IMG/VR virus record: IMGVR_UViG_3300049324_000002
Span: 82,491-146,490 of that record
Reading direction: 5' to 3' (one strand)
Origin: a virus
DNA length: 64,000 bases
Shown piece by piece: positions 1 through 64,000 of this stretch. The position numbers and the translations under genes were made by a program. Positions within the stretch are counted from its first letter, which is position 1. Each line of letters begins with the position of its first letter. Under the pieces are notes generated by a model. That model made no database searches. It saw nothing but the letters and a program-made list of their open reading frames with translations, and was not told the DNA's origin.

Positions 1-2620
1 GTTCGGATCGATTCGCCTCGGCTCGCGTAGTCAACTGAGAAGGAAAGATCTGAATGGAAGAGTCGGACTGGAAACGTCGAGGGCTGACCTGAAACGAGTA
101 GTCGGACTAGGAATGCCAAGAAACGATTAGCATCGAGTAGTCGGAATAGAATAGCTAAGGCAAGACAAGATCAGTCGGAACAGACAGGACTCGCAAAGGA
201 ACAGAAGTGCCATGAGTAGTCGGTCCGACGTGAATCGACAATGTTAGGAATAGTCGTACGGGGCCGATACGCCTCGACTTGAACTGTCGAAACGAAATGA
301 CTTGGCGGGCATGGAGAAGTCGGTCTAGAAACGACAAGATCTGCAACGGCTAGTCAGATCGGAGGGAATTGACTGGTATGGAAGCGGGAAGTCGGATGGG
401 GAATGACTGGATTGGAAAGCGGGTAGTCACGCGAGACGAATCGACACGCATAGTCGAACAGACATGATAGGAAACGCGTCGAGTAGTCGTCAAGGACTGA
501 CCCGACACGAGTAGTCAAAAGGCACGCATCGTCTGGAAACGAGTAGTCAAACGGGGTGAATCGCCACGCACAGTCAACCGACTCGATCTGACCCGTAAGG
601 AAACGAGTAGTCGGAAAGAAAGGAAGCGAAGACGGAACGCGTCGAGTAGTCGGAACGGATGAGTAATGAAATCGCATCGCCACGAGTAGTCGGCATGGCA
701 GGGGAGAGGCGAGAGTAGTCGAAAGGACGTGAACCGATATGAATAGATTCGTCGTATCGAGCTGAGGGGATGAGAAACGCATCGCGTAGTCAGACGGGAC
801 TGGACATGATTAGTCGGATAAGACGTGAGCGGTAAAGAGTAGTCGGAAGTGTGCCGCTAGGACCTGACACGTCAAGCGAACAGAGTCGATCTGACCCGTC
901 AACAGAAGTGACACGTAAAGAATAGTCGGACCCGGAAGGTAGGGAACGGACCTGACACGTCACCAGAGCAGAAGTGGCACGCAAAGAGTAGTCAACTGAC
1001 ACGGAGTGAGTGGACGTGGATAGCGTAGTCAATCGAGACGACCCGAAACGCAAGGAGAAGTCGGAAAAGATACGGACAGAAAGTGGATTGAGTAGTCATA
1101 CGAGACGACACGGAACGTAAGGAGAAGTCGTGCGATTCGAATCGATAGGAATCGAAGTAGAGTAGTCGAACGGACCCGACGTGGGAGGAAAAGGGCAGTC
1201 ACCTGACCCGGCGCGGACCGAGCGGGAAAGAGTAGTCGAGGTGGAGAGCCCAGAATCGATCTGTCGAAGCGGACCGAACGGTCGTGAATTGAGTAGTCGT
1301 ACTGAGTTGGAATCGAGTGGGAATGAGTAGTCAACTGAGCGGAATTGTACAGAGTAGTCAAACGAATCGAAGCGGTATCGCGCGGGAATGAGTAGTCGCA
1401 CAGTATTGAGCGGGCTCGCGTTGAGTAGTCAACTGACACGAAGGGACGTGGCACGATCCGTCAGGTCACATCGCATCGAATAGACGTGAGTAGTCGAAAC
1501 GAAGGGAAACGACTCGGGTCGGCTCGAACAGAGATGTCGAAACGAATCGGCGGGATATGGAAAGTCGTAACGGGTCGGCGGGATGTGAGATGTCGAAAAG
1601 ATAAGACACGACCGGAAAAGAAGAAAGAGACGCGACTGGTCGAACGAAAAGAATCGGAATGGATCGCGTAGACTCGTCACCAGAACAGAGCGGGTCGGTA
1701 GTGATCTGTCGGGCGACAAGACACGGCGCGATGTGAAAAGTCGAAAGAAACGACCTGAACCGTAGAGCATCGACAGGTCGCTGGGAACGAATTGTCCGGG
1801 CCAGAGAAGTCACACGAGTGGGAACGAATAGGTCTGTCACTCGAAATGAGTTGACGCGGTAATGGGTAGTCAAGTGAAAAGACGTGGCAGGAATGGACGT
1901 GAGTAGTCACACGATCCGATATGATCGGAAGGGACTTGTCGGTATAGTAAGAATGGATCGGTGACGATCAGTCGAATAGACCGGGAACGACACAACGCGA
2001 CATGAGTAGTCAATCGAATCGATAAGCGTGGCATGGACTTGTCGGACTAGCAAGGACCAGAAAAGATCTGTCGAACGGACCTGACTCGACCAGCATGGAC
2101 ATGAGTAGTCAACTGACACGGATCGAGTGGCATGGACTTGTCGAAACGAAGGGATACGCCTCGACTTGACCTGTCAAAAGACCGGAAAGGACCAGACTCG
2201 ACGCGATAGGTCACATCGAAACAAATAGACGCGAATCGTCAAACGATAAGACAAGATGCGAAACGACTGGACCTGTCGAAATGATCGGACGGGCAGTGAT
2301 TTGTCAAATGAAGCGATTGGACGGGAAATGACACGTCACATGAATCGACCGGGAGCGACCCGATAGGTCGTACGAAGTGAAAGGGCAGGAAAGGACATGT
2401 CAGCATGAACAGAAATGTAGCGATCTGAACGGTCGTGCAGAAGTGGGGTGATGGGAAAGGACATGTCAGTGCGAATGGACCGGGCATGACTTGCCACGTC
2501 AAGCGACCAGACCAGACTAGACTCGAAGCGATAGGTCGAACAGGAACGACGCGACTCGATAGGATATGTCACAACGACCGGAATCGACGCGTCACGACGC
2601 GATATGTCACACGATACCCA
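1..2620 (-). repeat. Phased pentamer array (~78 units, mostly 27-28, 32-33 or 37-39 bp); putative ncRNA array, truncated at the left window edge
   Basis: Plus strand parses as GTC-N4/6-(GANNN)4-7, e.g. 2303 GTC aaat GAagc GAttg GAcgg GAaat GAcac GTC acat GAatc GAccg GGagc GAccc GAtag GTC. Many units end GAGTA-GTC. No credible ORF. Strand inferred from the promoter at 2639-2668. Confidence 0.9.
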
Positions 2621-2638
2621 GACCACTGGGGTACCACC

Positions 2639-2668
2639 ATCATACCCCACCCGGCCACCGCCACTCAA
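2639..2668 (-). promoter_or_regulatory. sigma70/HrdB-type promoter pointing into the pentamer array
   Basis: Minus strand TTGAGT-N18-TATGAT; predicted start ~2632, about 20 nt before the first pentamers; same class as the other promoters in the window. Confidence 0.6.
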
Positions 2669-2708
2669 ACAAAAGCAAAAGAACACAAACAATAAAACGG
2701 TGCAGCCG

Positions 2709-2780
2709 TGCCCCCAGGGAATTCTGCCATCCCGACCCACGCTTTAAAAGAGCGTTGCTCTGCTTCTGAGCTATAGGGGC
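2709..2780 (-). tRNA. tRNA-Lys(UUU) with non-canonical T-loop, no encoded CCA
   Basis: GCCCCTA/TGGGGGC acceptor stem, GCTC/GAGC D-stem, ACGCT-CTTTTAA-AGCGT anticodon arm, T-arm GGGAT-GGCAGAA-TTCCC. Confidence 0.85.
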
Positions 2781-2790
2781 CAATATTTAA

Positions 2791-3126
2791 CTAGGAAACC
2801 TCAGAATTAGTTGACTGCCAATGAGCCAACAAATCCTCATCGACGTCACCCAACGAATCCACCCGCTCAGTAAAACCATACGACGCCCACCACTGACCCG
2901 GGAGCACGTCACCCTCCACCAACCGCTGATCCAACGACTCAAACGCCCACGCCGCCGACCCATACAACAGAAGCTTCTGCTCAGGATCAGAAACCTCAGC
3001 AGCCTGCTTCAACGTACCCCTAATATAACCCAACCCCTGCGACGCCGATCCACCAAACCTAGAATCCCTACTAGCTCGCAAACCATGCGAGTCCTTAGCA
3101 ACAGAAGGCTTATCAACACCAGACAC
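2791..3126 (-). CDS. hypothetical protein
   Basis: ORF with AGGAG RBS before GTG at 3126. Confidence 0.65.
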   Translation of the reverse strand: MSGVDKPSVAKDSHGLRASRDSRFGGSASQGLGYIRGTLKQAAEVSDPEQKLLLYGSAAWAFESLDQRLVEGDVLPGQWWASYGFTERVDSLGDVDEDLLAHWQSTNSEVS

Positions 3127-3368
3127 GACAACACTCCTAACTAGACAACCCGATAACAAACAACACCACCAGTATACCAAACGCCACCACACAACCCAGT
3201 ACAAAACCCGCTAACACAGTCAACACCATGCCAGCCAACATAGCGATCACAGCGCCCATCACACATCCTACCGACGATTCTCCAACAACCAACACACGCC
3301 AAAAACAATCAAAGCCAACAAAAACATACCAAGCAGTATGTAAAGAAGAACACCCAACGACTCTAACA

Positions 3369-3602
3369 CTAAATAGCCTCAATACTATCAGCCCACTGCC
3401 GCGCCCACTGACCAATCCTAGAAAAAAACTCCTCTTTCTCACCATCAGAGAGACCGCGAAACAAATTAGAATAAGTAGAACTAGCTTCAACCCGAACACG
3501 CCACTCAGCATCCAACAACTTATTAAGCATACGTATTTTCTCAGAAGAAGAAAACAAAATTATATACTGATTAAACGTATCATCAACTTTAGAATCAGAC
3601 AT
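3369..3602 (-). CDS. small coiled-coil protein (paralogue family A)
   Basis: GLSDGEKEEFFSRI motif shared with neighbours. Confidence 0.65.
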   Translation of the reverse strand: MSDSKVDDTFNQYIILFSSSEKIRMLNKLLDAEWRVRVEASSTYSNLFRGLSDGEKEEFFSRIGQWARQWADSIEAI

Positions 3603-3813
3603 CAGAACCACCCGGGCCAAACTCGATATCTAACCTATCATTCAACTCGCGCATCTGACTCTCCGACAACCCACTAACCATAGCAGCAAACTCACCATCA
3701 AGCTTGCATGCAATATCAGTCACATGATCTAACTTAACTCTAGCCTCGCTAACATCAGCTTTCGCTGACTGTAAATCACGAAACACCACAATGATTTCAA
3801 TAATCTCATCCAT
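3595..3813 (-). CDS. small coiled-coil protein (paralogue family A)
   Basis: GLSESQMRELNDRL; overlaps neighbours. Confidence 0.65.
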   Translation of the reverse strand: MDEIIEIIVVFRDLQSAKADVSEARVKLDHVTDIACKLDGEFAAMVSGLSESQMRELNDRLDIEFGPGGSDV

Positions 3814-4039
3814 TAGAACCACCCGGCAAAGCATTAACACGCTCAGTCAACTCACCACGCTGAGCCTCAGACAACCTACGCAACGCAACACCATACCGAT
3901 CAATAGACCTCTCCTGCACACCCAACGCCTCATCCAACAACTTCCTAGCCCGACCCACCCGAGCCTTATCCTCCTGCAACGTCACATAAAGGCGAAAAGC
4001 TGTGTACACATCGTCGAAATCGTCAGTGCGAAGTATCAT
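3806..4039 (-). CDS. small coiled-coil protein (paralogue family A)
   Basis: RLSEAQRGELTERV; ATGA overlap with upstream gene. Confidence 0.7.
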   Translation of the reverse strand: MILRTDDFDDVYTAFRLYVTLQEDKARVGRARKLLDEALGVQERSIDRYGVALRRLSEAQRGELTERVNALPGGSNG

Positions 4040-4296
4040 GACCCCTTCAACTCTCCACCACTAAACGCATACGTCCAACCAGCATCCACAACATGACGAA
4101 CCAACGCGTCACTCGCGTCCTCACCGAAACTAGCCGCTATATAAAGAATCTCCTCACACAACAACGCACGCTGCAACCGCACACCCAACTTCTCAAAACC
4201 AGGACGCGACCACTCACGACGACAAGAAGACAACGCAATCTCAAACAACCCAGCCGTATCAACATTAAAATCAGTATTACTATTAGTGCCAGGCAT
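4036..4296 (-). CDS. hypothetical protein
   Basis: Fits tightly packed operon. Confidence 0.6.
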   Translation of the reverse strand: MPGTNSNTDFNVDTAGLFEIALSSCRREWSRPGFEKLGVRLQRALLCEEILYIAASFGEDASDALVRHVVDAGWTYAFSGGELKGS

Positions 4297-4537
4297 CAGG
4301 ACCACCACCCTCCGACACCACTGACCCGGCCACACCCAACGACGCCAAACGGTCATTCACCTCTTGAACCTCACCATCAGACAACCCACTCAGCAAACTA
4401 CAAAACCGAGCGTCCGCGTTATTCTTCGCGATCTGCGCCTTCAACAACTCCTGCTGAGCCAACTCAACACCCACACGAGTCTCCTGCAGCACGCGATACG
4501 CATCAAGGGTTTCAGTAACAACATCAACACTGTCCAT
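4283..4537 (-). CDS. small coiled-coil protein (paralogue family A)
   Basis: GLSDGEVQEVNDRL. Confidence 0.65.
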   Translation of the reverse strand: MDSVDVVTETLDAYRVLQETRVGVELAQQELLKAQIAKNNADARFCSLLSGLSDGEVQEVNDRLASLGVAGSVVSEGGGPDAWH

Positions 4538-4635
4538 AACGAATCAACTCACCCTGTCACGATTATTTGTTGTCAACACCCGAATGCTATATCCCCTGGG
4601 GAGGGGACCCTCCTACCGAGGAAAACAGACCAAGA

Positions 4636-4935
4636 TCAACGTGGGCTAGTGCGAGCCTCACGAGCAAGACGAGTGGCCTCAACAAGAGCACCCTGCCAAT
4701 CATCCAACTGATCCCGTAAATCCTTCAACGACCCCTTGATATCAAACAGAGAATCAAGAATAGGATGATCTACAGGAACAAGACCCGTATCCTTAATCTT
4801 AAACTCCTCAACAACCAAATCACAACTCATATGATAAAGAGTCCTAGCCACAACATCCAATACTCCACTCAAAGCATCACGCTGATCTTCAGTCAACGTA
4901 GTAACACCAGGAATACTAGCCATCTTAATCCTCAC
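4636..4935 (-). CDS. hypothetical protein
   Basis: ORF, operon packing. Confidence 0.65.
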   Translation of the reverse strand: MRIKMASIPGVTTLTEDQRDALSGVLDVVARTLYHMSCDLVVEEFKIKDTGLVPVDHPILDSLFDIKGSLKDLRDQLDDWQGALVEATRLAREARTSPR

Positions 4936-5203
4936 TCATTTCAGAATGCAGCACCTCACGGGAAACCGATAACAACCAACGACACACCAAAGCCGTAATA
5001 TTAGCAAGAGAAGTGCTAGCCTGAGTAGCAAACGCATCAAACTCAGCTAACACCACACCATCCGTCACAGACAGATCACACTGATCAATCATGTGAACAG
5101 CAACACTCAAATTCTGTTGACACTCACGAACAGCCGACAACGCAGCCATCAGCTCATCCTGCGTCTGCAAAGAATTCATGCGAATGAGATCTGACCTCAT
5201 CAA
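4925..5203 (-). CDS. hypothetical protein
   Basis: ORF, operon packing. Confidence 0.6.
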   Translation of the reverse strand: MMRSDLIRMNSLQTQDELMAALSAVRECQQNLSVAVHMIDQCDLSVTDGVVLAEFDAFATQASTSLANITALVCRWLLSVSREVLHSEMSED

Positions 5204-5209
5204 AACCCC

Positions 5210-5425
5210 TTAAAGATCTAGTCGAAGCTGACCGTGATCCATCCAATACTGTGCTTCAGTGATCCACCGCTCCCGACCCCTCACAGGACCCTCAAGCCAG
5301 CGAACCTTCAGACTCCAACTAGTACCCTCCGTGCGCTGCAGCACAACAGCCCTCGTCGTTTTATCCTTCTCAACCCACAACACATTCTCACCACGCTTAG
5401 GCTTCCCAGAAGGCGTAGGCATCAC
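5210..5425 (-). CDS. small SH3-like hypothetical protein
   Basis: beta-rich 71 aa ORF. Confidence 0.6.
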   Translation of the reverse strand: MMPTPSGKPKRGENVLWVEKDKTTRAVVLQRTEGTSWSLKVRWLEGPVRGRERWITEAQYWMDHGQLRLDL

Positions 5426-5558
5426 TCATCACTCGCATCCCGGACAGCCCTACGACGATCAGTACTACGCACCCGAGCCCTACCATGAGAACCCGCAGCA
5501 CCGGACCAACGCAGGCGCTGTACGCGCGCCACGCGGGCCGGAACCGGCTGCCTGGCCA

Positions 5559-6524
5559 TCAGCCCACCACCTCCCCATCCCGCGCGTCGTGCCCAATCAA
5601 GAACCGCTCATCTTTGGCAGAAGACTCCAAGTCAGCAACGAACCGAACCTCAGAGCCCGTAGGCGCCGACCGCAGCTCCACAGGAGGCAACGTCCACACC
5701 CGGAAACCATTACCCTGCACCAACATCTTGCCAGCCTTCAAACTCATAATCTTACCAGTCACCAGAGTAACACCAGACGGGATAGGCAAATACGGTGCAG
5801 GAATAGGACCACTCACCACACGCATCACCGCAGAAACCTGACGCTCCGTCAACGTCCCACGCGTCACCAAATCCTCAGCAAGCGAGCAATAAAAGCACTT
5901 CTCAGCACCAACACAACCCGCAGTAACATGCTCCTGAACCGTCCGGTACAAAAACCCAGACACCCGCCTATTCTGCGGAGACGCAGCCAACCACTCACGC
6001 CTCGTCTGGTCGATCTTCGTCCAACGCTCCGCAGCCTCAGCCGGAACAGCCTCCTCAGCCGCCCGCGCCTTCTTCCGCATCCCAGCCACGAACTCGCGCA
6101 ACGCGCCCGCTCGAGCGGCAACCTCAGACATCTTCGCCGCACCCATCGAAGCAGCACAATCCACACCAGTCGTAATGACACCCGACTCGCCGTCAATATC
6201 AGGACGCCACGACCACACCACCGCATAACGAATATGTGCACCACAGATGGAACACTGAGACAACGCACGACGATCACCCACCGCACGACGCGCGTACCGA
6301 GCAGCCTTCACCTTCTGCTTCTCAGCGAACGACAACCACGCACCCGGGACACGAGCACGCGTCACCAACGCAGCAACATCATCCTTAGCGTTGCCAGCAT
6401 AAAGATCAAGAACATCCACGAACACATAGTGCTCAGGGACAAGAACACCAACACGATGCTCGTCAACACGCTGCGTGGCCATCACGCCTCCCTGCCTTGG
6501 GGAAACCTTCTCGGTGTTCGTCAT
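5559..6524 (-). CDS. zinc-finger-containing hypothetical protein (leaderless MTNT start)
   Basis: CSICGAHIRY...GVDCA and CFYC motifs; TTGACC-N17-TAACCT-N6-ATG directly upstream. Confidence 0.8.
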   Translation of the reverse strand: MTNTEKVSPRQGGVMATQRVDEHRVGVLVPEHYVFVDVLDLYAGNAKDDVAALVTRARVPGAWLSFAEKQKVKAARYARRAVGDRRALSQCSICGAHIRYAVVWSWRPDIDGESGVITTGVDCAASMGAAKMSEVAARAGALREFVAGMRKKARAAEEAVPAEAAERWTKIDQTRREWLAASPQNRRVSGFLYRTVQEHVTAGCVGAEKCFYCSLAEDLVTRGTLTERQVSAVMRVVSGPIPAPYLPIPSGVTLVTGKIMSLKAGKMLVQGNGFRVWTLPPVELRSAPTGSEVRFVADLESSAKDERFLIGHDARDGEVVG

Positions 6525-6591
6525 ACCCGTAGGTTAGCATGCAGGCAGCACGAGGTCAACTAGAATCTAGAGATCTACAGGATTTGCGAGA

Positions 6592-7134
6592 TCAGACAGC
6601 AGAGCAAGAAGCTCTATAATGACCAATGATCTCGTAAGCAAACCACACGATAGCAAAAGCCTCAACACCACAAAACAACATCAAAATAATCGAAGGATGA
6701 GGAACCATAATACCGTAAACTAAAGCGGCTGCCCAACCAACACCACAAAAAACAAGAATATCTATTGACATCTGAATAAACTTAACTCTACGTCTATTCT
6801 TTACAGAACGATGAAATGACTCCCAACCCAAAACAGTGACATAAGAAGAATTGTATAGCTTAGGAGACAACTCCGTACGGATATAATTACCAATCTCAGT
6901 TATCTTTGTATCGTTAGCTAAATAAGTCCACCCAAACACTAAACACACAGGAGGAAGCAATAGTAAAGCAACAACATGTGGAGATGAACTACCAAACGCA
7001 AAAAACACCACAGCAGCTACAGAAGTAAAAGTAGCATAAATCAAATTATCGCGAACAGTAATACGAGAACGCTGCTCCTCTTTCAAAAGCTTATACTCAG
7101 TTAAATACACTTCAGTCAGATCAGAAGAATCCAT
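6592..7134 (-). CDS. integral membrane protein (~4 TM)
   Basis: EYKLLKEEQRSRI..RDNLIY start typical of an actinomycete membrane family; hydrophobic segments. Confidence 0.75.
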   Translation of the reverse strand: MDSSDLTEVYLTEYKLLKEEQRSRITVRDNLIYATFTSVAAVVFFAFGSSSPHVVALLLLPPVCLVFGWTYLANDTKITEIGNYIRTELSPKLYNSSYVTVLGWESFHRSVKNRRRVKFIQMSIDILVFCGVGWAAALVYGIMVPHPSIILMLFCGVEAFAIVWFAYEIIGHYRASCSAV

Positions 7135-7272
7135 TACACCCAACCGCTCCCCGTCAGCAAATCCCAACAATAATAACAATACCCATGAATAACTGCATCT
7201 TCACTGCAAGACATACACTTACTAGAAACTCGAGACAACTTTATGTTAAAGAAATGCCACAATAAAATCTTA

Positions 7273-7500
7273 TCATGAAGCAACTCGAGCCGATGAATGC
7301 AACTTCGCAATAGACATATTAATATCACGGACCAGCTCCTCCATCGCCCACAACTGCGAACTCAAACCACTAAGCTTGTCAGCATACTCAGGACTCATTT
7401 GCATAGCATCATCAATATGAGTAGCACCCTGACGCAACGAACTCACAGCATGACGGGTATTCATCTCGGCAGCATCAAGCTCTTCTAAAAAGTTTCTCAC
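7273..7500 (-). CDS. small helical hypothetical protein
   Basis: ORF. Confidence 0.6.
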   Translation of the reverse strand: MRNFLEELDAAEMNTRHAVSSLRQGATHIDDAMQMSPEYADKLSGLSSQLWAMEELVRDINMSIAKLHSSARVAS

Positions 7501-7508
7501 AACAACCC

Positions 7509-7916
7509 CTAAACTCTAGCAGGAAAACCAGCCTCAATTAAAACAGGACACTCAATAGTCAGGTGCCCCTTAGCCCCACGAATAATGTTCATGTCAGAAC
7601 AAGCTCCACACCCGGAGCAATGCTTATTCTGCGCTCGAGCGCACGCAGGACACGGACCGCGCGAGAACTCACCAGCCTGCTTATGATTATGCGCAGCAGC
7701 TTTGCGTAGTTCCCGCACGGCCCGTAAAAGCCCGTCCCTCTTATGAAGCGCAGCTACATCACCCGGAGATGAATACAGAGTACCACCTCGTGAGGCTTGA
7801 GCATTTAGCTCATTAGCCTCAAGCTGCAACGTACTAGCGACATCACTCAGCCACTTATACGCTGCAATAAAACCATCTACCTGAGCCTTCGTCACCGCTG
7901 AAGTAGTAGCCACCAT
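7509..7916 (-). CDS. hypothetical protein with Cys-rich C-terminus
   Basis: CPAC...HCSGCGAC. Confidence 0.65.
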   Translation of the reverse strand: MVATTSAVTKAQVDGFIAAYKWLSDVASTLQLEANELNAQASRGGTLYSSPGDVAALHKRDGLLRAVRELRKAAAHNHKQAGEFSRGPCPACARAQNKHCSGCGACSDMNIIRGAKGHLTIECPVLIEAGFPARV

Positions 7917-7921
7917 ACATC

Positions 7922-8209
7922 CTACCGGAAAGCGTAAGCCTCCTGCTCGGCAACGTGCTCCAAAGGCTGGCCAGCCCGCTGAGCACGACGCTTCAACGAC
8001 CGACGCTCATCCTCAGACAAACCACCCCACACACCAGCATCCTGTCCAGACTTCAAAGCCCAGATCAAACACTCAGTAGCGACGGGGCACCGACGACAAA
8101 CCGCCTTCGCCTTATTAACCTGCACCAAAGCAGGACCACTTTGCCCTACAGGAAAAAACATCTCCGGATCCTCTTTACGACAAGCAGCACGGTGACGCCA
8201 ATCAGCCAT
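7922..8209 (-). CDS. whiB: WhiB family Fe-S transcription factor, WhiB1/WblE-like
   Basis: MADWRHRAAC..DPEMFFPVG..C-RR-C..EC..GVWGGLSEDERRSLKRR; GAGGAGG RBS. Confidence 0.95.
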   Translation of the reverse strand: MADWRHRAACRKEDPEMFFPVGQSGPALVQVNKAKAVCRRCPVATECLIWALKSGQDAGVWGGLSEDERRSLKRRAQRAGQPLEHVAEQEAYAFR

Positions 8210-8300
8210 CGGAAACACCTCCTCGCCACTAAGAACAGGACACCCACGTCCTACCCAACAACACCAAGGAAGGAAGCAGAGATATAAAGCATACAACAAC

Positions 8301-8344
8301 GACACGAGGGTGCAACCCATTTACATGAGATGCACCCTCGTGTC
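8301..8344. terminator. 14-bp inverted repeat (likely terminator)
   Basis: GACACGAGGGTGCA...TGCACCCTCGTGTC. Confidence 0.6.
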
Positions 8345-8372
8345 GACAAAACAGAACGCTTACCCGGGCGAC

Positions 8373-8879
8373 CTACCCAAGCTTCGGGGCATCAATAGCC
8401 GGGATAGGACGATCCGACTGGATGTAATCGAGGTTAGTTACGATCTTAGTACCATCCGCAAGGAAGAAGAAAATACCAGGATCTCCATTACCATACGAAC
8501 CATCATCCTGAGGACCATCAACCACAACAGGCTGGCAACCGTAGTAACCAGTAGTCCCGCCACAAGTCCAATGCACATCCTGCTCAGGAGTGGCCTGACT
8601 ACCATTAGAACTAATCTTGCCACGAGTCACGTAGTAACCCTTGATCTGACCAAAACTCATCACATACAAGTAACCAATAGCATCAGGGTTCTCTTCGCGC
8701 TTACGCTTCTCCTCAAGATTCGACTTCTCAAGAGTAGGACCCGTAGCCTTCTGAGCCTGCAAAGTATCACGAGCCTTATCATCAGCCGTCTGATTATCAC
8801 ACCCGGCTAGCACAAGAGCGGCCGAAAGCAGAACACCAATCACGCCAGCCCTACGAGTAGGAGTCTTCAAATTAATCAA
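8373..8879 (-). CDS. lipoprotein
   Basis: Basic N-terminus, hydrophobic stretch, LAG-C lipobox. Confidence 0.85.
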   Translation of the reverse strand: MINLKTPTRRAGVIGVLLSAALVLAGCDNQTADDKARDTLQAQKATGPTLEKSNLEEKRKREENPDAIGYLYVMSFGQIKGYYVTRGKISSNGSQATPEQDVHWTCGGTTGYYGCQPVVVDGPQDDGSYGNGDPGIFFFLADGTKIVTNLDYIQSDRPIPAIDAPKLG

Positions 8880-9382
8880 CCCTTACAGTCAGTAGCAGTA
8901 TCGTTATTATCAATCTGGAAAGGAAGGTCAGTCGAACGGAAATCTTCCATAGAGAACTTACGCGTATCAGCATTATACTTGCCCACAAGAGCAACACAGT
9001 ACTGCTCTTGACCAATAAGCTGAGTCTTCAACTGAGGATTAGTAGGATCCTGAGCAATAGCCAAAGAACTGATCACGACAGTACGGTCGGCAGCAAGAAT
9101 ATCCTGATACCGAGTCTCAAACAACTCCTGAGCCTTCACACGATTAGGCCCAGCATTCTTAATCTTCTGTGCATCCCCCTGACCCTTAATATCACTAGAG
9201 AACACACCAAACGCCCACAATGCAATACTCAACGCACCAACAAGTATAACCGCAATAACCGCTAGAACCCAACCCCACGCAAGAGCGCCAGCGGCACCCC
9301 GCACCGGATGCGCCTCAAACCTAGCCTCACGCGTCTCCCAATCACGAGCCACCGCACACACCCCTAACGTTAGGTACCACAC
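8876..9382 (-). CDS. single-pass membrane protein
   Basis: One TM then extracytoplasmic helical domain; 4-bp overlap with the lipoprotein gene; true start may be a few codons in. Confidence 0.8.
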   Translation of the reverse strand: MWYLTLGVCAVARDWETREARFEAHPVRGAAGALAWGWVLAVIAVILVGALSIALWAFGVFSSDIKGQGDAQKIKNAGPNRVKAQELFETRYQDILAADRTVVISSLAIAQDPTNPQLKTQLIGQEQYCVALVGKYNADTRKFSMEDFRSTDLPFQIDNNDTATDCKG

Positions 9383-9398
9383 ACTGACTAAGCAATAG

Positions 9399-9662
9399 TC
9401 AGGAAACCTTCACACCCTTACCAGTCTTCTCCACAGACGCGTACCACTTACGACTCTTCGCTGGATCAGGGCCAACCACATTAAGAATCGTACCAGCAGG
9501 AACCTCATCGCCACGAATCAAAGACTGCGAACCAAACTGTGACGTAGGATAAAAAGTAATGGTCTGAGGATTCTTCTTTATAGCCTCACCTAAAGCTTTC
9601 TTAGTAGGAACATTACTACCATCAGCGTTCCTAGCACCAACATTAATGTGATCAGCCATCAC
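9399..9662 (-). CDS. hypothetical protein
   Basis: ORF with VVGPDP..RKWYA motif. Confidence 0.75.
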   Translation of the reverse strand: MMADHINVGARNADGSNVPTKKALGEAIKKNPQTITFYPTSQFGSQSLIRGDEVPAGTILNVVGPDPAKSRKWYASVEKTGKGVKVS

Positions 9663-10276
9663 GAACTCCCAGCAGTAGCAGGATCATACAACTTAGGCTG
9701 TATGACACGAACACCAGAATCAGACCCAGCGGAAATATGTCTCGACACCATACGAGTATTCAACCGCTCACGATCCGACAAAATATCGGCAAGCAACTCA
9801 ATCACAGGCCAATTACGTAAGATGATTTTATCAGTCTCAAGCCTTGCACCAGCCTCACTAAAGTCTTCGAGATGCTGAGCAATATTACGATAATTATTCA
9901 TATCAGTGCCAGATCCAGGACGAGTAATACCACGCGCCTCCGATATCGAAAACCCATACGTCCTAGACAACCACAACGACTCAGCCTCTTGACCAGCAAG
10001 ACAACCATAACAAAGGATCTTCAAATCCTCCCAATCAATCACATACTGAAGCTTCTCACCATAAGACTTAGGCATCGTCCAACACGTCTCACCAGAAAAC
10101 TGTGAACTAAGGAAAGCCTTCTGAATGGTTACACTCGTCACCACCAACCCGGCCAGGGAGCGTAACAGCGCATGCCCCATCTCATGGACGGCGGTACCGA
10201 CACGCCAATCAATCTCAACAGTCTCCACGGAGGATCCTACCGAGAATGAAGCTGCCGTAAAGCCTCCCGCTTCCAC
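9659..10276 (-). CDS. stand-alone FtsH/M41-like zinc metallopeptidase domain protein
   Basis: AVHEMGHA, LAGQEAE, GSGTD, NWPVIELLADIL. Confidence 0.8.
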   Translation of the reverse strand: MEAGGFTAASFSVGSSVETVEIDWRVGTAVHEMGHALLRSLAGLVVTSVTIQKAFLSSQFSGETCWTMPKSYGEKLQYVIDWEDLKILCYGCLAGQEAESLWLSRTYGFSISEARGITRPGSGTDMNNYRNIAQHLEDFSEAGARLETDKIILRNWPVIELLADILSDRERLNTRMVSRHISAGSDSGVRVIQPKLYDPATAGSS

Positions 10277-10346
10277 TCCACCCTCGCCCGCCTACGCGCG
10301 TGCAACCCCACCCCAAGCACCCACGACGAAAACACCACCACCGTAA

Positions 10347-10565
10347 CTAGCATGCATCATCGTACCGACAAACCTGATTACCAAACCACTTACCATGCAC
10401 ACGACGAAAATGCTTCTCGCCATCACTCCAAACCTGCACAACCAACGTCCCGTACTTATCAGCAGGAACTACAACACGAACAGTATAAGACTTATAAGGC
10501 CAAGCAGGAATACGATAAGAAAGCTGCCATACCTCATCGAAAGAAGGACTCGGCACCGCACCCAT
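10347..10565 (-). CDS. hypothetical protein
   Basis: ORF. Confidence 0.55.
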   Translation of the reverse strand: MGAVPSPSFDEVWQLSYRIPAWPYKSYTVRVVVPADKYGTLVVQVWSDGEKHFRRVHGKWFGNQVCRYDDAC

Positions 10566-10573
10566 CTAAACTC

Positions 10574-10744
10574 CTAACTCAGCTTCCTGTCGAAATCAGA
10601 CAACGGTATTGTACGAACATAATTCTGGTAATCGACTCTGACAACTTTCTCCTCGTCTGGAAGAGACAGAATAAACACTTCAACCGGGCCGTAAGGAGAA
10701 CCTCGCTTCAACACCCATCTCTCACAAGGCTCAGGATTAACCAT
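10574..10744 (-). CDS. 56-aa SH3-like protein (family B; below ORF-track cutoff)
   Basis: Hand-translated MVNPEPCERWVLKRG...LPDEEKVVRVDYQNYVRTIPLSDF; TGATG coupling to upstream gene. Confidence 0.6.
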   Translation of the reverse strand: MVNPEPCERWVLKRGSPYGPVEVFILSLPDEEKVVRVDYQNYVRTIPLSDFDRKLS

Positions 10745-11058
10745 CACTCTTCAATCTCTTCAAGAAAATCATTAATATCAACATAAGCAACAACCGTACG
10801 AAGAACGCGAACCCGGCCATCAGTAGATGGCTCCTGTACTACGCGCACAGTCTCAGTAGCGCCATTTGCAACGCCCAAAGTAGCAACAATCCACCACTCA
10901 CCGGGAGCAGGCTCCATTTTATTATGGTCGAAAGCCATATCATCCATCTCCTTCCGCAAGAAATGCGCGAGCCGCCGTAAGTCCGCTAGGAGTGAGAACA
11001 ATAACAGCGCCAATATTAGCGTCAAGCTCAAGGCGACCGAAATAATCAGGTAGTCCAT
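10744..11058 (-). CDS. SH3-like protein with N-terminal TM (family B)
   Basis: EPSTDGRVRV...YVDINDF. Confidence 0.6.
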   Translation of the reverse strand: MDYLIISVALSLTLILALLLFSLLADLRRLAHFLRKEMDDMAFDHNKMEPAPGEWWIVATLGVANGATETVRVVQEPSTDGRVRVLRTVVAYVDINDFLEEIEE

Positions 11059-11413
11059 TTGGCGTACCTCTTAATTCAATAAAGCTCCAATCAAGAAGCT
11101 CCTGGATAACACCATTATGGTACGTATTCATACGAACCAAATCACCAAGAGGATTAAGAATAATCAATCCATACTTACGAACAGTATCAGACGCAATAAC
11201 AAGATAGCTAGTAGAGTCATTAACATCTTCCAACTCTTCCAGCAACTGCCGTGCTTCATCACTTATAGAAGGCAACCCTCGATCAGACATCGGAACACCA
11301 TTCCTCAATCCATACAACGAATCCCCATACAATGACTTCCAGTACAACCCAAACCTATGAACTAAATCACAAGCCTCCTCCAAAGTAATTTCTCGGTTTT
11401 CAGGAACCCACAT
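10940..11413 (-). CDS. hypothetical protein
   Basis: ORF; 3' end overlaps next ORF, so boundaries uncertain. Confidence 0.55.
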   Translation of the reverse strand: MWVPENREITLEEACDLVHRFGLYWKSLYGDSLYGLRNGVPMSDRGLPSISDEARQLLEELEDVNDSTSYLVIASDTVRKYGLIILNPLGDLVRMNTYHNGVIQELLDWSFIELRGTPNGLPDYFGRLELDANIGAVIVLTPSGLTAARAFLAEGDG

Positions 11414-11598
11414 TATGACTCCCTAAGATCCGATACATTAACAAGCACGCTAGTCATCTTCAAAGTAAACCCAACCAAGACAGTACCATCCTCAGAAGGA
11501 TAATCCTCAAGCTCAACAAGCAATTGCTGTGAGGGCACTGGAATACTCATGCCAGAACGACCAACGAGAGTAACAATTTTGCCTGGATAAAGTCTCAT
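11413..11598 (-). CDS. SH3-like protein (family B)
   Basis: PSEDGTVLV...VNVSDL. Confidence 0.65.
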   Translation of the reverse strand: MRLYPGKIVTLVGRSGMSIPVPSQQLLVELEDYPSEDGTVLVGFTLKMTSVLVNVSDLRES

Positions 11599-11601
11599 CT
11601 C

Positions 11602-11787
11602 TTAACTCGCTATCTCTTGTAAATCAGACGCATGAACATGAGTATAAACCATAAACGAAACTAACACAGTACCATCATCAAGAAGAGGGGGACGCTCAAC
11701 CCACACTATCAAATCACTAGGAAGACGAATATCCAACTGTGCATCATCACGCAAAACCATATGACGACCACTATCAATATTCATCAC
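11602..11787 (-). CDS. SH3-like protein (family B)
   Basis: LDDGTVLV...VHASDL. Confidence 0.65.
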   Translation of the reverse strand: MMNIDSGRHMVLRDDAQLDIRLPSDLIVWVERPPLLDDGTVLVSFMVYTHVHASDLQEIAS

Positions 11788-12194
11788 AAATGCCTTTCCG
11801 CCAAATCACTTACATGCACTAAACAAGTACATCTCACAGAAACCAACCCTGCATCATTCGGGCCATTCATAATCTTCACTGCACGCCCCGTAAAATTAGG
11901 GACTGCGTGCGGCGCAAGAAAATAGTACTCGCCAGGGTGTACAGGACGAACCGGCTCAAGATCCGGCTGCTCCAGCGCCAGTATCGTCTCCCTACGAGGC
12001 CACGTGTCACGACCACGATGCCACTCCATCTCGGGCTCTGTCCAAACATCCAACTCAAGGATATATACCTCGCGAGTGATATCGTAACCAATCACAGTAG
12101 CCGAACCACCAAGCTGATACGAGTCAGGATCCTCCATACAAAAAACACGCGCGCCATTAGGATAACGATCAAACGGAGGAAGATCCGACATCAC
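11784..12194 (-). CDS. tandem SH3-like protein (family B)
   Basis: GPNDAGLVSV...VHVSDL. Confidence 0.65.
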   Translation of the reverse strand: MMSDLPPFDRYPNGARVFCMEDPDSYQLGGSATVIGYDITREVYILELDVWTEPEMEWHRGRDTWPRRETILALEQPDLEPVRPVHPGEYYFLAPHAVPNFTGRAVKIMNGPNDAGLVSVRCTCLVHVSDLAERHL

Positions 12195-12299
12195 AACTCC
12201 TAGCGGTAGAACAGATGGTTAGCGTAATTCGTACCAAGATTAATTCCATAACACAAAGCCAAAACCAGAACAACAACACCAAGAACTAAAACAGTCCAG

Positions 12300-12665
12300 T
12301 TAACTCTCATCCGCAAGACCCAACTCCCTCTCCAACGCCTCCACCCGACCAGCCAACTCGATGCCAAAATCAGTCATCACATGCCTAGCCATAGCGCCCG
12401 CACAAGCCGAACGCTCCGCGCTATCCGCAGGAAACAACGTAACAGGGAAACAATCAGCAACAGCAAAACACTTATTCTTCCATTCCTTCAACTCAGTAAG
12501 AACTGCCTGCTTCTCAGCCTTCACATAACTATCCATCACAACCCCAATGCCAGGCAGATCGCAAACAGGACACCACCGACAGTCACGAAAAAGAACACCA
12601 GCGGTAGCAGCATGACACCTCCTACCGAGAACTACAGTCACTACCAGCAACACCAACAAGTACAA
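12300..12665 (-). CDS. hypothetical protein (probable start at internal MDSYV)
   Basis: ORF. Confidence 0.5.
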   Translation of the reverse strand: MYLLVLLVVTVVLGRRCHAATAGVLFRDCRWCPVCDLPGIGVVMDSYVKAEKQAVLTELKEWKNKCFAVADCFPVTLFPADSAERSACAGAMARHVMTDFGIELAGRVEALERELGLADES

Positions 12666-12841
12666 CTCTACAGGCTCAATGCAAGATTGTCAACTATGCA
12701 GGATCACGAGGTCCCTCCGATCCATCTTCCCGGGGGGCAAATCCAGGGAGCGATCGATCGTAGATCAGTAGACACCGTACATGCGAGGGCGTGACCAGCA
12801 CATACAAGAATTACTGGCGAATACAGAAAGCAAGCGCAACG

Positions 12842-13108
12842 TCAGCCAGTAATAACATGCCAACCTTTAATGATAGTGTAACCAACCACCAATCTATCAA
12901 AACCATCAGAATGCACAAGAACGGGAGAGTCACCAAGAAAATGTGACTTCACCATATCCAACACTAACCCGGCCGCATACTCATACTGACAAGCATACTC
13001 AGTCTGATCAGACATACCATCAAAATAAGATTCCAAAATCCTATTCAACTCTGCAGCCCAATCAGTAGCCGCATCCATACAAGCGGGAGAAGTCACTAAC
13101 TTATTCAT
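12842..13108 (-). CDS. hypothetical protein (paralogue family C)
   Basis: LVTSPACMDAATDWAAELN. Confidence 0.7.
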   Translation of the reverse strand: MNKLVTSPACMDAATDWAAELNRILESYFDGMSDQTEYACQYEYAAGLVLDMVKSHFLGDSPVLVHSDGFDRLVVGYTIIKGWHVITG

Positions 13109-13371
13109 CGATTAACAACCGCCATCCACTGATCAAGCCAAAACCAAACCACCATCATCTGATCAAGAGACACCAACACCGGGTCATCAGTAATAAACGC
13201 ACTACGAGTAGGATGAATCTTCACACCACCAACCTCAAAGTAAAGACCAGCCGCAAACAAAACATCCTCAACATCTAAATCCTTGTCGCGCATACGATCA
13301 TTAAGACGCAGAGCCCACGCATTCGCCTCCCCAACATAAAAAGCATTAGTCACAAGCTCAGAAGTATTCAT
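13105..13371 (-). CDS. hypothetical protein (paralogue family C)
   Basis: LVTNAFYVGEANAWALRLN. Confidence 0.7.
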   Translation of the reverse strand: MNTSELVTNAFYVGEANAWALRLNDRMRDKDLDVEDVLFAAGLYFEVGGVKIHPTRSAFITDDPVLVSLDQMMVVWFWLDQWMAVVNR

Positions 13372-13553
13372 CGTTGCCTCAACTTTATAGGAACTCTCAC
13401 CCTAACAAGCTTACCATTCTCAACATCCCACGTCGCATGCAACACATCATACGTATTACCATGCAGCGCCACACGATCACTATCCGGGGGGACAGCCGGG
13501 AGAACCACATCGTAATAAGAATTGTCGGGAAAAACAAACCTAACGTCCATCAC
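13368..13553 (-). CDS. hypothetical protein
   Basis: ORF with ATGA overlap. Confidence 0.6.
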   Translation of the reverse strand: MMDVRFVFPDNSYYDVVLPAVPPDSDRVALHGNTYDVLHATWDVENGKLVRVRVPIKLRQR

Positions 13554-13565
13554 CCAACCTCACAA

Positions 13566-13880
13566 TCATCGTGGTTCCAACACCGCAAAGAAGCCCTCAC
13601 CCGGGCTCAACCGAACAACAAGCAACCCAGTATAAGACACCAACCGCACATCATCCCGAGTAAAATCACACAACTTCTTATCCAACCTCACATTACCAGC
13701 AACACCAGTCAACAAAGCATTATCAATAACAGTATCCTCTCCCCAATCATGCATCCTCGAAGTCAAAGACAACGCCCAACCCACCGCCATCTGCCCACAA
13801 CCAGGAGCGGTCACAAACTCAGTCTTAGACATTAGAAACCACAATCCACTCATCACAAGCATGAACATACCTAATAACAA
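13566..13880 (-). CDS. hypothetical protein (paralogue family C; probable start MSKTE)
   Basis: FVTAPGCGQMAVGWALSL. Confidence 0.6.
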   Translation of the reverse strand: MLLGMFMLVMSGLWFLMSKTEFVTAPGCGQMAVGWALSLTSRMHDWGEDTVIDNALLTGVAGNVRLDKKLCDFTRDDVRLVSYTGLLVVRLSPGEGFFAVLEPR

Positions 13881-14094
13881 ACCAACGATTAATCGACACT
13901 AACAAAGCACCACGAATAGTGAAATCACTCACATTGCGATCCAACCAAACATCACAAACATTCGCATGCTGCTGAGCCTGCTCCAACACCCCAGCTACAC
14001 CAACATGACCAGTAAACTGATCCACCGCGTCACACCACAACTGAGCAAAATCAACATAGTCAGGATGACTCACAGGATCGGCAAAAAACATCAC
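13825..14094 (-). CDS. hypothetical protein (paralogue family C)
   Basis: PVSHPDYVDFAQLWCDAV. Confidence 0.6.
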   Translation of the reverse strand: MMFFADPVSHPDYVDFAQLWCDAVDQFTGHVGVAGVLEQAQQHANVCDVWLDRNVSDFTIRGALLVSINRWFVIRYVHACDEWIVVSNV

Positions 14095-14216
14095 AACTCA
14101 CTCTCTAAAACATCAACGAGAATTCCCAATCGCCTCCGCAATCTCAATCGCAGAAGTCAACGTCGCATCCGTAATAACAGCAGCATCAACCTGAGTCATT
14201 TCCTCAGCCACAACAC

Positions 14217-14492
14217 TCACCTCCTCACACGCCACGAATCTCTGGCAAACACAACAACCTTGTTCTGATCAAAAGAAACCAACACCACAAACATCCCACC
14301 CGGGCCATGACTCACAGACGAAGCAACACAAGAAATCGATTCCTCCGCAGTCCACCCCAACGCAAAAGCAGTATCAACCTGCGCCTCAACCAAACGATAA
14401 TTATTGCGAAGCTGAAAATTCAACTCATCAACCCAAGACTGCGCCTCATCATCAAACTCAGGCTCCGTCACCAACCTCGAAGTGTTCGTCAT
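14217..14492 (-). CDS. hypothetical protein (family C; leaderless MTNT start)
   Basis: LVTEPEFDDEAQSWVDELN; TTGTCG-N17-TAGGAT-N6-ATG. Confidence 0.75.
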   Translation of the reverse strand: MTNTSRLVTEPEFDDEAQSWVDELNFQLRNNYRLVEAQVDTAFALGWTAEESISCVASSVSHGPGGMFVVLVSFDQNKVVVFARDSWRVRR

Positions 14493-14758
14493 ACACACAT
14501 CCTACCGTACATCACACACAACGACAACCTGGGGTACAACAAAACAGGGGGTTTCGTTGGAACTAGAGCCCGAACCTACAACGAACGTTGCACCCCCAGC
14601 CACACCACACCGGGGCTGTGTTGGAGCCTCCCGCCCTCATCCACCCGGCCCGCCAGCCACACTCCAACCCAGCATTGGCGCCGCTTGGTCACACCTTGGA
14701 CAAAGCTAGGAACCGAAACAATCCAACCTAAAAACCCAGTAAAAACTGATAGAAAGGA

Positions 14759-15620
14759 AACGGGACTCCGGCTATGGGACCCATCGGTTTTAGCGTAAAG
14801 GCAGTCAAAATTTTAGATAAGAGAATCCCGTTCTGGAGGGGTTTCTGTGGACACCCCCTAGAACAAACATGGGGAACAGGGGTTAAAAAATGGACATGCT
14901 ACAAATGCTTATCAGTCTTTGTGCTGGACGAAGTAGAACAGGTGTGGAAACACGAAGACGGTAGACCAACAGTATGGCACAGCCTCGGAATCAAATGAGG
15001 GAGAGAGAGAAGTACAGAATACAAAATTGCAAACAGCTAAAGGACAACCACAGCGGGAGACACCCAGAGAGTTGAAGATTAAGAGCATCGTAAACCCGTA
15101 CTCGTAAAACAGAAAATATGGGACCCAACCATAAAGGACCCGTATGGGACCCATTGGAAAAATCGAAAATAGTTACTATGAAAATCGGTAGCTCCAAAAC
15201 TGGGAGCGGCTGGGAGCTAGCTTGGAACTCCCAGGTCAGAAAGGAGATCGTGAATGCGTATGCATGGGACCCCGCGTGCAACTGGTGGGGGCTGATGCCA
15301 CGACGCAACGGGACTCCGACGATGGGTCCCCCTATAAGCCAAATCCTAGATACAATCCTACCACACATCGTAGAACCAGTCAAGCTAGTAGGATCACACG
15401 ATTGGGTGACTAGGCGAGGGCTAACGGAGGGCCGCGCACATACAACCCACACAGAGGGCAAAGCAAAAGCACAATGAATTCATGCATTAAAATAAAACGA
15501 TTTAAAAGAATGAACTAAAGTAATTCACACAATGCAATAGAACACACTAGGCTAATGCATTCATCACATACATGCAATGCAATCATGAATCAATCATCAC
15601 ACATACACACAATGCAATAG
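14759..15620. repeat. ATGGG(A/T)CCC palindrome repeats plus AT-rich tract; candidate origin/terminus region
   Basis: Motif at 14774, 15118, 15144, 15264, 15322; ~24-bp near-duplicate 14759/15307; AT-rich 15475-15560; CACACAATGCAATAGA twice. Confidence 0.5.
14774..14998 (+). CDS. possible small Zn-ribbon protein on the plus strand
   Basis: CGH...CYKC in a region where the strand skew relaxes. Confidence 0.35.
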   Translation: MGPIGFSVKAVKILDKRIPFWRGFCGHPLEQTWGTGVKKWTCYKCLSVFVLDEVEQVWKHEDGRPTVWHSLGIK

Positions 15621-15630
15621 AGTACACACA

Positions 15631-16059
15631 TCACACACGGTGACGTGCGTGCGCACGTGCATGTGCACCCCACGTAGGCTTGACCACAGACACCCACACC
15701 ACCACCAACAAGACACCCACACACAACACCCGTGCCCACCACACCACCACCCACACAGGAGGCCACCACACCACCCACGTGCCCACACCCACCACCACCG
15801 TGGTCAGGCACACCTTCACCCACACCCACCCGGCCCGCCACCACGGTGAGGACAGGGCCAACAACAGACCGCTCCCCACCGCCACCCCAGACGCCATACA
15901 CAAGGGCAACAACACCACCCTGCAGAGCAGCACCACCAACACAGGTGACCCCCACACAGCACACACCACCACAACACCCAGTACAGCCCACCAACCCACA
16001 GAAGACACAATATGAACAACAACAATCAATTGACGTAAAGGACCACGTAAACAACGCAT
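15631..16059 (-). CDS. integral membrane protein, DUF2269-like
   Basis: VHIVSSVGW...WVWVKV...SVVKPTWG pattern; 4 TM. Confidence 0.7.
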   Translation of the reverse strand: MRCLRGPLRQLIVVVHIVSSVGWWAVLGVVVVCAVWGSPVLVVLLCRVVLLPLCMASGVAVGSGLLLALSSPWWRAGWVWVKVCLTTVVVGVGTWVVWWPPVWVVVWWARVLCVGVLLVVVWVSVVKPTWGAHARAHARHRV

Positions 16060-16435
16060 AGGGACGGCCCTATATAAAGGCCTGTCTAGAAAGGCCCCTT
16101 TACGGAAAGCCGGTACTTGAGGGGGGTTTACAGTCACGATTCAATCCCCTGAATTGAAGAACCCAATAACCGGGATTCCCCATACAACGAACCCAGGAGA
16201 AACAAGAAACGGGCCTACGAAAAATCGTAGAACCCGTTCCCTGGATAAAGCCTATTTAGTTTAGATTCAGAGCCCGAAAGTTGATTTACCCTTCCTTTCC
16301 CGCCTATCCAACCACAAACCAATTCCTGCAAGAATCGTACAAAGAAGTGCGCCCACTGCCATCCACAAAAGGAAACTAATCAAACCACTTAAGATATCCA
16401 TTCTAGAAAGCCCCCTAAATTGCAATGAACGAATA

Positions 16436-16627
16436 TCAGCTAAGCGATTTAAGCGGAACCCAAGAAATGCGATTACTACCATCAAATCTCACCGGAACCG
16501 TACCATCATCGGAAACAGGCCCCATAACATAAGCCTGACCAATCTTATCCGTATCAAAACCCACATTCACATAAACTTCGGAGTCCTTGAAAATCCTGGA
16601 GGGATCGATCCATTTGGAGTTCGTCAT
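16436..16627 (-). CDS. SH3-like protein (leaderless MTNS start)
   Basis: TTGCGT-N17-TATGCT-N6-ATG; GPVSDDGTVPV. Confidence 0.7.
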   Translation of the reverse strand: MTNSKWIDPSRIFKDSEVYVNVGFDTDKIGQAYVMGPVSDDGTVPVRFDGSNRISWVPLKSLS

Positions 16628-16678
16628 GCTAGAAGCATAGCACCACCACGCGGACAACGCAAGTAGGTAAACCCTGTA

Positions 16679-17074
16679 TCACCCGTTCGGGTTGACGCGA
16701 CCAGACTTATCGACCACATCAGGCGTCAAGCGGAACGCACCCGCAAACTCCAACCCCGGGGGCAGCGCAGGACGGCCACGCTTCACAGACCCGCTACGTG
16801 GGGCAGAGCGGGACGGTGACGGCCTAGCAGCCACACGCGGGACACCACCCACCCGGCCCGCAGAGCGGGACACAGCAGGCACCGCAGCAGGCTCAAACAG
16901 CCCGTCAGAAACAACCTCGTCAGCAGGCGCATCACACAGCACGTACGGCTCACCAGACACCGGAACCGCAGCGCACGGCAAGTGCGAATCAAACGCACCC
17001 ACAGACGGGAAAACAACGTGGCAAGAACCACACCCCGCAGATTCAGCATTCCAGCCATTCGGATACCTAGCCAT
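16679..17074 (-). CDS. hypothetical protein with N-terminal C2H-type zinc finger
   Basis: CGSCHVVF..VGAFDSH; basic GRP motif. Confidence 0.65.
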   Translation of the reverse strand: MARYPNGWNAESAGCGSCHVVFPSVGAFDSHLPCAAVPVSGEPYVLCDAPADEVVSDGLFEPAAVPAVSRSAGRVGGVPRVAARPSPSRSAPRSGSVKRGRPALPPGLEFAGAFRLTPDVVDKSGRVNPNG

Positions 17075-17225
17075 AGTAGGTCCTACCGCCTAACCAAAGA
17101 AGCCCGCACAAACCGCCAAAGATCGTAGCCAATCAGAAAACACAAAGCAAACCACAAAGAATTATCTGAAACAACATCCCACACCGAACGAAACACATCA
17201 ACAACAAATGAAACAAGCATTGCAA

Positions 17226-17465
17226 TCACGCCACTTCGAGTTGGTCAGCAACCAAACCTGAACAAATCTTTTCCACTCCACCCTCAACCGACGACGATTC
17301 AAAGCGGCAGGAAAGGCCCCCGTCACGATTTGCGAACGTCATCGAGTAGGACCACGTAACCGCGTGCACGTAAACCGGTAACGAGTTGGGAACCAAAGTG
17401 ATTGGCACTAAAACCGACCCAATCACCGCAACGATCGAAGCAAGCACACCCATGATGTTCGTCAT
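17226..17465 (-). CDS. small secreted/membrane protein (MTNI start)
   Basis: N-terminal hydrophobic segment. Confidence 0.55.
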   Translation of the reverse strand: MTNIMGVLASIVAVIGSVLVPITLVPNSLPVYVHAVTWSYSMTFANRDGGLSCRFESSSVEGGVEKICSGLVADQLEVA

Positions 17466-17767
17466 ACCCGTATGTCGGTGCAGCGACCGCAAACGTTACA
17501 CCAGGGGAAATGAAAAATTCCACACGAACGGGCGCGGTTTCAGGCCAGTCCAGGAGTAACGAAAAGCAGACTTACAACGATACACACTATTTAGATATCA
17601 AAGAATACAGGGTCTAACACCTAGCCATTCCACCAGGCCCTTTACCCAATAACAGCCCACCCGGGGGCACAGATACTCATACCGGCTAAACACACATCTC
17701 AATTCATGAAAAGCCAGTCAATCAATGATCGTGATTTGGAGATTGGGGAAGATAAACGAGTCACGAT

Positions 17768-17980
17768 TTAGACGAAGGCAGGCCACACATCCTCACGACC
17801 ATTAAAAGAACGGAACACAGTCATCAAATCTGAATACAATGCACGAACAATGAATACATTTGCCTCCTCGTGAGACACAGAAAGGACAGGTGAATCAGCG
17901 GATTCATTAATTCCATCAAGCACATCCATAACAGAATCGACAGAACCGGGGGCACATATAATCTGCAAAGACTGAAACAT
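17768..17980 (-). CDS. hypothetical protein
   Basis: ORF with GAGG RBS. Confidence 0.6.
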   Translation of the reverse strand: MFQSLQIICAPGSVDSVMDVLDGINESADSPVLSVSHEEANVFIVRALYSDLMTVFRSFNGREDVWPAFV

Positions 17981-18032
17981 TGCAATACCTCACATCACGT
18001 GAAAGAGGATTGAATTGGGGGGAACAATCGAG

Positions 18033-18248
18033 TCAGAACTTAGTTGCACCATAAACGGCACCGCCAAGAGCGATCACAGACAGCAAGGCGAAAGCAATCG
18101 CGTCCAACGGGTGCGGGCTCGTGATCAATGAAGTGGCATAAGCACCACTCACCATCGACACCAACAGCAAGAAGAAAGCCATCACCACATCAGGAAGCTT
18201 AGCGATTCGAGAGGACTTCGAGGACTTGGGGGATTCGGTGTTCGCCAT
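18033..18248 (-). CDS. 2-TM membrane protein (leaderless MANT start)
   Basis: Cassette promoter; two hydrophobic helices. Confidence 0.7.
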   Translation of the reverse strand: MANTESPKSSKSSRIAKLPDVVMAFFLLLVSMVSGAYATSLITSPHPLDAIAFALLSVIALGGAVYGATKF

Positions 18249-18354
18249 AAAAGAAGCATACCGTGAAACCACACACCACGCAAGTCAGTAGACATACACG
18301 ATCAGGTACGTAACGTCAGGGACCCCACCCGCGATAGCGGGCAGGGCCACCAAC

Positions 18355-19005
18355 TCAAGCAGTCAGCAAACGCAGGTTCTGAGAACCCAACACATAAGCC
18401 ATACCAGTCAAAAGAACACCAATCAAAAGACCGGCAAGACCATCCCACACACCAGAACCAGTAGCCATTGTCAAACTCAAACCAATCGAACCAAGAACAC
18501 AACCAATCATATCAGCAGTGTCCTCAGATAAAACAGTTTTCGCATTCACATTAGTAGTGGTGCGAAGCAATTCGATCCAACCAATACCTCTCGAAACACG
18601 CTCCTCATTTAATGCTTTATAAGCATTCCACCAAGAAGTGGCCTCCAAACAGAACGAGATAGCCAAAACAAGAATACCAACCCCATTCAGTGAATTAGAA
18701 ACCTCATCACCGAACACTGAACGAATACCCTCGTAAATGGCGTACAAACCACCAATCACAAACATATTCACAGAAGCAACCAACGCCCAGAAGAACTGCG
18801 CCTTACTCCAACGCTTTGAGTGCCACACACCACCCAAAAGAATCAATTCAGTGGAGCTATCAACCAATGAGTGCGCCGCTTCAGACAACATAGCGGCAGA
18901 ACCAGTGAGAAAACCAATTCCCGCTTTAGCAACGAAGATCGTCGTGTTCACACCCAACGCCCAAACGACGGGGCCTGAACTGTGGGTTTCCGTGGTGTTC
19001 GTCAT
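18355..19005 (-). CDS. cation diffusion facilitator (CDF) transporter, transmembrane domain only
   Basis: TGSAAMLSEAAHSLVDS signature, EDTAD in TM5, 6 TM, no C-terminal cytoplasmic domain. Confidence 0.88.
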   Translation of the reverse strand: MTNTTETHSSGPVVWALGVNTTIFVAKAGIGFLTGSAAMLSEAAHSLVDSSTELILLGGVWHSKRWSKAQFFWALVASVNMFVIGGLYAIYEGIRSVFGDEVSNSLNGVGILVLAISFCLEATSWWNAYKALNEERVSRGIGWIELLRTTTNVNAKTVLSEDTADMIGCVLGSIGLSLTMATGSGVWDGLAGLLIGVLLTGMAYVLGSQNLRLLTA

Positions 19006-19109
19006 ACAAGAAGCATAACGTAAGCACGACGACAACGCAAGTCAGTAGACATACACGATCGAGTAGTAACACAACTGGCCCCACCTACGATGCAAGTGAG
19101 GCCAATCGA

Positions 19110-19349
19110 TTAAACAAACCTCGGGAAATCAATTGAATAGGTCCAAGCAGGAAGCGCATGATACAATCTACGAATCACATCAAAAAGAATGGCAGTATCA
19201 CCACTCACAGTATAAATAGCAGCAACAGAATTCAATTCAACCTCAAGACCAGGATTACCACCAGTAGCATCAAAGAAAACAGCTTCAATGGTGGTACTGA
19301 AATCACTATTCATATTGATTTTAATAAACGAATCCATTTGCTTAACCAA
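19110..19349 (-). CDS. hypothetical protein
   Basis: ORF. Confidence 0.5.
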   Translation of the reverse strand: MVKQMDSFIKINMNSDFSTTIEAVFFDATGGNPGLEVELNSVAAIYTVSGDTAILFDVIRRLYHALPAWTYSIDFPRFV

Positions 19350-19385
19350 TCCAAGAATGAATCACCAAGAAACGATTAACAACAA

Positions 19386-19634
19386 TCAATCTTCAATTAC
19401 AACATTACTAGAATGAATCCACGCCATGTGCCCAACAAAGTCACCTTCGCTTTCTGGCCAAACATAAAGCCAACCACCATTCTCAACAGCACCCAAAGAA
19501 CACAAAACAACGTCATCAGCATGTCCAGAAATTTCACCACTCTGACCATTCGGCTTAAACACAACATCGCATTTCAGAATAGCTCTAACAGTATCAGTGT
19601 GGTGATTCTTAAAATTAGACACAATGACCCCCAA
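19386..19634 (-). CDS. hypothetical protein
   Basis: ORF. Confidence 0.55.
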   Translation of the reverse strand: MGVIVSNFKNHHTDTVRAILKCDVVFKPNGQSGEISGHADDVVLCSLGAVENGGWLYVWPESEGDFVGHMAWIHSSNVVIED

Positions 19635-19694
19635 TAAGAAAATGAATCACGTAGAAACGATTACGAATTACCGACCGCCAATAGGTGAAAGACA

Positions 19695-19940
19695 TTACGG
19701 GGCAGTCAAAACCTTTTCAGCCGGGACATCGTCAACCGCAACACGGCCACGCAACGCACGAACCGCCCGTACGCGCACCACACCACCAGCACCGGGATAA
19801 CCATCAACGATCACCGCACGACCCGCCAGCGGCGAATCAACGCCCTCAGCCAACCGACCACGCACACCCGGGAACAACCGCGAATCACGCACCACAACCT
19901 CCAAGTTTTTGTGACTACACCCAGTACATCGTAAAACCAC
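19695..19940 (-). CDS. hypothetical protein
   Basis: CTGC motif, SH3-like tail. Confidence 0.5.
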   Translation of the reverse strand: MVLRCTGCSHKNLEVVVRDSRLFPGVRGRLAEGVDSPLAGRAVIVDGYPGAGGVVRVRAVRALRGRVAVDDVPAEKVLTAP

Positions 19941-19949
19941 GCAAGAACG

Positions 19950-20291
19950 TTACGACCGAACAGCGTGAATCTGGGCAAGAACCTCATCAGACAAATCCAC
20001 CACACCCATATCTTCAAGAACAGAAAGCGCGCCCTCAATGTCACCCTCACCCGGACCATCCGCACACATCTCAATAACCGCATTCAACAAACCACGATCA
20101 CCCAACAAACGCATTCCCAAACGCGACACAACAGCGCTCACAGAAGCGTGCTCCTCCAACAAATCAGAACGACCAGCGGTTGACAATTCAATCATTGAAG
20201 TCACCGCACCATCAAAAGCCTTTGCAAGCGTAGAATCCAGAGGACCGGCAAACACGAAATCAGCCATTTCATTTCCCTCGATGTTCGTCAT
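19950..20291 (-). CDS. hypothetical protein, paralogue of 21246-21605
   Basis: GPLD..AKAFD...RLGMRLLG. Confidence 0.75.
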   Translation of the reverse strand: MTNIEGNEMADFVFAGPLDSTLAKAFDGAVTSMIELSTAGRSDLLEEHASVSAVVSRLGMRLLGDRGLLNAVIEMCADGPGEGDIEGALSVLEDMGVVDLSDEVLAQIHAVRS

Positions 20292-20336
20292 GATGAAATC
20301 ATAGCACAGTTGGACAGACCACGCAAGTAGGTAAAC

Positions 20337-20603
20337 CTAGCGATTCAGGGGAACGCCCGCAGCGACAGACAGAGCAGCATCACGAGCGGCGGCCAAACGA
20401 TCCCGGCCAGCGGCCGTCAGGCGCACCCGCAGACGCACAACACGACCGCGACGCACCGACACCACCTCAGCCAAACCAGCGGACACCACCTCGTCAACAG
20501 TCGACAGAAGCGACGCACCCACCTCAACCAACTCAGGCTCACGACCAGCCAGCTCCAGCGCGCTGAAAACCAACCGAGGCCGGGAAAACTTTGTGTTCGT
20601 CAT
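20337..20603 (-). CDS. winged-helix-like small protein (MTNT start)
   Basis: VSAGLAEV...LTAAGR wing motif. Confidence 0.65.
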   Translation of the reverse strand: MTNTKFSRPRLVFSALELAGREPELVEVGASLLSTVDEVVSAGLAEVVSVRRGRVVRLRVRLTAAGRDRLAAARDAALSVAAGVPLNR

Positions 20604-20657
20604 GATGAAATCATAGCATAGCTGGACCCAACACGCAAGCCGGTAAAGCAAGAATTT

Positions 20658-21143
20658 CTAGCAAACCTCAAGAGCAGAGCGCAGCACCCAACCAACACAC
20701 GAAGTGCTACCGCCCCGACGCACCCAAGTCACCCGGACCGATTCATCGTCAAGCGCACCACGCGCGCACCAAACAATTGCACCTTTACTAACACGCACAT
20801 ACGTATCACCATCAGATAAAGAAACAACAGTCAACAAACGACACTTAACACGCTCAGAAGTAATGTCAGGATTAATCATTGCACCGGCTTGAGCAATTAC
20901 AGTAGCGGGACTAGAAACAGGTAATGGCTCTTTGGCATAATCACCAGTACCATTCTTACAATCACGCCTATCCTTTTGCACACATCGAACAAACAACGAA
21001 ACAAGGTAACCAATCAACAACATCAACCAAAAGACACCAGTAATCGTAAAATATGTCATGGGAGAAACGAATCCAGTAATGAATTCAAGGGCAGTGAAAC
21101 CACCCCACCAAGCAATGGAATGAATCGCAATAGTGTTCGTCAT
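20658..21143 (-). CDS. membrane protein with C-terminal SH3-like domain (MTNT start)
   Basis: Two TM segments; cassette promoter. Confidence 0.65.
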   Translation of the reverse strand: MTNTIAIHSIAWWGGFTALEFITGFVSPMTYFTITGVFWLMLLIGYLVSLFVRCVQKDRRDCKNGTGDYAKEPLPVSSPATVIAQAGAMINPDITSERVKCRLLTVVSLSDGDTYVRVSKGAIVWCARGALDDESVRVTWVRRGGSTSCVGWVLRSALEVC

Positions 21144-21245
21144 GCAACAAGCATAGCATAGCTGGACACGACACGCAAATCGGTAGCGACAAACAGAAGA
21201 TCCCCCACCCGGGCAGGCGAGGGACCGTCTGGAGCCATAGACCAA

Positions 21246-21605
21246 CTACCCAACGGAGGCACACGCCGCGAGCACCTGAGCAGCCACAACATCGTCAAGC
21301 TCCACAATGCCCTCACTCCACAACCAACCCAGAGCGCCCATCAGCCCAAACGTAGAATCAGGGCCTGACGGAACATCACGAACCACACCCATTACTTCCT
21401 GAACCACCCGACGCGAACCAAGCAAACGCATTCCCAAACGAATGATTGAATCTTGCAATTCCATTTCACCATCAACAATGAAATCAGGAATGGCATCGAA
21501 TTCGTGCATAGCATCAAGCAACCGATCAAACGCTTTAACCATTGCCAGATCCAGCGGACCGGTCACAGACAACTTAGCCACAACGACCTCCAAGTTTTTG
21601 ACCAC
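21246..21605 (-). CDS. hypothetical protein, paralogue of 19950-20291
   Basis: GPLD..VKAFD...RLGMRLLG. Confidence 0.7.
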   Translation of the reverse strand: MVKNLEVVVAKLSVTGPLDLAMVKAFDRLLDAMHEFDAIPDFIVDGEMELQDSIIRLGMRLLGSRRVVQEVMGVVRDVPSGPDSTFGLMGALGWLWSEGIVELDDVVAAQVLAACASVG

Positions 21606-21619
21606 AACAACGGGATGAA

Positions 21620-21868
21620 TCAGTACTCGAAACGAGGGAAGTCAGGAATATCAATTCCCTGCTCTTCCATGATTTCAGAAGCAACACGCAATGCGGACTT
21701 CAACTCAATAGCAGCAATAGCCACATTCCGAGCCGCACGCTTAATCGTTTCGACGTCAGTCACATCCAAGAAATCTTTACCATTCTCAGCAAGAGAATCG
21801 AGAGTGGACTCGACACAACCAGCAATGTCACTCACGGTGATGGCTGGCTTTTTCGTTGTGTTCGTCAT
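21620..21868 (-). CDS. hypothetical protein (MTNT start)
   Basis: Cassette promoter. Confidence 0.75.
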   Translation of the reverse strand: MTNTTKKPAITVSDIAGCVESTLDSLAENGKDFLDVTDVETIKRAARNVAIAAIELKSALRVASEIMEEQGIDIPDFPRFEY

Positions 21869-21928
21869 GCTGAAAGCATAGCATAAGCACGAACACCACG
21901 CAACCCTGCATAACAAGATTTTCTAGAC

Positions 21929-21973
21929 AAAAGCCAGGAGCCCCCACCCACTCGGGGCAAGAGGCTCCTGGCT
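21929..21973 (-). terminator. intrinsic terminator after tRNA-like RNA
   Basis: AGCCAGGAGCC/GGCTCCTGGCT stem followed by TTTT on minus strand. Confidence 0.75.
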
Positions 21974-21976
21974 AAA

Positions 21977-22051
21977 CCACCTAGGTAGGGAGTCGAACCC
22001 TACTTACCACCCCCTCACGAAGTGGCGTCCTTCCGACTAAACGACTAGGTA
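21977..22051 (-). ncRNA. tRNA-like RNA with aberrant anticodon arm
   Basis: TACCTAG/CTAGGTG acceptor, GTTT/GGAC D-stem, GTAGGG-TTCGACT-CCCTAC T-arm, 19-nt arm CCACTTC-GTGA-GGGGGTGG; own promoter 22075-22103 and terminator. Confidence 0.7.
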
Positions 22052-22184
22052 GCTGGTGTTTCGGTGATGTAAGAAGCATAGCACGACACAGCGAACCACG
22101 CAACCCTGTAGAGCAAGATTTTCTAGACAAAACAGAAGCGATCCCCCACCCGGGCAGGCAGGGGATCGCGAGGGACGAAGCAGG

Positions 22185-22406
22185 TCAAGAGCCATACGCA
22201 CGGCGCAGCTCAGTCAACGCGTCAGCCACCTGACGGACCTGAGCGGCATAAGGCAACCGAAACCACGTGCCAGCACCCAAGTGAGCATCAACCTCAACCG
22301 GTGCCCATTTCCAAGCCAACCCAAGATCAGAGCTAGCAGTCAGCTCAGTACCATCAGAAGCGACAATGGACATTTCGCCAATCAGAGCAGATCCGGTGTT
22401 CGTCAT
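22185..22406 (-). CDS. hypothetical protein (MTNT start)
   Basis: Cassette promoter. Confidence 0.75.
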   Translation of the reverse strand: MTNTGSALIGEMSIVASDGTELTASSDLGLAWKWAPVEVDAHLGAGTWFRLPYAAQVRQVADALTELRRAYGS

Positions 22407-22653
22407 GCAAGAAGCATAGCACGACCACGTGGATCACACAACCTCGTAGATTCACACGATCGAGTAGTAACGAACCCTACCTAGACGTGCCAAGAATGAA
22501 CAAAAGAAACACAGAAACCATGAAGACAATGAAACAAATAATAAACAATTGAGACAACGCCAACGAAAGACCAACAAACGTAAGCACCAAAGACACAAAT
22601 GCAATTATCGATAAGCTCCAGAAAACAAATAGATCAAACATAATAAACACCAA

Positions 22654-22914
22654 TCACGATGAAACAGGATCGGGAATAGAACTAGGATCAGTGCAATCAG
22701 TGATATCTGGATTAGACACATGCAATTTATGCATTGCAGTACAAATACCATCACGCTCAGCAGGAGTTAGCTGATGAACATCAGAACTGGTAACAGGATT
22801 AGCAGGAACAGTCGGTGTAGCAGTAGGAGAACCAAACAAACCAATGAGCACAAGAATGATAACAACCATAAATACAATGTTCCTGATCTTCTTTTTCATC
22901 TTAATCCCGTGCAT
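22654..22914 (-). CDS. small secreted/membrane-anchored protein
   Basis: KKKIR plus hydrophobic signal. Confidence 0.6.
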   Translation of the reverse strand: MHGIKMKKKIRNIVFMVVIILVLIGLFGSPTATPTVPANPVTSSDVHQLTPAERDGICTAMHKLHVSNPDITDCTDPSSIPDPVSS

Positions 22915-23086
22915 TCCTGAGCAAAGTCACTTGCTCTTCCTTATAATGGTCAACGCCATCAGAAAACTCAATAGACAAAGGCCAATCCGAACCATCGTCA
23001 ATACCAATAATCAACCCAGTATCGTCTTCACCATTCCTAGTGTAATAAACCACATCACCAACACGAAGCATAACAACTCCTAACAA
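22901..23086 (-). CDS. SH3-like protein
   Basis: LRVGDVVYY...G.IIGID. Confidence 0.6.
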   Translation of the reverse strand: MLGVVMLRVGDVVYYTRNGEDDTGLIIGIDDGSDWPLSIEFSDGVDHYKEEQVTLLRNARD

Positions 23087-23509
23087 AAAGAAATGGAATA
23101 AAAAATAATAGTCAAATATCAGCTAGTATGCATAATCATAGCTATTACAAATGCAACAATGACGGAAGTCAAAAAAAGAAGAAGCACACTACTACCTGAA
23201 ATTTTCTTTTTCACGTTTGCCATTACAGATCCCATCTTCTTAACAAATGGAAACCGCTGACCCGGACGGCCATGGTCAACTCATCCAGGCCAACGGCTAG
23301 CTCTTTTTCGCCTCACGCATTAACGTATTGTGGTAAGGACAAAGGAATGCAGGAGGAGCATTCTCACGAACAAACAAAACAGTGCCAGGCTGATCGCAAG
23401 ACTCAAGAGTGAAATCGCATTTACCAAACACCAAAAGCCTAAACCAAGCGACAAACCTAGTCCAGCTCATCACATACCACCAATCATCTCGAACAACGAA
23501 GGAAAACGA

Positions 23510-23797
23510 TTAACGATTTCTAGGAGCCTCGTTGAAATCAATACCTGGGTATTTAATCGCCAACGCCGCCTTAGCCTTTGCTACATGTTTAGCGTTAGAC
23601 GGTTTCCAATAAGGACCCTGAAATGTATGCACACCAGTCTTTGTCCCATAAACCACTCGAGTCTCATCATCGAAATAAACAAACCCAAATGGATAAGAAT
23701 CATCACCCGAACGATTCTCAATACTAGTGACCTCCATCAATCTCATCCCTTTCCGCATCCTTAGCAAGAATGGCACAAACCTCAGTAAGCCCACCAC
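23510..23797 (-). CDS. hypothetical protein (probable start MEVTS)
   Basis: ORF. Confidence 0.55.
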   Translation of the reverse strand: MVGLLRFVPFLLRMRKGMRLMEVTSIENRSGDDSYPFGFVYFDDETRVVYGTKTGVHTFQGPYWKPSNAKHVAKAKAALAIKYPGIDFNEAPRNR

Positions 23798-24038
23798 GCA
23801 ACCGAATAGACCAATCTAGATACTCAAACTCTTTAGATAGATCAACCATCCAAGAATGCAGAGCCTCTAAATCCATGGAGAACCGTGAATAACGAAGCCA
23901 CGCATTAGGCTTATCAGGACGAGTAAAGATTGCATACACACCATCTTTATCGTCAGTGGAACTAAACGGTGAAGCATCCCGTAAATCAAGCATCAGAATC
24001 ACCATAAGCCGCAATACGAGCGTAGCAATCAGCGTCAA
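23724..24038 (-). CDS. hypothetical protein (probable start MLDLR)
   Basis: ORF. Confidence 0.55.
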   Translation of the reverse strand: MTLIATLVLRLMVILMLDLRDASPFSSTDDKDGVYAIFTRPDKPNAWLRYSRFSMDLEALHSWMVDLSKEFEYLDWSIRLRGGLTEVCAILAKDAERDEIDGGH

Positions 24039-24405
24039 TTCCTGTCTTAATCAACTCACGCTCATCATCAGTCAAGTAAGGAAATGCATTCTGAATAAGC
24101 TCGCCATCAACCCAAGCCTGAATACGCTTAACTGGAAGCTTAAGCGTAGATGCCTTACCACACATAAGGCACGGGCGACAAACAAAGTCAGTAAGCGTTT
24201 CAACATTCAAATCAAACACACGAGCATAGTATTCCATTTGCCCGCCGTGATCACTAACCAAAACCTTCGCAGTACCATTATACTCAGTACCGCGAGTCAC
24301 CATAACAAAAAGCCATTCTTCACCACGAAAAGACACAACAACGTCATCACGCTTAACGACACGACCACTAGCATCGGTCACACGGAATTCATCCATTTTC
24401 AGCAC
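23986..24405 (-). CDS. hypothetical protein with CxxC
   Basis: CLMCG...LIQNAFPYLTDDERELIKTGI motif. Confidence 0.7.
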   Translation of the reverse strand: MLKMDEFRVTDASGRVVKRDDVVVSFRGEEWLFVMVTRGTEYNGTAKVLVSDHGGQMEYYARVFDLNVETLTDFVCRPCLMCGKASTLKLPVKRIQAWVDGELIQNAFPYLTDDERELIKTGIDADCYARIAAYGDSDA

Positions 24406-24563
24406 CCCCGGGAGAACCTATCCTACCGAAGGGGAAAACCCCCTGCGGTGTTCGTCATGCTGAAAGCATAGCATAACTGGACACAGCACGCAAGTCAGTA
24501 GACATAGAAAAGCAAGAGGCCCAGCTCACCGGGGCAGGCGTGAGCTGGGCCTCAGAGCCAACG

Positions 24564-24839
24564 TCAGCGGACGGGAGGGCAGGGCAACCCAAGATCAGGG
24601 ATCTGGTAACCAGGGACCACAGAGCGACCACAGCGGAAGCACAGAGCCTCAGGCTCAAGAGCAATCGCCGCCAACGCATCATCCAATTTCTCAAACGTGC
24701 CGACCGTTGAAGTGGGCATTTTATCAACAACACGCTCCACCACAAACAAACCAATCGACAACTCAACCAACTTACAGCTACGGAGGTAAGCGAAACGACC
24801 GCCACCCACAGTGGCATTATTCCATCTGATGTTCGTCAT
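24564..24839 (-). CDS. hypothetical protein (MTNI start)
   Basis: Cassette promoter; CFRC. Confidence 0.65.
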   Translation of the reverse strand: MTNIRWNNATVGGGRFAYLRSCKLVELSIGLFVVERVVDKMPTSTVGTFEKLDDALAAIALEPEALCFRCGRSVVPGYQIPDLGLPCPPVR

Positions 24840-24875
24840 GCTAAAAGCATAGCATAGACAGACACAGCATGCAAA

Positions 24876-25133
24876 TCAGTAGCGGCCAGAAAACATGGAG
24901 CCGGGAGGAGGACCATAACCAAGAACACCAACCATACGGTCAAACTCGTTTTCCGCGCGGGTTTCCTCCGTGCCAGCCTCAGCCGCACGAAGCCAAGCAC
25001 TCTCAGCCCAAATCTCAGCCGCCGACTCAAGCTGCTGAACCATGATCTGATCCCAACACGACCGGACCTCGTCAACCGTAGAATGACGGTGCGGAACGCC
25101 TGGGATGTTGCCACATCGAATGGTGTTCGTCAT
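24876..25133 (-). CDS. hypothetical protein (MTNT start)
   Basis: IRCG...H.TVDEVRSC. Confidence 0.75.
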   Translation of the reverse strand: MTNTIRCGNIPGVPHRHSTVDEVRSCWDQIMVQQLESAAEIWAESAWLRAAEAGTEETRAENEFDRMVGVLGYGPPPGSMFSGRY

Positions 25134-25188
25134 GAAAGAAGCATAACACAACCCACACACATCACGCAAGCAGGTAGAACAAGATCTT

Positions 25189-25344
25189 CTATTCGCGAGT
25201 GCGGGCACGCAAGGCGCCAAACGCAGACGTAATCAAGAACAAAATAATACCAACAACCGCCAACCACAATAAAGTCTTAAACGCAAACCCAATAACAATG
25301 CACACAGCCCAAAGAAACAGTAGAAACACGATAAGAGCGATCAT
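25189..25344 (-). CDS. small 2-TM membrane protein
   Basis: MIALIVFLL...GFAFKTLLWLAVVG. Confidence 0.7.
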   Translation of the reverse strand: MIALIVFLLFLWAVCIVIGFAFKTLLWLAVVGIILFLITSAFGALRARTRE

Positions 25345-25457
25345 GTCAGTATAACGAGCACGAAACACAACCGATACGAACAGCGACCTCGGAAGGGGAA
25401 CGGCACCCAACCGAGGTCGCTGAAAGGGAAACGTCGACACGTCATCCCAATAACCTA

Positions 25458-25733
25458 TTAAGTTCTGCCAAGACCATTCAAAAACTCATAAGCCATGGTC
25501 TCATTCAAAGCAGCAGGAGCAGTATTGGTCGGGGGAACAATAACATCAGCAGCGACCAATTCATTGTAGCATTCAATCTGCCGTGGGATCATCTCAATGA
25601 AATCGTGAGTAGCCTTACGATTACGCATCACCCGCATACGGAAAGTAAGCTCACCATTCCGAAAACAAATACGACCCTCACGAGCACAAACAATGAGAAG
25701 CCTGTAAGTCGACCCACCTCTGCTATCAGCCAT
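25458..25733 (-). CDS. hypothetical protein
   Basis: ORF coupled to upstream gene. Confidence 0.6.
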   Translation of the reverse strand: MADSRGGSTYRLLIVCAREGRICFRNGELTFRMRVMRNRKATHDFIEMIPRQIECYNELVAADVIVPPTNTAPAALNETMAYEFLNGLGRT

Positions 25734-26019
25734 TACCTTTCACCTGTTCACGAATAGAACCCACAAGAACGCCAACATAATCGACATTCTCATCGCCAGC
25801 GTTATCAAAAGCATCCTGAACAGCCTGAGAAGCTACAGGATAACGAGACTCCAATTCATCAATCATCCAAGCTCGAGCCAATTTCTCAGAAGAATCAAGA
25901 GAATCGACATCAGTATCCAAAACCAACAAAGCCTGAATCAAATTGATGTCAGAAGTATTCCTCAGAATATGATTCCGACGCGTGCCAATATTTTCAGAAG
26001 AACTCGATGTGTTCGTCAT
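25726..26019 (-). CDS. hypothetical protein (MTNT start)
   Basis: Cassette promoter; WMIDELESRYP. Confidence 0.75.
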   Translation of the reverse strand: MTNTSSSSENIGTRRNHILRNTSDINLIQALLVLDTDVDSLDSSEKLARAWMIDELESRYPVASQAVQDAFDNAGDENVDYVGVLVGSIREQVKGNG

Positions 26020-26192
26020 GCAAGAAGCATAGCATGACATCGCACACCACGCAAGTCGGTAGAACAAGAATCTTTAGCCCAAACGCCAGCGGACCCCTCA
26101 ACCCTTGCGGGGAGGGGTCCGTGGCAGTGCGGCCCGGTAGATATTTATGACGAACACCCTTCGGGCCGCACCAGCCTAGGGAGCCTAACAGA

Positions 26193-26519
26193 TCAGACAG
26201 ACGGCAAATCAACCAGGAGGCCAAGCACCGCCCGAGAAAACCGAGCAAACGGTACGTTATTCAATCTCACACGATAGATCTCAGGACCAAAATGCTTACG
26301 GCCACCCAATTCAATCACCTCGTAAACACGCAAGTCAAAGTCGCCAGCTTCGATATCCTCAACTCGACATGTGACAGGAAGCTCACTGTGCTTATAAAGA
26401 CCATTCGAGGACATACGAACAGCATCAGTATTCAGCGGGACAAAACCAGAATCAAGAAGAAACTCGACGCAATCCAGAGTATTTACAATGGACTTTGAGG
26501 TATTCGCTGTGTTCGTCAT
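26193..26519 (-). CDS. hypothetical protein (MTNT start)
   Basis: Cassette promoter. Confidence 0.75.
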   Translation of the reverse strand: MTNTANTSKSIVNTLDCVEFLLDSGFVPLNTDAVRMSSNGLYKHSELPVTCRVEDIEAGDFDLRVYEVIELGGRKHFGPEIYRVRLNNVPFARFSRAVLGLLVDLPSV

Positions 26520-26890
26520 GCAAGAAGCATAGCATCATGTCAAACCATCCGCAAGTCGGTGGTACAAAGATTTACTGGAAGGGCTGACCCGGGGCAGCGG
26601 CCACCACCCGCAAGCAGGAACGTCGCGTCACAAACACGCACGCGGCACTGGCAGAAACCACACCGACGCACCCACGGAGCCACCTGAGACGGCACCACAG
26701 CACCCACAGGAGGCTCATCGTCCAACGACAACCCCGCCAACGCCGTCGACCCCGCAAGCAACGACACCGCAGCCTGATCAGACCAACCCCAAGCAGCAAA
26801 CCAATCCCGGATAGTCAGCATTCAAAACATCTTCCCCCAAAAGGGACGACTCCGCCACCCACAAAGGTAACGGAGCCATCACAGAAAGAA

Positions 26891-27238
26891 TCAATCAGAA
26901 GGATAAATAACAACGGAAAACGAGTAATAAGGCTCCAAACGAACCGAAACAGGAATCTGCAAAGGAAGTTCCATAGCCCTACGCAAAGCACCACGCAAAG
27001 GCATACCAAACTCGTAATAAAGAGTGTCAGCAATCTCTCCGCTCACACCGCCAGCGGCAGCACGCAGAGCCCATTCATCAGGACCACCCTCCCAAACAAT
27101 ACCGAAATGACCAGTCTCCATATAATTGTCAATCAACATAGGATGGCCGCAATCATCCATCAAGCCCTCATAACGCAACTCAATGGCTCTAAGAACGCGC
27201 TTAGCATTCTCACGGGAAACACTCTCGATGTTCGTCAT
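26891..27238 (-). CDS. hypothetical protein (MTNI start)
   Basis: IVWEGGPDEWA motif; promoter TTGACC-N17-TAGGCT. Confidence 0.75.
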   Translation of the reverse strand: MTNIESVSRENAKRVLRAIELRYEGLMDDCGHPMLIDNYMETGHFGIVWEGGPDEWALRAAAGGVSGEIADTLYYEFGMPLRGALRRAMELPLQIPVSVRLEPYYSFSVVIYPSD

Positions 27239-27385
27239 GCTGTAAGCCTACCATACCTAGAAAAGGTGGTCAAGTTTGGATAGGCCGGATCTGACGTAGC
27301 CCGACACCATAAGCACCCCAGCAAATAAATGCCTGCGATCAAGTGCTCATATAGTGCGTCCGTGCCTATACGGGTAACCATGGGA

Positions 27386-27883
27386 TCAGTCGAAGAACAG
27401 ATCCACAGGACGACCATTCAACAGCATCCGATCCTGACCAATAAATCCAGGTGAGCACGGACACATAGAACAGCCAGCATTGATACTGAACTTCCACTCA
27501 TCAAACTGCGGCAAAACAATCTCAATGCCGCACTCACGTAAAGCCTCGGCAATCGTAGCCAACACACCATTGTGCTGCATGTACTCTCGAGCATCCTTAA
27601 TAGACCGACGCTGGAAAGCAGCCAACACAGGATCCTTTACATCAGGATTCCGATCATTAGCTTCACGGACCAATTCAGTCTCACGATCACTAAAACCAGG
27701 AACGAAAGCATCCAACACACCATACGCCCGAACCTTAGCCCAGTAAGAACGGCTATCTCTTCCAGAAGGAAACGGGCGAATAACCAAGTGAACCTTAAAC
27801 TTCGAACCACAAACCTGATAATGTCCATTCTTGTCGATGGAAACGATGGCGGAGCCGGTAGATGTCTCAACTGTGTTCGTCAT
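27386..27883 (-). CDS. hypothetical protein with GCSMCPCSPGF motif (MTNT start)
   Basis: Cassette promoter; Cys motif. Confidence 0.8.
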   Translation of the reverse strand: MTNTVETSTGSAIVSIDKNGHYQVCGSKFKVHLVIRPFPSGRDSRSYWAKVRAYGVLDAFVPGFSDRETELVREANDRNPDVKDPVLAAFQRRSIKDAREYMQHNGVLATIAEALRECGIEIVLPQFDEWKFSINAGCSMCPCSPGFIGQDRMLLNGRPVDLFFD

Positions 27884-27937
27884 GTCACAACCATAGCATG
27901 GACGGGGGCAGCACGCAAGTCGGTAGACCAAGAATTT

Positions 27938-28279
27938 CTAGCCGATCGGCAGATGATCCTCACGCTCATCAACCAAACGGAAATGAACATTTTTCTGAAA
28001 ACCAATCTCAAGTAAACGCTTACAATCCTGAGCATTCACATAAGGAATGTAATCAAACACAACATCCCTGAACTGAACATCAGCCTGGAGAATGTGATGA
28101 TGTGGGTGCCAATCAAAAGAAGCTTCCTCAAGACCTATACGAGTATTAGCATCATGCCTAACTCTATAATCTTCACCATTCTCAGAAACTTCAAGAATAG
28201 AACCAGTACCCCATAAGTAAGCAAAATGGTATCGCTGACCTCGAGTACGAACACGATCGCCGACTCTTAAACCTTTCAC
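27938..28279 (-). CDS. SH3-like hypothetical protein
   Basis: LRVGDRVR. Confidence 0.6.
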   Translation of the reverse strand: MKGLRVGDRVRTRGQRYHFAYLWGTGSILEVSENGEDYRVRHDANTRIGLEEASFDWHPHHHILQADVQFRDVVFDYIPYVNAQDCKRLLEIGFQKNVHFRLVDEREDHLPIG

Positions 28280-28551
28280 GACTCCTCCGCTTTCAGATCA
28301 TAAACAATAGACTGCCAGTCAATACGCTCAAGGTCATTAGGTGCAATCTCTTGTGCAACATGCCAAGCAGCCGTATTCTTTGGAGCTAAACGAAGAACAG
28401 CAGTCACATATCTCTTCAATGCCTTAGGACCACCCAAAGCAACCTGACGCGCAAAATCAATCAAATCCCCATCATTACAAATCCACACACTCACATGATG
28501 GGTAGCAACCTCATCGTGCTTAAAGGAAGCATAATCTAACATATAAATCAT
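28276..28551 (-). CDS. hypothetical protein
   Basis: ORF. Confidence 0.65.
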   Translation of the reverse strand: MIYMLDYASFKHDEVATHHVSVWICNDGDLIDFARQVALGGPKALKRYVTAVLRLAPKNTAAWHVAQEIAPNDLERIDWQSIVYDLKAEES

Positions 28552-28552
28552 C

Positions 28553-28819
28553 CTATCGAATAGGAACCTGATCTACAACACGAAAGTTAACACCCTCAAA
28601 ACCAATAGGATTCTGTCGTGCATGTCGAGAACACATTCTCATTTCATGAACAGTGCTCTTACCCTCACCAATAGCATAAATCCAAGATTCAGTAGAAACA
28701 ATGATTGTAGCTCGAGTAGAACATCCTACCCGGGACCGGGACGATCCTCCACACAAACGACCCTCACGCCTATTCTTTTCGAGTTTATCGTGCAACTCAG
28801 CTGAAATAGAATAACCCAT
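28553..28819 (-). CDS. hypothetical protein
   Basis: Cys/His motif. Confidence 0.6.
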   Translation of the reverse strand: MGYSISAELHDKLEKNRREGRLCGGSSRSRVGCSTRATIIVSTESWIYAIGEGKSTVHEMRMCSRHARQNPIGFEGVNFRVVDQVPIR

Positions 28820-28820
28820 T

Positions 28821-28982
28821 TTACTCGTCTCCCAATTCCAGAATCAAATCGATTTGGGAACGGACCGCGCGCTCACGTTCAGTGATCCGCCAAGCCTCAC
28901 GACCCAGCTCAACCAGATCCGCACGGAGCTGCGCCAACTTGCGCTGCCTGAAATCCAAGATCTTAACCTGAGTGTTCGTCAT
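28821..28982 (-). CDS. small coiled-coil protein (MTNT start)
   Basis: Cassette promoter. Confidence 0.65.
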   Translation of the reverse strand: MTNTQVKILDFRQRKLAQLRADLVELGREAWRITERERAVRSQIDLILELGDE

Positions 28983-29152
28983 ACAGGAATGATAGCATAC
29001 GAGGTTGCAGGCAGTCAAGACGGTACAGAAGCACAGCAGACTGCAGGAAACACCACGTCAGGAACCCAAGCAAGAGTGCCCAGACAGAGATCGAGGCTGC
29101 CCACCACAGCGGTAGTAGGCAGCCTCGAGGGGAGGGGCAAACGGATGACAGA

Positions 29153-29542
29153 TCAGCCAAACTGGACAATACCACGACAATCCGGGCACGCCCACCCATG
29201 CGCCTCACAACCCCGCGCAGTCCAACGCTCGTAATACTGCCAATCATCCTCAGACAAAGCAATACAATCACACCACGTTCTAGAAACATTCAATCCATCA
29301 GAAGAAGCAATAACTTCACTCGGTGGAATGTGAATATAACGACCATCCCACACTCGGGCAGCGACAATCAGAGAAGGAGTACCAAACCTAACAACCTCAG
29401 TACCAATCTCAGCAGTCAAAACCTTTTCAGCATTCTCCCGAGCACGCGCCGCCCAATCAGCAGCCTCAGCGTAATCGTGAGCAGTCAGAGCGCTCCACAG
29501 GAGCACCGCAGGAGGCTTAGAAGTATCTGTAGCGTTCGTCAT
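29153..29542 (-). CDS. hypothetical protein (MTNA start)
   Basis: Cassette promoter; CPDC. Confidence 0.75.
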   Translation of the reverse strand: MTNATDTSKPPAVLLWSALTAHDYAEAADWAARARENAEKVLTAEIGTEVVRFGTPSLIVAARVWDGRYIHIPPSEVIASSDGLNVSRTWCDCIALSEDDWQYYERWTARGCEAHGWACPDCRGIVQFG

Positions 29543-29673
29543 GTCACAACCATAGCATAGCTCGTAGAACCACGCAACTCAGCCTCCACGGAGACAAACC
29601 TGCAGGTCAACCCGATAATGAAACCCCAGGATGCAAAGTGCATTGAAACTGGGAGAGAACAAACAAGTCACGA

Positions 29674-30885
29674 CTAAACAAAGAATGGCATGAATGCATC
29701 AGGCTGAGACGGTGAAACCTGATGAGAAGTAGAGAAATCAGAAGTGCCATCCCAAACCCAACCAACCGTATCACCATCAAGATACGCAAGCTTCTCAAGC
29801 GACCAATCATAGCGAATACATGAAATAGAGATTACATCACCAGCTCCAAAAGAAAAGCCAGACTGTGGCTCAATATCAATATCAACGAAAGCTGTATTAG
29901 CTGGAGCACCAGCATTCCAAGCAGAAACTATCTGAGGATTAGTATCTAATGTGAACGCTGAAGACAAGTTATTAAGGAATGCCCCAGCAGCATCATGGAA
30001 GTTAAAGAAAATGTTAATAGGAGTGCTTCCAGTTTTAGAGCATTCAATATAAAAAGACCAAACTTCACCAACACCAGCAGGAATTGGTGGCGTATTCAAA
30101 GCAGCAGTGCTAGTAGCTCCACCAATTGTAAACTTTACACCAGTAGTCCTAGAAAAGCCAGAAACAGACGTGGCAACTAAAGTTGAAACACCAGCACCAG
30201 TATTAGACCACCCAACAACAGACGCTGACCCGGCCGCAGGATTAGGACACAAATTCTTAGGATTAGGACTCTTAGCAGACAAAACCTGATTAGGATCAGA
30301 GAACTGAATATACCCATTCAGAGTGGTGACAACAGTATCACCAGAGAACAAATCAGTATTAAAAGCACCGCCATAATTCATGGTGCCTGTAAAAGAAGTG
30401 GTTACTGTATTTGATGCCCTATAGCCAACTTCAACAACAACACGATCTCCGACTTGCACCGCAACAGAAGTAAGAGCTTTATCAAACTCTGTTGTAGCAG
30501 TAGCTGTAAGAGGCCATTCAGTAGCACCAATGTTATCTGTAAGAACAGTTCCACGAACAGTATTCGTATCACCAGCAGTGACAAAGATATGAATATGATC
30601 AAAAGCATTCATGCTAGCGCTTGATTCTTTAAAACCTATAACCCAACTAACAACACCAGAAAGGTTACCAGCCGCAACCGCTGGGGCCGATACCCAACGG
30701 CCCAGCATTACATCCCAGTTATTAGTGACATTTACTTCAGCAATACCAATCGTAGTAGCAGTGCCACCAGGAGTCGCACCCAATAACTTAGTAACAGAAG
30801 AAGTGCTTGAATCCCAAGCTCCACGAAAGGCAGTAGTCGGAGTATAAGGTGCAGTGGAGTTAGTAAAGTATAAACGAGTTGCCAT
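29674..30885 (-). CDS. putative virion fibre/minor tail protein with carbohydrate-binding-like domain
   Basis: T/S/G/A-rich beta composition; NLCPNP.. and YLDGD...WVWDGT..STS motifs of actinophage minor tail proteins. Confidence 0.7.
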   Translation of the reverse strand: MATRLYFTNSTAPYTPTTAFRGAWDSSTSSVTKLLGATPGGTATTIGIAEVNVTNNWDVMLGRWVSAPAVAAGNLSGVVSWVIGFKESSASMNAFDHIHIFVTAGDTNTVRGTVLTDNIGATEWPLTATATTEFDKALTSVAVQVGDRVVVEVGYRASNTVTTSFTGTMNYGGAFNTDLFSGDTVVTTLNGYIQFSDPNQVLSAKSPNPKNLCPNPAAGSASVVGWSNTGAGVSTLVATSVSGFSRTTGVKFTIGGATSTAALNTPPIPAGVGEVWSFYIECSKTGSTPINIFFNFHDAAGAFLNNLSSAFTLDTNPQIVSAWNAGAPANTAFVDIDIEPQSGFSFGAGDVISISCIRYDWSLEKLAYLDGDTVGWVWDGTSDFSTSHQVSPSQPDAFMPFFV

Positions 30886-30886
30886 A

Positions 30887-31459
30887 TTAATACCCGCGAG
30901 AAAGAGCTATCACAAACCACTTACTAGCAGTCGAATTATAAATAGCACCAAGGAAATCACGCTTAGCTGCCGTAGCAGTTAAATTCACAACAGACAAATC
31001 AGTTCCCAAAGCAAAAGCCGAGCCTAATGTTATAGTACGACTACCAGTGCCATCCTGAATCAATTCCCAAATACAACGCTGACCATCAGTCGGATTAGTC
31101 GGATTACTTAACGTTCTATTCCCAGCTAACGTCACACGAAAATGATTACCTAAAGAAGCATCCGTAGCAATCGTAGCACCATCAGTGAGAGGGACCGGAG
31201 CGAACGGGACCACAGACACCCGCGCGTCATTACCCTGCACCGCAGTGCCAGACGCCGACCCGTAAGCCACGGTCAGCGTCCGGTCAGCAGACAGAGCACC
31301 GCCACCCGTGAGGCCCGTCCCGGCCACCACAGACCGCGTAGTGGGCACCCTGGTGGCAACGCCAGCGTCTACATAGTCCTTGGTTGCAGCCTGCAGCCCG
31401 GAAGCAGGATCCCCCGGCAGCTCGACAGGAGTAAGAAACTTACGTGCACTAGGTGGCAC
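30887..31459 (-). CDS. putative fibre/structural protein
   Basis: DP...LQAATKDYVD, AGTGLTGGG, QDGTGSRTIT motifs. Confidence 0.75.
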   Translation of the reverse strand: MPPSARKFLTPVELPGDPASGLQAATKDYVDAGVATRVPTTRSVVAGTGLTGGGALSADRTLTVAYGSASGTAVQGNDARVSVVPFAPVPLTDGATIATDASLGNHFRVTLAGNRTLSNPTNPTDGQRCIWELIQDGTGSRTITLGSAFALGTDLSVVNLTATAAKRDFLGAIYNSTASKWFVIALSRGY

Positions 31460-31462
31460 TAA

Positions 31463-32599
31463 TCATCCAATTATCGAAACGTAGTACTGATTAGCAGAAG
31501 GGGCAGCAGGCAAAGTCAAAACAATGTTATTAGCGTCACTAGCCAAATCATCGGCCTCGAGTCGCGCACCAGGAGTAGCACCAGAAGAGTAATAACGCAA
31601 AACCAAATCAGCGCACCAGTTACTCAAACCATGGTTAATCGTTACAACAGCACCAGAAACAGAAAAGATGCCAGAACTCGAAGCCGGGATAATCCCCTTA
31701 ACCCTCTGAGGAACAACAGCAGTATCAATCGCAACGCTGTCAGAAGCAACACTGATACCAGTGCCAGCCCCAACATCAAACGTAGTGCCAGTAAGAGTAA
31801 GTCCATTACCAGCAATATAAGCAGCACCAGAAGCGGAAATGAATGTGAAAGCAGGAGTGGTCGTGCCTAGCGTGATTGCAGAATCATTAGTGAGGACGGC
31901 AAAGTTATCCGCCTTCGAGCCTTCACGAACAATCCAGTAAGAACCAAGAACAGCCTCAGCAGTAGTATCCCAGTTAGTAGAACGAACCAAAGCACTACCA
32001 GAAGCAGACCAAACATAAGGACCATTCTGACTACCAGTAGTCTGCGCAGTCAGCAAAAACACATCATTAGCTGCTGCGGTCAATCCATCAATAGTAGAGC
32101 CAGGAGAAGCAGTATTAATGTTAGTCAAAACAGCAGCACGAACAGAACCCTTAATGACCTGACCAGTAGCAACCGAAGCAAAAGAATCATCAACATACTT
32201 CTTAGTTGCAGCATCCTGATTGGATCCAGGATCCGTAACGTTAGTCAGCTTATGACTGTTAATGGAAAGGTCAGAAGTAGGAACAGCAAACTGATCCAAG
32301 CGATAAGCCTGAACAGCAGTCGCTAAATCACTAATGGTGCTAGCAACCTGAGTGCCAGTATGATTACCACGCGCCAAATGATAAGCACTACTCTGACCCT
32401 GCAACAAATCAGAATCAGTAGCCTTCAACTCAGCGGCAGAACCATTCCAATACTTAAGCCTATTACCAACAGTATTAAACCACACCAAACCCTTATCACC
32501 AGACACTAACCCAGTAGGGTCAGAAGCTAGCAAATGAATCTTTGCATTCTGCAGCTCAAAGCCTGCGAGATCAATAGGGGTAATAAACTTGCGGGCCAC
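31463..32599 (-). CDS. putative fibre/head-decoration structural protein
   Basis: DAATKKYVD, LLTAQTTGSQNGPY, AGNGLT, INHGL motifs. Confidence 0.75.
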   Translation of the reverse strand: MARKFITPIDLAGFELQNAKIHLLASDPTGLVSGDKGLVWFNTVGNRLKYWNGSAAELKATDSDLLQGQSSAYHLARGNHTGTQVASTISDLATAVQAYRLDQFAVPTSDLSINSHKLTNVTDPGSNQDAATKKYVDDSFASVATGQVIKGSVRAAVLTNINTASPGSTIDGLTAAANDVFLLTAQTTGSQNGPYVWSASGSALVRSTNWDTTAEAVLGSYWIVREGSKADNFAVLTNDSAITLGTTTPAFTFISASGAAYIAGNGLTLTGTTFDVGAGTGISVASDSVAIDTAVVPQRVKGIIPASSSGIFSVSGAVVTINHGLSNWCADLVLRYYSSGATPGARLEADDLASDANNIVLTLPAAPSANQYYVSIIG

Positions 32600-32609
32600 G
32601 TTGCTGCTC

Positions 32610-33035
32610 CTAGCTCAGATCCGCATAACCAGACATAGGACGACCAGTAAAAAGCAAAACAGTAGTATCAGTATCTACATGAATAATGTCAGCAGGTTCA
32701 ATGATGTCATTAATGGAATCGTAAGCAGTGATTCCGCCAGGAAAGAAACCAAGATTATGAAGAATGGTCCAAATCTCATCAGCACTAAGCTGGTCGTGGT
32801 GGTAGCTCACGCCGCCCGACAGCGACCCACCCGGCTCAGGGCGCCAGACCCCGTCAGAGTCCTTCACCAACACATTGCCGGGGTTCGCGCCCGCAGCACC
32901 GTCAACGTCCGACAGCCCGTCCAGCGCGCCCACAGCGGGCAGCGGAGGGGGATCCAGGACGTAGGCAGGCGCACCGACCGACAGCCAGCTCACCACGAAA
33001 GGCTCGCCCGCGTGCACACCACCGGGGGCCGTCAC
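32610..33035 (-). CDS. putative structural protein
   Basis: LDGLSDVD repeat; WTILHNLG. Confidence 0.7.
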   Translation of the reverse strand: MTAPGGVHAGEPFVVSWLSVGAPAYVLDPPPLPAVGALDGLSDVDGAAGANPGNVLVKDSDGVWRPEPGGSLSGGVSYHHDQLSADEIWTILHNLGFFPGGITAYDSINDIIEPADIIHVDTDTTVLLFTGRPMSGYADLS

Positions 33036-33388
33036 CCGTACACCCCGTCAGGAGTCACACGCATATCGAAATCGTCAATACGCGCAACACGATTCTCAGT
33101 ATCAGTCAACTTAATCTGAAAAGCACCAACATACCAATCCCACCCAGACGATTCATCCGCGTCAACATGAATCGTCACAGTAGAATTCGTTAACGTGATA
33201 TTCGCAGGAGGATCAACACTCGACCACTCATGCAAAACACCTAACCCACCAACCCACCGATTAGGACGAACCTGCGCACGCGCTGACCACCCAGTCAAAT
33301 CAACAAGACTATTATTCTCATCATAGATAGGCCAGCCATAAGCCCAAGTGGTGCCAGCGGGAATAGTGATAGAACTCAAAAAGACCAC
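33032..33388 (-). CDS. BppU/LtfC-like fibre attachment domain protein
   Basis: AGTTW...VDLTGWSARAQVR. Confidence 0.7.
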   Translation of the reverse strand: MVFLSSITIPAGTTWAYGWPIYDENNSLVDLTGWSARAQVRPNRWVGGLGVLHEWSSVDPPANITLTNSTVTIHVDADESSGWDWYVGAFQIKLTDTENRVARIDDFDMRVTPDGVYG

Positions 33389-33451
33389 CCCTCGTCAGCA
33401 CTCAAACAGAGTGCAACAAGAGATGGTCTATTCACATATGGATATTCGACA

Positions 33452-33808
33452 TCAGGCAGGGATAAAGGGCAACCGAGGACGTATTACTTTCTTATCAGAA
33501 AAAACATCACGTTGTGGTTTCCAAGCAGGATCACCACCAAACGAGTAAAGACGCGCCCTCAAATGCGCATAACATAAATTACGATTACGATCGCGTGCCC
33601 AATTCCCCCGACCCGGGCGCGCAATCTGCCACTTCATAACCTCGTCAACATCCCACACGCGCTCCCCCGTCTCAGGAGAGAAACCTCGAGACGGGGGAGC
33701 ACAACGTCGCGTCACCATAGACAACCACGATTTAGGAAGGCACCCCGCAACTGCAGCACACTCATCAGCAGTAAAAGTCGCGCCAGTCGCTAAAGCGAGT
33801 TCAAACAC
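33452..33808 (-). CDS. helix-turn-helix DNA-binding protein (AlpA/excisionase-like)
   Basis: TADECAAVAG..KSW...AP...VWDVDEV..W..RPGRG. Confidence 0.65.
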   Translation of the reverse strand: MFELALATGATFTADECAAVAGCLPKSWLSMVTRRCAPPSRGFSPETGERVWDVDEVMKWQIARPGRGNWARDRNRNLCYAHLRARLYSFGGDPAWKPQRDVFSDKKVIRPRLPFIPA

Positions 33809-33814
33809 ATAAAC

Positions 33815-34168
33815 CTATTCGGAAGGCTGCTTAGCGCTCTTCCGCCTAGCACGAATAGCAAGAGATTTCTTAACCCTCTCACGACGCAACCATTCCGCAC
33901 GATACTCATCTTTAGAAGCGGAGAAAGTATAATCGATAGGATACCTATAACTCCTAGCCCAAGAAGTGCCATCCGAATTTACATTCTCAGGTCGAACAGT
34001 ACCACAATCACATCTATTCTCTACACGACCACTAGAAGTACCATCTTTAAATTGATAATCAGGAAGTATCACCGGATCCCAACCGTGCCCGAAAGCATGA
34101 CACTTCAATGCGGCATCAGGAAGCTCATCGAGGCTCCTGGCCCTCTTCGGCTCTCCACTAGGACTCAT
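33815..34168 (-). CDS. hypothetical protein, Zn-binding
   Basis: CHAFGHGW...RCDCG. Confidence 0.65.
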   Translation of the reverse strand: MSPSGEPKRARSLDELPDAALKCHAFGHGWDPVILPDYQFKDGTSSGRVENRCDCGTVRPENVNSDGTSWARSYRYPIDYTFSASKDEYRAEWLRRERVKKSLAIRARRKSAKQPSE

Positions 34169-34188
34169 GAGCCGATTCTACCGAGACA

Positions 34189-34488
34189 CTACCAGCAAGG
34201 CATATCAAATCGACTGGTATAACCTTCAGACTCAATCCAAAGAATATTACAGCAACGCTGACACAAAATCACTCTATCGTCTTCAACCGTAACAGGAGTA
34301 CTAAGAATGTGATTATTACGATTACGCTTCTTCGGTAACTTAGGAACATGTGTAATCATACGCTCAGCAACTTGTCTCTCTTCCTTCGAAAGATAAGAGA
34401 CACCCTTATTGTGTCGATTATCGCCTCTATCATGAGAACGCAATCGACGTCTCGATAAACGCCTACGCCAATCCTTACTCATCACCAA
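34189..34488 (-). CDS. basic hypothetical protein
   Basis: Arg-rich, CQRC. Confidence 0.5.
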   Translation of the reverse strand: MVMSKDWRRRLSRRRLRSHDRGDNRHNKGVSYLSKEERQVAERMITHVPKLPKKRNRNNHILSTPVTVEDDRVILCQRCCNILWIESEGYTSRFDMPCW

Positions 34489-34925
34489 TTAGCCACAAAG
34501 CCCTTATTAATAGCAAAACCAAAATTAGTACAGATCATCATTAAAGCTACAGTGAACAACACCAGAGCTGCGAAAGGATGTCCATAAATATCTACAGTAA
34601 ACCCAACGATAGAAAGCACCAGCGCACTAACCGAAGTAAGAAAATACACAACAGCAGTATCCAACAAACCGAACCCAAGGATAATGACAAACATGAAACA
34701 AAACCCAGCAATACTTATTGGAGGATAACCAGCTTCAGTATGCTTAACCAACGTGCCCGCAACCAAGTCAGCGTATCCAAACATTAAACCAATAAATCCA
34801 AATAAACAAGCAACTCCACCAATACGACCATACACAGAAGGCATCTGCCTCGTCATCGTAACCATTACAATCTCACCCCTTAAAGGGAGGTTCGGGTGTG
34901 GTATTACACTCCGGTCCTCATTCAT
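34482..34925 (-). CDS. membrane protein
   Basis: ~4 TM. Confidence 0.6.
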   Translation of the reverse strand: MNEDRSVIPHPNLPLRGEIVMVTMTRQMPSVYGRIGGVACLFGFIGLMFGYADLVAGTLVKHTEAGYPPISIAGFCFMFVIILGFGLLDTAVVYFLTSVSALVLSIVGFTVDIYGHPFAALVLFTVALMMICTNFGFAINKGFVANW

Positions 34926-34968
34926 CAGAACAAGGTATCAATGATACCACACCCGAACCTCACGAACA

Positions 34969-36762
34969 TCATACCGCAGGAACCAACGCCGCAACCCGAT
35001 CTCGAGCAGCCTGCGCGATCGTCAACCCAAACTGCTCAGCGACCTGCAAAGCAGCAACAGAAGCGAGACACGTGTTCACCTTCATATCACCATTATACTC
35101 AGCCCAGTACTTACGCCTAGGCAATTCACGCTGAGCAGCAACCAACCGAGGATCATACTTCGTATTGCGGAAAACCAATTTAGTCTGGTCGTTCGGATCA
35201 CAAATCACCTGAGCATCCGCACCCGGCTCCAGCACAACCTCGACCCGCTCAGGCACCTCAGCAGCAGGCATAATCACCCGCTCCCGACCCTGATCCGCTG
35301 CAGCCGCGCTCAACCAATCCCCACCGCCAGGAGACTCCTGGTAATTCGCACCAACCAAAGTAGGATCAAGAAAACGCTTAGCCCGAGTAACACAAACATA
35401 AGTCAACATCAATTCATCCCTGCGGAGATTACCTTCCTCGTCAAACGGGGGAGGAAAATCACCAGCTAACTTAACGCTATCCCATTCCAGCCCCTTAGCC
35501 TTATGGCCAGTCGAAATCTTTAGATGAGCGTAAGCCGCAGGAACCGAACGCTGCACAGCAGTAAGAATATTCTGAGCACCATAACGATTCACAAGCTTCA
35601 CCAATACCTGCAAATCCCGAGCATCACTAGAATCAGATTCAACGTAGTCACAAACCTGACCCCAGTTATCGAAAGCAAGCAGCTCAGGATGCGTCGTCCG
35701 GCGACCACTCGTCAGGTCAAGAGCAGCTTTCGCCAGAGCCTCCACAGCGGCCGTGCCACCCACCAGACCCGCCTTCACACCCAACGCCTGAGCCGCCAGC
35801 AACCGAGCAACAGCCTCAGAGTTGGTGCGACACAACACCGCCTCAGGATCCGTCAACTGAGCCAAACGAGAATCCGGTCCACAACCCTCCAACCGCAAAT
35901 CAGTACCCAACAACTCCAAAATGGTATTAGCAACATCCGCAATATCAGGACCAAACCTAAACGACTTCCTCAATGGAAGATCATTACCATCAGGAACATC
36001 GAAATACTCGAGAGCGTCAATGGCTCCCATCCAAGGATAAAGCTGCTGGAAACTGTCACCAACAATCACAAGCTCAGCATTCTGTTGTTCAACAATATTA
36101 CGCGTAAGAGGAGTAGCATCCTGTGCTTCGTCAAACAAAATGACCTTACCCGGGAGGACAGGATTACCCATTCCCCACAACTTCAAATAAACAGAATGGT
36201 CGAAACGCAACTGACCATCAAGGCTCGTCAGATCTTCCCAAGCACGCTCAACATAAGGAATTAGAAACTCAGTCAAAGCAAGACGTGCTGCAGGAGTAGT
36301 CAATCCAGGAACCTTAGGAACAAACCGACCACTAATCTCAGCATCAGCAGAACTGCAGAAACGCTTAACCGTCTCATTCACCAAACCAACAAGCTGGAAA
36401 CTACGCATCGAAAACTCACCAAACTCGAAACGCTCAGGCAACCCCATAATACTAGCGGAACGGTGAGTAGGGACGCGGCCACCATTCATACGATGCTGAA
36501 AACGCTCACCCATCACAGCATAAGCAAACGCATGCATCGTATTGCAAGTGACATTAGACGGAAACTTGGTCTTAGCATACTCTGCAATCGCACGGTTAAA
36601 CGCGACATACGTCATCAACTCATTAGGACGCATATGAGCGAGATAATCCAAAGTAGTGGTTTTACCCGTCCCGGCAAGGGCTCGAACTTTCAGGTTCCCC
36701 CTACGCGCCTCGAACGCATCACCAATAGCAAGTTGCTCGTCAGTATAAGGAAAACTAGCCAT
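34969..36762 (-). CDS. UvrD/REP-like SF1 DNA helicase
   Basis: ALAGTGKT, AFN, DEAQD, VGDSFQQLY, SFRFG, HKAKGLEWD, YVCVTRAK. Confidence 0.95.
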   Translation of the reverse strand: MASFPYTDEQLAIGDAFEARRGNLKVRALAGTGKTTTLDYLAHMRPNELMTYVAFNRAIAEYAKTKFPSNVTCNTMHAFAYAVMGERFQHRMNGGRVPTHRSASIMGLPERFEFGEFSMRSFQLVGLVNETVKRFCSSADAEISGRFVPKVPGLTTPAARLALTEFLIPYVERAWEDLTSLDGQLRFDHSVYLKLWGMGNPVLPGKVILFDEAQDATPLTRNIVEQQNAELVIVGDSFQQLYPWMGAIDALEYFDVPDGNDLPLRKSFRFGPDIADVANTILELLGTDLRLEGCGPDSRLAQLTDPEAVLCRTNSEAVARLLAAQALGVKAGLVGGTAAVEALAKAALDLTSGRRTTHPELLAFDNWGQVCDYVESDSSDARDLQVLVKLVNRYGAQNILTAVQRSVPAAYAHLKISTGHKAKGLEWDSVKLAGDFPPPFDEEGNLRRDELMLTYVCVTRAKRFLDPTLVGANYQESPGGGDWLSAAAADQGRERVIMPAAEVPERVEVVLEPGADAQVICDPNDQTKLVFRNTKYDPRLVAAQRELPRRKYWAEYNGDMKVNTCLASVAALQVAEQFGLTIAQAARDRVAALVPAV

Positions 36763-36820
36763 CTTCGATCCCTTCGGGTTTATCCCCTGTGAAGCTCGTA
36801 CAGCTATACTAGCATGCGGC

Positions 36821-37276
36821 CTAGTGAAGCTGCAAGTCTTGTTCTCGCTCATACCTGACCTTGCCATCCGGCCAGACCAGCAAGCGCGACCGCTTCACCG
36901 ATCTAGCAAGTCGAATCGTCGTCCACGTACCGGAACGACGAACCTCATGAAACGTATCTGGACACGCTACCAACAACCGAACAGCACGCACAATCACATT
37001 ATTACGAACCAACGGAGGAAGCGGCTCCTCCACAATATCAGAAGGAAAAAACGCTCTATACCTTTCAATCTCACTAGGATGAGAATGAAGTATAAACCCA
37101 AAATCAACAGCCAACTTACAAGCCTGCGAATCCGCGCCAGTAGCATCGCCATGATGAAAAACAACGTAACGATCACCAAAAACACTAAAAATATTAGCTA
37201 ACGAAGGAATCTGATTAATCGACAAACCAGACCGAGGTCCAGAAAAACCAACATGCAAGGGAATCACTGAAGTCAC
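36821..37276 (-). CDS. SLOG (DprA/YspA-like) family protein
   Basis: GFSGPR, HHGDATGAD, RNNVIV, SGTWTTIR. Confidence 0.85.
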   Translation of the reverse strand: MTSVIPLHVGFSGPRSGLSINQIPSLANIFSVFGDRYVVFHHGDATGADSQACKLAVDFGFILHSHPSEIERYRAFFPSDIVEEPLPPLVRNNVIVRAVRLLVACPDTFHEVRRSGTWTTIRLARSVKRSRLLVWPDGKVRYEREQDLQLH

Positions 37277-37284
37277 TAATACTT

Positions 37285-37698
37285 CTACCGACGTTCCATG
37301 GCAGGCGACGCATGCGCAGCCCGCAACTCAACTATCCGTAGAGTCAGAAACTCAGAAGGACGAAGCAGCGAAACCAACAAAGACGACATAATCGCATAAC
37401 CAATTAATTGAACTATAGAAGGATCAATCCACCAGTGCAAAACGTCACTCGCAACAGTCAAACTCAGAAGAATCTGCATAAACCGTTGAAACCGTACCTG
37501 ACCTCTCAAAGTCTTCCAATTAGGACAATGTAGAATTGCAAACTTCAATGCATCAGTACGAATAACAAGATAAACAGCAAACCCCAACAACGCAATCCCA
37601 CTCAAAAGAGGATAACGTATCAAAAGAAACGGATCACCCACTCTGCTCGGATCCACCGTCCATCTCCTTAATCTCTCTAAACCGAATACCCATAACAA
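37285..37698 (-). CDS. membrane protein
   Basis: ~3 TM. Confidence 0.55.
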   Translation of the reverse strand: MLWVFGLERLRRWTVDPSRVGDPFLLIRYPLLSGIALLGFAVYLVIRTDALKFAILHCPNWKTLRGQVRFQRFMQILLSLTVASDVLHWWIDPSIVQLIGYAIMSSLLVSLLRPSEFLTLRIVELRAAHASPAMERR

Positions 37699-37708
37699 CT
37701 CCTACCGT

Positions 37709-37972
37709 CTACAGGAAAGGTATGCGAGAACGTCGACGCGACCGCGTGCGACGACGGGTACGAGTGCGGCGCACCCGGCCACCACCACCCAGGACAGAAA
37801 AAAGCCACCCAAGAACAAAAATCAAGACATACGGACCCCACGTGGGCATCGTGACAGCTAGCCACGACAGATCGATCGCGCCACCCAGCTTCATGACCAC
37901 CAGCACGCACGTAAGAAGATTCAACCAGGAGAACAACCCACAACCTGGCAAATTAGCTGCAGACCTAGCCAT
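37709..37972 (-). CDS. small membrane protein
   Basis: VMKLGGAIDLSW..V..PTW; Arg-rich tail. Confidence 0.7.
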   Translation of the reverse strand: MARSAANLPGCGLFSWLNLLTCVLVVMKLGGAIDLSWLAVTMPTWGPYVLIFVLGWLFSVLGGGGRVRRTRTRRRTRSRRRSRIPFL

Positions 37973-38047
37973 GACCCTGCCCCTTTAACGGTGTCCTACA
38001 GATGTAGTAAAACTAGCATACATCGTAGAACCATGCAAATCAGTTAC

Positions 38048-38731
38048 TTACAGCCGCGCATCGTCACTCAAACGCTGTACTCGCTCAAGAACAACTTTCA
38101 CTGTATTACCATGATCTACAATTATTTGTTGCAGCGGACCCAAATCAATATCATCACCATCAACAACCAAACGCAACGGTACAAAGTCAGAAACAGAATC
38201 CGCATTCGCACGAGTAACCAACGTATCAGTAGCAAAAACCTTCATCCTGTTTATAGCTTCATCACCAATAGCAACCCATGAAACAACTGGACTAGGAACA
38301 AACGTCTCATCCCTAGTCATCACCCAAACAATAACATCCGTATATCGCTGAACAAAGACATACTGTCCACGCATGCGAATCAAATGACCAACCAAAGTAG
38401 AAGTACGCTTAGCACCCGCATCAGGACCATCAAAATGAATACGTGCAACCTCAGAACCCTGTAACGGGAAAGCAAAAACCGAACCCTCTTCAGCCACACC
38501 AGCATCAGTCAAAGCCTCAGCATTGCCACCTAACGAAAGCTTAGGGAGATGGCCGCCAGAAAATACAAGACCTAAATCTACACAAATCTCATTGGCTTGC
38601 TTGGCAGTCCTAGCAAAGATAACCAAATAACCCTGACGCACCCAACTAGGTGCCTTCAGTGTATGAAGAACATCTATAGGAAGATTGACGTCATAAGAAT
38701 CATACGAATAAGCTCGTAACTGACGGACCAT
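38048..38731 (-). CDS. hypothetical protein
   Basis: ORF with AGGAG RBS. Confidence 0.75.
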   Translation of the reverse strand: MVRQLRAYSYDSYDVNLPIDVLHTLKAPSWVRQGYLVIFARTAKQANEICVDLGLVFSGGHLPKLSLGGNAEALTDAGVAEEGSVFAFPLQGSEVARIHFDGPDAGAKRTSTLVGHLIRMRGQYVFVQRYTDVIVWVMTRDETFVPSPVVSWVAIGDEAINRMKVFATDTLVTRANADSVSDFVPLRLVVDGDDIDLGPLQQIIVDHGNTVKVVLERVQRLSDDARL

Positions 38732-38742
38732 GACAAGCTCCT

Positions 38743-39066
38743 TTATCGGATTTGGAGAAGAGTAGTACCGATTCTTGCTAACTGGGTTACACGATCAATA
38801 CGAACTCGTTTAAGATAATCAGTAGACTGAATGTCAGAGTCAATATAATCTAAAATCTCAAAAACGCTGTTCACAGAAACAAAAACACCAACATGATTAA
38901 ACGAATGAGTAACTAAAATCTGTGCTCCACTAAAAGGTGTATCTAATACAGTAGAATCAGCATACATAGTGCTATCAGCATTAAGCGCCCCATCATACAC
39001 ATAACCACGCTTAATCACACCAGACCCAACATCACGAACAGTTCCTAGCACAACAGGATTAACCAC
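38743..39066 (-). CDS. hypothetical protein
   Basis: ORF with AAGGAG RBS. Confidence 0.65.
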   Translation of the reverse strand: MVNPVVLGTVRDVGSGVIKRGYVYDGALNADSTMYADSTVLDTPFSGAQILVTHSFNHVGVFVSVNSVFEILDYIDSDIQSTDYLKRVRIDRVTQLARIGTTLLQIR

Positions 39067-39157
39067 GACGACGCTCCTTTACCGGAAATCATGCATTCCT
39101 GTAAGACTAGCAGACCTCGTACACAGCATGCAAGTCGGGCACGTCGTAGTCATACCG

Positions 39158-39925
39158 TCAAACCGAGGTGACTCCCAGAGCCTCCCGCAGCGGAGCACCC
39201 ACCGCCCACAAAGCACGCTGCGTCACGATCGCCCGTGCCACGTCCGGGGCCGAACGATGCTGCCACTCCCCCTCCAACCACGAAGCAACATCACGATTAC
39301 CAAAACAAAACCGTGGAGACTCATCCAAATCAATAAAAGTATTCCCAGACTCACTATCAATGTACCATTTAATAATTCCCTGCTCTAGTTTAGAACCAAC
39401 CAAACCAGTCAAATTGCTAGAAGTATCCACAGGACGATAACTGACCTGGCCACGCACCCCAGAAGGAACAACAACTCGAGGACAATGCAAACCTAGAATC
39501 GAGAAATCAAAACGAGCCGCGCCAGCACCACAGATATGAACAGTCTCATCAGGATCGCACACATTAGCAATATTATCCAAAAGCAACCGCTCAAGCTCAA
39601 AACCATCACGTAAAACTAAATCAGGATTACACGCAATATGATCCTGAAACAACAAAGACTTCTCAGCCATACTACGAGCAAACTTCTCGGTCTCACCAGA
39701 CCGCTGCTCGTTATTCTTCCAATAAGCTTTCTCATTACCACGCTTAAAAGGAATAATCTGTGGGCTATGCCCCAACTTATTATTATAGATAGACAAATAA
39801 CGATGCTGCATAGGAGATCTCATAGAACCACTAGGATCAGTGATAGCCCAAGCGCCCTCCAACAAAGTAATGTCAGAGACTCTCAACCCAGTAGCTTCGA
39901 AGTCAATAGCAAGGAAGGCAGTCAT
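39158..39925 (-). CDS. DnaQ-family (oligoribonuclease-like) 3'-5' exonuclease
   Basis: IDFEATGL, RFD, YRPVDTSS, HRSAPD; ATGA coupling to clamp gene. Confidence 0.8.
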   Translation of the reverse strand: MTAFLAIDFEATGLRVSDITLLEGAWAITDPSGSMRSPMQHRYLSIYNNKLGHSPQIIPFKRGNEKAYWKNNEQRSGETEKFARSMAEKSLLFQDHIACNPDLVLRDGFELERLLLDNIANVCDPDETVHICGAGAARFDFSILGLHCPRVVVPSGVRGQVSYRPVDTSSNLTGLVGSKLEQGIIKWYIDSESGNTFIDLDESPRFCFGNRDVASWLEGEWQHRSAPDVARAIVTQRALWAVGAPLREALGVTSV

Positions 39926-41256
39926 GAGATCCAATCACTCCGAACTTGTGATAAAGCCGACTGAACAGTCTTAGAACCATCCTGAACCACAACCCAAGCA
40001 GGACGTGACCTAGAACGTGGCTGCCCCAACAACAACGTCACCGACCCCGCATCAGTAGCATCATCAGACAAAGGAGACGCAGCAACAGCCGCCTTCACCG
40101 CCTTAGACAACGTATCCAAATTAAGTACGACAGTACGTGCAGAAGCAACAGTCTCCGAACCATCTACAACAAACTTACCATCGATCGTTTCCTCAGACAA
40201 ATCACCATACCGATTACGAGTAGCAATCTGAATCTTGCCGTCCTGAGGGAACCCAACACGCAAAGCAACAGCCGACGTCTCTTCATCAGAAGTAGGAGTA
40301 GCCCTACGCAAAGCATCAATCAACACATCAGCATTAACAGTCAAAGCATCACGATTCTCCGTCAACGGAGCAACCAAAGCAGACCGAGCAGTAGAAGGAA
40401 ACTCCCGCATCAACTTAGCAACAACAACACGATCCGGTGCATTCAACGCACCAATCTCAGCAATGACATGAAAATCAGTATTCGCAATCCTCAACTCAGG
40501 CGAGTCATTACGATCCAACATCTTAGTCAACAAATCAACACCAGTGGAAGGGAGATCGAAAGCCAACTCAACAGGCAGAGCACCCCTCACCCGGGCAAAG
40601 CACGAATCATCCGTCGAAACAACATCCCCACCAGACATACTAACCTGAGTAATAAAATCTTTATTAGAATCCCTAGACACAGCAAAACGCGTGCCATCAA
40701 AAGCGCGACGCAAAGCGTGTCGATCAACATCACACCACGTGATATCACCAAGATCAGGAGAAGCAGGATAATCCTGCGCTGCAGCCACCCGCAACGACCA
40801 CGAAGCAGTCCCCGACGACAAATGCATCATCGTGCCCTCACAACGGATCGTGATAGACGCGCCAGCCGCCTTAGACACCACAGACGCAAACCGAGACGCA
40901 CCAATCAGCACCCGGCCAGGATGCTCAACCTGCAACGCAGACGTCGAAGACAACACCCACGACGTAGAATCAGAACCAATCAAAACAAGCTTATCATCAG
41001 AAACTTCAATAACAACATTCTTAAGGGGAGGGTAGAAATCTCGAGTAGGAACGACCAACATCACCTGAGCAAGCATGCTCGAGAAAACCATACGAGACAT
41101 GGTAAAAGCAGGAGGAGCATCCGGCTCCTCCGCAACCATATCAAGCTCATCCAAACCTGCAGTATCTCCACTCAAAGCACTAACAGCCTCAGTCAAATCA
41201 TCAGCACCCAAAGCAATACCAAGATCTGCCAACATCTCCACGCCAGCGTCAGACAT
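39922..41256 (-). CDS. dnaN: DNA polymerase III beta sliding clamp
   Basis: VPTRDFYPPLKNV, LIGSD, DYP, FAVSRD, STD motifs; three-domain length. Confidence 0.85.
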   Translation of the reverse strand: MSDAGVEMLADLGIALGADDLTEAVSALSGDTAGLDELDMVAEEPDAPPAFTMSRMVFSSMLAQVMLVVPTRDFYPPLKNVVIEVSDDKLVLIGSDSTSWVLSSTSALQVEHPGRVLIGASRFASVVSKAAGASITIRCEGTMMHLSSGTASWSLRVAAAQDYPASPDLGDITWCDVDRHALRRAFDGTRFAVSRDSNKDFITQVSMSGGDVVSTDDSCFARVRGALPVELAFDLPSTGVDLLTKMLDRNDSPELRIANTDFHVIAEIGALNAPDRVVVAKLMREFPSTARSALVAPLTENRDALTVNADVLIDALRRATPTSDEETSAVALRVGFPQDGKIQIATRNRYGDLSEETIDGKFVVDGSETVASARTVVLNLDTLSKAVKAAVAASPLSDDATDAGSVTLLLGQPRSRSRPAWVVVQDGSKTVQSALSQVRSDWIS

Positions 41257-41530
41257 TATTCACCACCCCTTGCCTACAGCAATATTCAACGGCAGCTTGC
41301 AAAAAAGCATCCGTAGGACAACAGCAATCAGAACAAACAAAAATAGGAAGCCCAAGAGTTCCTATAAAAGAAAACCCTGCCTTACGTGCATTCGTACACT
41401 TACACACAGGTGAAGCTGGGCAAGGAGACTGATCTGAAAAACCAACGCCACAATTCTTACACTCAGAAACACCAATAACTTCTGTAGAGGCCATTTCATG
41501 GCCCCATGTGATATTATCAAAAACTCTCAC
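41249..41530 (-). CDS. Cys-rich small protein
   Basis: Multiple CxxC. Confidence 0.5.
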   Translation of the reverse strand: MRVFDNITWGHEMASTEVIGVSECKNCGVGFSDQSPCPASPVCKCTNARKAGFSFIGTLGLPIFVCSDCCCPTDAFLQAAVEYCCRQGVVNNV

Positions 41531-41793
41531 GATGTAGAACCGGTCTTATCCAACTGATTACGAACACGATCAATCTCAGTAGCAATCTCTTCATCCAAAG
41601 TACCAAGCAATTCACGAGCAGCCTCGAGCGTAGTCACCCGAAACTCTTTCTGCAATTTATCAAGTAAACGAACCTGCTCCTCTTCAGCGGCAGCGACACG
41701 AGCCTCAGCACGCGCCTGCTCGTCACGAAGCTGATCCACTTCACCACGCAACGCAGTGACCTCAGCAGCCAAATCACGGGTAGGGGCAGTCAC
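41527..41793 (-). CDS. coiled-coil protein
   Basis: Heptad pattern. Confidence 0.75.
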   Translation of the reverse strand: MTAPTRDLAAEVTALRGEVDQLRDEQARAEARVAAAEEEQVRLLDKLQKEFRVTTLEAARELLGTLDEEIATEIDRVRNQLDKTGSTS

Positions 41794-41834
41794 GTCACAT
41801 CTCCAAATCAGTGTGGGGAAAGTCTAAAAGAGTC

Positions 41835-42707
41835 CTACCCGCGCGACCGCGCCCGGACCGGAGTGAACACCCTATTAGAACTGGTGAACTTCTTACAAGC
41901 CTGTCGAACTGGGCACATAGAACAACCAGCAGAATCAGGCTTAGCGTCATCCTCTTCGCGCCAACGACGATGCGCAACACGCACTATCCGCGCCAACATA
42001 TCCATACGATCCTGATCTGAAATCACCACATCAGCAAAAGGATTCTCACGAACAGCAGGCTGCAGGAAAGAGAACCGTCTAGGTGAAACGCCAAACTGCG
42101 CGCGAATCGCCAAATCATAAAACGTGCCCTGACCAAGAGTCTTATTCAAATAAGTAGGATCCTTAGTAGCCTTCAAATCGAAAGCAGTCCAAACCTGAGG
42201 TACCTCAGACTCACGAACAAGAATATCAATACCGCCAGTAAGATTAATAACAACGAGAGTCTTATTGTCAAGCCATGGGATCCTAATAGGAACCTTGAAT
42301 CTATGCTCAGGCTCATACTCAAAAGGCACAACCCATTTCAACAACATGGGCTCGAGGCCAGTAAGGACAGTACGACAATGCGAAGCCAACGTCGCGCGAT
42401 CACCAGCATTACGCCAACGAACTACACCATCACCAGTATCTTTAGCTTCGTCTAAACACCTAACAATGAAATCCTCAACCATCCCCGGCATCTGACCCGG
42501 GAGGGGAGACTCACTAGACAACCAAGCACGCATAATACGGTCACAAACCGTACCATGAAAGTAATTACGAATATCAGTAGCTTCAGACTTCTTACCAGCA
42601 CGCATCAAATTAGACTTGTGCATGCACAATTCCATAGTCTGAAGTGCAGACCAACTAATATTGATGCGGGTCGGCTCAGCGACACACACCGACCCCGCAC
42701 CAGTCAT
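41835..42707 (-). CDS. RecB/Cas4-like PD-(D/E)XK exonuclease
   Basis: SWSAL..C, GGIDIL, DLKAT, Q..FY, CSMCPVRQAC Fe-S motif. Confidence 0.88.
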   Translation of the reverse strand: MTGAGSVCVAEPTRINISWSALQTMELCMHKSNLMRAGKKSEATDIRNYFHGTVCDRIMRAWLSSESPLPGQMPGMVEDFIVRCLDEAKDTGDGVVRWRNAGDRATLASHCRTVLTGLEPMLLKWVVPFEYEPEHRFKVPIRIPWLDNKTLVVINLTGGIDILVRESEVPQVWTAFDLKATKDPTYLNKTLGQGTFYDLAIRAQFGVSPRRFSFLQPAVRENPFADVVISDQDRMDMLARIVRVAHRRWREEDDAKPDSAGCSMCPVRQACKKFTSSNRVFTPVRARSRG

Positions 42708-42743
42708 ATTGAACCCTCCGCTCAGCTACTCCTACCGCTCAAA

Positions 42744-42968
42744 TCAGCCAGTCAAACCACGGAAGTAGTAAGCCAAACCTCGCATCTGCTCACGGTTAAT
42801 AACAACAGGTGGAGAATTCTTACGACAAGTTGATATAACACAATCTCCACCACGCTCCGCAACAAAAATCATCTGACAGCGCTCATCGGAATTACTCCAA
42901 TGCGCCTCAACAACAGCTCGTAAACCATCATCAGACACAGTAAACGGAACATTCCATGGCTCACTCAT
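42744..42968 (-). CDS. hypothetical protein
   Basis: ORF. Confidence 0.6.
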   Translation of the reverse strand: MSEPWNVPFTVSDDGLRAVVEAHWSNSDERCQMIFVAERGGDCVISTCRKNSPPVVINREQMRGLAYYFRGLTG

Positions 42969-42986
42969 AACTTCGACGCCCCTCGG

Positions 42987-44111
42987 CTAGACACTAGCAA
43001 GCTGGTCAACACGTCGACATTGCGCACGGCGCAACCTCGACTGAACCAACTGAATCGAGGAAGCGTCTCTCTCCACAGCAATGATTCGCCGTCGCTCAAG
43101 AACAGCAGCCTCAATAGTGCTGCCACTACCAGCAAACGGTTCTAGAATCAAACCACCACGGAAAGAAATAAGCCTAATAAACCAGCGCATAAGGCTAAGC
43201 GGTTTAACAGTATTGTGCGCAATCTCATCAGCATAATGATTCGGGTTCAGCGGTACCCAATCATTATGGGGGCATATAGGATGTGGCACAGACGAAAACG
43301 TCTGGCTCTTGCGCATATAGGACTGAGTAATAACCCCACAGACTCGACACTTCCAATGCCGTAACTCTCCAATCGTGGAAAGTTTGCCCGTCCCCTCACC
43401 GGGCGCCACCTCCACCCGAGGACGCTCAGCACTCGACGGCTTGTCAGACCAGTAAAAAGCAGGAAACAAATGCCCATTCGGACCAAGCTGCGAAACTACA
43501 CACCACGATACACACAAACCACCGATCTCGCACTGAGGATCATGCGACACCACAACATTACTCGGCCCAGCATTAGAAGGCGTGTCAGTAGACGTCACGT
43601 CTAGAGTAGCAGTTCCCCACTCGGCAATGGTATTAGTCAAACCACCGGACATAGGGGCACGAGCCAACACAAAAGGCTCACGACGCGACTTCACATAAGT
43701 CGCACGACCAGCCATCTCCTGAATTCTTTCAGGAGTATTATTCTTCGTAAGACGTGCTTCGAGATTCACAGCACGATGAAAAGAAGAAGAATAAAGCCAG
43801 TCAATAACGTCTACAATTTCCCAACCTGCATCCTCGACACCTTGCGTCAAACGATGAGCCGTCCTCGCTGACCCGGCCGCAACCATCCAGGCCCCCGGCT
43901 TCGCCACACGCAACGCCTCCACAGCCCAGGACTCACACCACGCCGCAAACGCACGGGCGCCGTAAGAATCCCAACCCTTCGTGCCGCCACCCATATCCAA
44001 AGCATAAGGAGGATCAGTGCAAATAGCATCAACACAATTATCAGGTATTAGTAGCAAGGCGTCTGCGACATCCCCATGAAGTAGAGAAACAGGATTATCG
44101 AGACTTATCAT
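42987..44111 (-). CDS. N6-adenine/N4-cytosine DNA methyltransferase (beta class)
   Basis: TDPPY, HNTVKPLSL, EPFAGSGST. Confidence 0.92.
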   Translation of the reverse strand: MISLDNPVSLLHGDVADALLLIPDNCVDAICTDPPYALDMGGGTKGWDSYGARAFAAWCESWAVEALRVAKPGAWMVAAGSARTAHRLTQGVEDAGWEIVDVIDWLYSSSFHRAVNLEARLTKNNTPERIQEMAGRATYVKSRREPFVLARAPMSGGLTNTIAEWGTATLDVTSTDTPSNAGPSNVVVSHDPQCEIGGLCVSWCVVSQLGPNGHLFPAFYWSDKPSSAERPRVEVAPGEGTGKLSTIGELRHWKCRVCGVITQSYMRKSQTFSSVPHPICPHNDWVPLNPNHYADEIAHNTVKPLSLMRWFIRLISFRGGLILEPFAGSGSTIEAAVLERRRIIAVERDASSIQLVQSRLRRAQCRRVDQLASV

Positions 44112-44260
44112 TTCTCTTGCTCGTTCCAGTAAAAGAAGCGATTACAGAAATTATAAAAGCAACAACTATACCAGTGACGAACCAACGCCACTCCCCCAAC
44201 CAAACCCAAAGCAAAAAACCTGAACAAAACGTAGCAGCAATAAAGAACAGCAAAATCTTC

Positions 44261-44482
44261 TCAAGATTCAACCTTGACCACCTTATACCCAGCGGCCAAA
44301 AGACTGGAAACAATATCCTCTGCACGTTCGCTATACATATACTTTGTCGCAATATCCAGACTAATCCAACGATTGCTATCTGAGAGAATACGTCCACAGT
44401 TATTCCCCCCTAACTCTGCTAATTTCCAAGCAAGAAACTCAGACAAATCTGATAGCACATCTTCATCACTCACTAATGTCAC
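44261..44482 (-). CDS. hypothetical protein
   Basis: GTGA coupling to Mre11 gene. Confidence 0.55.
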   Translation of the reverse strand: MTLVSDEDVLSDLSEFLAWKLAELGGNNCGRILSDSNRWISLDIATKYMYSERAEDIVSSLLAAGYKVVKVES

Positions 44483-45468
44483 TTCAGCGCCCCCGCAATA
44501 GCAGCAGTCAAAACTTCCTCAGCAAGAGACATCTCAGTAACAGACAAATTCATAGCGCGGACCTCTTCCAACACAGACTCCACAGAAGTCACAGACACCT
44601 GAGTCTGACCAACCGCACTAAGAAACACATTCAACCTATCACGATAATCAGTCTTAGCAACATGCTCAGCAAGACGGAAAACCTCACTAGCAGGTGGAGC
44701 CGACTTCAACACAACACGCTCAAACGCTTCACTACCCGAACGATTCGAATCCCAAATCGTTACGGCCGGAATACGACTAATATCCTCTTCATGCAAAGAA
44801 CCACGCGATAACGCACCCTGATTACAAAACACAACGCCATCAGTATCAAACACACCATGACAAGGATGAACATGACCGTAATAACAATAACCAAGATTAC
44901 CCATCCACCCGGCCACGATAGGAGCCGGAACATTCTCCCACGGCAACTCCTGACCAACCGGATACAACGGAGCATGCGTAACAATCAGTGACTCAGAAAT
45001 TCTCTGAGGCTCCAGCACCCAATCAGTAAAAGCCTTACCCGCATTCTGCCAATCCTGCTGCCACGAAACACCATACAAAGGCAAATCGCAATCAGCGCCA
45101 TACTCATCAGGAGCCCAACCAGACAACAACCTAGCACCACTATGTAACAAAACACCAAAAGGCTGAGTCTCATGAATCGACTCCACACGATCCTGCTGAA
45201 TATCGTGATTACCAATCACAAAATATACAGGCGCACGAAAAGACTGCACAACACCAATCATGCGCTGCACAGTACGATGACTAGTACGCATAGGAATCTT
45301 ACTATGGAAAATATCACCAGCAAACACAACCGCGTCAACATAACGTTTACCGGCAATATCAACTACTTCATCAAGCATCCTAAACAATTGATCATTATAA
45401 TCATCAGTGCAGTTACTCGGTGGCTTATCAGATAAATGGAGGTCACCTATGCACAGGATCGTAGTCAT
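44479..45468 (-). CDS. Mre11/SbcD metallophosphoesterase nuclease
   Basis: GDLH, AGDIF, GNHD, GHVH. Confidence 0.92.
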   Translation of the reverse strand: MTTILCIGDLHLSDKPPSNCTDDYNDQLFRMLDEVVDIAGKRYVDAVVFAGDIFHSKIPMRTSHRTVQRMIGVVQSFRAPVYFVIGNHDIQQDRVESIHETQPFGVLLHSGARLLSGWAPDEYGADCDLPLYGVSWQQDWQNAGKAFTDWVLEPQRISESLIVTHAPLYPVGQELPWENVPAPIVAGWMGNLGYCYYGHVHPCHGVFDTDGVVFCNQGALSRGSLHEEDISRIPAVTIWDSNRSGSEAFERVVLKSAPPASEVFRLAEHVAKTDYRDRLNVFLSAVGQTQVSVTSVESVLEEVRAMNLSVTEMSLAEEVLTAAIAGALK

Positions 45469-45512
45469 ACACATATCCTACCGAGACGGCACGACAGCCC
45501 CTACCCGGCCCG

Positions 45513-46007
45513 CTACCCAAGCAGCTCCTCCGCAACAGCCAACACACCATCAAGACCAACATAACGAACATACACACGGTACACAGCGTTACCGTTACTA
45601 TCGCGTTCTCGCACACTCCGAGCATCATAACAACCTCGAGGCTGAAAAGCTTTCAACCTACCCTGCTTTATTAAAGAAGCTCTATTTGATAATCTAGCTC
45701 GTTCTTTAACATTAGAATGAGGATTACTGTAAAGACCAATTTCATCAATACATACCCAATCGCCATGATGCTCTTTAACAACCGCAGCAACCTCGTGCAT
45801 ACCGCCAGTAGTCACTACAGTATCAGTTCTACGTTTAAGAATTAGAACATTGGACGCAGGGACATGCGATACATCATTCTGGCCGTCTGCTAGAACTTCT
45901 AGCATATCATCAGACGTATAATTCTCAAATCTCCCCAACTTAGCAAGACCAGACTCAAAAAAGATAACTAGGTCTCCCCACCTAAATCCTCTGTCGATGT
46001 TCGTCAT
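45513..46007 (-). CDS. hypothetical protein (leaderless MTNI start)
   Basis: TTGCAT-N17-TAGGAT-N6-ATG; VYVRYVG. Confidence 0.75.
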   Translation of the reverse strand: MTNIDRGFRWGDLVIFFESGLAKLGRFENYTSDDMLEVLADGQNDVSHVPASNVLILKRRTDTVVTTGGMHEVAAVVKEHHGDWVCIDEIGLYSNPHSNVKERARLSNRASLIKQGRLKAFQPRGCYDARSVRERDSNGNAVYRVYVRYVGLDGVLAVAEELLG

Positions 46008-46031
46008 ACCAACATCCTAGCATGATGGTAA

Positions 46032-46460
46032 TCAGGATGCAACTCTCGCCTTAGCCTGGCGCCTCGGCGAGGGAACACCACCCGGGCCGTCGACAAACAC
46101 AATCGGGGAACTCGTCTGCTGAGGCAACTGAAGAATCCAACGAGCAATATTAGTAGCAGCAATAACATCATCGTCAGAAGCTCGTTCAATAGCATCCCAG
46201 TCCGCACCGCGCGCAATACTCATCAACTCAAGACACAAAGAAGTCCTACGAGTACTGCCAGAAAAAACAGGTACAGATTTATAACCAGGATGCTCAGATA
46301 AAACCTCGAAAGCTAAACGAGCAATAACAAAAATATCACCCAACCTATCACCAGGAGCAGACAAACGAATTTTACGGAGAAGTAGAGAACTACTGCATTC
46401 CGACCAACACCCGGTCACAACTCCATCATCAGACAGAGTCAAGCCAGAGTAAACCTCCAT
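46032..46460 (-). CDS. hypothetical protein
   Basis: ORF. Confidence 0.6.
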   Translation of the reverse strand: MEVYSGLTLSDDGVVTGCWSECSSSLLLRKIRLSAPGDRLGDIFVIARLAFEVLSEHPGYKSVPVFSGSTRRTSLCLELMSIARGADWDAIERASDDDVIAATNIARWILQLPQQTSSPIVFVDGPGGVPSPRRQAKARVAS

Positions 46461-46496
46461 GAGATATTACCTCGTAATTTCCGAAAACAAACGTGG

Positions 46497-47588
46497 TCAA
46501 TGACCTACGCGCTCCATTTGCGCGTGCACAGCGTCCGCGCCACAAACCGGACACACACCAGCCTCCAATAGCACGGTACCTAACCGATCTCGAGCCTGCG
46601 CGCTATCCCCAACAGCACTAACAGCCAACGCTCTGGATTCCACCAAATGCGCAACAACACCACTCAACTCTTCGATCGCCCGCGCCAGCTCAGCGCGGCG
46701 AGCAGCAAGAAAAGCCAGCTCCACCACATCAGGAACCGAAACAATCGACACAGAATCTCGGCGATCCCTCGCGTCTGATACACCCGACACCAACCCGGCC
46801 AGGCGATCCCTCGCGGAAGCCAGCGCAGTGAGCCTGGAGACGTCAGGAACCGGCCTAATTACAGCCCGTGAGGCCACCACCCGATCGCTCGCATTATCCG
46901 CGTCAACAACACACCCAACCAGGGACCGGCGTTGCTCAGACAGCCTCAGAGCCCGCTCCAAAGAGATCTCCGCGTCACCACACGCCTCGACCTGAGCGCG
47001 TAGATCAACATAACCTCTTAGCTTTTCCTTAACCTGCTCAAGCTCCACGGAAAGAGCCGTCTGATTCTGCTTGGCCGCTGCAGCGCGACGATTCAACTCC
47101 CGAACCGAAGCATAAATCATCGTCACATTCGTCAACTCACCGAGCACGCGTGCAATTTGACTGCCAGTCTCATCCAACAAGAAAGGACGATCAAACTGAC
47201 CAGCTAACCACAATTCGCCATCACCGAAATCAAGTGCAGAATGAATAACCTCAGGCGCAGAAGTGCCACACTTAGTGAACACCTGAGTATCATCACTAGG
47301 AGGCTGAAGCTCGTAAGCAGAAACGCTCTTACCACGATCAACAGCAACACGTATCTGCGCATCCAAAGGATCGCCAAGGGACTTAGCCGAGTATACCTCA
47401 ATCCGCGCCTTACCCGCACCATTCCGCACATACGACGTACCTCGAGAGTTCTGTGACAAAACACGCAAAGCACGCACAATGGCGGTCTTACCGGAACTAG
47501 AAGGACCGACAATCACAGTAAACGGACCAAGCTGTAAGCTGGTCCGTTTATGAGACTGAAAGTCAGTCAAATTAAGTAGTGTTAACAC
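46497..47588 (-). CDS. Rad50/SbcC-like ATPase, N-terminal half
   Basis: DFQSH, GPSSSGKT Walker A, Q-loop, coiled coil, terminal CPVC hook; no signature or Walker B. Confidence 0.88.
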   Translation of the reverse strand: MLTLLNLTDFQSHKRTSLQLGPFTVIVGPSSSGKTAIVRALRVLSQNSRGTSYVRNGAGKARIEVYSAKSLGDPLDAQIRVAVDRGKSVSAYELQPPSDDTQVFTKCGTSAPEVIHSALDFGDGELWLAGQFDRPFLLDETGSQIARVLGELTNVTMIYASVRELNRRAAAAKQNQTALSVELEQVKEKLRGYVDLRAQVEACGDAEISLERALRLSEQRRSLVGCVVDADNASDRVVASRAVIRPVPDVSRLTALASARDRLAGLVSGVSDARDRRDSVSIVSVPDVVELAFLAARRAELARAIEELSGVVAHLVESRALAVSAVGDSAQARDRLGTVLLEAGVCPVCGADAVHAQMERVGH

Positions 47589-47779
47589 TTATGTACTCCA
47601 CCTCAAGGAGATAATGGTTGGAACACAATCTTTATTAGACCTATCAGTCCTACCAACTCTAGGTCCCCACAAAAGAAACCCACAACGCTTGCAATAAACT
47701 AAATCTCGAATCAATGCATTACCCTCTGGGTTCAATTGAACTGGAATATGGGTACCAAAATCACCTAAATCTTCTAAAT

Positions 47780-48340
47780 TTATACTCTCCACGGGAGCAT
47801 CCTACCGAAGAACCGAGACACGCGAGAATATAAAGACTGACTATTAGTATCACCAGGCACTACAGAGTACAAATCTTGATAACGAACTCGAACAATTTTC
47901 TCATTTACCATAAGATTAGCTCTAGGAGAAAAACCAGTATGCTCATGGATTAAACCATACACAAAATAACCACTATCTTTATCAAGATAGCAAACAGTCG
48001 ACCCAACAGGAAACTTATCAACAAAAGCTAAAAACTCCATCTTATATCGAAGACTTCTCTCGCGTCGAATCTCATCATCAACAGAAACATAAGAATTACG
48101 ATGCCGTTCGCCATACAAACGCGTTTCTTTGACAGCAGGCCCTCTACAACTACCACACATCTCCACGCCCATAGGCTGACCACCATTATAGCCTATATAG
48201 ACAGGACGCGCTAGCTGACAACGCTGACACACACCAGCCTTGACCGTGTCACCAAACCACGCCACACCCCAATCCCGGGGCACAATCTCATCATCAGCCA
48301 TAACGTATCCTACCCAACCAACACCAGAGCCGGTGACCAC
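47780..48340 (-). CDS. hypothetical protein (probable start MADDE)
   Basis: CQRC...CGSC. Confidence 0.6.
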   Translation of the reverse strand: MVTGSGVGWVGYVMADDEIVPRDWGVAWFGDTVKAGVCQRCQLARPVYIGYNGGQPMGVEMCGSCRGPAVKETRLYGERHRNSYVSVDDEIRRERSLRYKMEFLAFVDKFPVGSTVCYLDKDSGYFVYGLIHEHTGFSPRANLMVNEKIVRVRYQDLYSVVPGDTNSQSLYSRVSRFFGRMLPWRV

Positions 48341-48576
48341 TCAACCTTGTTACTCCGTGCGAGATTGCAGCCACGGCACGCGGGCTGCACGTTGCTCCGA
48401 GCATACGACCCACCCGGGACGATCCGATCTGCCTCGACGGTCTCATAGGTCAAGATCGCACCACAGTGCACACACGGGCACTTCACGCCATCACCCCAGG
48501 TGACCAGCATCCAGAACTTGCGCCGACGACGATCAGTAGAGTTGCCCCGCTTCTCGCCACCGGGTCGCATGCTCAT
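48310..48576 (-). CDS. HNH endonuclease
   Basis: CVHCG...ADRIVPGG.Y..NVQPACRGCN. Confidence 0.88.
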   Translation of the reverse strand: MSMRPGGEKRGNSTDRRRRKFWMLVTWGDGVKCPCVHCGAILTYETVEADRIVPGGSYARSNVQPACRGCNLARSNKVEWSPALVLVG

Positions 48577-48670
48577 CGTACTGTTCCCTTCGGATTTATC
48601 TCCTTGTGGAACCAACATACCATGCAAACATCGCGATGCGCAAGTAGATCTATAAAATCTTGCATAAATG

Positions 48671-49381
48671 TTACTGCATGAAGTTAGTGGACTGTGACGC
48701 TCTGAAGTCTTCAGGTCGCATATGAATACCAAACTCACCAATATGCAAAGCACGCGAAACCTGAGGATGCACAAACGTCATACCAAAACGCGGCAGAATC
48801 CGACGTCGAATATTCCAATCCCAACCAGCCTCAGACCCGTCAGGATTCCCTGTCGAATAATCCTTATCCCACGTATCGCGAAGGAACTTATACCAACGAT
48901 CACGCCACGTCCCCCACACCAAAGGACAAAAATCAGCAGCCGTATACATCACAGAAGGATCGCCTTGCTCATGAAAACTAGAAGCACAAACACCCAACAC
49001 ATCTAATTCATCTCGATAAGTCATGTGAGCTTCAGACATATACTCGAGCAAACCAGAAGACACAATAATGTCTTCCTCAACCAAAACAGTGAAGTCGGCG
49101 CCAGCCTTAAAAGAACTATCTAATGCATACCAAGGATTACCTAGAACACCAAGACGGCCCTCATTACACACCACAACCGTATCAGTTAACTCAGACTCAG
49201 CTATCCACCTATTAATAGCAAGTAGCGTATCCTCTTGGAACTCACCAGGCTCCACAAAGAAACTAAACGACCACTTATCTAAATCACGAACATGCAACCA
49301 TGAAGCAAGAGTCGCACGCAAATACGCAAGTCTATGCTCGTACGAGGACACCGTCATAACAACAGCCAAAGATTTATTCAT
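48671..49381 (-). CDS. glycosyltransferase (GT-A fold)
   Basis: R..YL..TL, VEED, WGTWRDRW, WDW, HIG. Confidence 0.8.
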   Translation of the reverse strand: MNKSLAVVMTVSSYEHRLAYLRATLASWLHVRDLDKWSFSFFVEPGEFQEDTLLAINRWIAESELTDTVVVCNEGRLGVLGNPWYALDSSFKAGADFTVLVEEDIIVSSGLLEYMSEAHMTYRDELDVLGVCASSFHEQGDPSVMYTAADFCPLVWGTWRDRWYKFLRDTWDKDYSTGNPDGSEAGWDWNIRRRILPRFGMTFVHPQVSRALHIGEFGIHMRPEDFRASQSTNFMQ

Positions 49382-50628
49382 GACTTACGTCCAATACGAA
49401 TAACAGTAACATCCTCTCGATCAGGAACGAACCCAAACGGATCCAGCACCACCGACCCAGGCGCATAAGCCAACGTACTAAAATCAGTATGCCTAGTTCC
49501 AATCACATACAAAGCCTTACCACTAACCTCATGCTCTCCATCAACATACGGATCATACGAACTAGCATCAATACCACGATCCATCAACATACTAAGAAGT
49601 AACAAAGCAGGAGAACCATAAACCAAATCAGACTGCGGCTTATACGACTTACCTAAAAGCAATACATTCAACCCAGTAAGATCGTGCCAATGCTCAACTA
49701 ACCCGGCCAACCACTCCGTCTGCGATTCTCTAGCACTCGCCATATAACCCATTAAATCAGTAGACAAATCGAGTCGCTCGGCCAACCAAGACATTGCAAT
49801 TAAGTCCCTAGGATGGCAAGCGCCACCGTCACCCATCCCACCGCGCATATAAGCAGGAGAAACAACACGATCTGTAGCCAAAGACAAAGCATCAACCACA
49901 AGGTCACAATCAGCACCAGTCTTATGCGAAACTTCCATTAACATATTAGCGAACACAATCTTCATACTAATGAACGTATTATAAGCAACCTTGACTAACT
50001 CAGCAGTATCGATAGGAGTAACAAACAAAGGCTTATCATGGACTAAACTATAAACCTCCCTTAGCCTATCGACATGTTCACTCTCACCATCATCGGAACC
50101 AACCAAAACAAACTCAGGATTCTCTAAATCACTAATAGTAGAACCCATAGCGATAAAGAACGGATTATAGATAAGGTGAGCATAAGGATTCTGCAGAGAA
50201 CGTAAATGACGACTGAACGTGCCAGGCAACGCTGTCGACACCACAACCGCCGTCACCGACCGACGCTGCCGCTCCGCTGCCCCGGCCGCATCCCGAACAG
50301 CCTGCGCCAAAAACCCGTACTCGAAGTCACGGCGCTCAGCAGGCATACGATTCTCACCGCCATACGCAGGAGCATGTGGAGTCTGAACCGCCACGAACAC
50401 CACGTCCGACTCAGCGACCACACCATCGATCGTGTCAGCAAGCTTCAGCGACGTCCGCGCCAGCAACGCCTCAATACCCGCCTCACGAGGAGGAGGCGCC
50501 ACGCCATCTAAAATCCTATCAGGCAAATCCGAAACATCATAACCAATAACCTGATGTCCATGATACGCAAACGTAAGAGCGCAAGGCAATCCGAGCTTGC
50601 CTAAACCGACCCAGCCGATTTTAGCCAC
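49378..50628 (-). CDS. UDP-glucose/GDP-mannose dehydrogenase
   Basis: GLGKLG, AVQTP, VST, YNPFF, AELVK, GGACHPRD, KSYKP. Confidence 0.93.
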   Translation of the reverse strand: MAKIGWVGLGKLGLPCALTFAYHGHQVIGYDVSDLPDRILDGVAPPPREAGIEALLARTSLKLADTIDGVVAESDVVFVAVQTPHAPAYGGENRMPAERRDFEYGFLAQAVRDAAGAAERQRRSVTAVVVSTALPGTFSRHLRSLQNPYAHLIYNPFFIAMGSTISDLENPEFVLVGSDDGESEHVDRLREVYSLVHDKPLFVTPIDTAELVKVAYNTFISMKIVFANMLMEVSHKTGADCDLVVDALSLATDRVVSPAYMRGGMGDGGACHPRDLIAMSWLAERLDLSTDLMGYMASARESQTEWLAGLVEHWHDLTGLNVLLLGKSYKPQSDLVYGSPALLLLSMLMDRGIDASSYDPYVDGEHEVSGKALYVIGTRHTDFSTLAYAPGSVVLDPFGFVPDREDVTVIRIGRKS

Positions 50629-51272
50629 TTAGCAACCTTCTCAATGTCAGTACGTAAGAGAGTTTGCATACGATCAGAGTAAAACTCTTCAGTCCTATAC
50701 CCACTAGAGGATTCGACAAAAGTCTGATCGTTATGGCCACCAGTTAAATCAAACCGGTCATGAAAGACATGAACGTCAAGCTTACGAAGAATGCCCAAAC
50801 TATTAGCCAAGTCCTGCAACCACGAATCAATATGATTAGACAAACTCATATGACCAAGAATACTATACAAAGCTCGAGACATAGCGGGAAAGCAACACAT
50901 AGTGTGCTCAACGCCAGTACTCGAAGGACTCAATACCAACGGTGAGCTACTATCGAATCTATGAAAAATAGAATCCCAACCCTGTAAATCCATCAACGCA
51001 TCATCATTCCACAAAAACAACCAGTCACCATTGGCCAACTCAGCCATACGATTCACATATAGATGAAGCTGATGATACCCAGCTCTCTCATCAAATCTGC
51101 AAGCAAACAAATTCATCTCTTTAGCAATATCACCTGTAGCCGGATCATCTATATCATAACCAACAAACACCCGAATAGAACTGGGATCATCTGCTGACCT
51201 ATACAAAGAAGACACAGACCGGCGCAACGAATCCGGGCGACCGCGAGACGGAAGCAAAACACTAATAGTCAA
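50601..51272 (-). CDS. glycosyltransferase family 2-like
   Basis: SVLLPSRGRP, DIDD, WNDD. Confidence 0.85.
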   Translation of the reverse strand: MTISVLLPSRGRPDSLRRSVSSLYRSADDPSSIRVFVGYDIDDPATGDIAKEMNLFACRFDERAGYHQLHLYVNRMAELANGDWLFLWNDDALMDLQGWDSIFHRFDSSSPLVLSPSSTGVEHTMCCFPAMSRALYSILGHMSLSNHIDSWLQDLANSLGILRKLDVHVFHDRFDLTGGHNDQTFVESSSGYRTEEFYSDRMQTLLRTDIEKVAKWLKSAGSV

Positions 51273-51274
51273 TG

Positions 51275-51637
51275 TTATGAACTTTCTCTATTTTCCAGTC
51301 CAACAGCGCTCTTCAACTGAGCACAAACATCAGGAGACTCAATAATCTCACAAAGACTAAAAGCTATCGCATTCAACTTACGCTGAACAGCAGCATCAGC
51401 ACGCTTCTGCGTATTCTGCAACAAAGCAACCAAAAGAAACGTGACGATAGTTGTTAGCGTATTTATAATCAACTGCCACGTATCAACACTAGGGAACACA
51501 AAATAAGATGGTGCCCACAATATCACAGTCAATACACAAAGAAGAAAAAACCAAGCACGCGAAACAAACTCACTCACAGTATTAGCAAACCTATCAAACA
51601 AAGACTGATGGCCAGAAACGTCCAAAGGCATTGTCAT
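51275..51637 (-). CDS. low-affinity iron permease (Fet4-like) family protein
   Basis: DTWQLIINTLTTIVTFLLVALLQNTQ.R...A.Q.KLN. Confidence 0.9.
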   Translation of the reverse strand: MTMPLDVSGHQSLFDRFANTVSEFVSRAWFFLLCVLTVILWAPSYFVFPSVDTWQLIINTLTTIVTFLLVALLQNTQKRADAAVQRKLNAIAFSLCEIIESPDVCAQLKSAVGLENRESS

Positions 51638-52020
51638 GACATAAGCCTAAGAAACTTATCGACTACATCATCATACGTACTAGCAGAGAAAACAGTCAAA
51701 CGCAAAAGAGCATCAGCACCAACCGTCAAGTCTGAATCAATAGCCTCGGAAGCGGCTACCTTGGCGCCCTTCGCATCCGCCCGTGCCTTCTTCGCATCCC
51801 ACTGAGCAATAGCCGCTGCAGCCTTAGCCTGAGTCTTCGCATTCACACCTTTACCAGTAGCCCACACCCTACAACGTGAAATAGCAATAGGAATCGCAGA
51901 CTCCAGATCCTTACCACCACGTTCTATCGCTCGAGCAATCTCACAAATATACTCAGGTAGGCCACCCTCATTCTCTACCCAGTTATGCTTACTGCTTCTA
52001 TCGAGACTGCACCCAGCCAT
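51634..52020 (-). CDS. hypothetical phage protein
   Basis: NWVE..GGLP.YI..IA.A motif; GGAG RBS. Confidence 0.75.
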   Translation of the reverse strand: MAGCSLDRSSKHNWVENEGGLPEYICEIARAIERGGKDLESAIPIAISRCRVWATGKGVNAKTQAKAAAAIAQWDAKKARADAKGAKVAASEAIDSDLTVGADALLRLTVFSASTYDDVVDKFLRLMS

Positions 52021-52084
52021 AGTGAAGCACTCCTCACCGACCCAAACACTATTAACAAAGTGTTCGGATAAAGAAAGGAGTGAC

Positions 52085-52306
52085 TTAAACTTCTATCTGT
52101 GACATCAGATGATCTACATAACGTTTCATCCAAGCATCACGCTCTGACTGAGTGCGGCATGACTGAAACCCGTAACGCCAAACAATGTCAGAGATACGAA
52201 TGCAATTGGTGAAACGAGAATCATCAGGACCATCTATCACAAGGTCAAGAACTGACCCGGGGAGTACCGGGGGCCTACCGAATGGAAGATCACGGTCCAT
52301 AACCAC
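52085..52306 (-). CDS. hypothetical protein
   Basis: ORF. Confidence 0.5.
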   Translation of the reverse strand: MVMDRDLPFGRPPVLPGSVLDLVIDGPDDSRFTNCIRISDIVWRYGFQSCRTQSERDAWMKRYVDHLMSQIEV

Positions 52307-52430
52307 CTCGAATCCTGCGAGGGGCGGCTCACGCCCACACCAAGGAGCGTGAGCCGGACGCTACGCTACGTAGCCACTTCGGATCAAGAGAAAGAATGGT
52401 CTTACACATCTTGACCTTCGAAGATCACTA

Positions 52431-52874
52431 CTACGAAGAACGGTTCTCAAGAATAATAAACCCGTCTGGAGTCTGAGATACCACTCCCAGACTCTCCAAC
52501 TGACGAAAGAAAACCTGAATCGTATCACGGGACCAACCCAAACTATCAACAACATCAATAAAATCTGAATTATAAAGAAGCACTCTGCCTTGCGCCTTCA
52601 ACTCGTGAAAACGATTCATCATGCGATTGCCAAACTGCTCGCCCACACTCATATCTTTCTCTTCAATCATTTGAAGCAAGGCACGCAAATCTCCGAAAGT
52701 AAGACCAGTTACAATATCATCTCCATACACATAAGACGTGGCAACAAGCAACTTAGTGTCATCTGGCGTTTCACTGTAAACAGCAATTGTATGCTTTAGA
52801 TTGCCAATAGGAGTACCATCAGTCTCAGGGACTCCTCTCAGTTCCAACTCTCTCACAAACTTATGCCTGTTCAT
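52431..52874 (-). CDS. protein with C-terminal copy of the TraB winged-helix domain
   Basis: RFHELKAQG..DF.DV...GW.R..I...LG.V..TPDGF matches the TraB C-terminus in this window. Confidence 0.75.
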   Translation of the reverse strand: MNRHKFVRELELRGVPETDGTPIGNLKHTIAVYSETPDDTKLLVATSYVYGDDIVTGLTFGDLRALLQMIEEKDMSVGEQFGNRMMNRFHELKAQGRVLLYNSDFIDVVDSLGWSRDTIQVFFRQLESLGVVSQTPDGFIILENRSS

Positions 52875-53076
52875 GCTTAATCACCCCATAATCAGAAGTT
52901 ACACGAGCCGAACGATTCCTCACTGCCTCATCACAATGCATACTACAAAGCAACAACCAGTACATCACACCCTCGTGTTTAATAGCAAAAGGTGCAGTAT
53001 GTTCGTTATCACACCGATGAAGATTATTATCGATATGAACGCATCTCTCAGACATCAGAAATTCCTCTTTCTCCAA
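52861..53076 (-). CDS. small Cys/His-rich protein
   Basis: ORF. Confidence 0.5.
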   Translation of the reverse strand: MEKEEFLMSERCVHIDNNLHRCDNEHTAPFAIKHEGVMYWLLLCSMHCDEAVRNRSARVTSDYGVIKHEQA

Positions 53077-53288
53077 GTATCTACTCTTTCATTCTTCAAA
53101 ACAGAAACACTAACAAAAATAGGTTCCGCTAAACCAGTACCAGGAATTCTACTCTCACGAACCTGAATACAACCATCCTCATTAGGAACACCATGATTAA
53201 TTACCAAACCGAAACAACGACCATTAGGTCGACCAGCACACGGCCAACTAACAGCATCATGGAACTCAAACGACTGCTGGTCTCTCAT
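53055..53288 (-). CDS. SH3-like small protein
   Basis: PNEDGCIQV...FVSVSVL. Confidence 0.55.
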   Translation of the reverse strand: MRDQQSFEFHDAVSWPCAGRPNGRCFGLVINHGVPNEDGCIQVRESRIPGTGLAEPIFVSVSVLKNERVDTWRKRNF

Positions 53289-53463
53289 TAAAATTCACCA
53301 GTCCTTACATCATGTACAAGACAGACAAGGAAAACTACCAAAACGCTAAGCGCAAATGCAGGCACCATTAACATAGCGATTATAGCCAAAGGAAGCCAAA
53401 TAAAAGAACCAACTATACTAAGTATGAAAAATAAAAACCAGTAACCAAAAAGAAAAATACCCA

Positions 53464-53985
53464 TCACGTCCACTGAACCTTCCGGCCATGATCCATAGCC
53501 CACTTAGCAATAACCTCAAGCTCGATTAACTTCTCGTCCACGTAACCCTCACGACGACCGCACTGCGTCACTCGAGGCCCACCCGGGGGCGAGTCGTCAT
53601 GCCACGGCACACCAGCATCAGACGGAGCAACCACCATCGCCATCAGCACCCGGCCAAGAAAATCAGCAGCATCCAACGCGCCATCATCGACACAGTAAAA
53701 CAGCCCGTCGATGACGTCAGCGTCCTGCGGACGCAACCCCAGCACCTCCAGGAGCACGGCACCATTCGCGCTCGACACATTCAGCGTGGGGACCACCGTC
53801 ACGTCCTGAATGAAGCAACCATCCAAGTCCGCGCACTCCTCACAACCCTTGACATGAAGATTAGACAACTTCTTCGCGTCACCATACGACTCGACCTCGC
53901 CCACCAACTTATCGTTCTCACAGCACGTCACACGATGACCCGTGATATCGCCCTCTTCGAACGCTGGGCAAAAATCGACAGACAT
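53464..53985 (-). CDS. hypothetical protein
   Basis: LNVSSANG..LL..LG; CGRREGY; promoter TTGACG-N17-TATGCT upstream. Confidence 0.8.
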   Translation of the reverse strand: MSVDFCPAFEEGDITGHRVTCCENDKLVGEVESYGDAKKLSNLHVKGCEECADLDGCFIQDVTVVPTLNVSSANGAVLLEVLGLRPQDADVIDGLFYCVDDGALDAADFLGRVLMAMVVAPSDAGVPWHDDSPPGGPRVTQCGRREGYVDEKLIELEVIAKWAMDHGRKVQWT

Positions 53986-54205
53986 GATGACCCCTTCAGG
54001 TTGACAACATCGTAAGCATAGCCTGACTCACGGACATCGTCAAGTTCACAGCCGTATCATACCCTTACCGTCGCACACAAAACACCAACCGCGCTCCCAC
54101 TCCTCAGAAACAATGTTAAAAACCTGAATCATGCCAGAGCGACATGCTGTACATCTTCGATAATTATCCATAAATCCACGTCGCTTCTTTTTCCTACGAA
54201 AACAT

Positions 54206-54823
54206 TTAAACATCGAAAATCTTCTCTAACGTATTCGATGACAAAGCAGCTAACAAAGTCGCAATAGACGGAGGCTCAAGACCGAACCGTACCTCTTCCT
54301 CATCTTCACAACGACAAATTACATCGGCAGAAAGAATTCTAGTCTGACGATCATCATCGAAAGTCCCAGTGAAACTACTCCAACAAGTATCACGAACACC
54401 GCGAAAACGCGACCAATCAATACCACAAGTCAAAAGATGCAATGTCTCAGATTCCCGACCCCAATACGTATTCCCATACGAACCATGTACATCACCGCGC
54501 GATATAACCGCAGCAAGCAACTCCATGTCTGAACAAGGCCGCTGCGAACCCTCAGCGACCGCATCCGAATGCAACTCAACAGCCAAATCCTCTAAAGAAG
54601 GCTTAGGCCCAGTAAAAACACAACTCAGCGTAGGCTGTCCATGATTCTTGCCAATCTTAAAAAGACTGGGAAAAGTCTCAAGAGCCCGTCTGGTAGACGA
54701 ATCCAACCCACCAACGAATAGCTCATTGCCCTGAACATGTCCATCAAGACGAACTAGACGATACTTCAACATATTCAAATACATGATGACCCCTTCACAG
54801 TCGCGATGTAGACATACTAGCAT
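54206..54823 (-). CDS. hypothetical protein (probable start MYLNM)
   Basis: ORF. Confidence 0.65.
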   Translation of the reverse strand: MLVCLHRDCEGVIMYLNMLKYRLVRLDGHVQGNELFVGGLDSSTRRALETFPSLFKIGKNHGQPTLSCVFTGPKPSLEDLAVELHSDAVAEGSQRPCSDMELLAAVISRGDVHGSYGNTYWGRESETLHLLTCGIDWSRFRGVRDTCWSSFTGTFDDDRQTRILSADVICRCEDEEEVRFGLEPPSIATLLAALSSNTLEKIFDV

Positions 54824-54847
54824 CTACATCGCAACCTCGCAAATCGG

Positions 54848-55867
54848 TTATCGCTCGCAACACCACTTAGCCTGCCTGATCGTAGCCATCGCAGCCTCGC
54901 GAGGTCGACGCGCCAACCCGCACGACGCAGCCACATGCACCACCCGATCAGGCACCGACGAACGCTTCACAGCACGCCGGATCCCACCAAGAATCCTACC
55001 CACCTCCGAGTCAGTAAGACCCTCATGCAAAAACCCAGCAACCAACTTCGTCTTAGGATGAATATTAAGAAGACAAAAATCATCGTAAAAAGATGGATCA
55101 GTTATAGGAGTCTTTTCACCCTCAGCAAGCGGAACATGCATATACTCAAAAACACTATCATTTCTAAGTGCTCTCGCATCAACAGAATTAATGAAACTCA
55201 TCATATGTCTAACACTCTTCAACTTACCCTTAGCTTTATGACCCAAATCACCCAAACAAGGGTGGCCACCCACCCGGCCACCCACCGCAATGAAATCCTG
55301 AGGAGCAACCAAATACGATAACAAAGGAATAAGGAACGGTGCCTGCATAGCACCAACAGTAGGTACAGGATACTCAAGCTGGAAAATCAAAGGAATATTA
55401 GCGGAAGAATAAATCCGATGCATCTCACGAACAACAGCATCGTAAAACGCCTTACGATTACGGAACCCCACCACAGGACCAAGAGCAAAAATAGAAGTAT
55501 CAAAGGGATGCGGAACCGTCTCAAGGTATGGAATGTTTAGACCGAAACGCTCCATCGCATCCAGGTACTCATGAATCTCTTCTTCAAACAAATCATTGTA
55601 ACCAAGATTAATATCGAAAGTATTTAGAGTACTCACTCTCAACCCAAGACGGGATCCATGATCGTAATCAGACCAGTCCCCCTCTTTCTTCGTATAAAAT
55701 GCAGACTGCGTAGCTAATCTATTTATTACATCAACAACCCAACGAGGACGATTAGGTGAACCATTCGGTACAGCAATCAAATGCTCGCCCAACTCAGACA
55801 AAGCCACATCGTAGAACTCGCGCATAGAATTAAACGGACCACTGCCAAGAAGCAATGCCTGAGTCAT
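54848..55867 (-). CDS. cobalamin-independent methionine synthase (MetE)/URO-D-like zinc enzyme
   Basis: LGS.P, HPCLGDLGHK (HxC), GFLHE, SCGLAR. Confidence 0.75.
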   Translation of the reverse strand: MTQALLLGSGPFNSMREFYDVALSELGEHLIAVPNGSPNRPRWVVDVINRLATQSAFYTKKEGDWSDYDHGSRLGLRVSTLNTFDINLGYNDLFEEEIHEYLDAMERFGLNIPYLETVPHPFDTSIFALGPVVGFRNRKAFYDAVVREMHRIYSSANIPLIFQLEYPVPTVGAMQAPFLIPLLSYLVAPQDFIAVGGRVGGHPCLGDLGHKAKGKLKSVRHMMSFINSVDARALRNDSVFEYMHVPLAEGEKTPITDPSFYDDFCLLNIHPKTKLVAGFLHEGLTDSEVGRILGGIRRAVKRSSVPDRVVHVAASCGLARRPREAAMATIRQAKWCCER

Positions 55868-55877
55868 AGAGTATTCC

Positions 55878-56081
55878 TCACTCCTGTGGTCGACGCGGAC
55901 AATTTCTCATACGATCAGCAATAGTCTTAGCCTCATCAGCAGTATCGCTTAACCAATCCGCTATCTTTGGATAAGTGGAAAAAGAATCAATCAGTACCTC
56001 GGATCGAGAAACCAACTCATCCAACTTAGATACCTTTGCATCCCACTCCACACGAGTAGTAGGCAAAGGCATCCTATACAT
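55878..56081 (-). CDS. hypothetical protein
   Basis: ORF. Confidence 0.55.
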   Translation of the reverse strand: MYRMPLPTTRVEWDAKVSKLDELVSRSEVLIDSFSTYPKIADWLSDTADEAKTIADRMRNCPRRPQE

Positions 56082-56523
56082 CAGGAACTACAATGATAGC
56101 CTGTGCCTGAGACAAAGCAGTCGCACGACCAAGAACTAACAAAGCAGCCTCCGGCATGCCATCATCCTCCAAATACTTAGCCATCTCCCGCAGTTCGAAA
56201 ATAGCTCTCTCATCACTAGGACCAGGGCCATACCAAACAGTATCCCCTTTATCATCTAGTACAGAAACAGTACTCCACTCGTCGCCCTCCTCACGCCACC
56301 AAAAACCAGGGCCACGACTACCAAACAACGGTCCAGTACACTGATGACAAAGAGTAGGAGTGCCTTCGTTCTCAGCCTCCTCAATAGCAGCTTCAATCGA
56401 GTTAGCCTCAACCACCAATCCAACACTCGAACCAGTCTCAAAAACAACCGTAAAGACAGACACAACAACCTCACAAAGTATTAGAGTAGTGGAGGTGGGC
56501 GACGGCTGTATTCTCTGCTGCAA
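56074..56523 (-). CDS. hypothetical protein
   Basis: VEANS.E.AIE.A...LCHQC. Confidence 0.65.
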   Translation of the reverse strand: MQQRIQPSPTSTTLILCEVVVSVFTVVFETGSSVGLVVEANSIEAAIEEAENEGTPTLCHQCTGPLFGSRGPGFWWREEGDEWSTVSVLDDKGDTVWYGPGPSDERAIFELREMAKYLEDDGMPEAALLVLGRATALSQAQAIIVVPDV

Positions 56524-56589
56524 TCACAGATAGCGTTGTCGTTTAACTTCTTCTCAGCAACGCCTTTGGCTGAGAACCCACCTACTCAA

Positions 56590-57051
56590 CTACTTCGATT
56601 CACTCTCAGGGAAAACAGTGTCAAACCACGAACGCGGATCAACAATCTCATCAGCAGGATCAACAGGCAATCTAGGAATCTCCTTGTATTCAATAACCAA
56701 GAAACAAGGGTGATCTCCGATTGCTTCCTGCAGTTCCGGCCAATCCATAACACCAACACGATCTCTGTTGCTTGTCACATACCAGCGACTATCAATTCTC
56801 AACGCCACAAACACGTAAGGCTGCTCAGTGCCCGGGAAAGTGCGCTCCCACCGCAACACCGAACCCACCGGGGGCTGCTTCGGGAACCGGCTCTGAATAG
56901 CAGCCACATCCAACACACCCCCCAGCACAGCATGCAACTCAGCCATACGTGCAGCCTGCTCTCGACTCTGCCGCACAGCAAGCTCTCCTCTCTTATCAGG
57001 TCTAGCAGAATAAACTACATCACTGTAAAGATCATCAATATCAGGATTCAT
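56590..57051 (-). CDS. hypothetical protein
   Basis: PPVGSVLRW...Y.FVALR...WYVT. Confidence 0.75.
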   Translation of the reverse strand: MNPDIDDLYSDVVYSARPDKRGELAVRQSREQAARMAELHAVLGGVLDVAAIQSRFPKQPPVGSVLRWERTFPGTEQPYVFVALRIDSRWYVTSNRDRVGVMDWPELQEAIGDHPCFLVIEYKEIPRLPVDPADEIVDPRSWFDTVFPESESK

Positions 57052-57086
57052 GCATTCTCTCCGATCAAGAATTTGTCTCCATAGTC

Positions 57087-57323
57087 CTACCCGGCCGAAG
57101 GTGCGGGGAGAATCTCCTCAATACGAGCCCGTAACCAAGAAGCCTCCTCGAAAAGATTATCCTGCTCCCATTCATTAGCCATTATAGATAACTCGTGAGC
57201 AAGCATGAAGGGAAATGCCTCAATAAGAGCATCACGGTGAGCTTCCGCATAATTCGTCATACGGAAAGCTCGAGCATAAGGCAAATCAAAAACAGCAGAC
57301 GGAATCTCCAATTCACGTGTCAT
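57087..57323 (-). CDS. hypothetical protein
   Basis: ORF. Confidence 0.6.
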   Translation of the reverse strand: MTRELEIPSAVFDLPYARAFRMTNYAEAHRDALIEAFPFMLAHELSIMANEWEQDNLFEEASWLRARIEEILPAPSAG

Positions 57324-57332
57324 AACAATCCT

Positions 57333-57623
57333 CTACTCGGGGGCATACTGGGTAAGCAAAATCGTGTCAGTAATTCCTTGCTCAGCACTCCCAATATGAA
57401 CAATCTTAGCGGCATACCAAGCCTCGCCACCCTCAGTCCCAGCAAGCTGAGCAGCCGTCTTATACGCTTCAAGGGCATTCTGAGCGGCAACCAATACTGC
57501 CTGACGCTGACCATAACTAACGTATTCAGAGCGTCGAGTAAGAATAAACAGATCCATCATAACCCCTTCACGTAAGCCAACTATTATACTTCCATTCACT
57601 CTGTACTTCCAACGCACGAACAA
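57333..57623 (-). CDS. hypothetical protein (probable start MMDLF)
   Basis: ORF. Confidence 0.55.
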   Translation of the reverse strand: MFVRWKYRVNGSIIVGLREGVMMDLFILTRRSEYVSYGQRQAVLVAAQNALEAYKTAAQLAGTEGGEAWYAAKIVHIGSAEQGITDTILLTQYAPE

Positions 57624-58094
57624 AGATAAAGAACATCTGCCAATCTTGCTGCTTCTTAGTAACTAAGACACCAACAGCAAGAATGGCACCCATATTCTCT
57701 TCAGCTAAATCACGAGCAGCATCCTCAAACCAATCGGGATATACTTCCTTCATTCTCCCTCACCTCGTCGCACCACGTACAATGATCTATTAGAGTTCGT
57801 TGATGATACCTTTTATGGTACCACTTCATAGAAACAATGCCAGGCTTGAAAGCTAGGAACAAGAAAAAAAGCGCTCCAACAGCGAACAAAACATTAACCC
57901 AAATACTGTGCATCACGTTACCTCTTCCTCACCACAGTCAACACAGTAACGCTTCCCGACCACACGCTCTGGACTAAAATCATGGCCGTACCATTGGCAG
58001 GTGGTCCAATCACACCACGCCTCATCACTGCCATACATGACCGACCACCTCCAAGTTCCTGCAAGACTAGCATAGCCTGCAAAACCTGTCAAAC

Positions 58095-59084
58095 TCACGA
58101 CCTAGAAAAACCGCTGACCAAGCTTCGCAATAAATCCTGCAGGAAAGGTATGCCATGAGGGAAGACGCTGGGGAGCCACTGCAGCATCACCGCATACGCT
58201 AGCGCAATCATCATGAAAATGAGAATCCATTTAACAATGACCTTCTCAAAAAACCCACCAGTATCGAACGGCAGCGGCGAGTAAAACTCCTCCCAAGTAA
58301 GGGGAGAAAGAAAAGCCAGTCCAGCCGTGGTGCACGTATCAGCAAAATCATGCGACAACATGCCCAGAGCGACGCACGTGCCCCACAACCAACCCATGTC
58401 TACAAGATGATCCGCCAACCCGACCACGCCGAAATGAATGGCACCAGTCACGACATACAACGCAAGTACCGGACCGGCAAACACGAGATCCCCGGCCAGA
58501 CCAACGGTAGTCACGAAAACGATAACCGAAATCCACCAAGGCCCAGCGGCGCACATATAACCAATAACCAGTCCAACAAATATAGCCGTAAACACAGAAT
58601 GAGTGAATCCACGATGCGCAGATCTCCACATTCGTTTACGACCTACGAGAAACCATAACCCCTGCGGCAAGTAAGAACACAATGACGTACGGAACCGTCC
58701 GGCCTGAAAATACCCATTCCAAGCAGGTGGATCATGACCACGTCTCGTCAACGTATAGAGAATGCGGTTAATCCAAACCACAATCATATGCAGTGGAAAT
58801 GTTACAGGTGGAAAGGCACGAGTTACAGTAGCGCCATGGTGGTCAATATCATTCCATTCACCAGCACCCCCCACAATGGCAGGCGCAATTAACACATCAG
58901 CGGCCCAGGTAATACCAATTAATTGAGCGCCAAATGCACACCCAGCGAGGCCCCAAACGACCCCCATCCGAACGTGCTGCCTGACTTCCACGGCCGTATA
59001 CCTCTCATCGGGGGAGATTGCAAATACCTGGGAGCCATGTTGCTCCAGATTTGTATCGTTGCACACTCCTACCCGTGAGACCAC
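58095..59084 (-). CDS. membrane-bound metal-dependent hydrolase (YdjM-like)
   Basis: DIDH, HRGFTHS, SHDFAD..T..G. Confidence 0.85.
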   Translation of the reverse strand: MVSRVGVCNDTNLEQHGSQVFAISPDERYTAVEVRQHVRMGVVWGLAGCAFGAQLIGITWAADVLIAPAIVGGAGEWNDIDHHGATVTRAFPPVTFPLHMIVVWINRILYTLTRRGHDPPAWNGYFQAGRFRTSLCSYLPQGLWFLVGRKRMWRSAHRGFTHSVFTAIFVGLVIGYMCAAGPWWISVIVFVTTVGLAGDLVFAGPVLALYVVTGAIHFGVVGLADHLVDMGWLWGTCVALGMLSHDFADTCTTAGLAFLSPLTWEEFYSPLPFDTGGFFEKVIVKWILIFMMIALAYAVMLQWLPSVFPHGIPFLQDLLRSLVSGFSRS

Positions 59085-59090
59085 GCGACC

Positions 59091-59259
59091 TCGTGACAGC
59101 CTGGGTGTGCTAGGGACGTCACGAAGCTCGTCACGAACCGACCCGCTGTCACGACCCTCTATACCGCCTTCTTATGATCTTTTACGTCACGAGATCTGTC
59201 AAAGGATGTAAAGAACAAATGGGACGTTTCGGGCACCCAAGCTGGCACAAGTGTCACGG
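59091..59259. repeat. YGTCACGA octamer repeats, candidate clt transfer locus
   Basis: Copies at 59117, 59129, 59147, 59185, near-copy 59252, inverted copy 59091; intergenic, downstream of the tra genes. Confidence 0.55.
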
Positions 59260-59273
59260 ACAAAACGGACTGA

Positions 59274-59906
59274 TCAGTGCTTGACAGGACAGTGAACCGT
59301 CACGCCAGGGCAGCTACTTTTGCCGCTACGAAAGATCAAACTAAGCAAGAAAAGGCACGCCGGGACACCGACCACCACCGAAAAAATGGCTACCGCATTC
59401 GCCTGAAGCCACGTAGCGACCGCTGAGACGAAACCCCAGAGCTGCAGGCCCAACAGCGACCCCAGGACCACCACAGCCGTGATCCCAAGCCACAACGGGG
59501 CAGCGTTAAGAACGTCAACCCAACGACTCGTGCTAAACGCGCGATCCAAGTCCTCGCGAGAAGAATAGGTCAACTCTCTATTCACGTACTCACGCTGAGC
59601 AGGCTGCTCCGCAACCACAGGCTGAGGAGCAGTCTGAACAGGAGCGTTCTGGGGCATAAACCCCGCAGGAGACTGGCCAGCAGGCAGGTACACACGACGG
59701 CGCGTCACCGTCGTTTCCTCCTCCAACACCACACCAGGCTGCGCGACAGACGCCAACGCTGACCCGGCCACGTGATAAGGACGAAGCGCAGACTCCGCAA
59801 TCCAGTAATCAGTGTTAACAGGGGCGGGTATCACTTCTACGTTTTCCATTAGTCCCATCCAAAGAATCGGGCAGCGTATCGCCTCCGCTCCATGCCCTTG
59901 CACCAC
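59274..59906 (-). CDS. membrane protein (Spd-like; probable start MENVE)
   Basis: Two C-terminal TM and CPG..HCP tail. Confidence 0.7.
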   Translation of the reverse strand: MVQGHGAEAIRCPILWMGLMENVEVIPAPVNTDYWIAESALRPYHVAGSALASVAQPGVVLEEETTVTRRRVYLPAGQSPAGFMPQNAPVQTAPQPVVAEQPAQREYVNRELTYSSREDLDRAFSTSRWVDVLNAAPLWLGITAVVVLGSLLGLQLWGFVSAVATWLQANAVAIFSVVVGVPACLFLLSLIFRSGKSSCPGVTVHCPVKH

Positions 59907-60145
59907 CAGCAGGAGTAATGACTATACGCACCAAACCAACCATAAACTCTCTTCTTGCCCGCACACCACCAACACGGAATGTACGGACGGACCTTACAGT
60001 GCCCAACATACAACACCAGTACGATCCCAATCACGCTCAGCGAGAGCGTGACATCAATCAGAAACACGTCACATAGTACCGACAACACATGGAAAAACCC
60101 AGACACTAACTCTGTGAGAAGATCCAGCACACCCACAGTGACCAC
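59849..60145 (-). CDS. membrane protein with DnaJ-type zinc finger
   Basis: TM then CWWCAG...CWWCKG..RRR. Confidence 0.7.
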   Translation of the reverse strand: MVTVGVLDLLTELVSGFFHVLSVLCDVFLIDVTLSLSVIGIVLVLYVGHCKVRPYIPCWWCAGKKRVYGWFGAYSHYSCWWCKGMERRRYAARFFGWD

Positions 60146-60157
60146 ACCCCTATCCCT

Positions 60158-60193
60158 AAAAAAGGAAAACGTAGAGCCCGCAGGCTCTACGTT
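60158..60193 (-). terminator. intrinsic terminator after traB
   Basis: AACGTAGAGCC/GGCTCTACGTT stem followed by TTCCTTTTTT on minus strand. Confidence 0.8.
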
Positions 60194-60243
60194 AACCGGA
60201 AGACAGGGGGTAAATCAAAACAACTCAGGTCGGAGGGGACAAA

Positions 60244-62673
60244 CTACCCCTTAACAATAACGAACCCATCTGGTGTCTCAGTTACAATCCCCAGCTCCCT
60301 CTCCCAACTACGAAGACGTGGATAAATAATAGTACGTGCCCAACCAGCCTGAGCAATGACATCAGCGAAGTCTCCACCCTTCACCATATCCTTACCCTGT
60401 GCCTTCAACTCCTTAAACCGAACCATCAGTGCAGCATCGAACTTATCCTGCGGCCACGCGTGCTCCTTAGGCACACCCAACCGCAACGGAGGACGATCAG
60501 CCGGACGCACAGGCAGCGGAGCATCAGGATCGATCCGCTCCAACAACGCAAGATCCTCCGCATCAGGAGCATTCTCACCGTAATCAATAACCTGATCAGC
60601 CAACCCAGGAGTACTAATAGTCATCGTTCGACCATCGGCACTACGTTCAGTAGTGACAAAATCATCGCTTTCGACAACGTGCATATCACCCTCTCCATCC
60701 TCTTCACCGTCGTCATACTCGGTCTCAGTACCATTGATGATGCTTTCAACATCACCATTACGCTCCGTGTAAATCTTCAAAGCTTCCGCCATCTCAGTAG
60801 GGGTAGTTCCCGACAACTGAGCCAAGAAACTCAGCACATCAGGCGTAGCCCCAGGCAGAGCAGGAGTCTCCTCATCGGAAGACCCCTCCAGCGGAACATC
60901 ATCTTCCTCAATCCCAGGACCCATCGCTGGATGACCATTCACAGCATCAGCAGCGTTCTTCAACGCATCACCCGTCACCTTCGTAACATTGCGAACCGAA
61001 CCAACTCGCTTCACAACCTCCATCGGCGTGGTGTGATTAGCCCACAACGGCCCGAACGCTGCAGCAGTAACCGGATCCATCGGCTTCAGCTTAGACGCAA
61101 TCTGCGTGGCAGCCTCAGCAAAAGAAATAACCCCGCAATCAAAGTAAGACCGACGCTCAATCACCTTCTCATCAAGCGTCATACCGCCGCGCTGCATGTA
61201 ATGCATACCCGGGGCGGTATCCTTCCAACGCTCAGGATCAGCGCCAGCCTCGACAACCTCGTCATCAAGAACCATCGTGCCGAACCCACCACCCAAACCA
61301 TAACAACGACGAGTACCAAGCTGCTCACGAACAGTCGTACTAATCATGTCATGGCTAGCACGCTGCAGCGAGATGTTGAGCTGAATCCCAGCCGACCGAG
61401 CAGCCAACGCAATCGCGGTAATTTCATCCGTGTCTACAAGATCCCACGCCTCCTCAATATGCAGACGCACCAACGACAACTTAGACTTCAGCGACCACTG
61501 AGCCAGACCCTCCTGCGCCAAAAACTCAGTACGAGCAGGAATAACCTCCTTCGCAATCCGACGCAAAATCGCCTTAGCAGTACCCTCATCAGTAGCCAAC
61601 CAATGCAACGCAGGAGCAAGAGGACCGAACGTCTGCGTCTTCTTCACAGTATCGATGATAATATTGACAGCACCAAGAGCAGCAGTATAAAGGACAATCG
61701 GCTTCTCGCCCTCGCTCTTACCAGAGCCAGTCATCCCCTGAATCAGAGCGTGCTTCGTGCCCTCAGGACGAACCACCCACAAACCACCCTCATCACCATC
61801 AGAGTCGACACCCGTAGGAATCAAACTCATCAGATTCATGCCACGCTTAATCACCACACCCGGCCACGGCACACTCCCCGCCAGCGGATCCTTCAACATC
61901 ACAATCGCTAGCGCCTTGGCTCGCGCACCAAACACCGGCTTACCAGGCGCAGGAAGGATCCTCGTGCTCTTCCGAGGCCACCCCTTCGCGGACTCAATCG
62001 CCGCGATACTGCCCTGAATGTTCTCCACCGTCATGCCCTTAGGCAAAGTAAGGATGCCCTGCATCTTGTACTCACTGACCTGCTTGACATCACCACTCAC
62101 ACCCGGAACACCACCATCCTCCCAATCATTACTCGGAGGATTCGCAGCATCCTTAATATGCTCTCGACTCACACCCTGACGGATATTCCAAATAATCGCT
62201 GCCGCACCACCAAACATCCACCACAAATCAAACGTGGGATGCTCAGGAACAGGAACCCTCCACAACCACCAACTCACGTAAGACATGTGGAACAATCCCT
62301 GATAGGCAGCAAAAATTAAGAAGATACCAATACCAATAACAGTAGCCAACGTGTGACTCAATGACAATACAGAACGAGATTTAGTGGTATGCCACGCGGC
62401 ATAAGCAACCAACCCCGTGGCACCCACCAAACCAGTATAAGCCAGCCAAGTCCAGTCACTGATAGCCAAGAAGGAAGTGTGCACAAGCTGGCCAATAACT
62501 AACGCAGCGACCAGAACAAGCCAAGGACCCAGTAACACTGCATTCTGTGCCTCAACATGACCCGCAGTCGACTTACGACTACCGCTGGCCGCGCTCACAA
62601 CACGGCCAGCCGAGCGCGCCCCACTACCGGCAGCACGCTTAGCTCCCGCAACACGACCTTTACGAGTGACCAC
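60244..62673 (-). CDS. traB: TraB-like FtsK/SpoIIIE conjugative DNA translocase
   Basis: N-terminal TMs, GMTGSGKS Walker A, IEEA Walker B, RSAGI..SLQR, acidic linker, C-terminal wHTH. Confidence 0.88.
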   Translation of the reverse strand: MVTRKGRVAGAKRAAGSGARSAGRVVSAASGSRKSTAGHVEAQNAVLLGPWLVLVAALVIGQLVHTSFLAISDWTWLAYTGLVGATGLVAYAAWHTTKSRSVLSLSHTLATVIGIGIFLIFAAYQGLFHMSYVSWWLWRVPVPEHPTFDLWWMFGGAAAIIWNIRQGVSREHIKDAANPPSNDWEDGGVPGVSGDVKQVSEYKMQGILTLPKGMTVENIQGSIAAIESAKGWPRKSTRILPAPGKPVFGARAKALAIVMLKDPLAGSVPWPGVVIKRGMNLMSLIPTGVDSDGDEGGLWVVRPEGTKHALIQGMTGSGKSEGEKPIVLYTAALGAVNIIIDTVKKTQTFGPLAPALHWLATDEGTAKAILRRIAKEVIPARTEFLAQEGLAQWSLKSKLSLVRLHIEEAWDLVDTDEITAIALAARSAGIQLNISLQRASHDMISTTVREQLGTRRCYGLGGGFGTMVLDDEVVEAGADPERWKDTAPGMHYMQRGGMTLDEKVIERRSYFDCGVISFAEAATQIASKLKPMDPVTAAAFGPLWANHTTPMEVVKRVGSVRNVTKVTGDALKNAADAVNGHPAMGPGIEEDDVPLEGSSDEETPALPGATPDVLSFLAQLSGTTPTEMAEALKIYTERNGDVESIINGTETEYDDGEEDGEGDMHVVESDDFVTTERSADGRTMTISTPGLADQVIDYGENAPDAEDLALLERIDPDAPLPVRPADRPPLRLGVPKEHAWPQDKFDAALMVRFKELKAQGKDMVKGGDFADVIAQAGWARTIIYPRLRSWERELGIVTETPDGFVIVKG

Positions 62674-62707
62674 TCGTACACACCTCTCCTCAAACTCGAC
62701 TTACTTG

Positions 62708-63142
62708 TTACGCAGTGCTAGCAGAACGACGCCTATTAGACCCGCTCTTCTGGTTCAACTTCAATCCATTCTTAGCCGCTGCATTCGTAGTAGAAGTGGT
62801 AGTAGCAAGACCACCATCAGCAGTCCAGTACTGAATGAAGATCTGGAAAGCTGCAGCAGTATCATTCCTAGCAGACTGCACGTTAGTAGCTGCCCGCTTC
62901 AAAGCCTTGGACACCTTCATTGCCTGCGTCTTATTCTCTTTACGCGGATCCATCCCGTGCTTCTGAGAATTCACAACAGGCGTAACAGTCAACGCAGCGC
63001 GCAGGTGATCTCCCGCATCCTCAAGCTCGCGAGACAAATCCTTAAGCAACGCGTTAACCCGATCACTCCACTCCTTGTACTGATCCTCAGTCTGAAAGTT
63101 AGTCTCACCCAACTCAGCGACCCTATTACCCACTGCCATCAC
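62708..63142 (-). CDS. TraA-like plasmid transfer protein
   Basis: Helical protein directly upstream of traB; KVSKALKRAA...AAAF..F pattern resembling Streptomyces TraA. Confidence 0.6.
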   Translation of the reverse strand: MMAVGNRVAELGETNFQTEDQYKEWSDRVNALLKDLSRELEDAGDHLRAALTVTPVVNSQKHGMDPRKENKTQAMKVSKALKRAATNVQSARNDTAAAFQIFIQYWTADGGLATTTSTTNAAAKNGLKLNQKSGSNRRRSASTA

Positions 63143-64000
63143 ATCTCCTCTGTTGAACGGACTGGAGGCTCCAGACCCGCATCTTTACCCCTGCGAACAG
63201 TCGATAAGACTGAACGCAACGACTCCCTCTTCCTATCTGGGAACCGCTCGTACAAATCGGAGGACTCAACTCGCTTCCCCCGCTTCCACACAGAAAGAAT
63301 GTAATCACGTGTGGATATAGTATCGATAGTGCTCTCAGAGACAACAGAAGGCTCCCGACCATTAGTATCGGGAGCCTGCCCTGTCGTACCCGCTGATCCA
63401 TTCAACGACATCGCAGGAACCAACTCAGGCTCAGGAATCTCCATCACCACCGGCTCGGGCATTTCCTCAACCGCAGGCTCAAGCACGGGCACCCGCTGTG
63501 CTGCCGCCACACGCGCCGCCAGGGACTCACCCGGAGCAGGCTGGACGACCGGCCACAACGGCGCTGGAGCGACAGAAACAGGCTCAGGGAGCACCTCCAC
63601 AGTCTCAGGCACGTCAGCAACCTCAGACTCGAGGGGAGCGCCATCACGAAGCAAGTGAGCCAACGACGCACCCAGCCCCAGCACACCCACCGGCAAAACC
63701 GACACCAACGCAGTCACTATCTCCGCCGCTGAAGTAACACCCGCAGCATTCAACAAGTGGAAAGTGACCTGCCCCAAAGCCCCCAACACCAACGCACCGA
63801 TGCTCGACCACTTCGCAAACTCGCGTGCACGATCAGGAACATGGTAACTGTCTCGATTAGCCAGCCACACTCGAATCGCATAAGCAGCATATGCCTCCAT
63901 ACCAATCGGAAGCGTAATCGCAGTGTTAATCTGAAGACCATCCCAGATGCCGGGTAACAGCTTCACCGTGCCAAACCCAGTGAGGCCACGCCCCCCCCCC
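63139..64000 (-). CDS. SpdA/DUF2637-like membrane spreading protein, 5'-truncated by the window
   Basis: LPIGMEAYAAYA.RVWL, GQV.FHLL, LPV.VLG.GA.LAHL; frame is open to the window edge. Confidence 0.75.
   Translation of the reverse strand, partial: GGGRGLTGFGTVKLLPGIWDGLQINTAITLPIGMEAYAAYAIRVWLANRDSYHVPDRAREFAKWSSIGALVLGALGQVTFHLLNAAGVTSAAEIVTALVSVLPVGVLGLGASLAHLLRDGAPLESEVADVPETVEVLPEPVSVAPAPLWPVVQPAPGESLAARVAAAQRVPVLEPAVEEMPEPVVMEIPEPELVPAMSLNGSAGTTGQAPDTNGREPSVVSESTIDTISTRDYILSVWKRGKRVESSDLYERFPDRKRESLRSVLSTVRRGKDAGLEPPVRSTEEM

Follow-up and report, generated by a model that had tools for sequence, protein, structure and literature searches.

A conserved TraA–TraB transfer cassette of Streptomyces plasmid type in the genome of a large tailed actinophage

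The closest described counterpart of the locus reported here is the traR–traA–traB–spd region of pSN22, an 11-kb rolling-circle plasmid, together with the TraB–clt systems of pJV1 and pSVH1. Regions of this type carry a traA–traB pair with a divergent GntR regulator gene upstream, small coupled membrane genes downstream and an array of 8-mers near traB. Their TraB protein consists of a membrane N-terminus, an FtsK-like motor and a C-terminal winged helix; chromosomal FtsK and SpoIIIE similarly combine this motor fold with a winged-helix DNA-recognition domain at the C-terminus. Transfer genes and virion genes have also been found on one circular molecule, in pZL12, pCQ4 and pSLE1, which are ~85–90 kb in size, high in GC (69% for pSLE1) and maintained by ParAB. 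In pCQ4 a region running from a GntR gene to traA–traB adjoins the terminase and portal genes, and a tra gene of pZL12 is described in PMC3583192 as needed for conjugal transfer (see also PMC4487206 on plasmid-phages). Precedents are known (the pZL12/pCQ4 plasmid-phages with their tra genes; Thoma 2015), and it has been suggested in print that Spd homologues of phages spread phage DNA. Two further systems resemble the locus in part. The cultured Thermobifida phage P1312 (60 kb), the host of which is a mycelial actinomycete, encodes a protein annotated as an FtsK/SpoIIIE ATPase and, immediately after it, a protein with a four-transmembrane-helix (4-TM) domain, and an AICE of Allosaccharopolyspora coralli encodes a GntR regulator, a 4-TM protein, a 748-aa FtsK-like protein, a DUF3631 Rep, Xis and Int.

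The region described here occupies positions 58095–64000 of the window (the whole stretch of 64,000 nt that was analysed) and is a native, conserved TraA–TraB transfer cassette of the Streptomyces plasmid type, set within the recombination and replication module of a phage. All of its genes lie on the minus strand, in the order 4-TM/HTH gene, TraA-like gene, traB, terminator, two genes for small membrane proteins and a gene for a YdjM-like hydrolase. The first three form an operon that is closed by the terminator, and an XRE/DUF5753 + DUF397 regulator pair on the plus strand faces this operon divergently from just beyond the end of the window. The locus shares with pSN22-type regions the traA–traB pair in the same order, the domain arrangement of TraB, the small coupled membrane genes downstream, a divergent regulator upstream and an 8-mer array near traB. 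It differs in that its TraB is only ~30% identical, its regulator is the XRE/DUF5753 + DUF397 pair rather than GntR, no DUF2637/SpdB2 or SpdA homologue is recognizable by sequence, and the carrier is a 146-kb phage instead of a small plasmid. The repeat motif also differs, being TCGTGACA and lying in a promoter/leader ~1 kb from traB.

The carrier is a complete tailed phage of ~146.4 kb with a GC content of 49% and all genes on one strand. The contig ends overlap by about 120 nt, positions 63870–64000 of the window repeating positions 1–131 of the contig, so that the genome closes into a circle; after closure the tra module adjoins RecA, RusA and PolA, and its flanks consist of these and of phage DNA-metabolism genes. 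An earlier note on this DNA had asked for proof of contiguity and for capsid and terminase genes. The contiguity is borne out by the end overlap and by an identical gene order in four other assemblies, and genes for terminase, portal, protease, capsid (MCP) and tail are present on the same molecule. The circularity, the regulator pair, the terminator after traB and the repeat array described below did not figure in that note. With its own PolA, clamp, helicases, RecA and RNR the genome looks like that of a large self-replicating phage, and the phage is probably non-temperate and virulent-looking. WhiB is also encoded; from this and the XRE–DUF397 pair, a kind of pair described as frequent in Streptomyces (PMC6262351, PMC10364602), the host may be a filamentous-type actinobacterium.

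A whole-genome search found no integrase and no tyrosine or serine recombinase. Across the genome there was likewise no ParA or ParB (no match to PF02195 or PF13614) and no GntR/Kor regulator, and neither the genome nor the flanks of the module yielded an AICE replication gene, Xis, Prim-Pol, DUF3631 or an att context. The co-orientation of the module with the phage genes and their common strand skew, both pointed out previously, are correct: the GC and AT skew of the module genes matches that of the rest of the genome, and the strand skew is uniform. GC content rises slightly in the final 6 kb, to 0.54 against ~0.48. GC3 is 0.51–0.53 for traA, traB and ydjM and 0.44–0.56 for core phage genes, and reaches 0.66 in the 4-TM gene. 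A blastn search with the last 8 kb against phages gave no match.

The TraB protein (60244..62673, minus strand, 809 aa) matches the plasmid_TraB model NF041214 (E 4.6e-66) over residues 47–626, which correspond to model positions 9–566 of 639. Its score of 223.6 bits lies far below the equivalog cut-off of 800 bits, which marks a divergent subfamily for which equal function is not assured. The best plasmid matches are the annotated TraB proteins of pCQ4, pSN22 and pJV1, and the 29–31% identity to those of pSN22 and pCQ4 extends across both membrane and motor domains. An annotated Streptosporangium TraB, from an AICE, is 28% identical over 625 aa (BLASTP E 1e-36). The N-terminal membrane domain comprises residues ~36–177, the FtsK-like motor ~280–560 and the C-terminal winged helix 742–806. 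TraB and its relatives share conserved Walker A (GMTGSGKS), Walker B (IEEA) and SLQRAS motifs, with G313, G318, K319, E408 and Q437 among the invariant residues. The AF2 model has a mean pLDDT of 83 and shows the winged helix at the C-terminus, and the top Foldseek matches in the PDB are FtsK motor domains (E 3e-14, target-normalised TM 0.5–0.62). The predicted protein has the full architecture of a plasmid TraB, with its membrane N-terminus, an intact FtsK-type motor and the C-terminal winged helix, and the identification of a TraB (FtsK) gene in the earlier note is thereby confirmed. In sequence, similarity to chromosomal FtsK is marginal (E 0.27 to PDB FtsK), and the N-terminal membrane and middle domains are of the TraB type, unlike those of chromosomal FtsK.

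A phylogeny of TraB, which had also been proposed as a check, places the protein in a 10-member clade (starred in the tree) within a 31-member clade, apart from the TraBs of plasmids and AICEs. As judged from these sequences the branch is deep and diversified, is rich in phage contigs and holds large-phage relatives. Neither the whole TraB nor its counterpart from a second phage lineage (P0018) had a tblastn match among cultured phages; a search with just the motor domain recovered only distant FtsK/SpoIIIE-like genes there, mostly in large Bacillus phages. The match of TraB to phrog_24831 is nevertheless strong (E 1.5e-52), which is at odds with the empty tblastn search. The winged helix has a paralogue elsewhere in the window, formed by the C-terminus of a 147-aa protein (52431..52874, minus strand) that is 44% identical to it over 66 aa (E 2e-16) and has a counterpart in L020, one of the relatives described below.

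Immediately upstream of traB lies the gene for a TraA-like protein of 144 aa (62708..63142, minus strand), the start of which overlaps the stop of the preceding gene by 4 nt. It matches NF041213 plasmid_TraA with E 1.3e-8 and 35 bits, against a cut-off of 80. Its orthologues in the relatives L008, L011 and L020 bear a precomputed match to PF28214 (TraA-like), that of L020 being 70% identical; the TraA-like label given to this gene earlier is well founded.

The operon begins with the gene for a membrane protein of 318 aa (P0172), at 63139..64000 on the minus strand and continuing over the artificial contig end, where the first 43 codons are found at contig positions 226..1 (L003). Its AF2 model consists of four TM helices and a β-hairpin, a disordered Pro-rich linker and a C-terminal helix–turn–helix. 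It had been labelled SpdA-like, which the searches do not sustain: hmmscan gave no Pfam or NCBIfam match, no PF10935 (DUF2637) match occurs in the genome at E<=1, and hhalign of the 4-TM family against the SpdB2 family of pSN22 returned a probability of 0.1%. Only the fold resembles DUF2637/SpdB2, DUF2637 being the nearest foreign structural cluster (TM 0.64/0.52 over 120 residues), a similarity to be taken as a lead only. In the 4-TM domain the protein shares 69% identity (E 5e-64) with the Allosaccharopolyspora AICE protein encoded directly upstream of the FtsK-like gene, and by this sequence match it is identified as one of conjugative elements. The position of the 4-TM domain immediately upstream of a translocase gene is common to the A. 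coralli AICE and the phage; the AICE translocase, however, comes from another family of FtsK-like proteins (E 0.009 against the TraB of the phage), and the AICE has the integrase, Xis and Rep that the phage lacks. P1312 carries the same domain, with 47% identity over 72 aa, but its translocase is again of a different family (no tblastn match to the TraB of the window), the genes are arranged differently and a TraA was not noted. A class-wide genome search with the 4-TM protein gave matches in 4/401 genomes. When the 4-TM and TraA-like proteins were compared by pairwise BLAST with the proteins encoded at the corresponding positions of the Streptosporangium AICE, no significant similarity was obtained.

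The intrinsic terminator (60168..60193, minus strand) lies directly 3′ of traB, with an 11-bp stem, a 4-nt loop and a T-rich tail, and is kept in L020. It is followed by two genes for small membrane proteins, previously called Spd-like, a description that holds for their position, size and membrane character and for nothing beyond these. One encodes a 98-aa protein (59849..60145, minus strand) with a hydrophobic N-terminus and a zinc ribbon of two CWWC motifs, in agreement with the zinc-finger membrane gene of the earlier note. It is 66% identical in L020, with no match in L008, L009 or L011 and no family match. The other encodes a protein of ~191 aa (59274..59849, minus strand) with C-terminal TM helices and a CPGVTVHCP tail, which is 41% identical in L020 and has no Pfam match. 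The start codon of this gene (ATG) overlaps the stop codon (TAA) of the 98-aa gene, and the two genes are translationally coupled. The last gene of the module encodes a polytopic membrane metal-dependent hydrolase of the YdjM family (58095..59084, minus strand, 329 aa; PF04307 E 1e-9, NF008651 weak). It lies downstream of traB in all relatives, its orthologues being 39–78% identical, and is preceded by a sigma-70-like promoter (59174..59202, minus strand; TTGACA-17-GATCAT, 10/12 matches), with similar TGTCAAG...GATCATGAA elements at the equivalent place in L008, L009 and L011. Pfam searches at E<=10 with the unknown proteins of the module returned only noise.

Four relatives, assembled independently from four different metagenomic samples, keep the same synteny, in the order PolA...RusA-RecA-409aa-[4TM]-TraA-TraB-YdjM. 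Three of the four are on contigs of 84–153 kb, and their TraB proteins are 41–68% identical to that of the window. From these comparisons the cassette is an old and conserved part of the phage's own genome.

Between traB and ydjM the motif TCGTGAC(A) forms an array (59091..59192, no strand assigned) of five copies in 102 nt, four of them direct and one inverted; no second cluster of this kind exists in the 146-kb genome. L008, L009, L011 and L020 also have arrays of this core between traB and ydjM, giving five phages in total. On sequence grounds the array is a candidate clt, the loading site of TraB, or a candidate operator. Comparable 8-mer arrays begin at the traB stop codon in the AICE L010 and in an unrelated TraA–TraB phage contig, L012; directly after the traB of the window there is no clt-like array, the terminator being found there instead. 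pSN22, used as a positive control for the array finder, was not a clean one, since its arrays fell within low-complexity coding sequence or 3′ of rep. The array of the window has copies in mixed orientations and overlaps the promoter and 5′ leader of ydjM. Insertions part it from traB, namely the two small genes in this phage and in L020 and an HNH endonuclease in L009, but none parts it from ydjM, so an operator fits at least as well as a clt. The free-standing winged-helix paralogue of 147 aa could be the protein that binds the array.

The reading that we tentatively favour, with a likelihood just short of even, is that the native TraA–TraB cassette pumps phage dsDNA between hyphal compartments independently of virions. 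During infection of a compartmented, mycelial actinomycete, TraB would be present as hexamers in the membrane where hyphae touch or are divided by cross-walls. The winged helix would serve to load the hexamers onto phage dsDNA, for which the 8-mer array is the most plausible site, and replicating phage genomes would then be pumped into adjoining compartments or neighbouring hyphae. TraA, the small membrane proteins and the 4-TM protein, whose fold is SpdB2-like, would form the channel or anchor it. The XRE–DUF397 pair would take the Kor-like role that the GntR protein TraR has on plasmids. The outcome would be local spread, without virions or receptors, of an otherwise ordinary and probably non-temperate phage. 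The predicted spread of phage DNA through mycelium is plausible. Two considerations may limit this reading: a slow pump might be of little benefit to a lytic phage that kills the compartment it occupies, and FtsK/SpoIIIE-like genes are also found in large Bacillus phages, so that such a gene need not mean conjugation.

The same cassette might instead be kept for a Kil or interference function, arresting growth or septation of the infected hypha with a retardation like that seen in pocks, pumping the DNA of host or competitor, or excluding plasmids, AICEs or other phages that arrive by the same route, with the phage genome itself not moved. On plasmids an unregulated traB is toxic (Kil–Kor) and transfer retards the growth of the recipient (PMC4447253), a dedicated divergent regulator pair faces the operon here, and the ydjM promoter may simply have the array as its operator. 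Relatives that are only 41–68% identical nevertheless conserve the motor motifs and the DNA-binding winged helix, which argues for selection on real DNA translocation, and the full set of channel-type membrane partners is retained; we regard this function as unlikely. Translocation could also serve segregation, TraB acting at closing septa in the manner of SpoIIIE, FtsK or SffA and moving genomes into pre-spore compartments or branches, as a carrier state or entrapment, and not between separate cells. The FtsK fold of the motor is consistent with this, the nearest FtsK-like genes of cultured phages are in large phages of spore-forming Bacillus, and no lysogeny genes were found, so that another means of persistence would be useful. 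As the sequence is that of the plasmid TraB family, accompanied by TraA and an AICE-type membrane partner, and not of the chromosomal FtsK type, we consider a role in segregation distinctly improbable.

The remaining explanations concern the nature of the carrier. The earlier note took it for a phage-plasmid, which would be maintained as a plasmid and conjugate in addition, as do pZL12 and pCQ4. The traA–traB pair of pCQ4 beside terminase and portal genes, the requirement for the pZL12 tra gene as given in PMC3583192 and the circular closure of the present genome are in keeping with this. In contrast to those elements, however, no ParA, ParB, GntR regulator or integrase was found, TraB belongs to a different clade, and a 146-kb genome of low GC that keeps all its genes on one strand and itself encodes polymerase, clamp, helicases and RNR has the look of a virulent phage. 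The end overlap is also to be expected of a terminally redundant or permuted linear genome, and we hold plasmid maintenance to be very unlikely. A chimeric assembly, or a recent AICE insertion with its own att sites, had been named as what would refute the proposal. The GC content of the last 6 kb, the GC3 of the 4-TM gene and the 69% identity of its product to an AICE protein would be compatible with a passenger. The synteny of the four relatives from different samples, combined with the phage-like GC3 of traA and traB, shows that the module is neither a chimera nor an inserted AICE; integrase, Xis, Rep, Prim-Pol, DUF3631 and an att context were not found, the strand skew is uniform, the composition is ameliorated and the TraB branch is deep and rich in phage contigs. 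An artefact or passenger is thus extremely improbable.

In its most specific form the pump reading extends to the phage family, and here we are doubtful, though not dismissive: a clade of ~150-kb, low-GC, virulent-looking actinophages would have long kept a plasmid-derived pump with a loading site of its own and would use it to drive replicating genomes through hyphal cross-walls or into hyphae in contact. For a lytic phage this would be a second route of infection that needs neither virions nor receptors, under a switch of developmental type formed by the XRE–DUF397 pair. The cassette offers experimental handles in the motor, the candidate 8-mer loading site and the regulator pair. Should the pump indeed move phage DNA, neither adsorption nor receptors nor the diffusion of virions would set a limit to the infection of mycelial bacteria. 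This would change the reading of plaques, resistance and phage–host dynamics in Streptomyces-like soil bacteria, and the line between lytic phages and conjugative elements would be blurred.

The phage carries an intact, conserved and regulated membrane DNA-pump cassette of the plasmid type, at window 58095-64000. The window is the final 64 kb of a 146,490-bp IMG/VR virus contig, the initial ~120 nt of which are repeated from nt 146,360 on (window 63870-64000 corresponds to contig 1-131), the only mismatches being a poly-C tail and a small number of read-end errors. The assembly therefore closes to a ~146.36-kb molecule, circular or terminally redundant, although IMG/VR labels the record 'linear'. 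The tra module sits at this artificial contig break, across which ORF 63139-64000(-) runs on into contig 226..1 to give a protein of 318 aa. The minus strand carries nearly all genes, and the whole-genome values (GC ~0.49, plus-strand GC skew ~-0.25 and AT skew ~+0.3) include the region 58-64 kb, which agrees with the earlier note that the tra genes share the orientation and strand skew of the phage genes. This strand composition is extreme and uniform genome-wide, with a G- and T-rich coding strand. The GC skew changes sign around window 1-2600 (contig ~81,700-85,000). Dense short-repeat arrays are found there (for example GAGTAGTC, AGTCGGAC and CTTGTCGA, at a spacing of ~28-40 nt), and these form the top of the k-mer scan.

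Of the capsid and terminase genes that the earlier note wanted confirmed, those for the major head protein, head protease and portal are present, together with genes for a minor tail protein, a head-decoration protein and tail proteins; the large terminase gives a weak match only. The genome also encodes ribonucleotide reductase, helicases, a clamp, exonucleases, a methyltransferase, PolA, RusA and RecA. In the DNA-metabolism region, window 49378-51272(-) contains UDP-glucose dehydrogenase and glycosyltransferase genes, which may function in sugar modification of DNA or of the cell wall. A gene of the WhiB family, which marks actinobacteria as well as their phages, is located at window 7922-8320(-) (PF02467, E 9e-28). 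With the best matches of PolA and the decoration protein, found in Microbacterium, Gordonia and Rhodococcus phages, this gene places the phage among the actinophages. Searches of the genome for tyrosine and serine recombinases, ParB, ParA-type ATPases and GntR regulators found nothing.

On the minus strand RecA and a conserved 409-aa gene are followed by a 138-nt divergent control region and then by the tra operon, which consists of three genes encoding the 318-aa 4-TM/HTH protein, a 144-aa TraA-like protein (62708-63142(-)) and an 809-aa TraB (60244-62673(-)). A TATAAT box lies on the minus strand only 7 nt ahead of the ATG of the 318-aa gene, and its transcript is for this reason probably leaderless. 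A strong intrinsic terminator (60193-60168, minus strand) closes the operon. Divergent from it, beyond the window and adjoining its end by circularity, are an XRE regulator with HTH_31 and DUF5753 domains (contig 365-1219(+), E 3e-42) and a DUF397 protein (contig 1216-1395(+), E 1e-14). This pair (365-1395 of L003, the start of the same contig) is almost the sole plus-strand coding in the genome and is kept in the metagenomic relative L020 at 61% and 43% identity. Pairs of XRE/DUF5753 and DUF397 genes are frequent in Streptomyces (PMC6262351, PMC10364602), and the XRE-DUF397 pair is of the WhiJ/BldB type (PMC10294661).

The identification of TraA-like and TraB proteins is confirmed by matches to NF041213 (E 1.3e-8) and NF041214 (E 4.6e-66), respectively. 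Over the stretch that spans membrane domain and motor, TraB is 28% identical (625 aa, E 1e-36) to an annotated TraB of a Streptosporangium AICE, and its best plasmid matches are the annotated TraB genes of pCQ4, pCQ3-like W9, pSN22 and pJV1. In the AF2 model (pLDDT 83) membrane helices at the N-terminus precede a RecA-type motor, and the C-terminus forms a winged helix of three helices and two strands; in Foldseek, FtsK motor domains rank at the top (E 3e-14), with the conjugative coupling protein TcpA next. The Walker A, Walker B and QR motifs are invariant in an alignment of 55 sequences. TraB matches PHROG phrog_24831, of unknown function (E 1.5e-52), yet no close homologue was found in any cultured phage of the collection searched, and a tblastn of 50,697 phage records shows nothing comparable.

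Past the terminator lie genes for a 98-aa protein with a hydrophobic N-terminus and two CWWC motifs (59849-60145(-)) and a ~191-aa membrane protein (59274-59849(-)), the ATG of which overlaps the TAA of the preceding gene. A promoter (TTGACA-17-GATCAT) then precedes the last gene of the module, a YdjM-family membrane hydrolase (58095-59084(-), PF04307). The term Spd-like, applied earlier to the small genes, holds only loosely, in that Spd proteins are defined by small size, diversity and translational coupling (PMC4447253).

The 318-aa protein, previously called SpdA-like, belongs to no Pfam or NCBIfam family. Its highly conserved 4-TM domain shares 64-71% identity with roughly a thousand actinomycete proteins that are often mis-annotated as 'ABC transporter permease'. 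In an Allosaccharopolyspora AICE a homologue (69% identity, E 5e-64) is encoded directly upstream of an FtsK-like translocase, which is of a family other than this phage's TraB, and in the cultured Thermobifida phage P1312 the same domain adjoins an annotated FtsK/SpoIIIE gene. Profile-profile comparison of the 4-TM family with SpdB2/DUF2637, the family of pSN22 SpdB, was negative. The closest structural cluster beyond its own family is nevertheless DUF2637 (TM 0.64/0.52), and the model and SpdB2/DUF2637 are alike in design: in both, a long linker joins four TM helices to an HTH at the C-terminus. On the AICE neighbourhood, the fold and the profile test, the protein is therefore better described as a tra-associated membrane partner, which may work like SpdB2, than as an SpdB2 member, for which the sequence gives no support.

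The order PolA...RusA-RecA-409aa-[4TM]-TraA-TraB-YdjM is kept in four further assemblies, each from a different sample. Three have long contigs (L008, 150 kb; L009, 153 kb; L011, 84 kb) and TraBs 41-43% identical to that of the window; the fourth, the 67-kb contig L020, has an intein-interrupted TraB of 68% identity and carries the two small membrane genes as well as the regulator pair. GC3 is 0.51-0.53 for traA, traB and ydjM, inside the core-phage-gene range (0.44-0.56); only for the 4-TM gene and the two small genes is it somewhat higher (0.61-0.66). A tree of 152 TraB homologues places the window's TraB in a clade of ten (starred in that tree), which takes in all four relatives. This clade is nested in a 31-member clade apart from the 121 others, among them the TraBs of pSN22, pCQ4 and AICEs. 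A neighbour within the larger clade, P0014, is also encoded on a phage-like contig (L015), with GntR-TraA-TraB near a portal gene, and L012, an unrelated low-GC phage-like contig, has another TraA-TraB pair. The AICEs inspected for comparison carry GntR, Rep (DUF3631/Prim-Pol), Xis and Int next to tra, none of which occurs in this phage. Chimeric assembly and recent AICE insertion, the two objections anticipated by the earlier note, are therefore both rejected, and an artefact is essentially excluded; the tra module is part of the phage. LAGLIDADG inteins are present in relatives inside TraB (1280 and 1163 aa) and RecA (791 aa) (L020:8001-11843; P0003, P0004; L011:4654-7029), and in L009 traB is followed by an inserted HNH (Endonuclease_7) gene. 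In this clade inteins target the TraB and RecA genes, and genes have been inserted at the position directly 3' of traB.

The stretch from the promoter to the ydjM start contains TCGTGAC(A) in four direct copies and one inverted copy within 102 nt, the sole such cluster in the genome. Related loci have arrays with the same core (CGTGACA/TGTCACG) in the same place, the densest cluster of each locus. In plasmids clt, the TraB loading site, is an array of direct 8-bp repeats read by the TraB C-terminal domain (PMC4447253). Arrays of 8-mers, both candidate clt sites, start right at the traB stop in L012 (11853-11957, eight copies of GTCACCCC, directly after traB) and in the Streptosporangium AICE L010 (12026-12132, seven copies of GGTGTCAG, at the traB 3' end). 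The phage array is only a candidate site, and chances are about equal that it is clt or an operator, roles that are not exclusive. Its overlap with promoter and leader, its staying with ydjM where other genes are inserted after traB, and the presence of a possible regulator speak against clt. This regulator would be a 147-aa protein (window 52431-52874(-)) with a counterpart in L020. The C-terminal 66 residues of the 147-aa protein are a paralogue of the TraB winged helix, at 44% identity, and the protein may regulate through, or compete for, that DNA motif.

The combination of tra and virion genes is already known from the Streptomyces plasmid-phages pZL12 and pCQ4, and work by Thoma et al. 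is reportedly a further precedent. The differences here lie in the carrier, a large, low-GC and apparently virulent phage clade, in a separate TraB subfamily, in a regulator that is XRE-DUF397 and not GntR, and in a different membrane partner and repeat motif.

A true phage-plasmid life style, as proposed in the earlier note, is one rival reading, but the phage is fully equipped to make virions and has no genes for lysogeny or plasmid maintenance, ParB and ParA-type ATPases included. Alternatively, the cassette could be kept for a Kil-type or exclusion role, or TraB could segregate phage DNA into spores. In the mechanism considered most likely, TraB hexamers would load on the phage dsDNA and, assisted by the membrane partners, translocate it through cross-walls or into neighbouring hyphae. 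The outcome would be local spread of the phage without virions.
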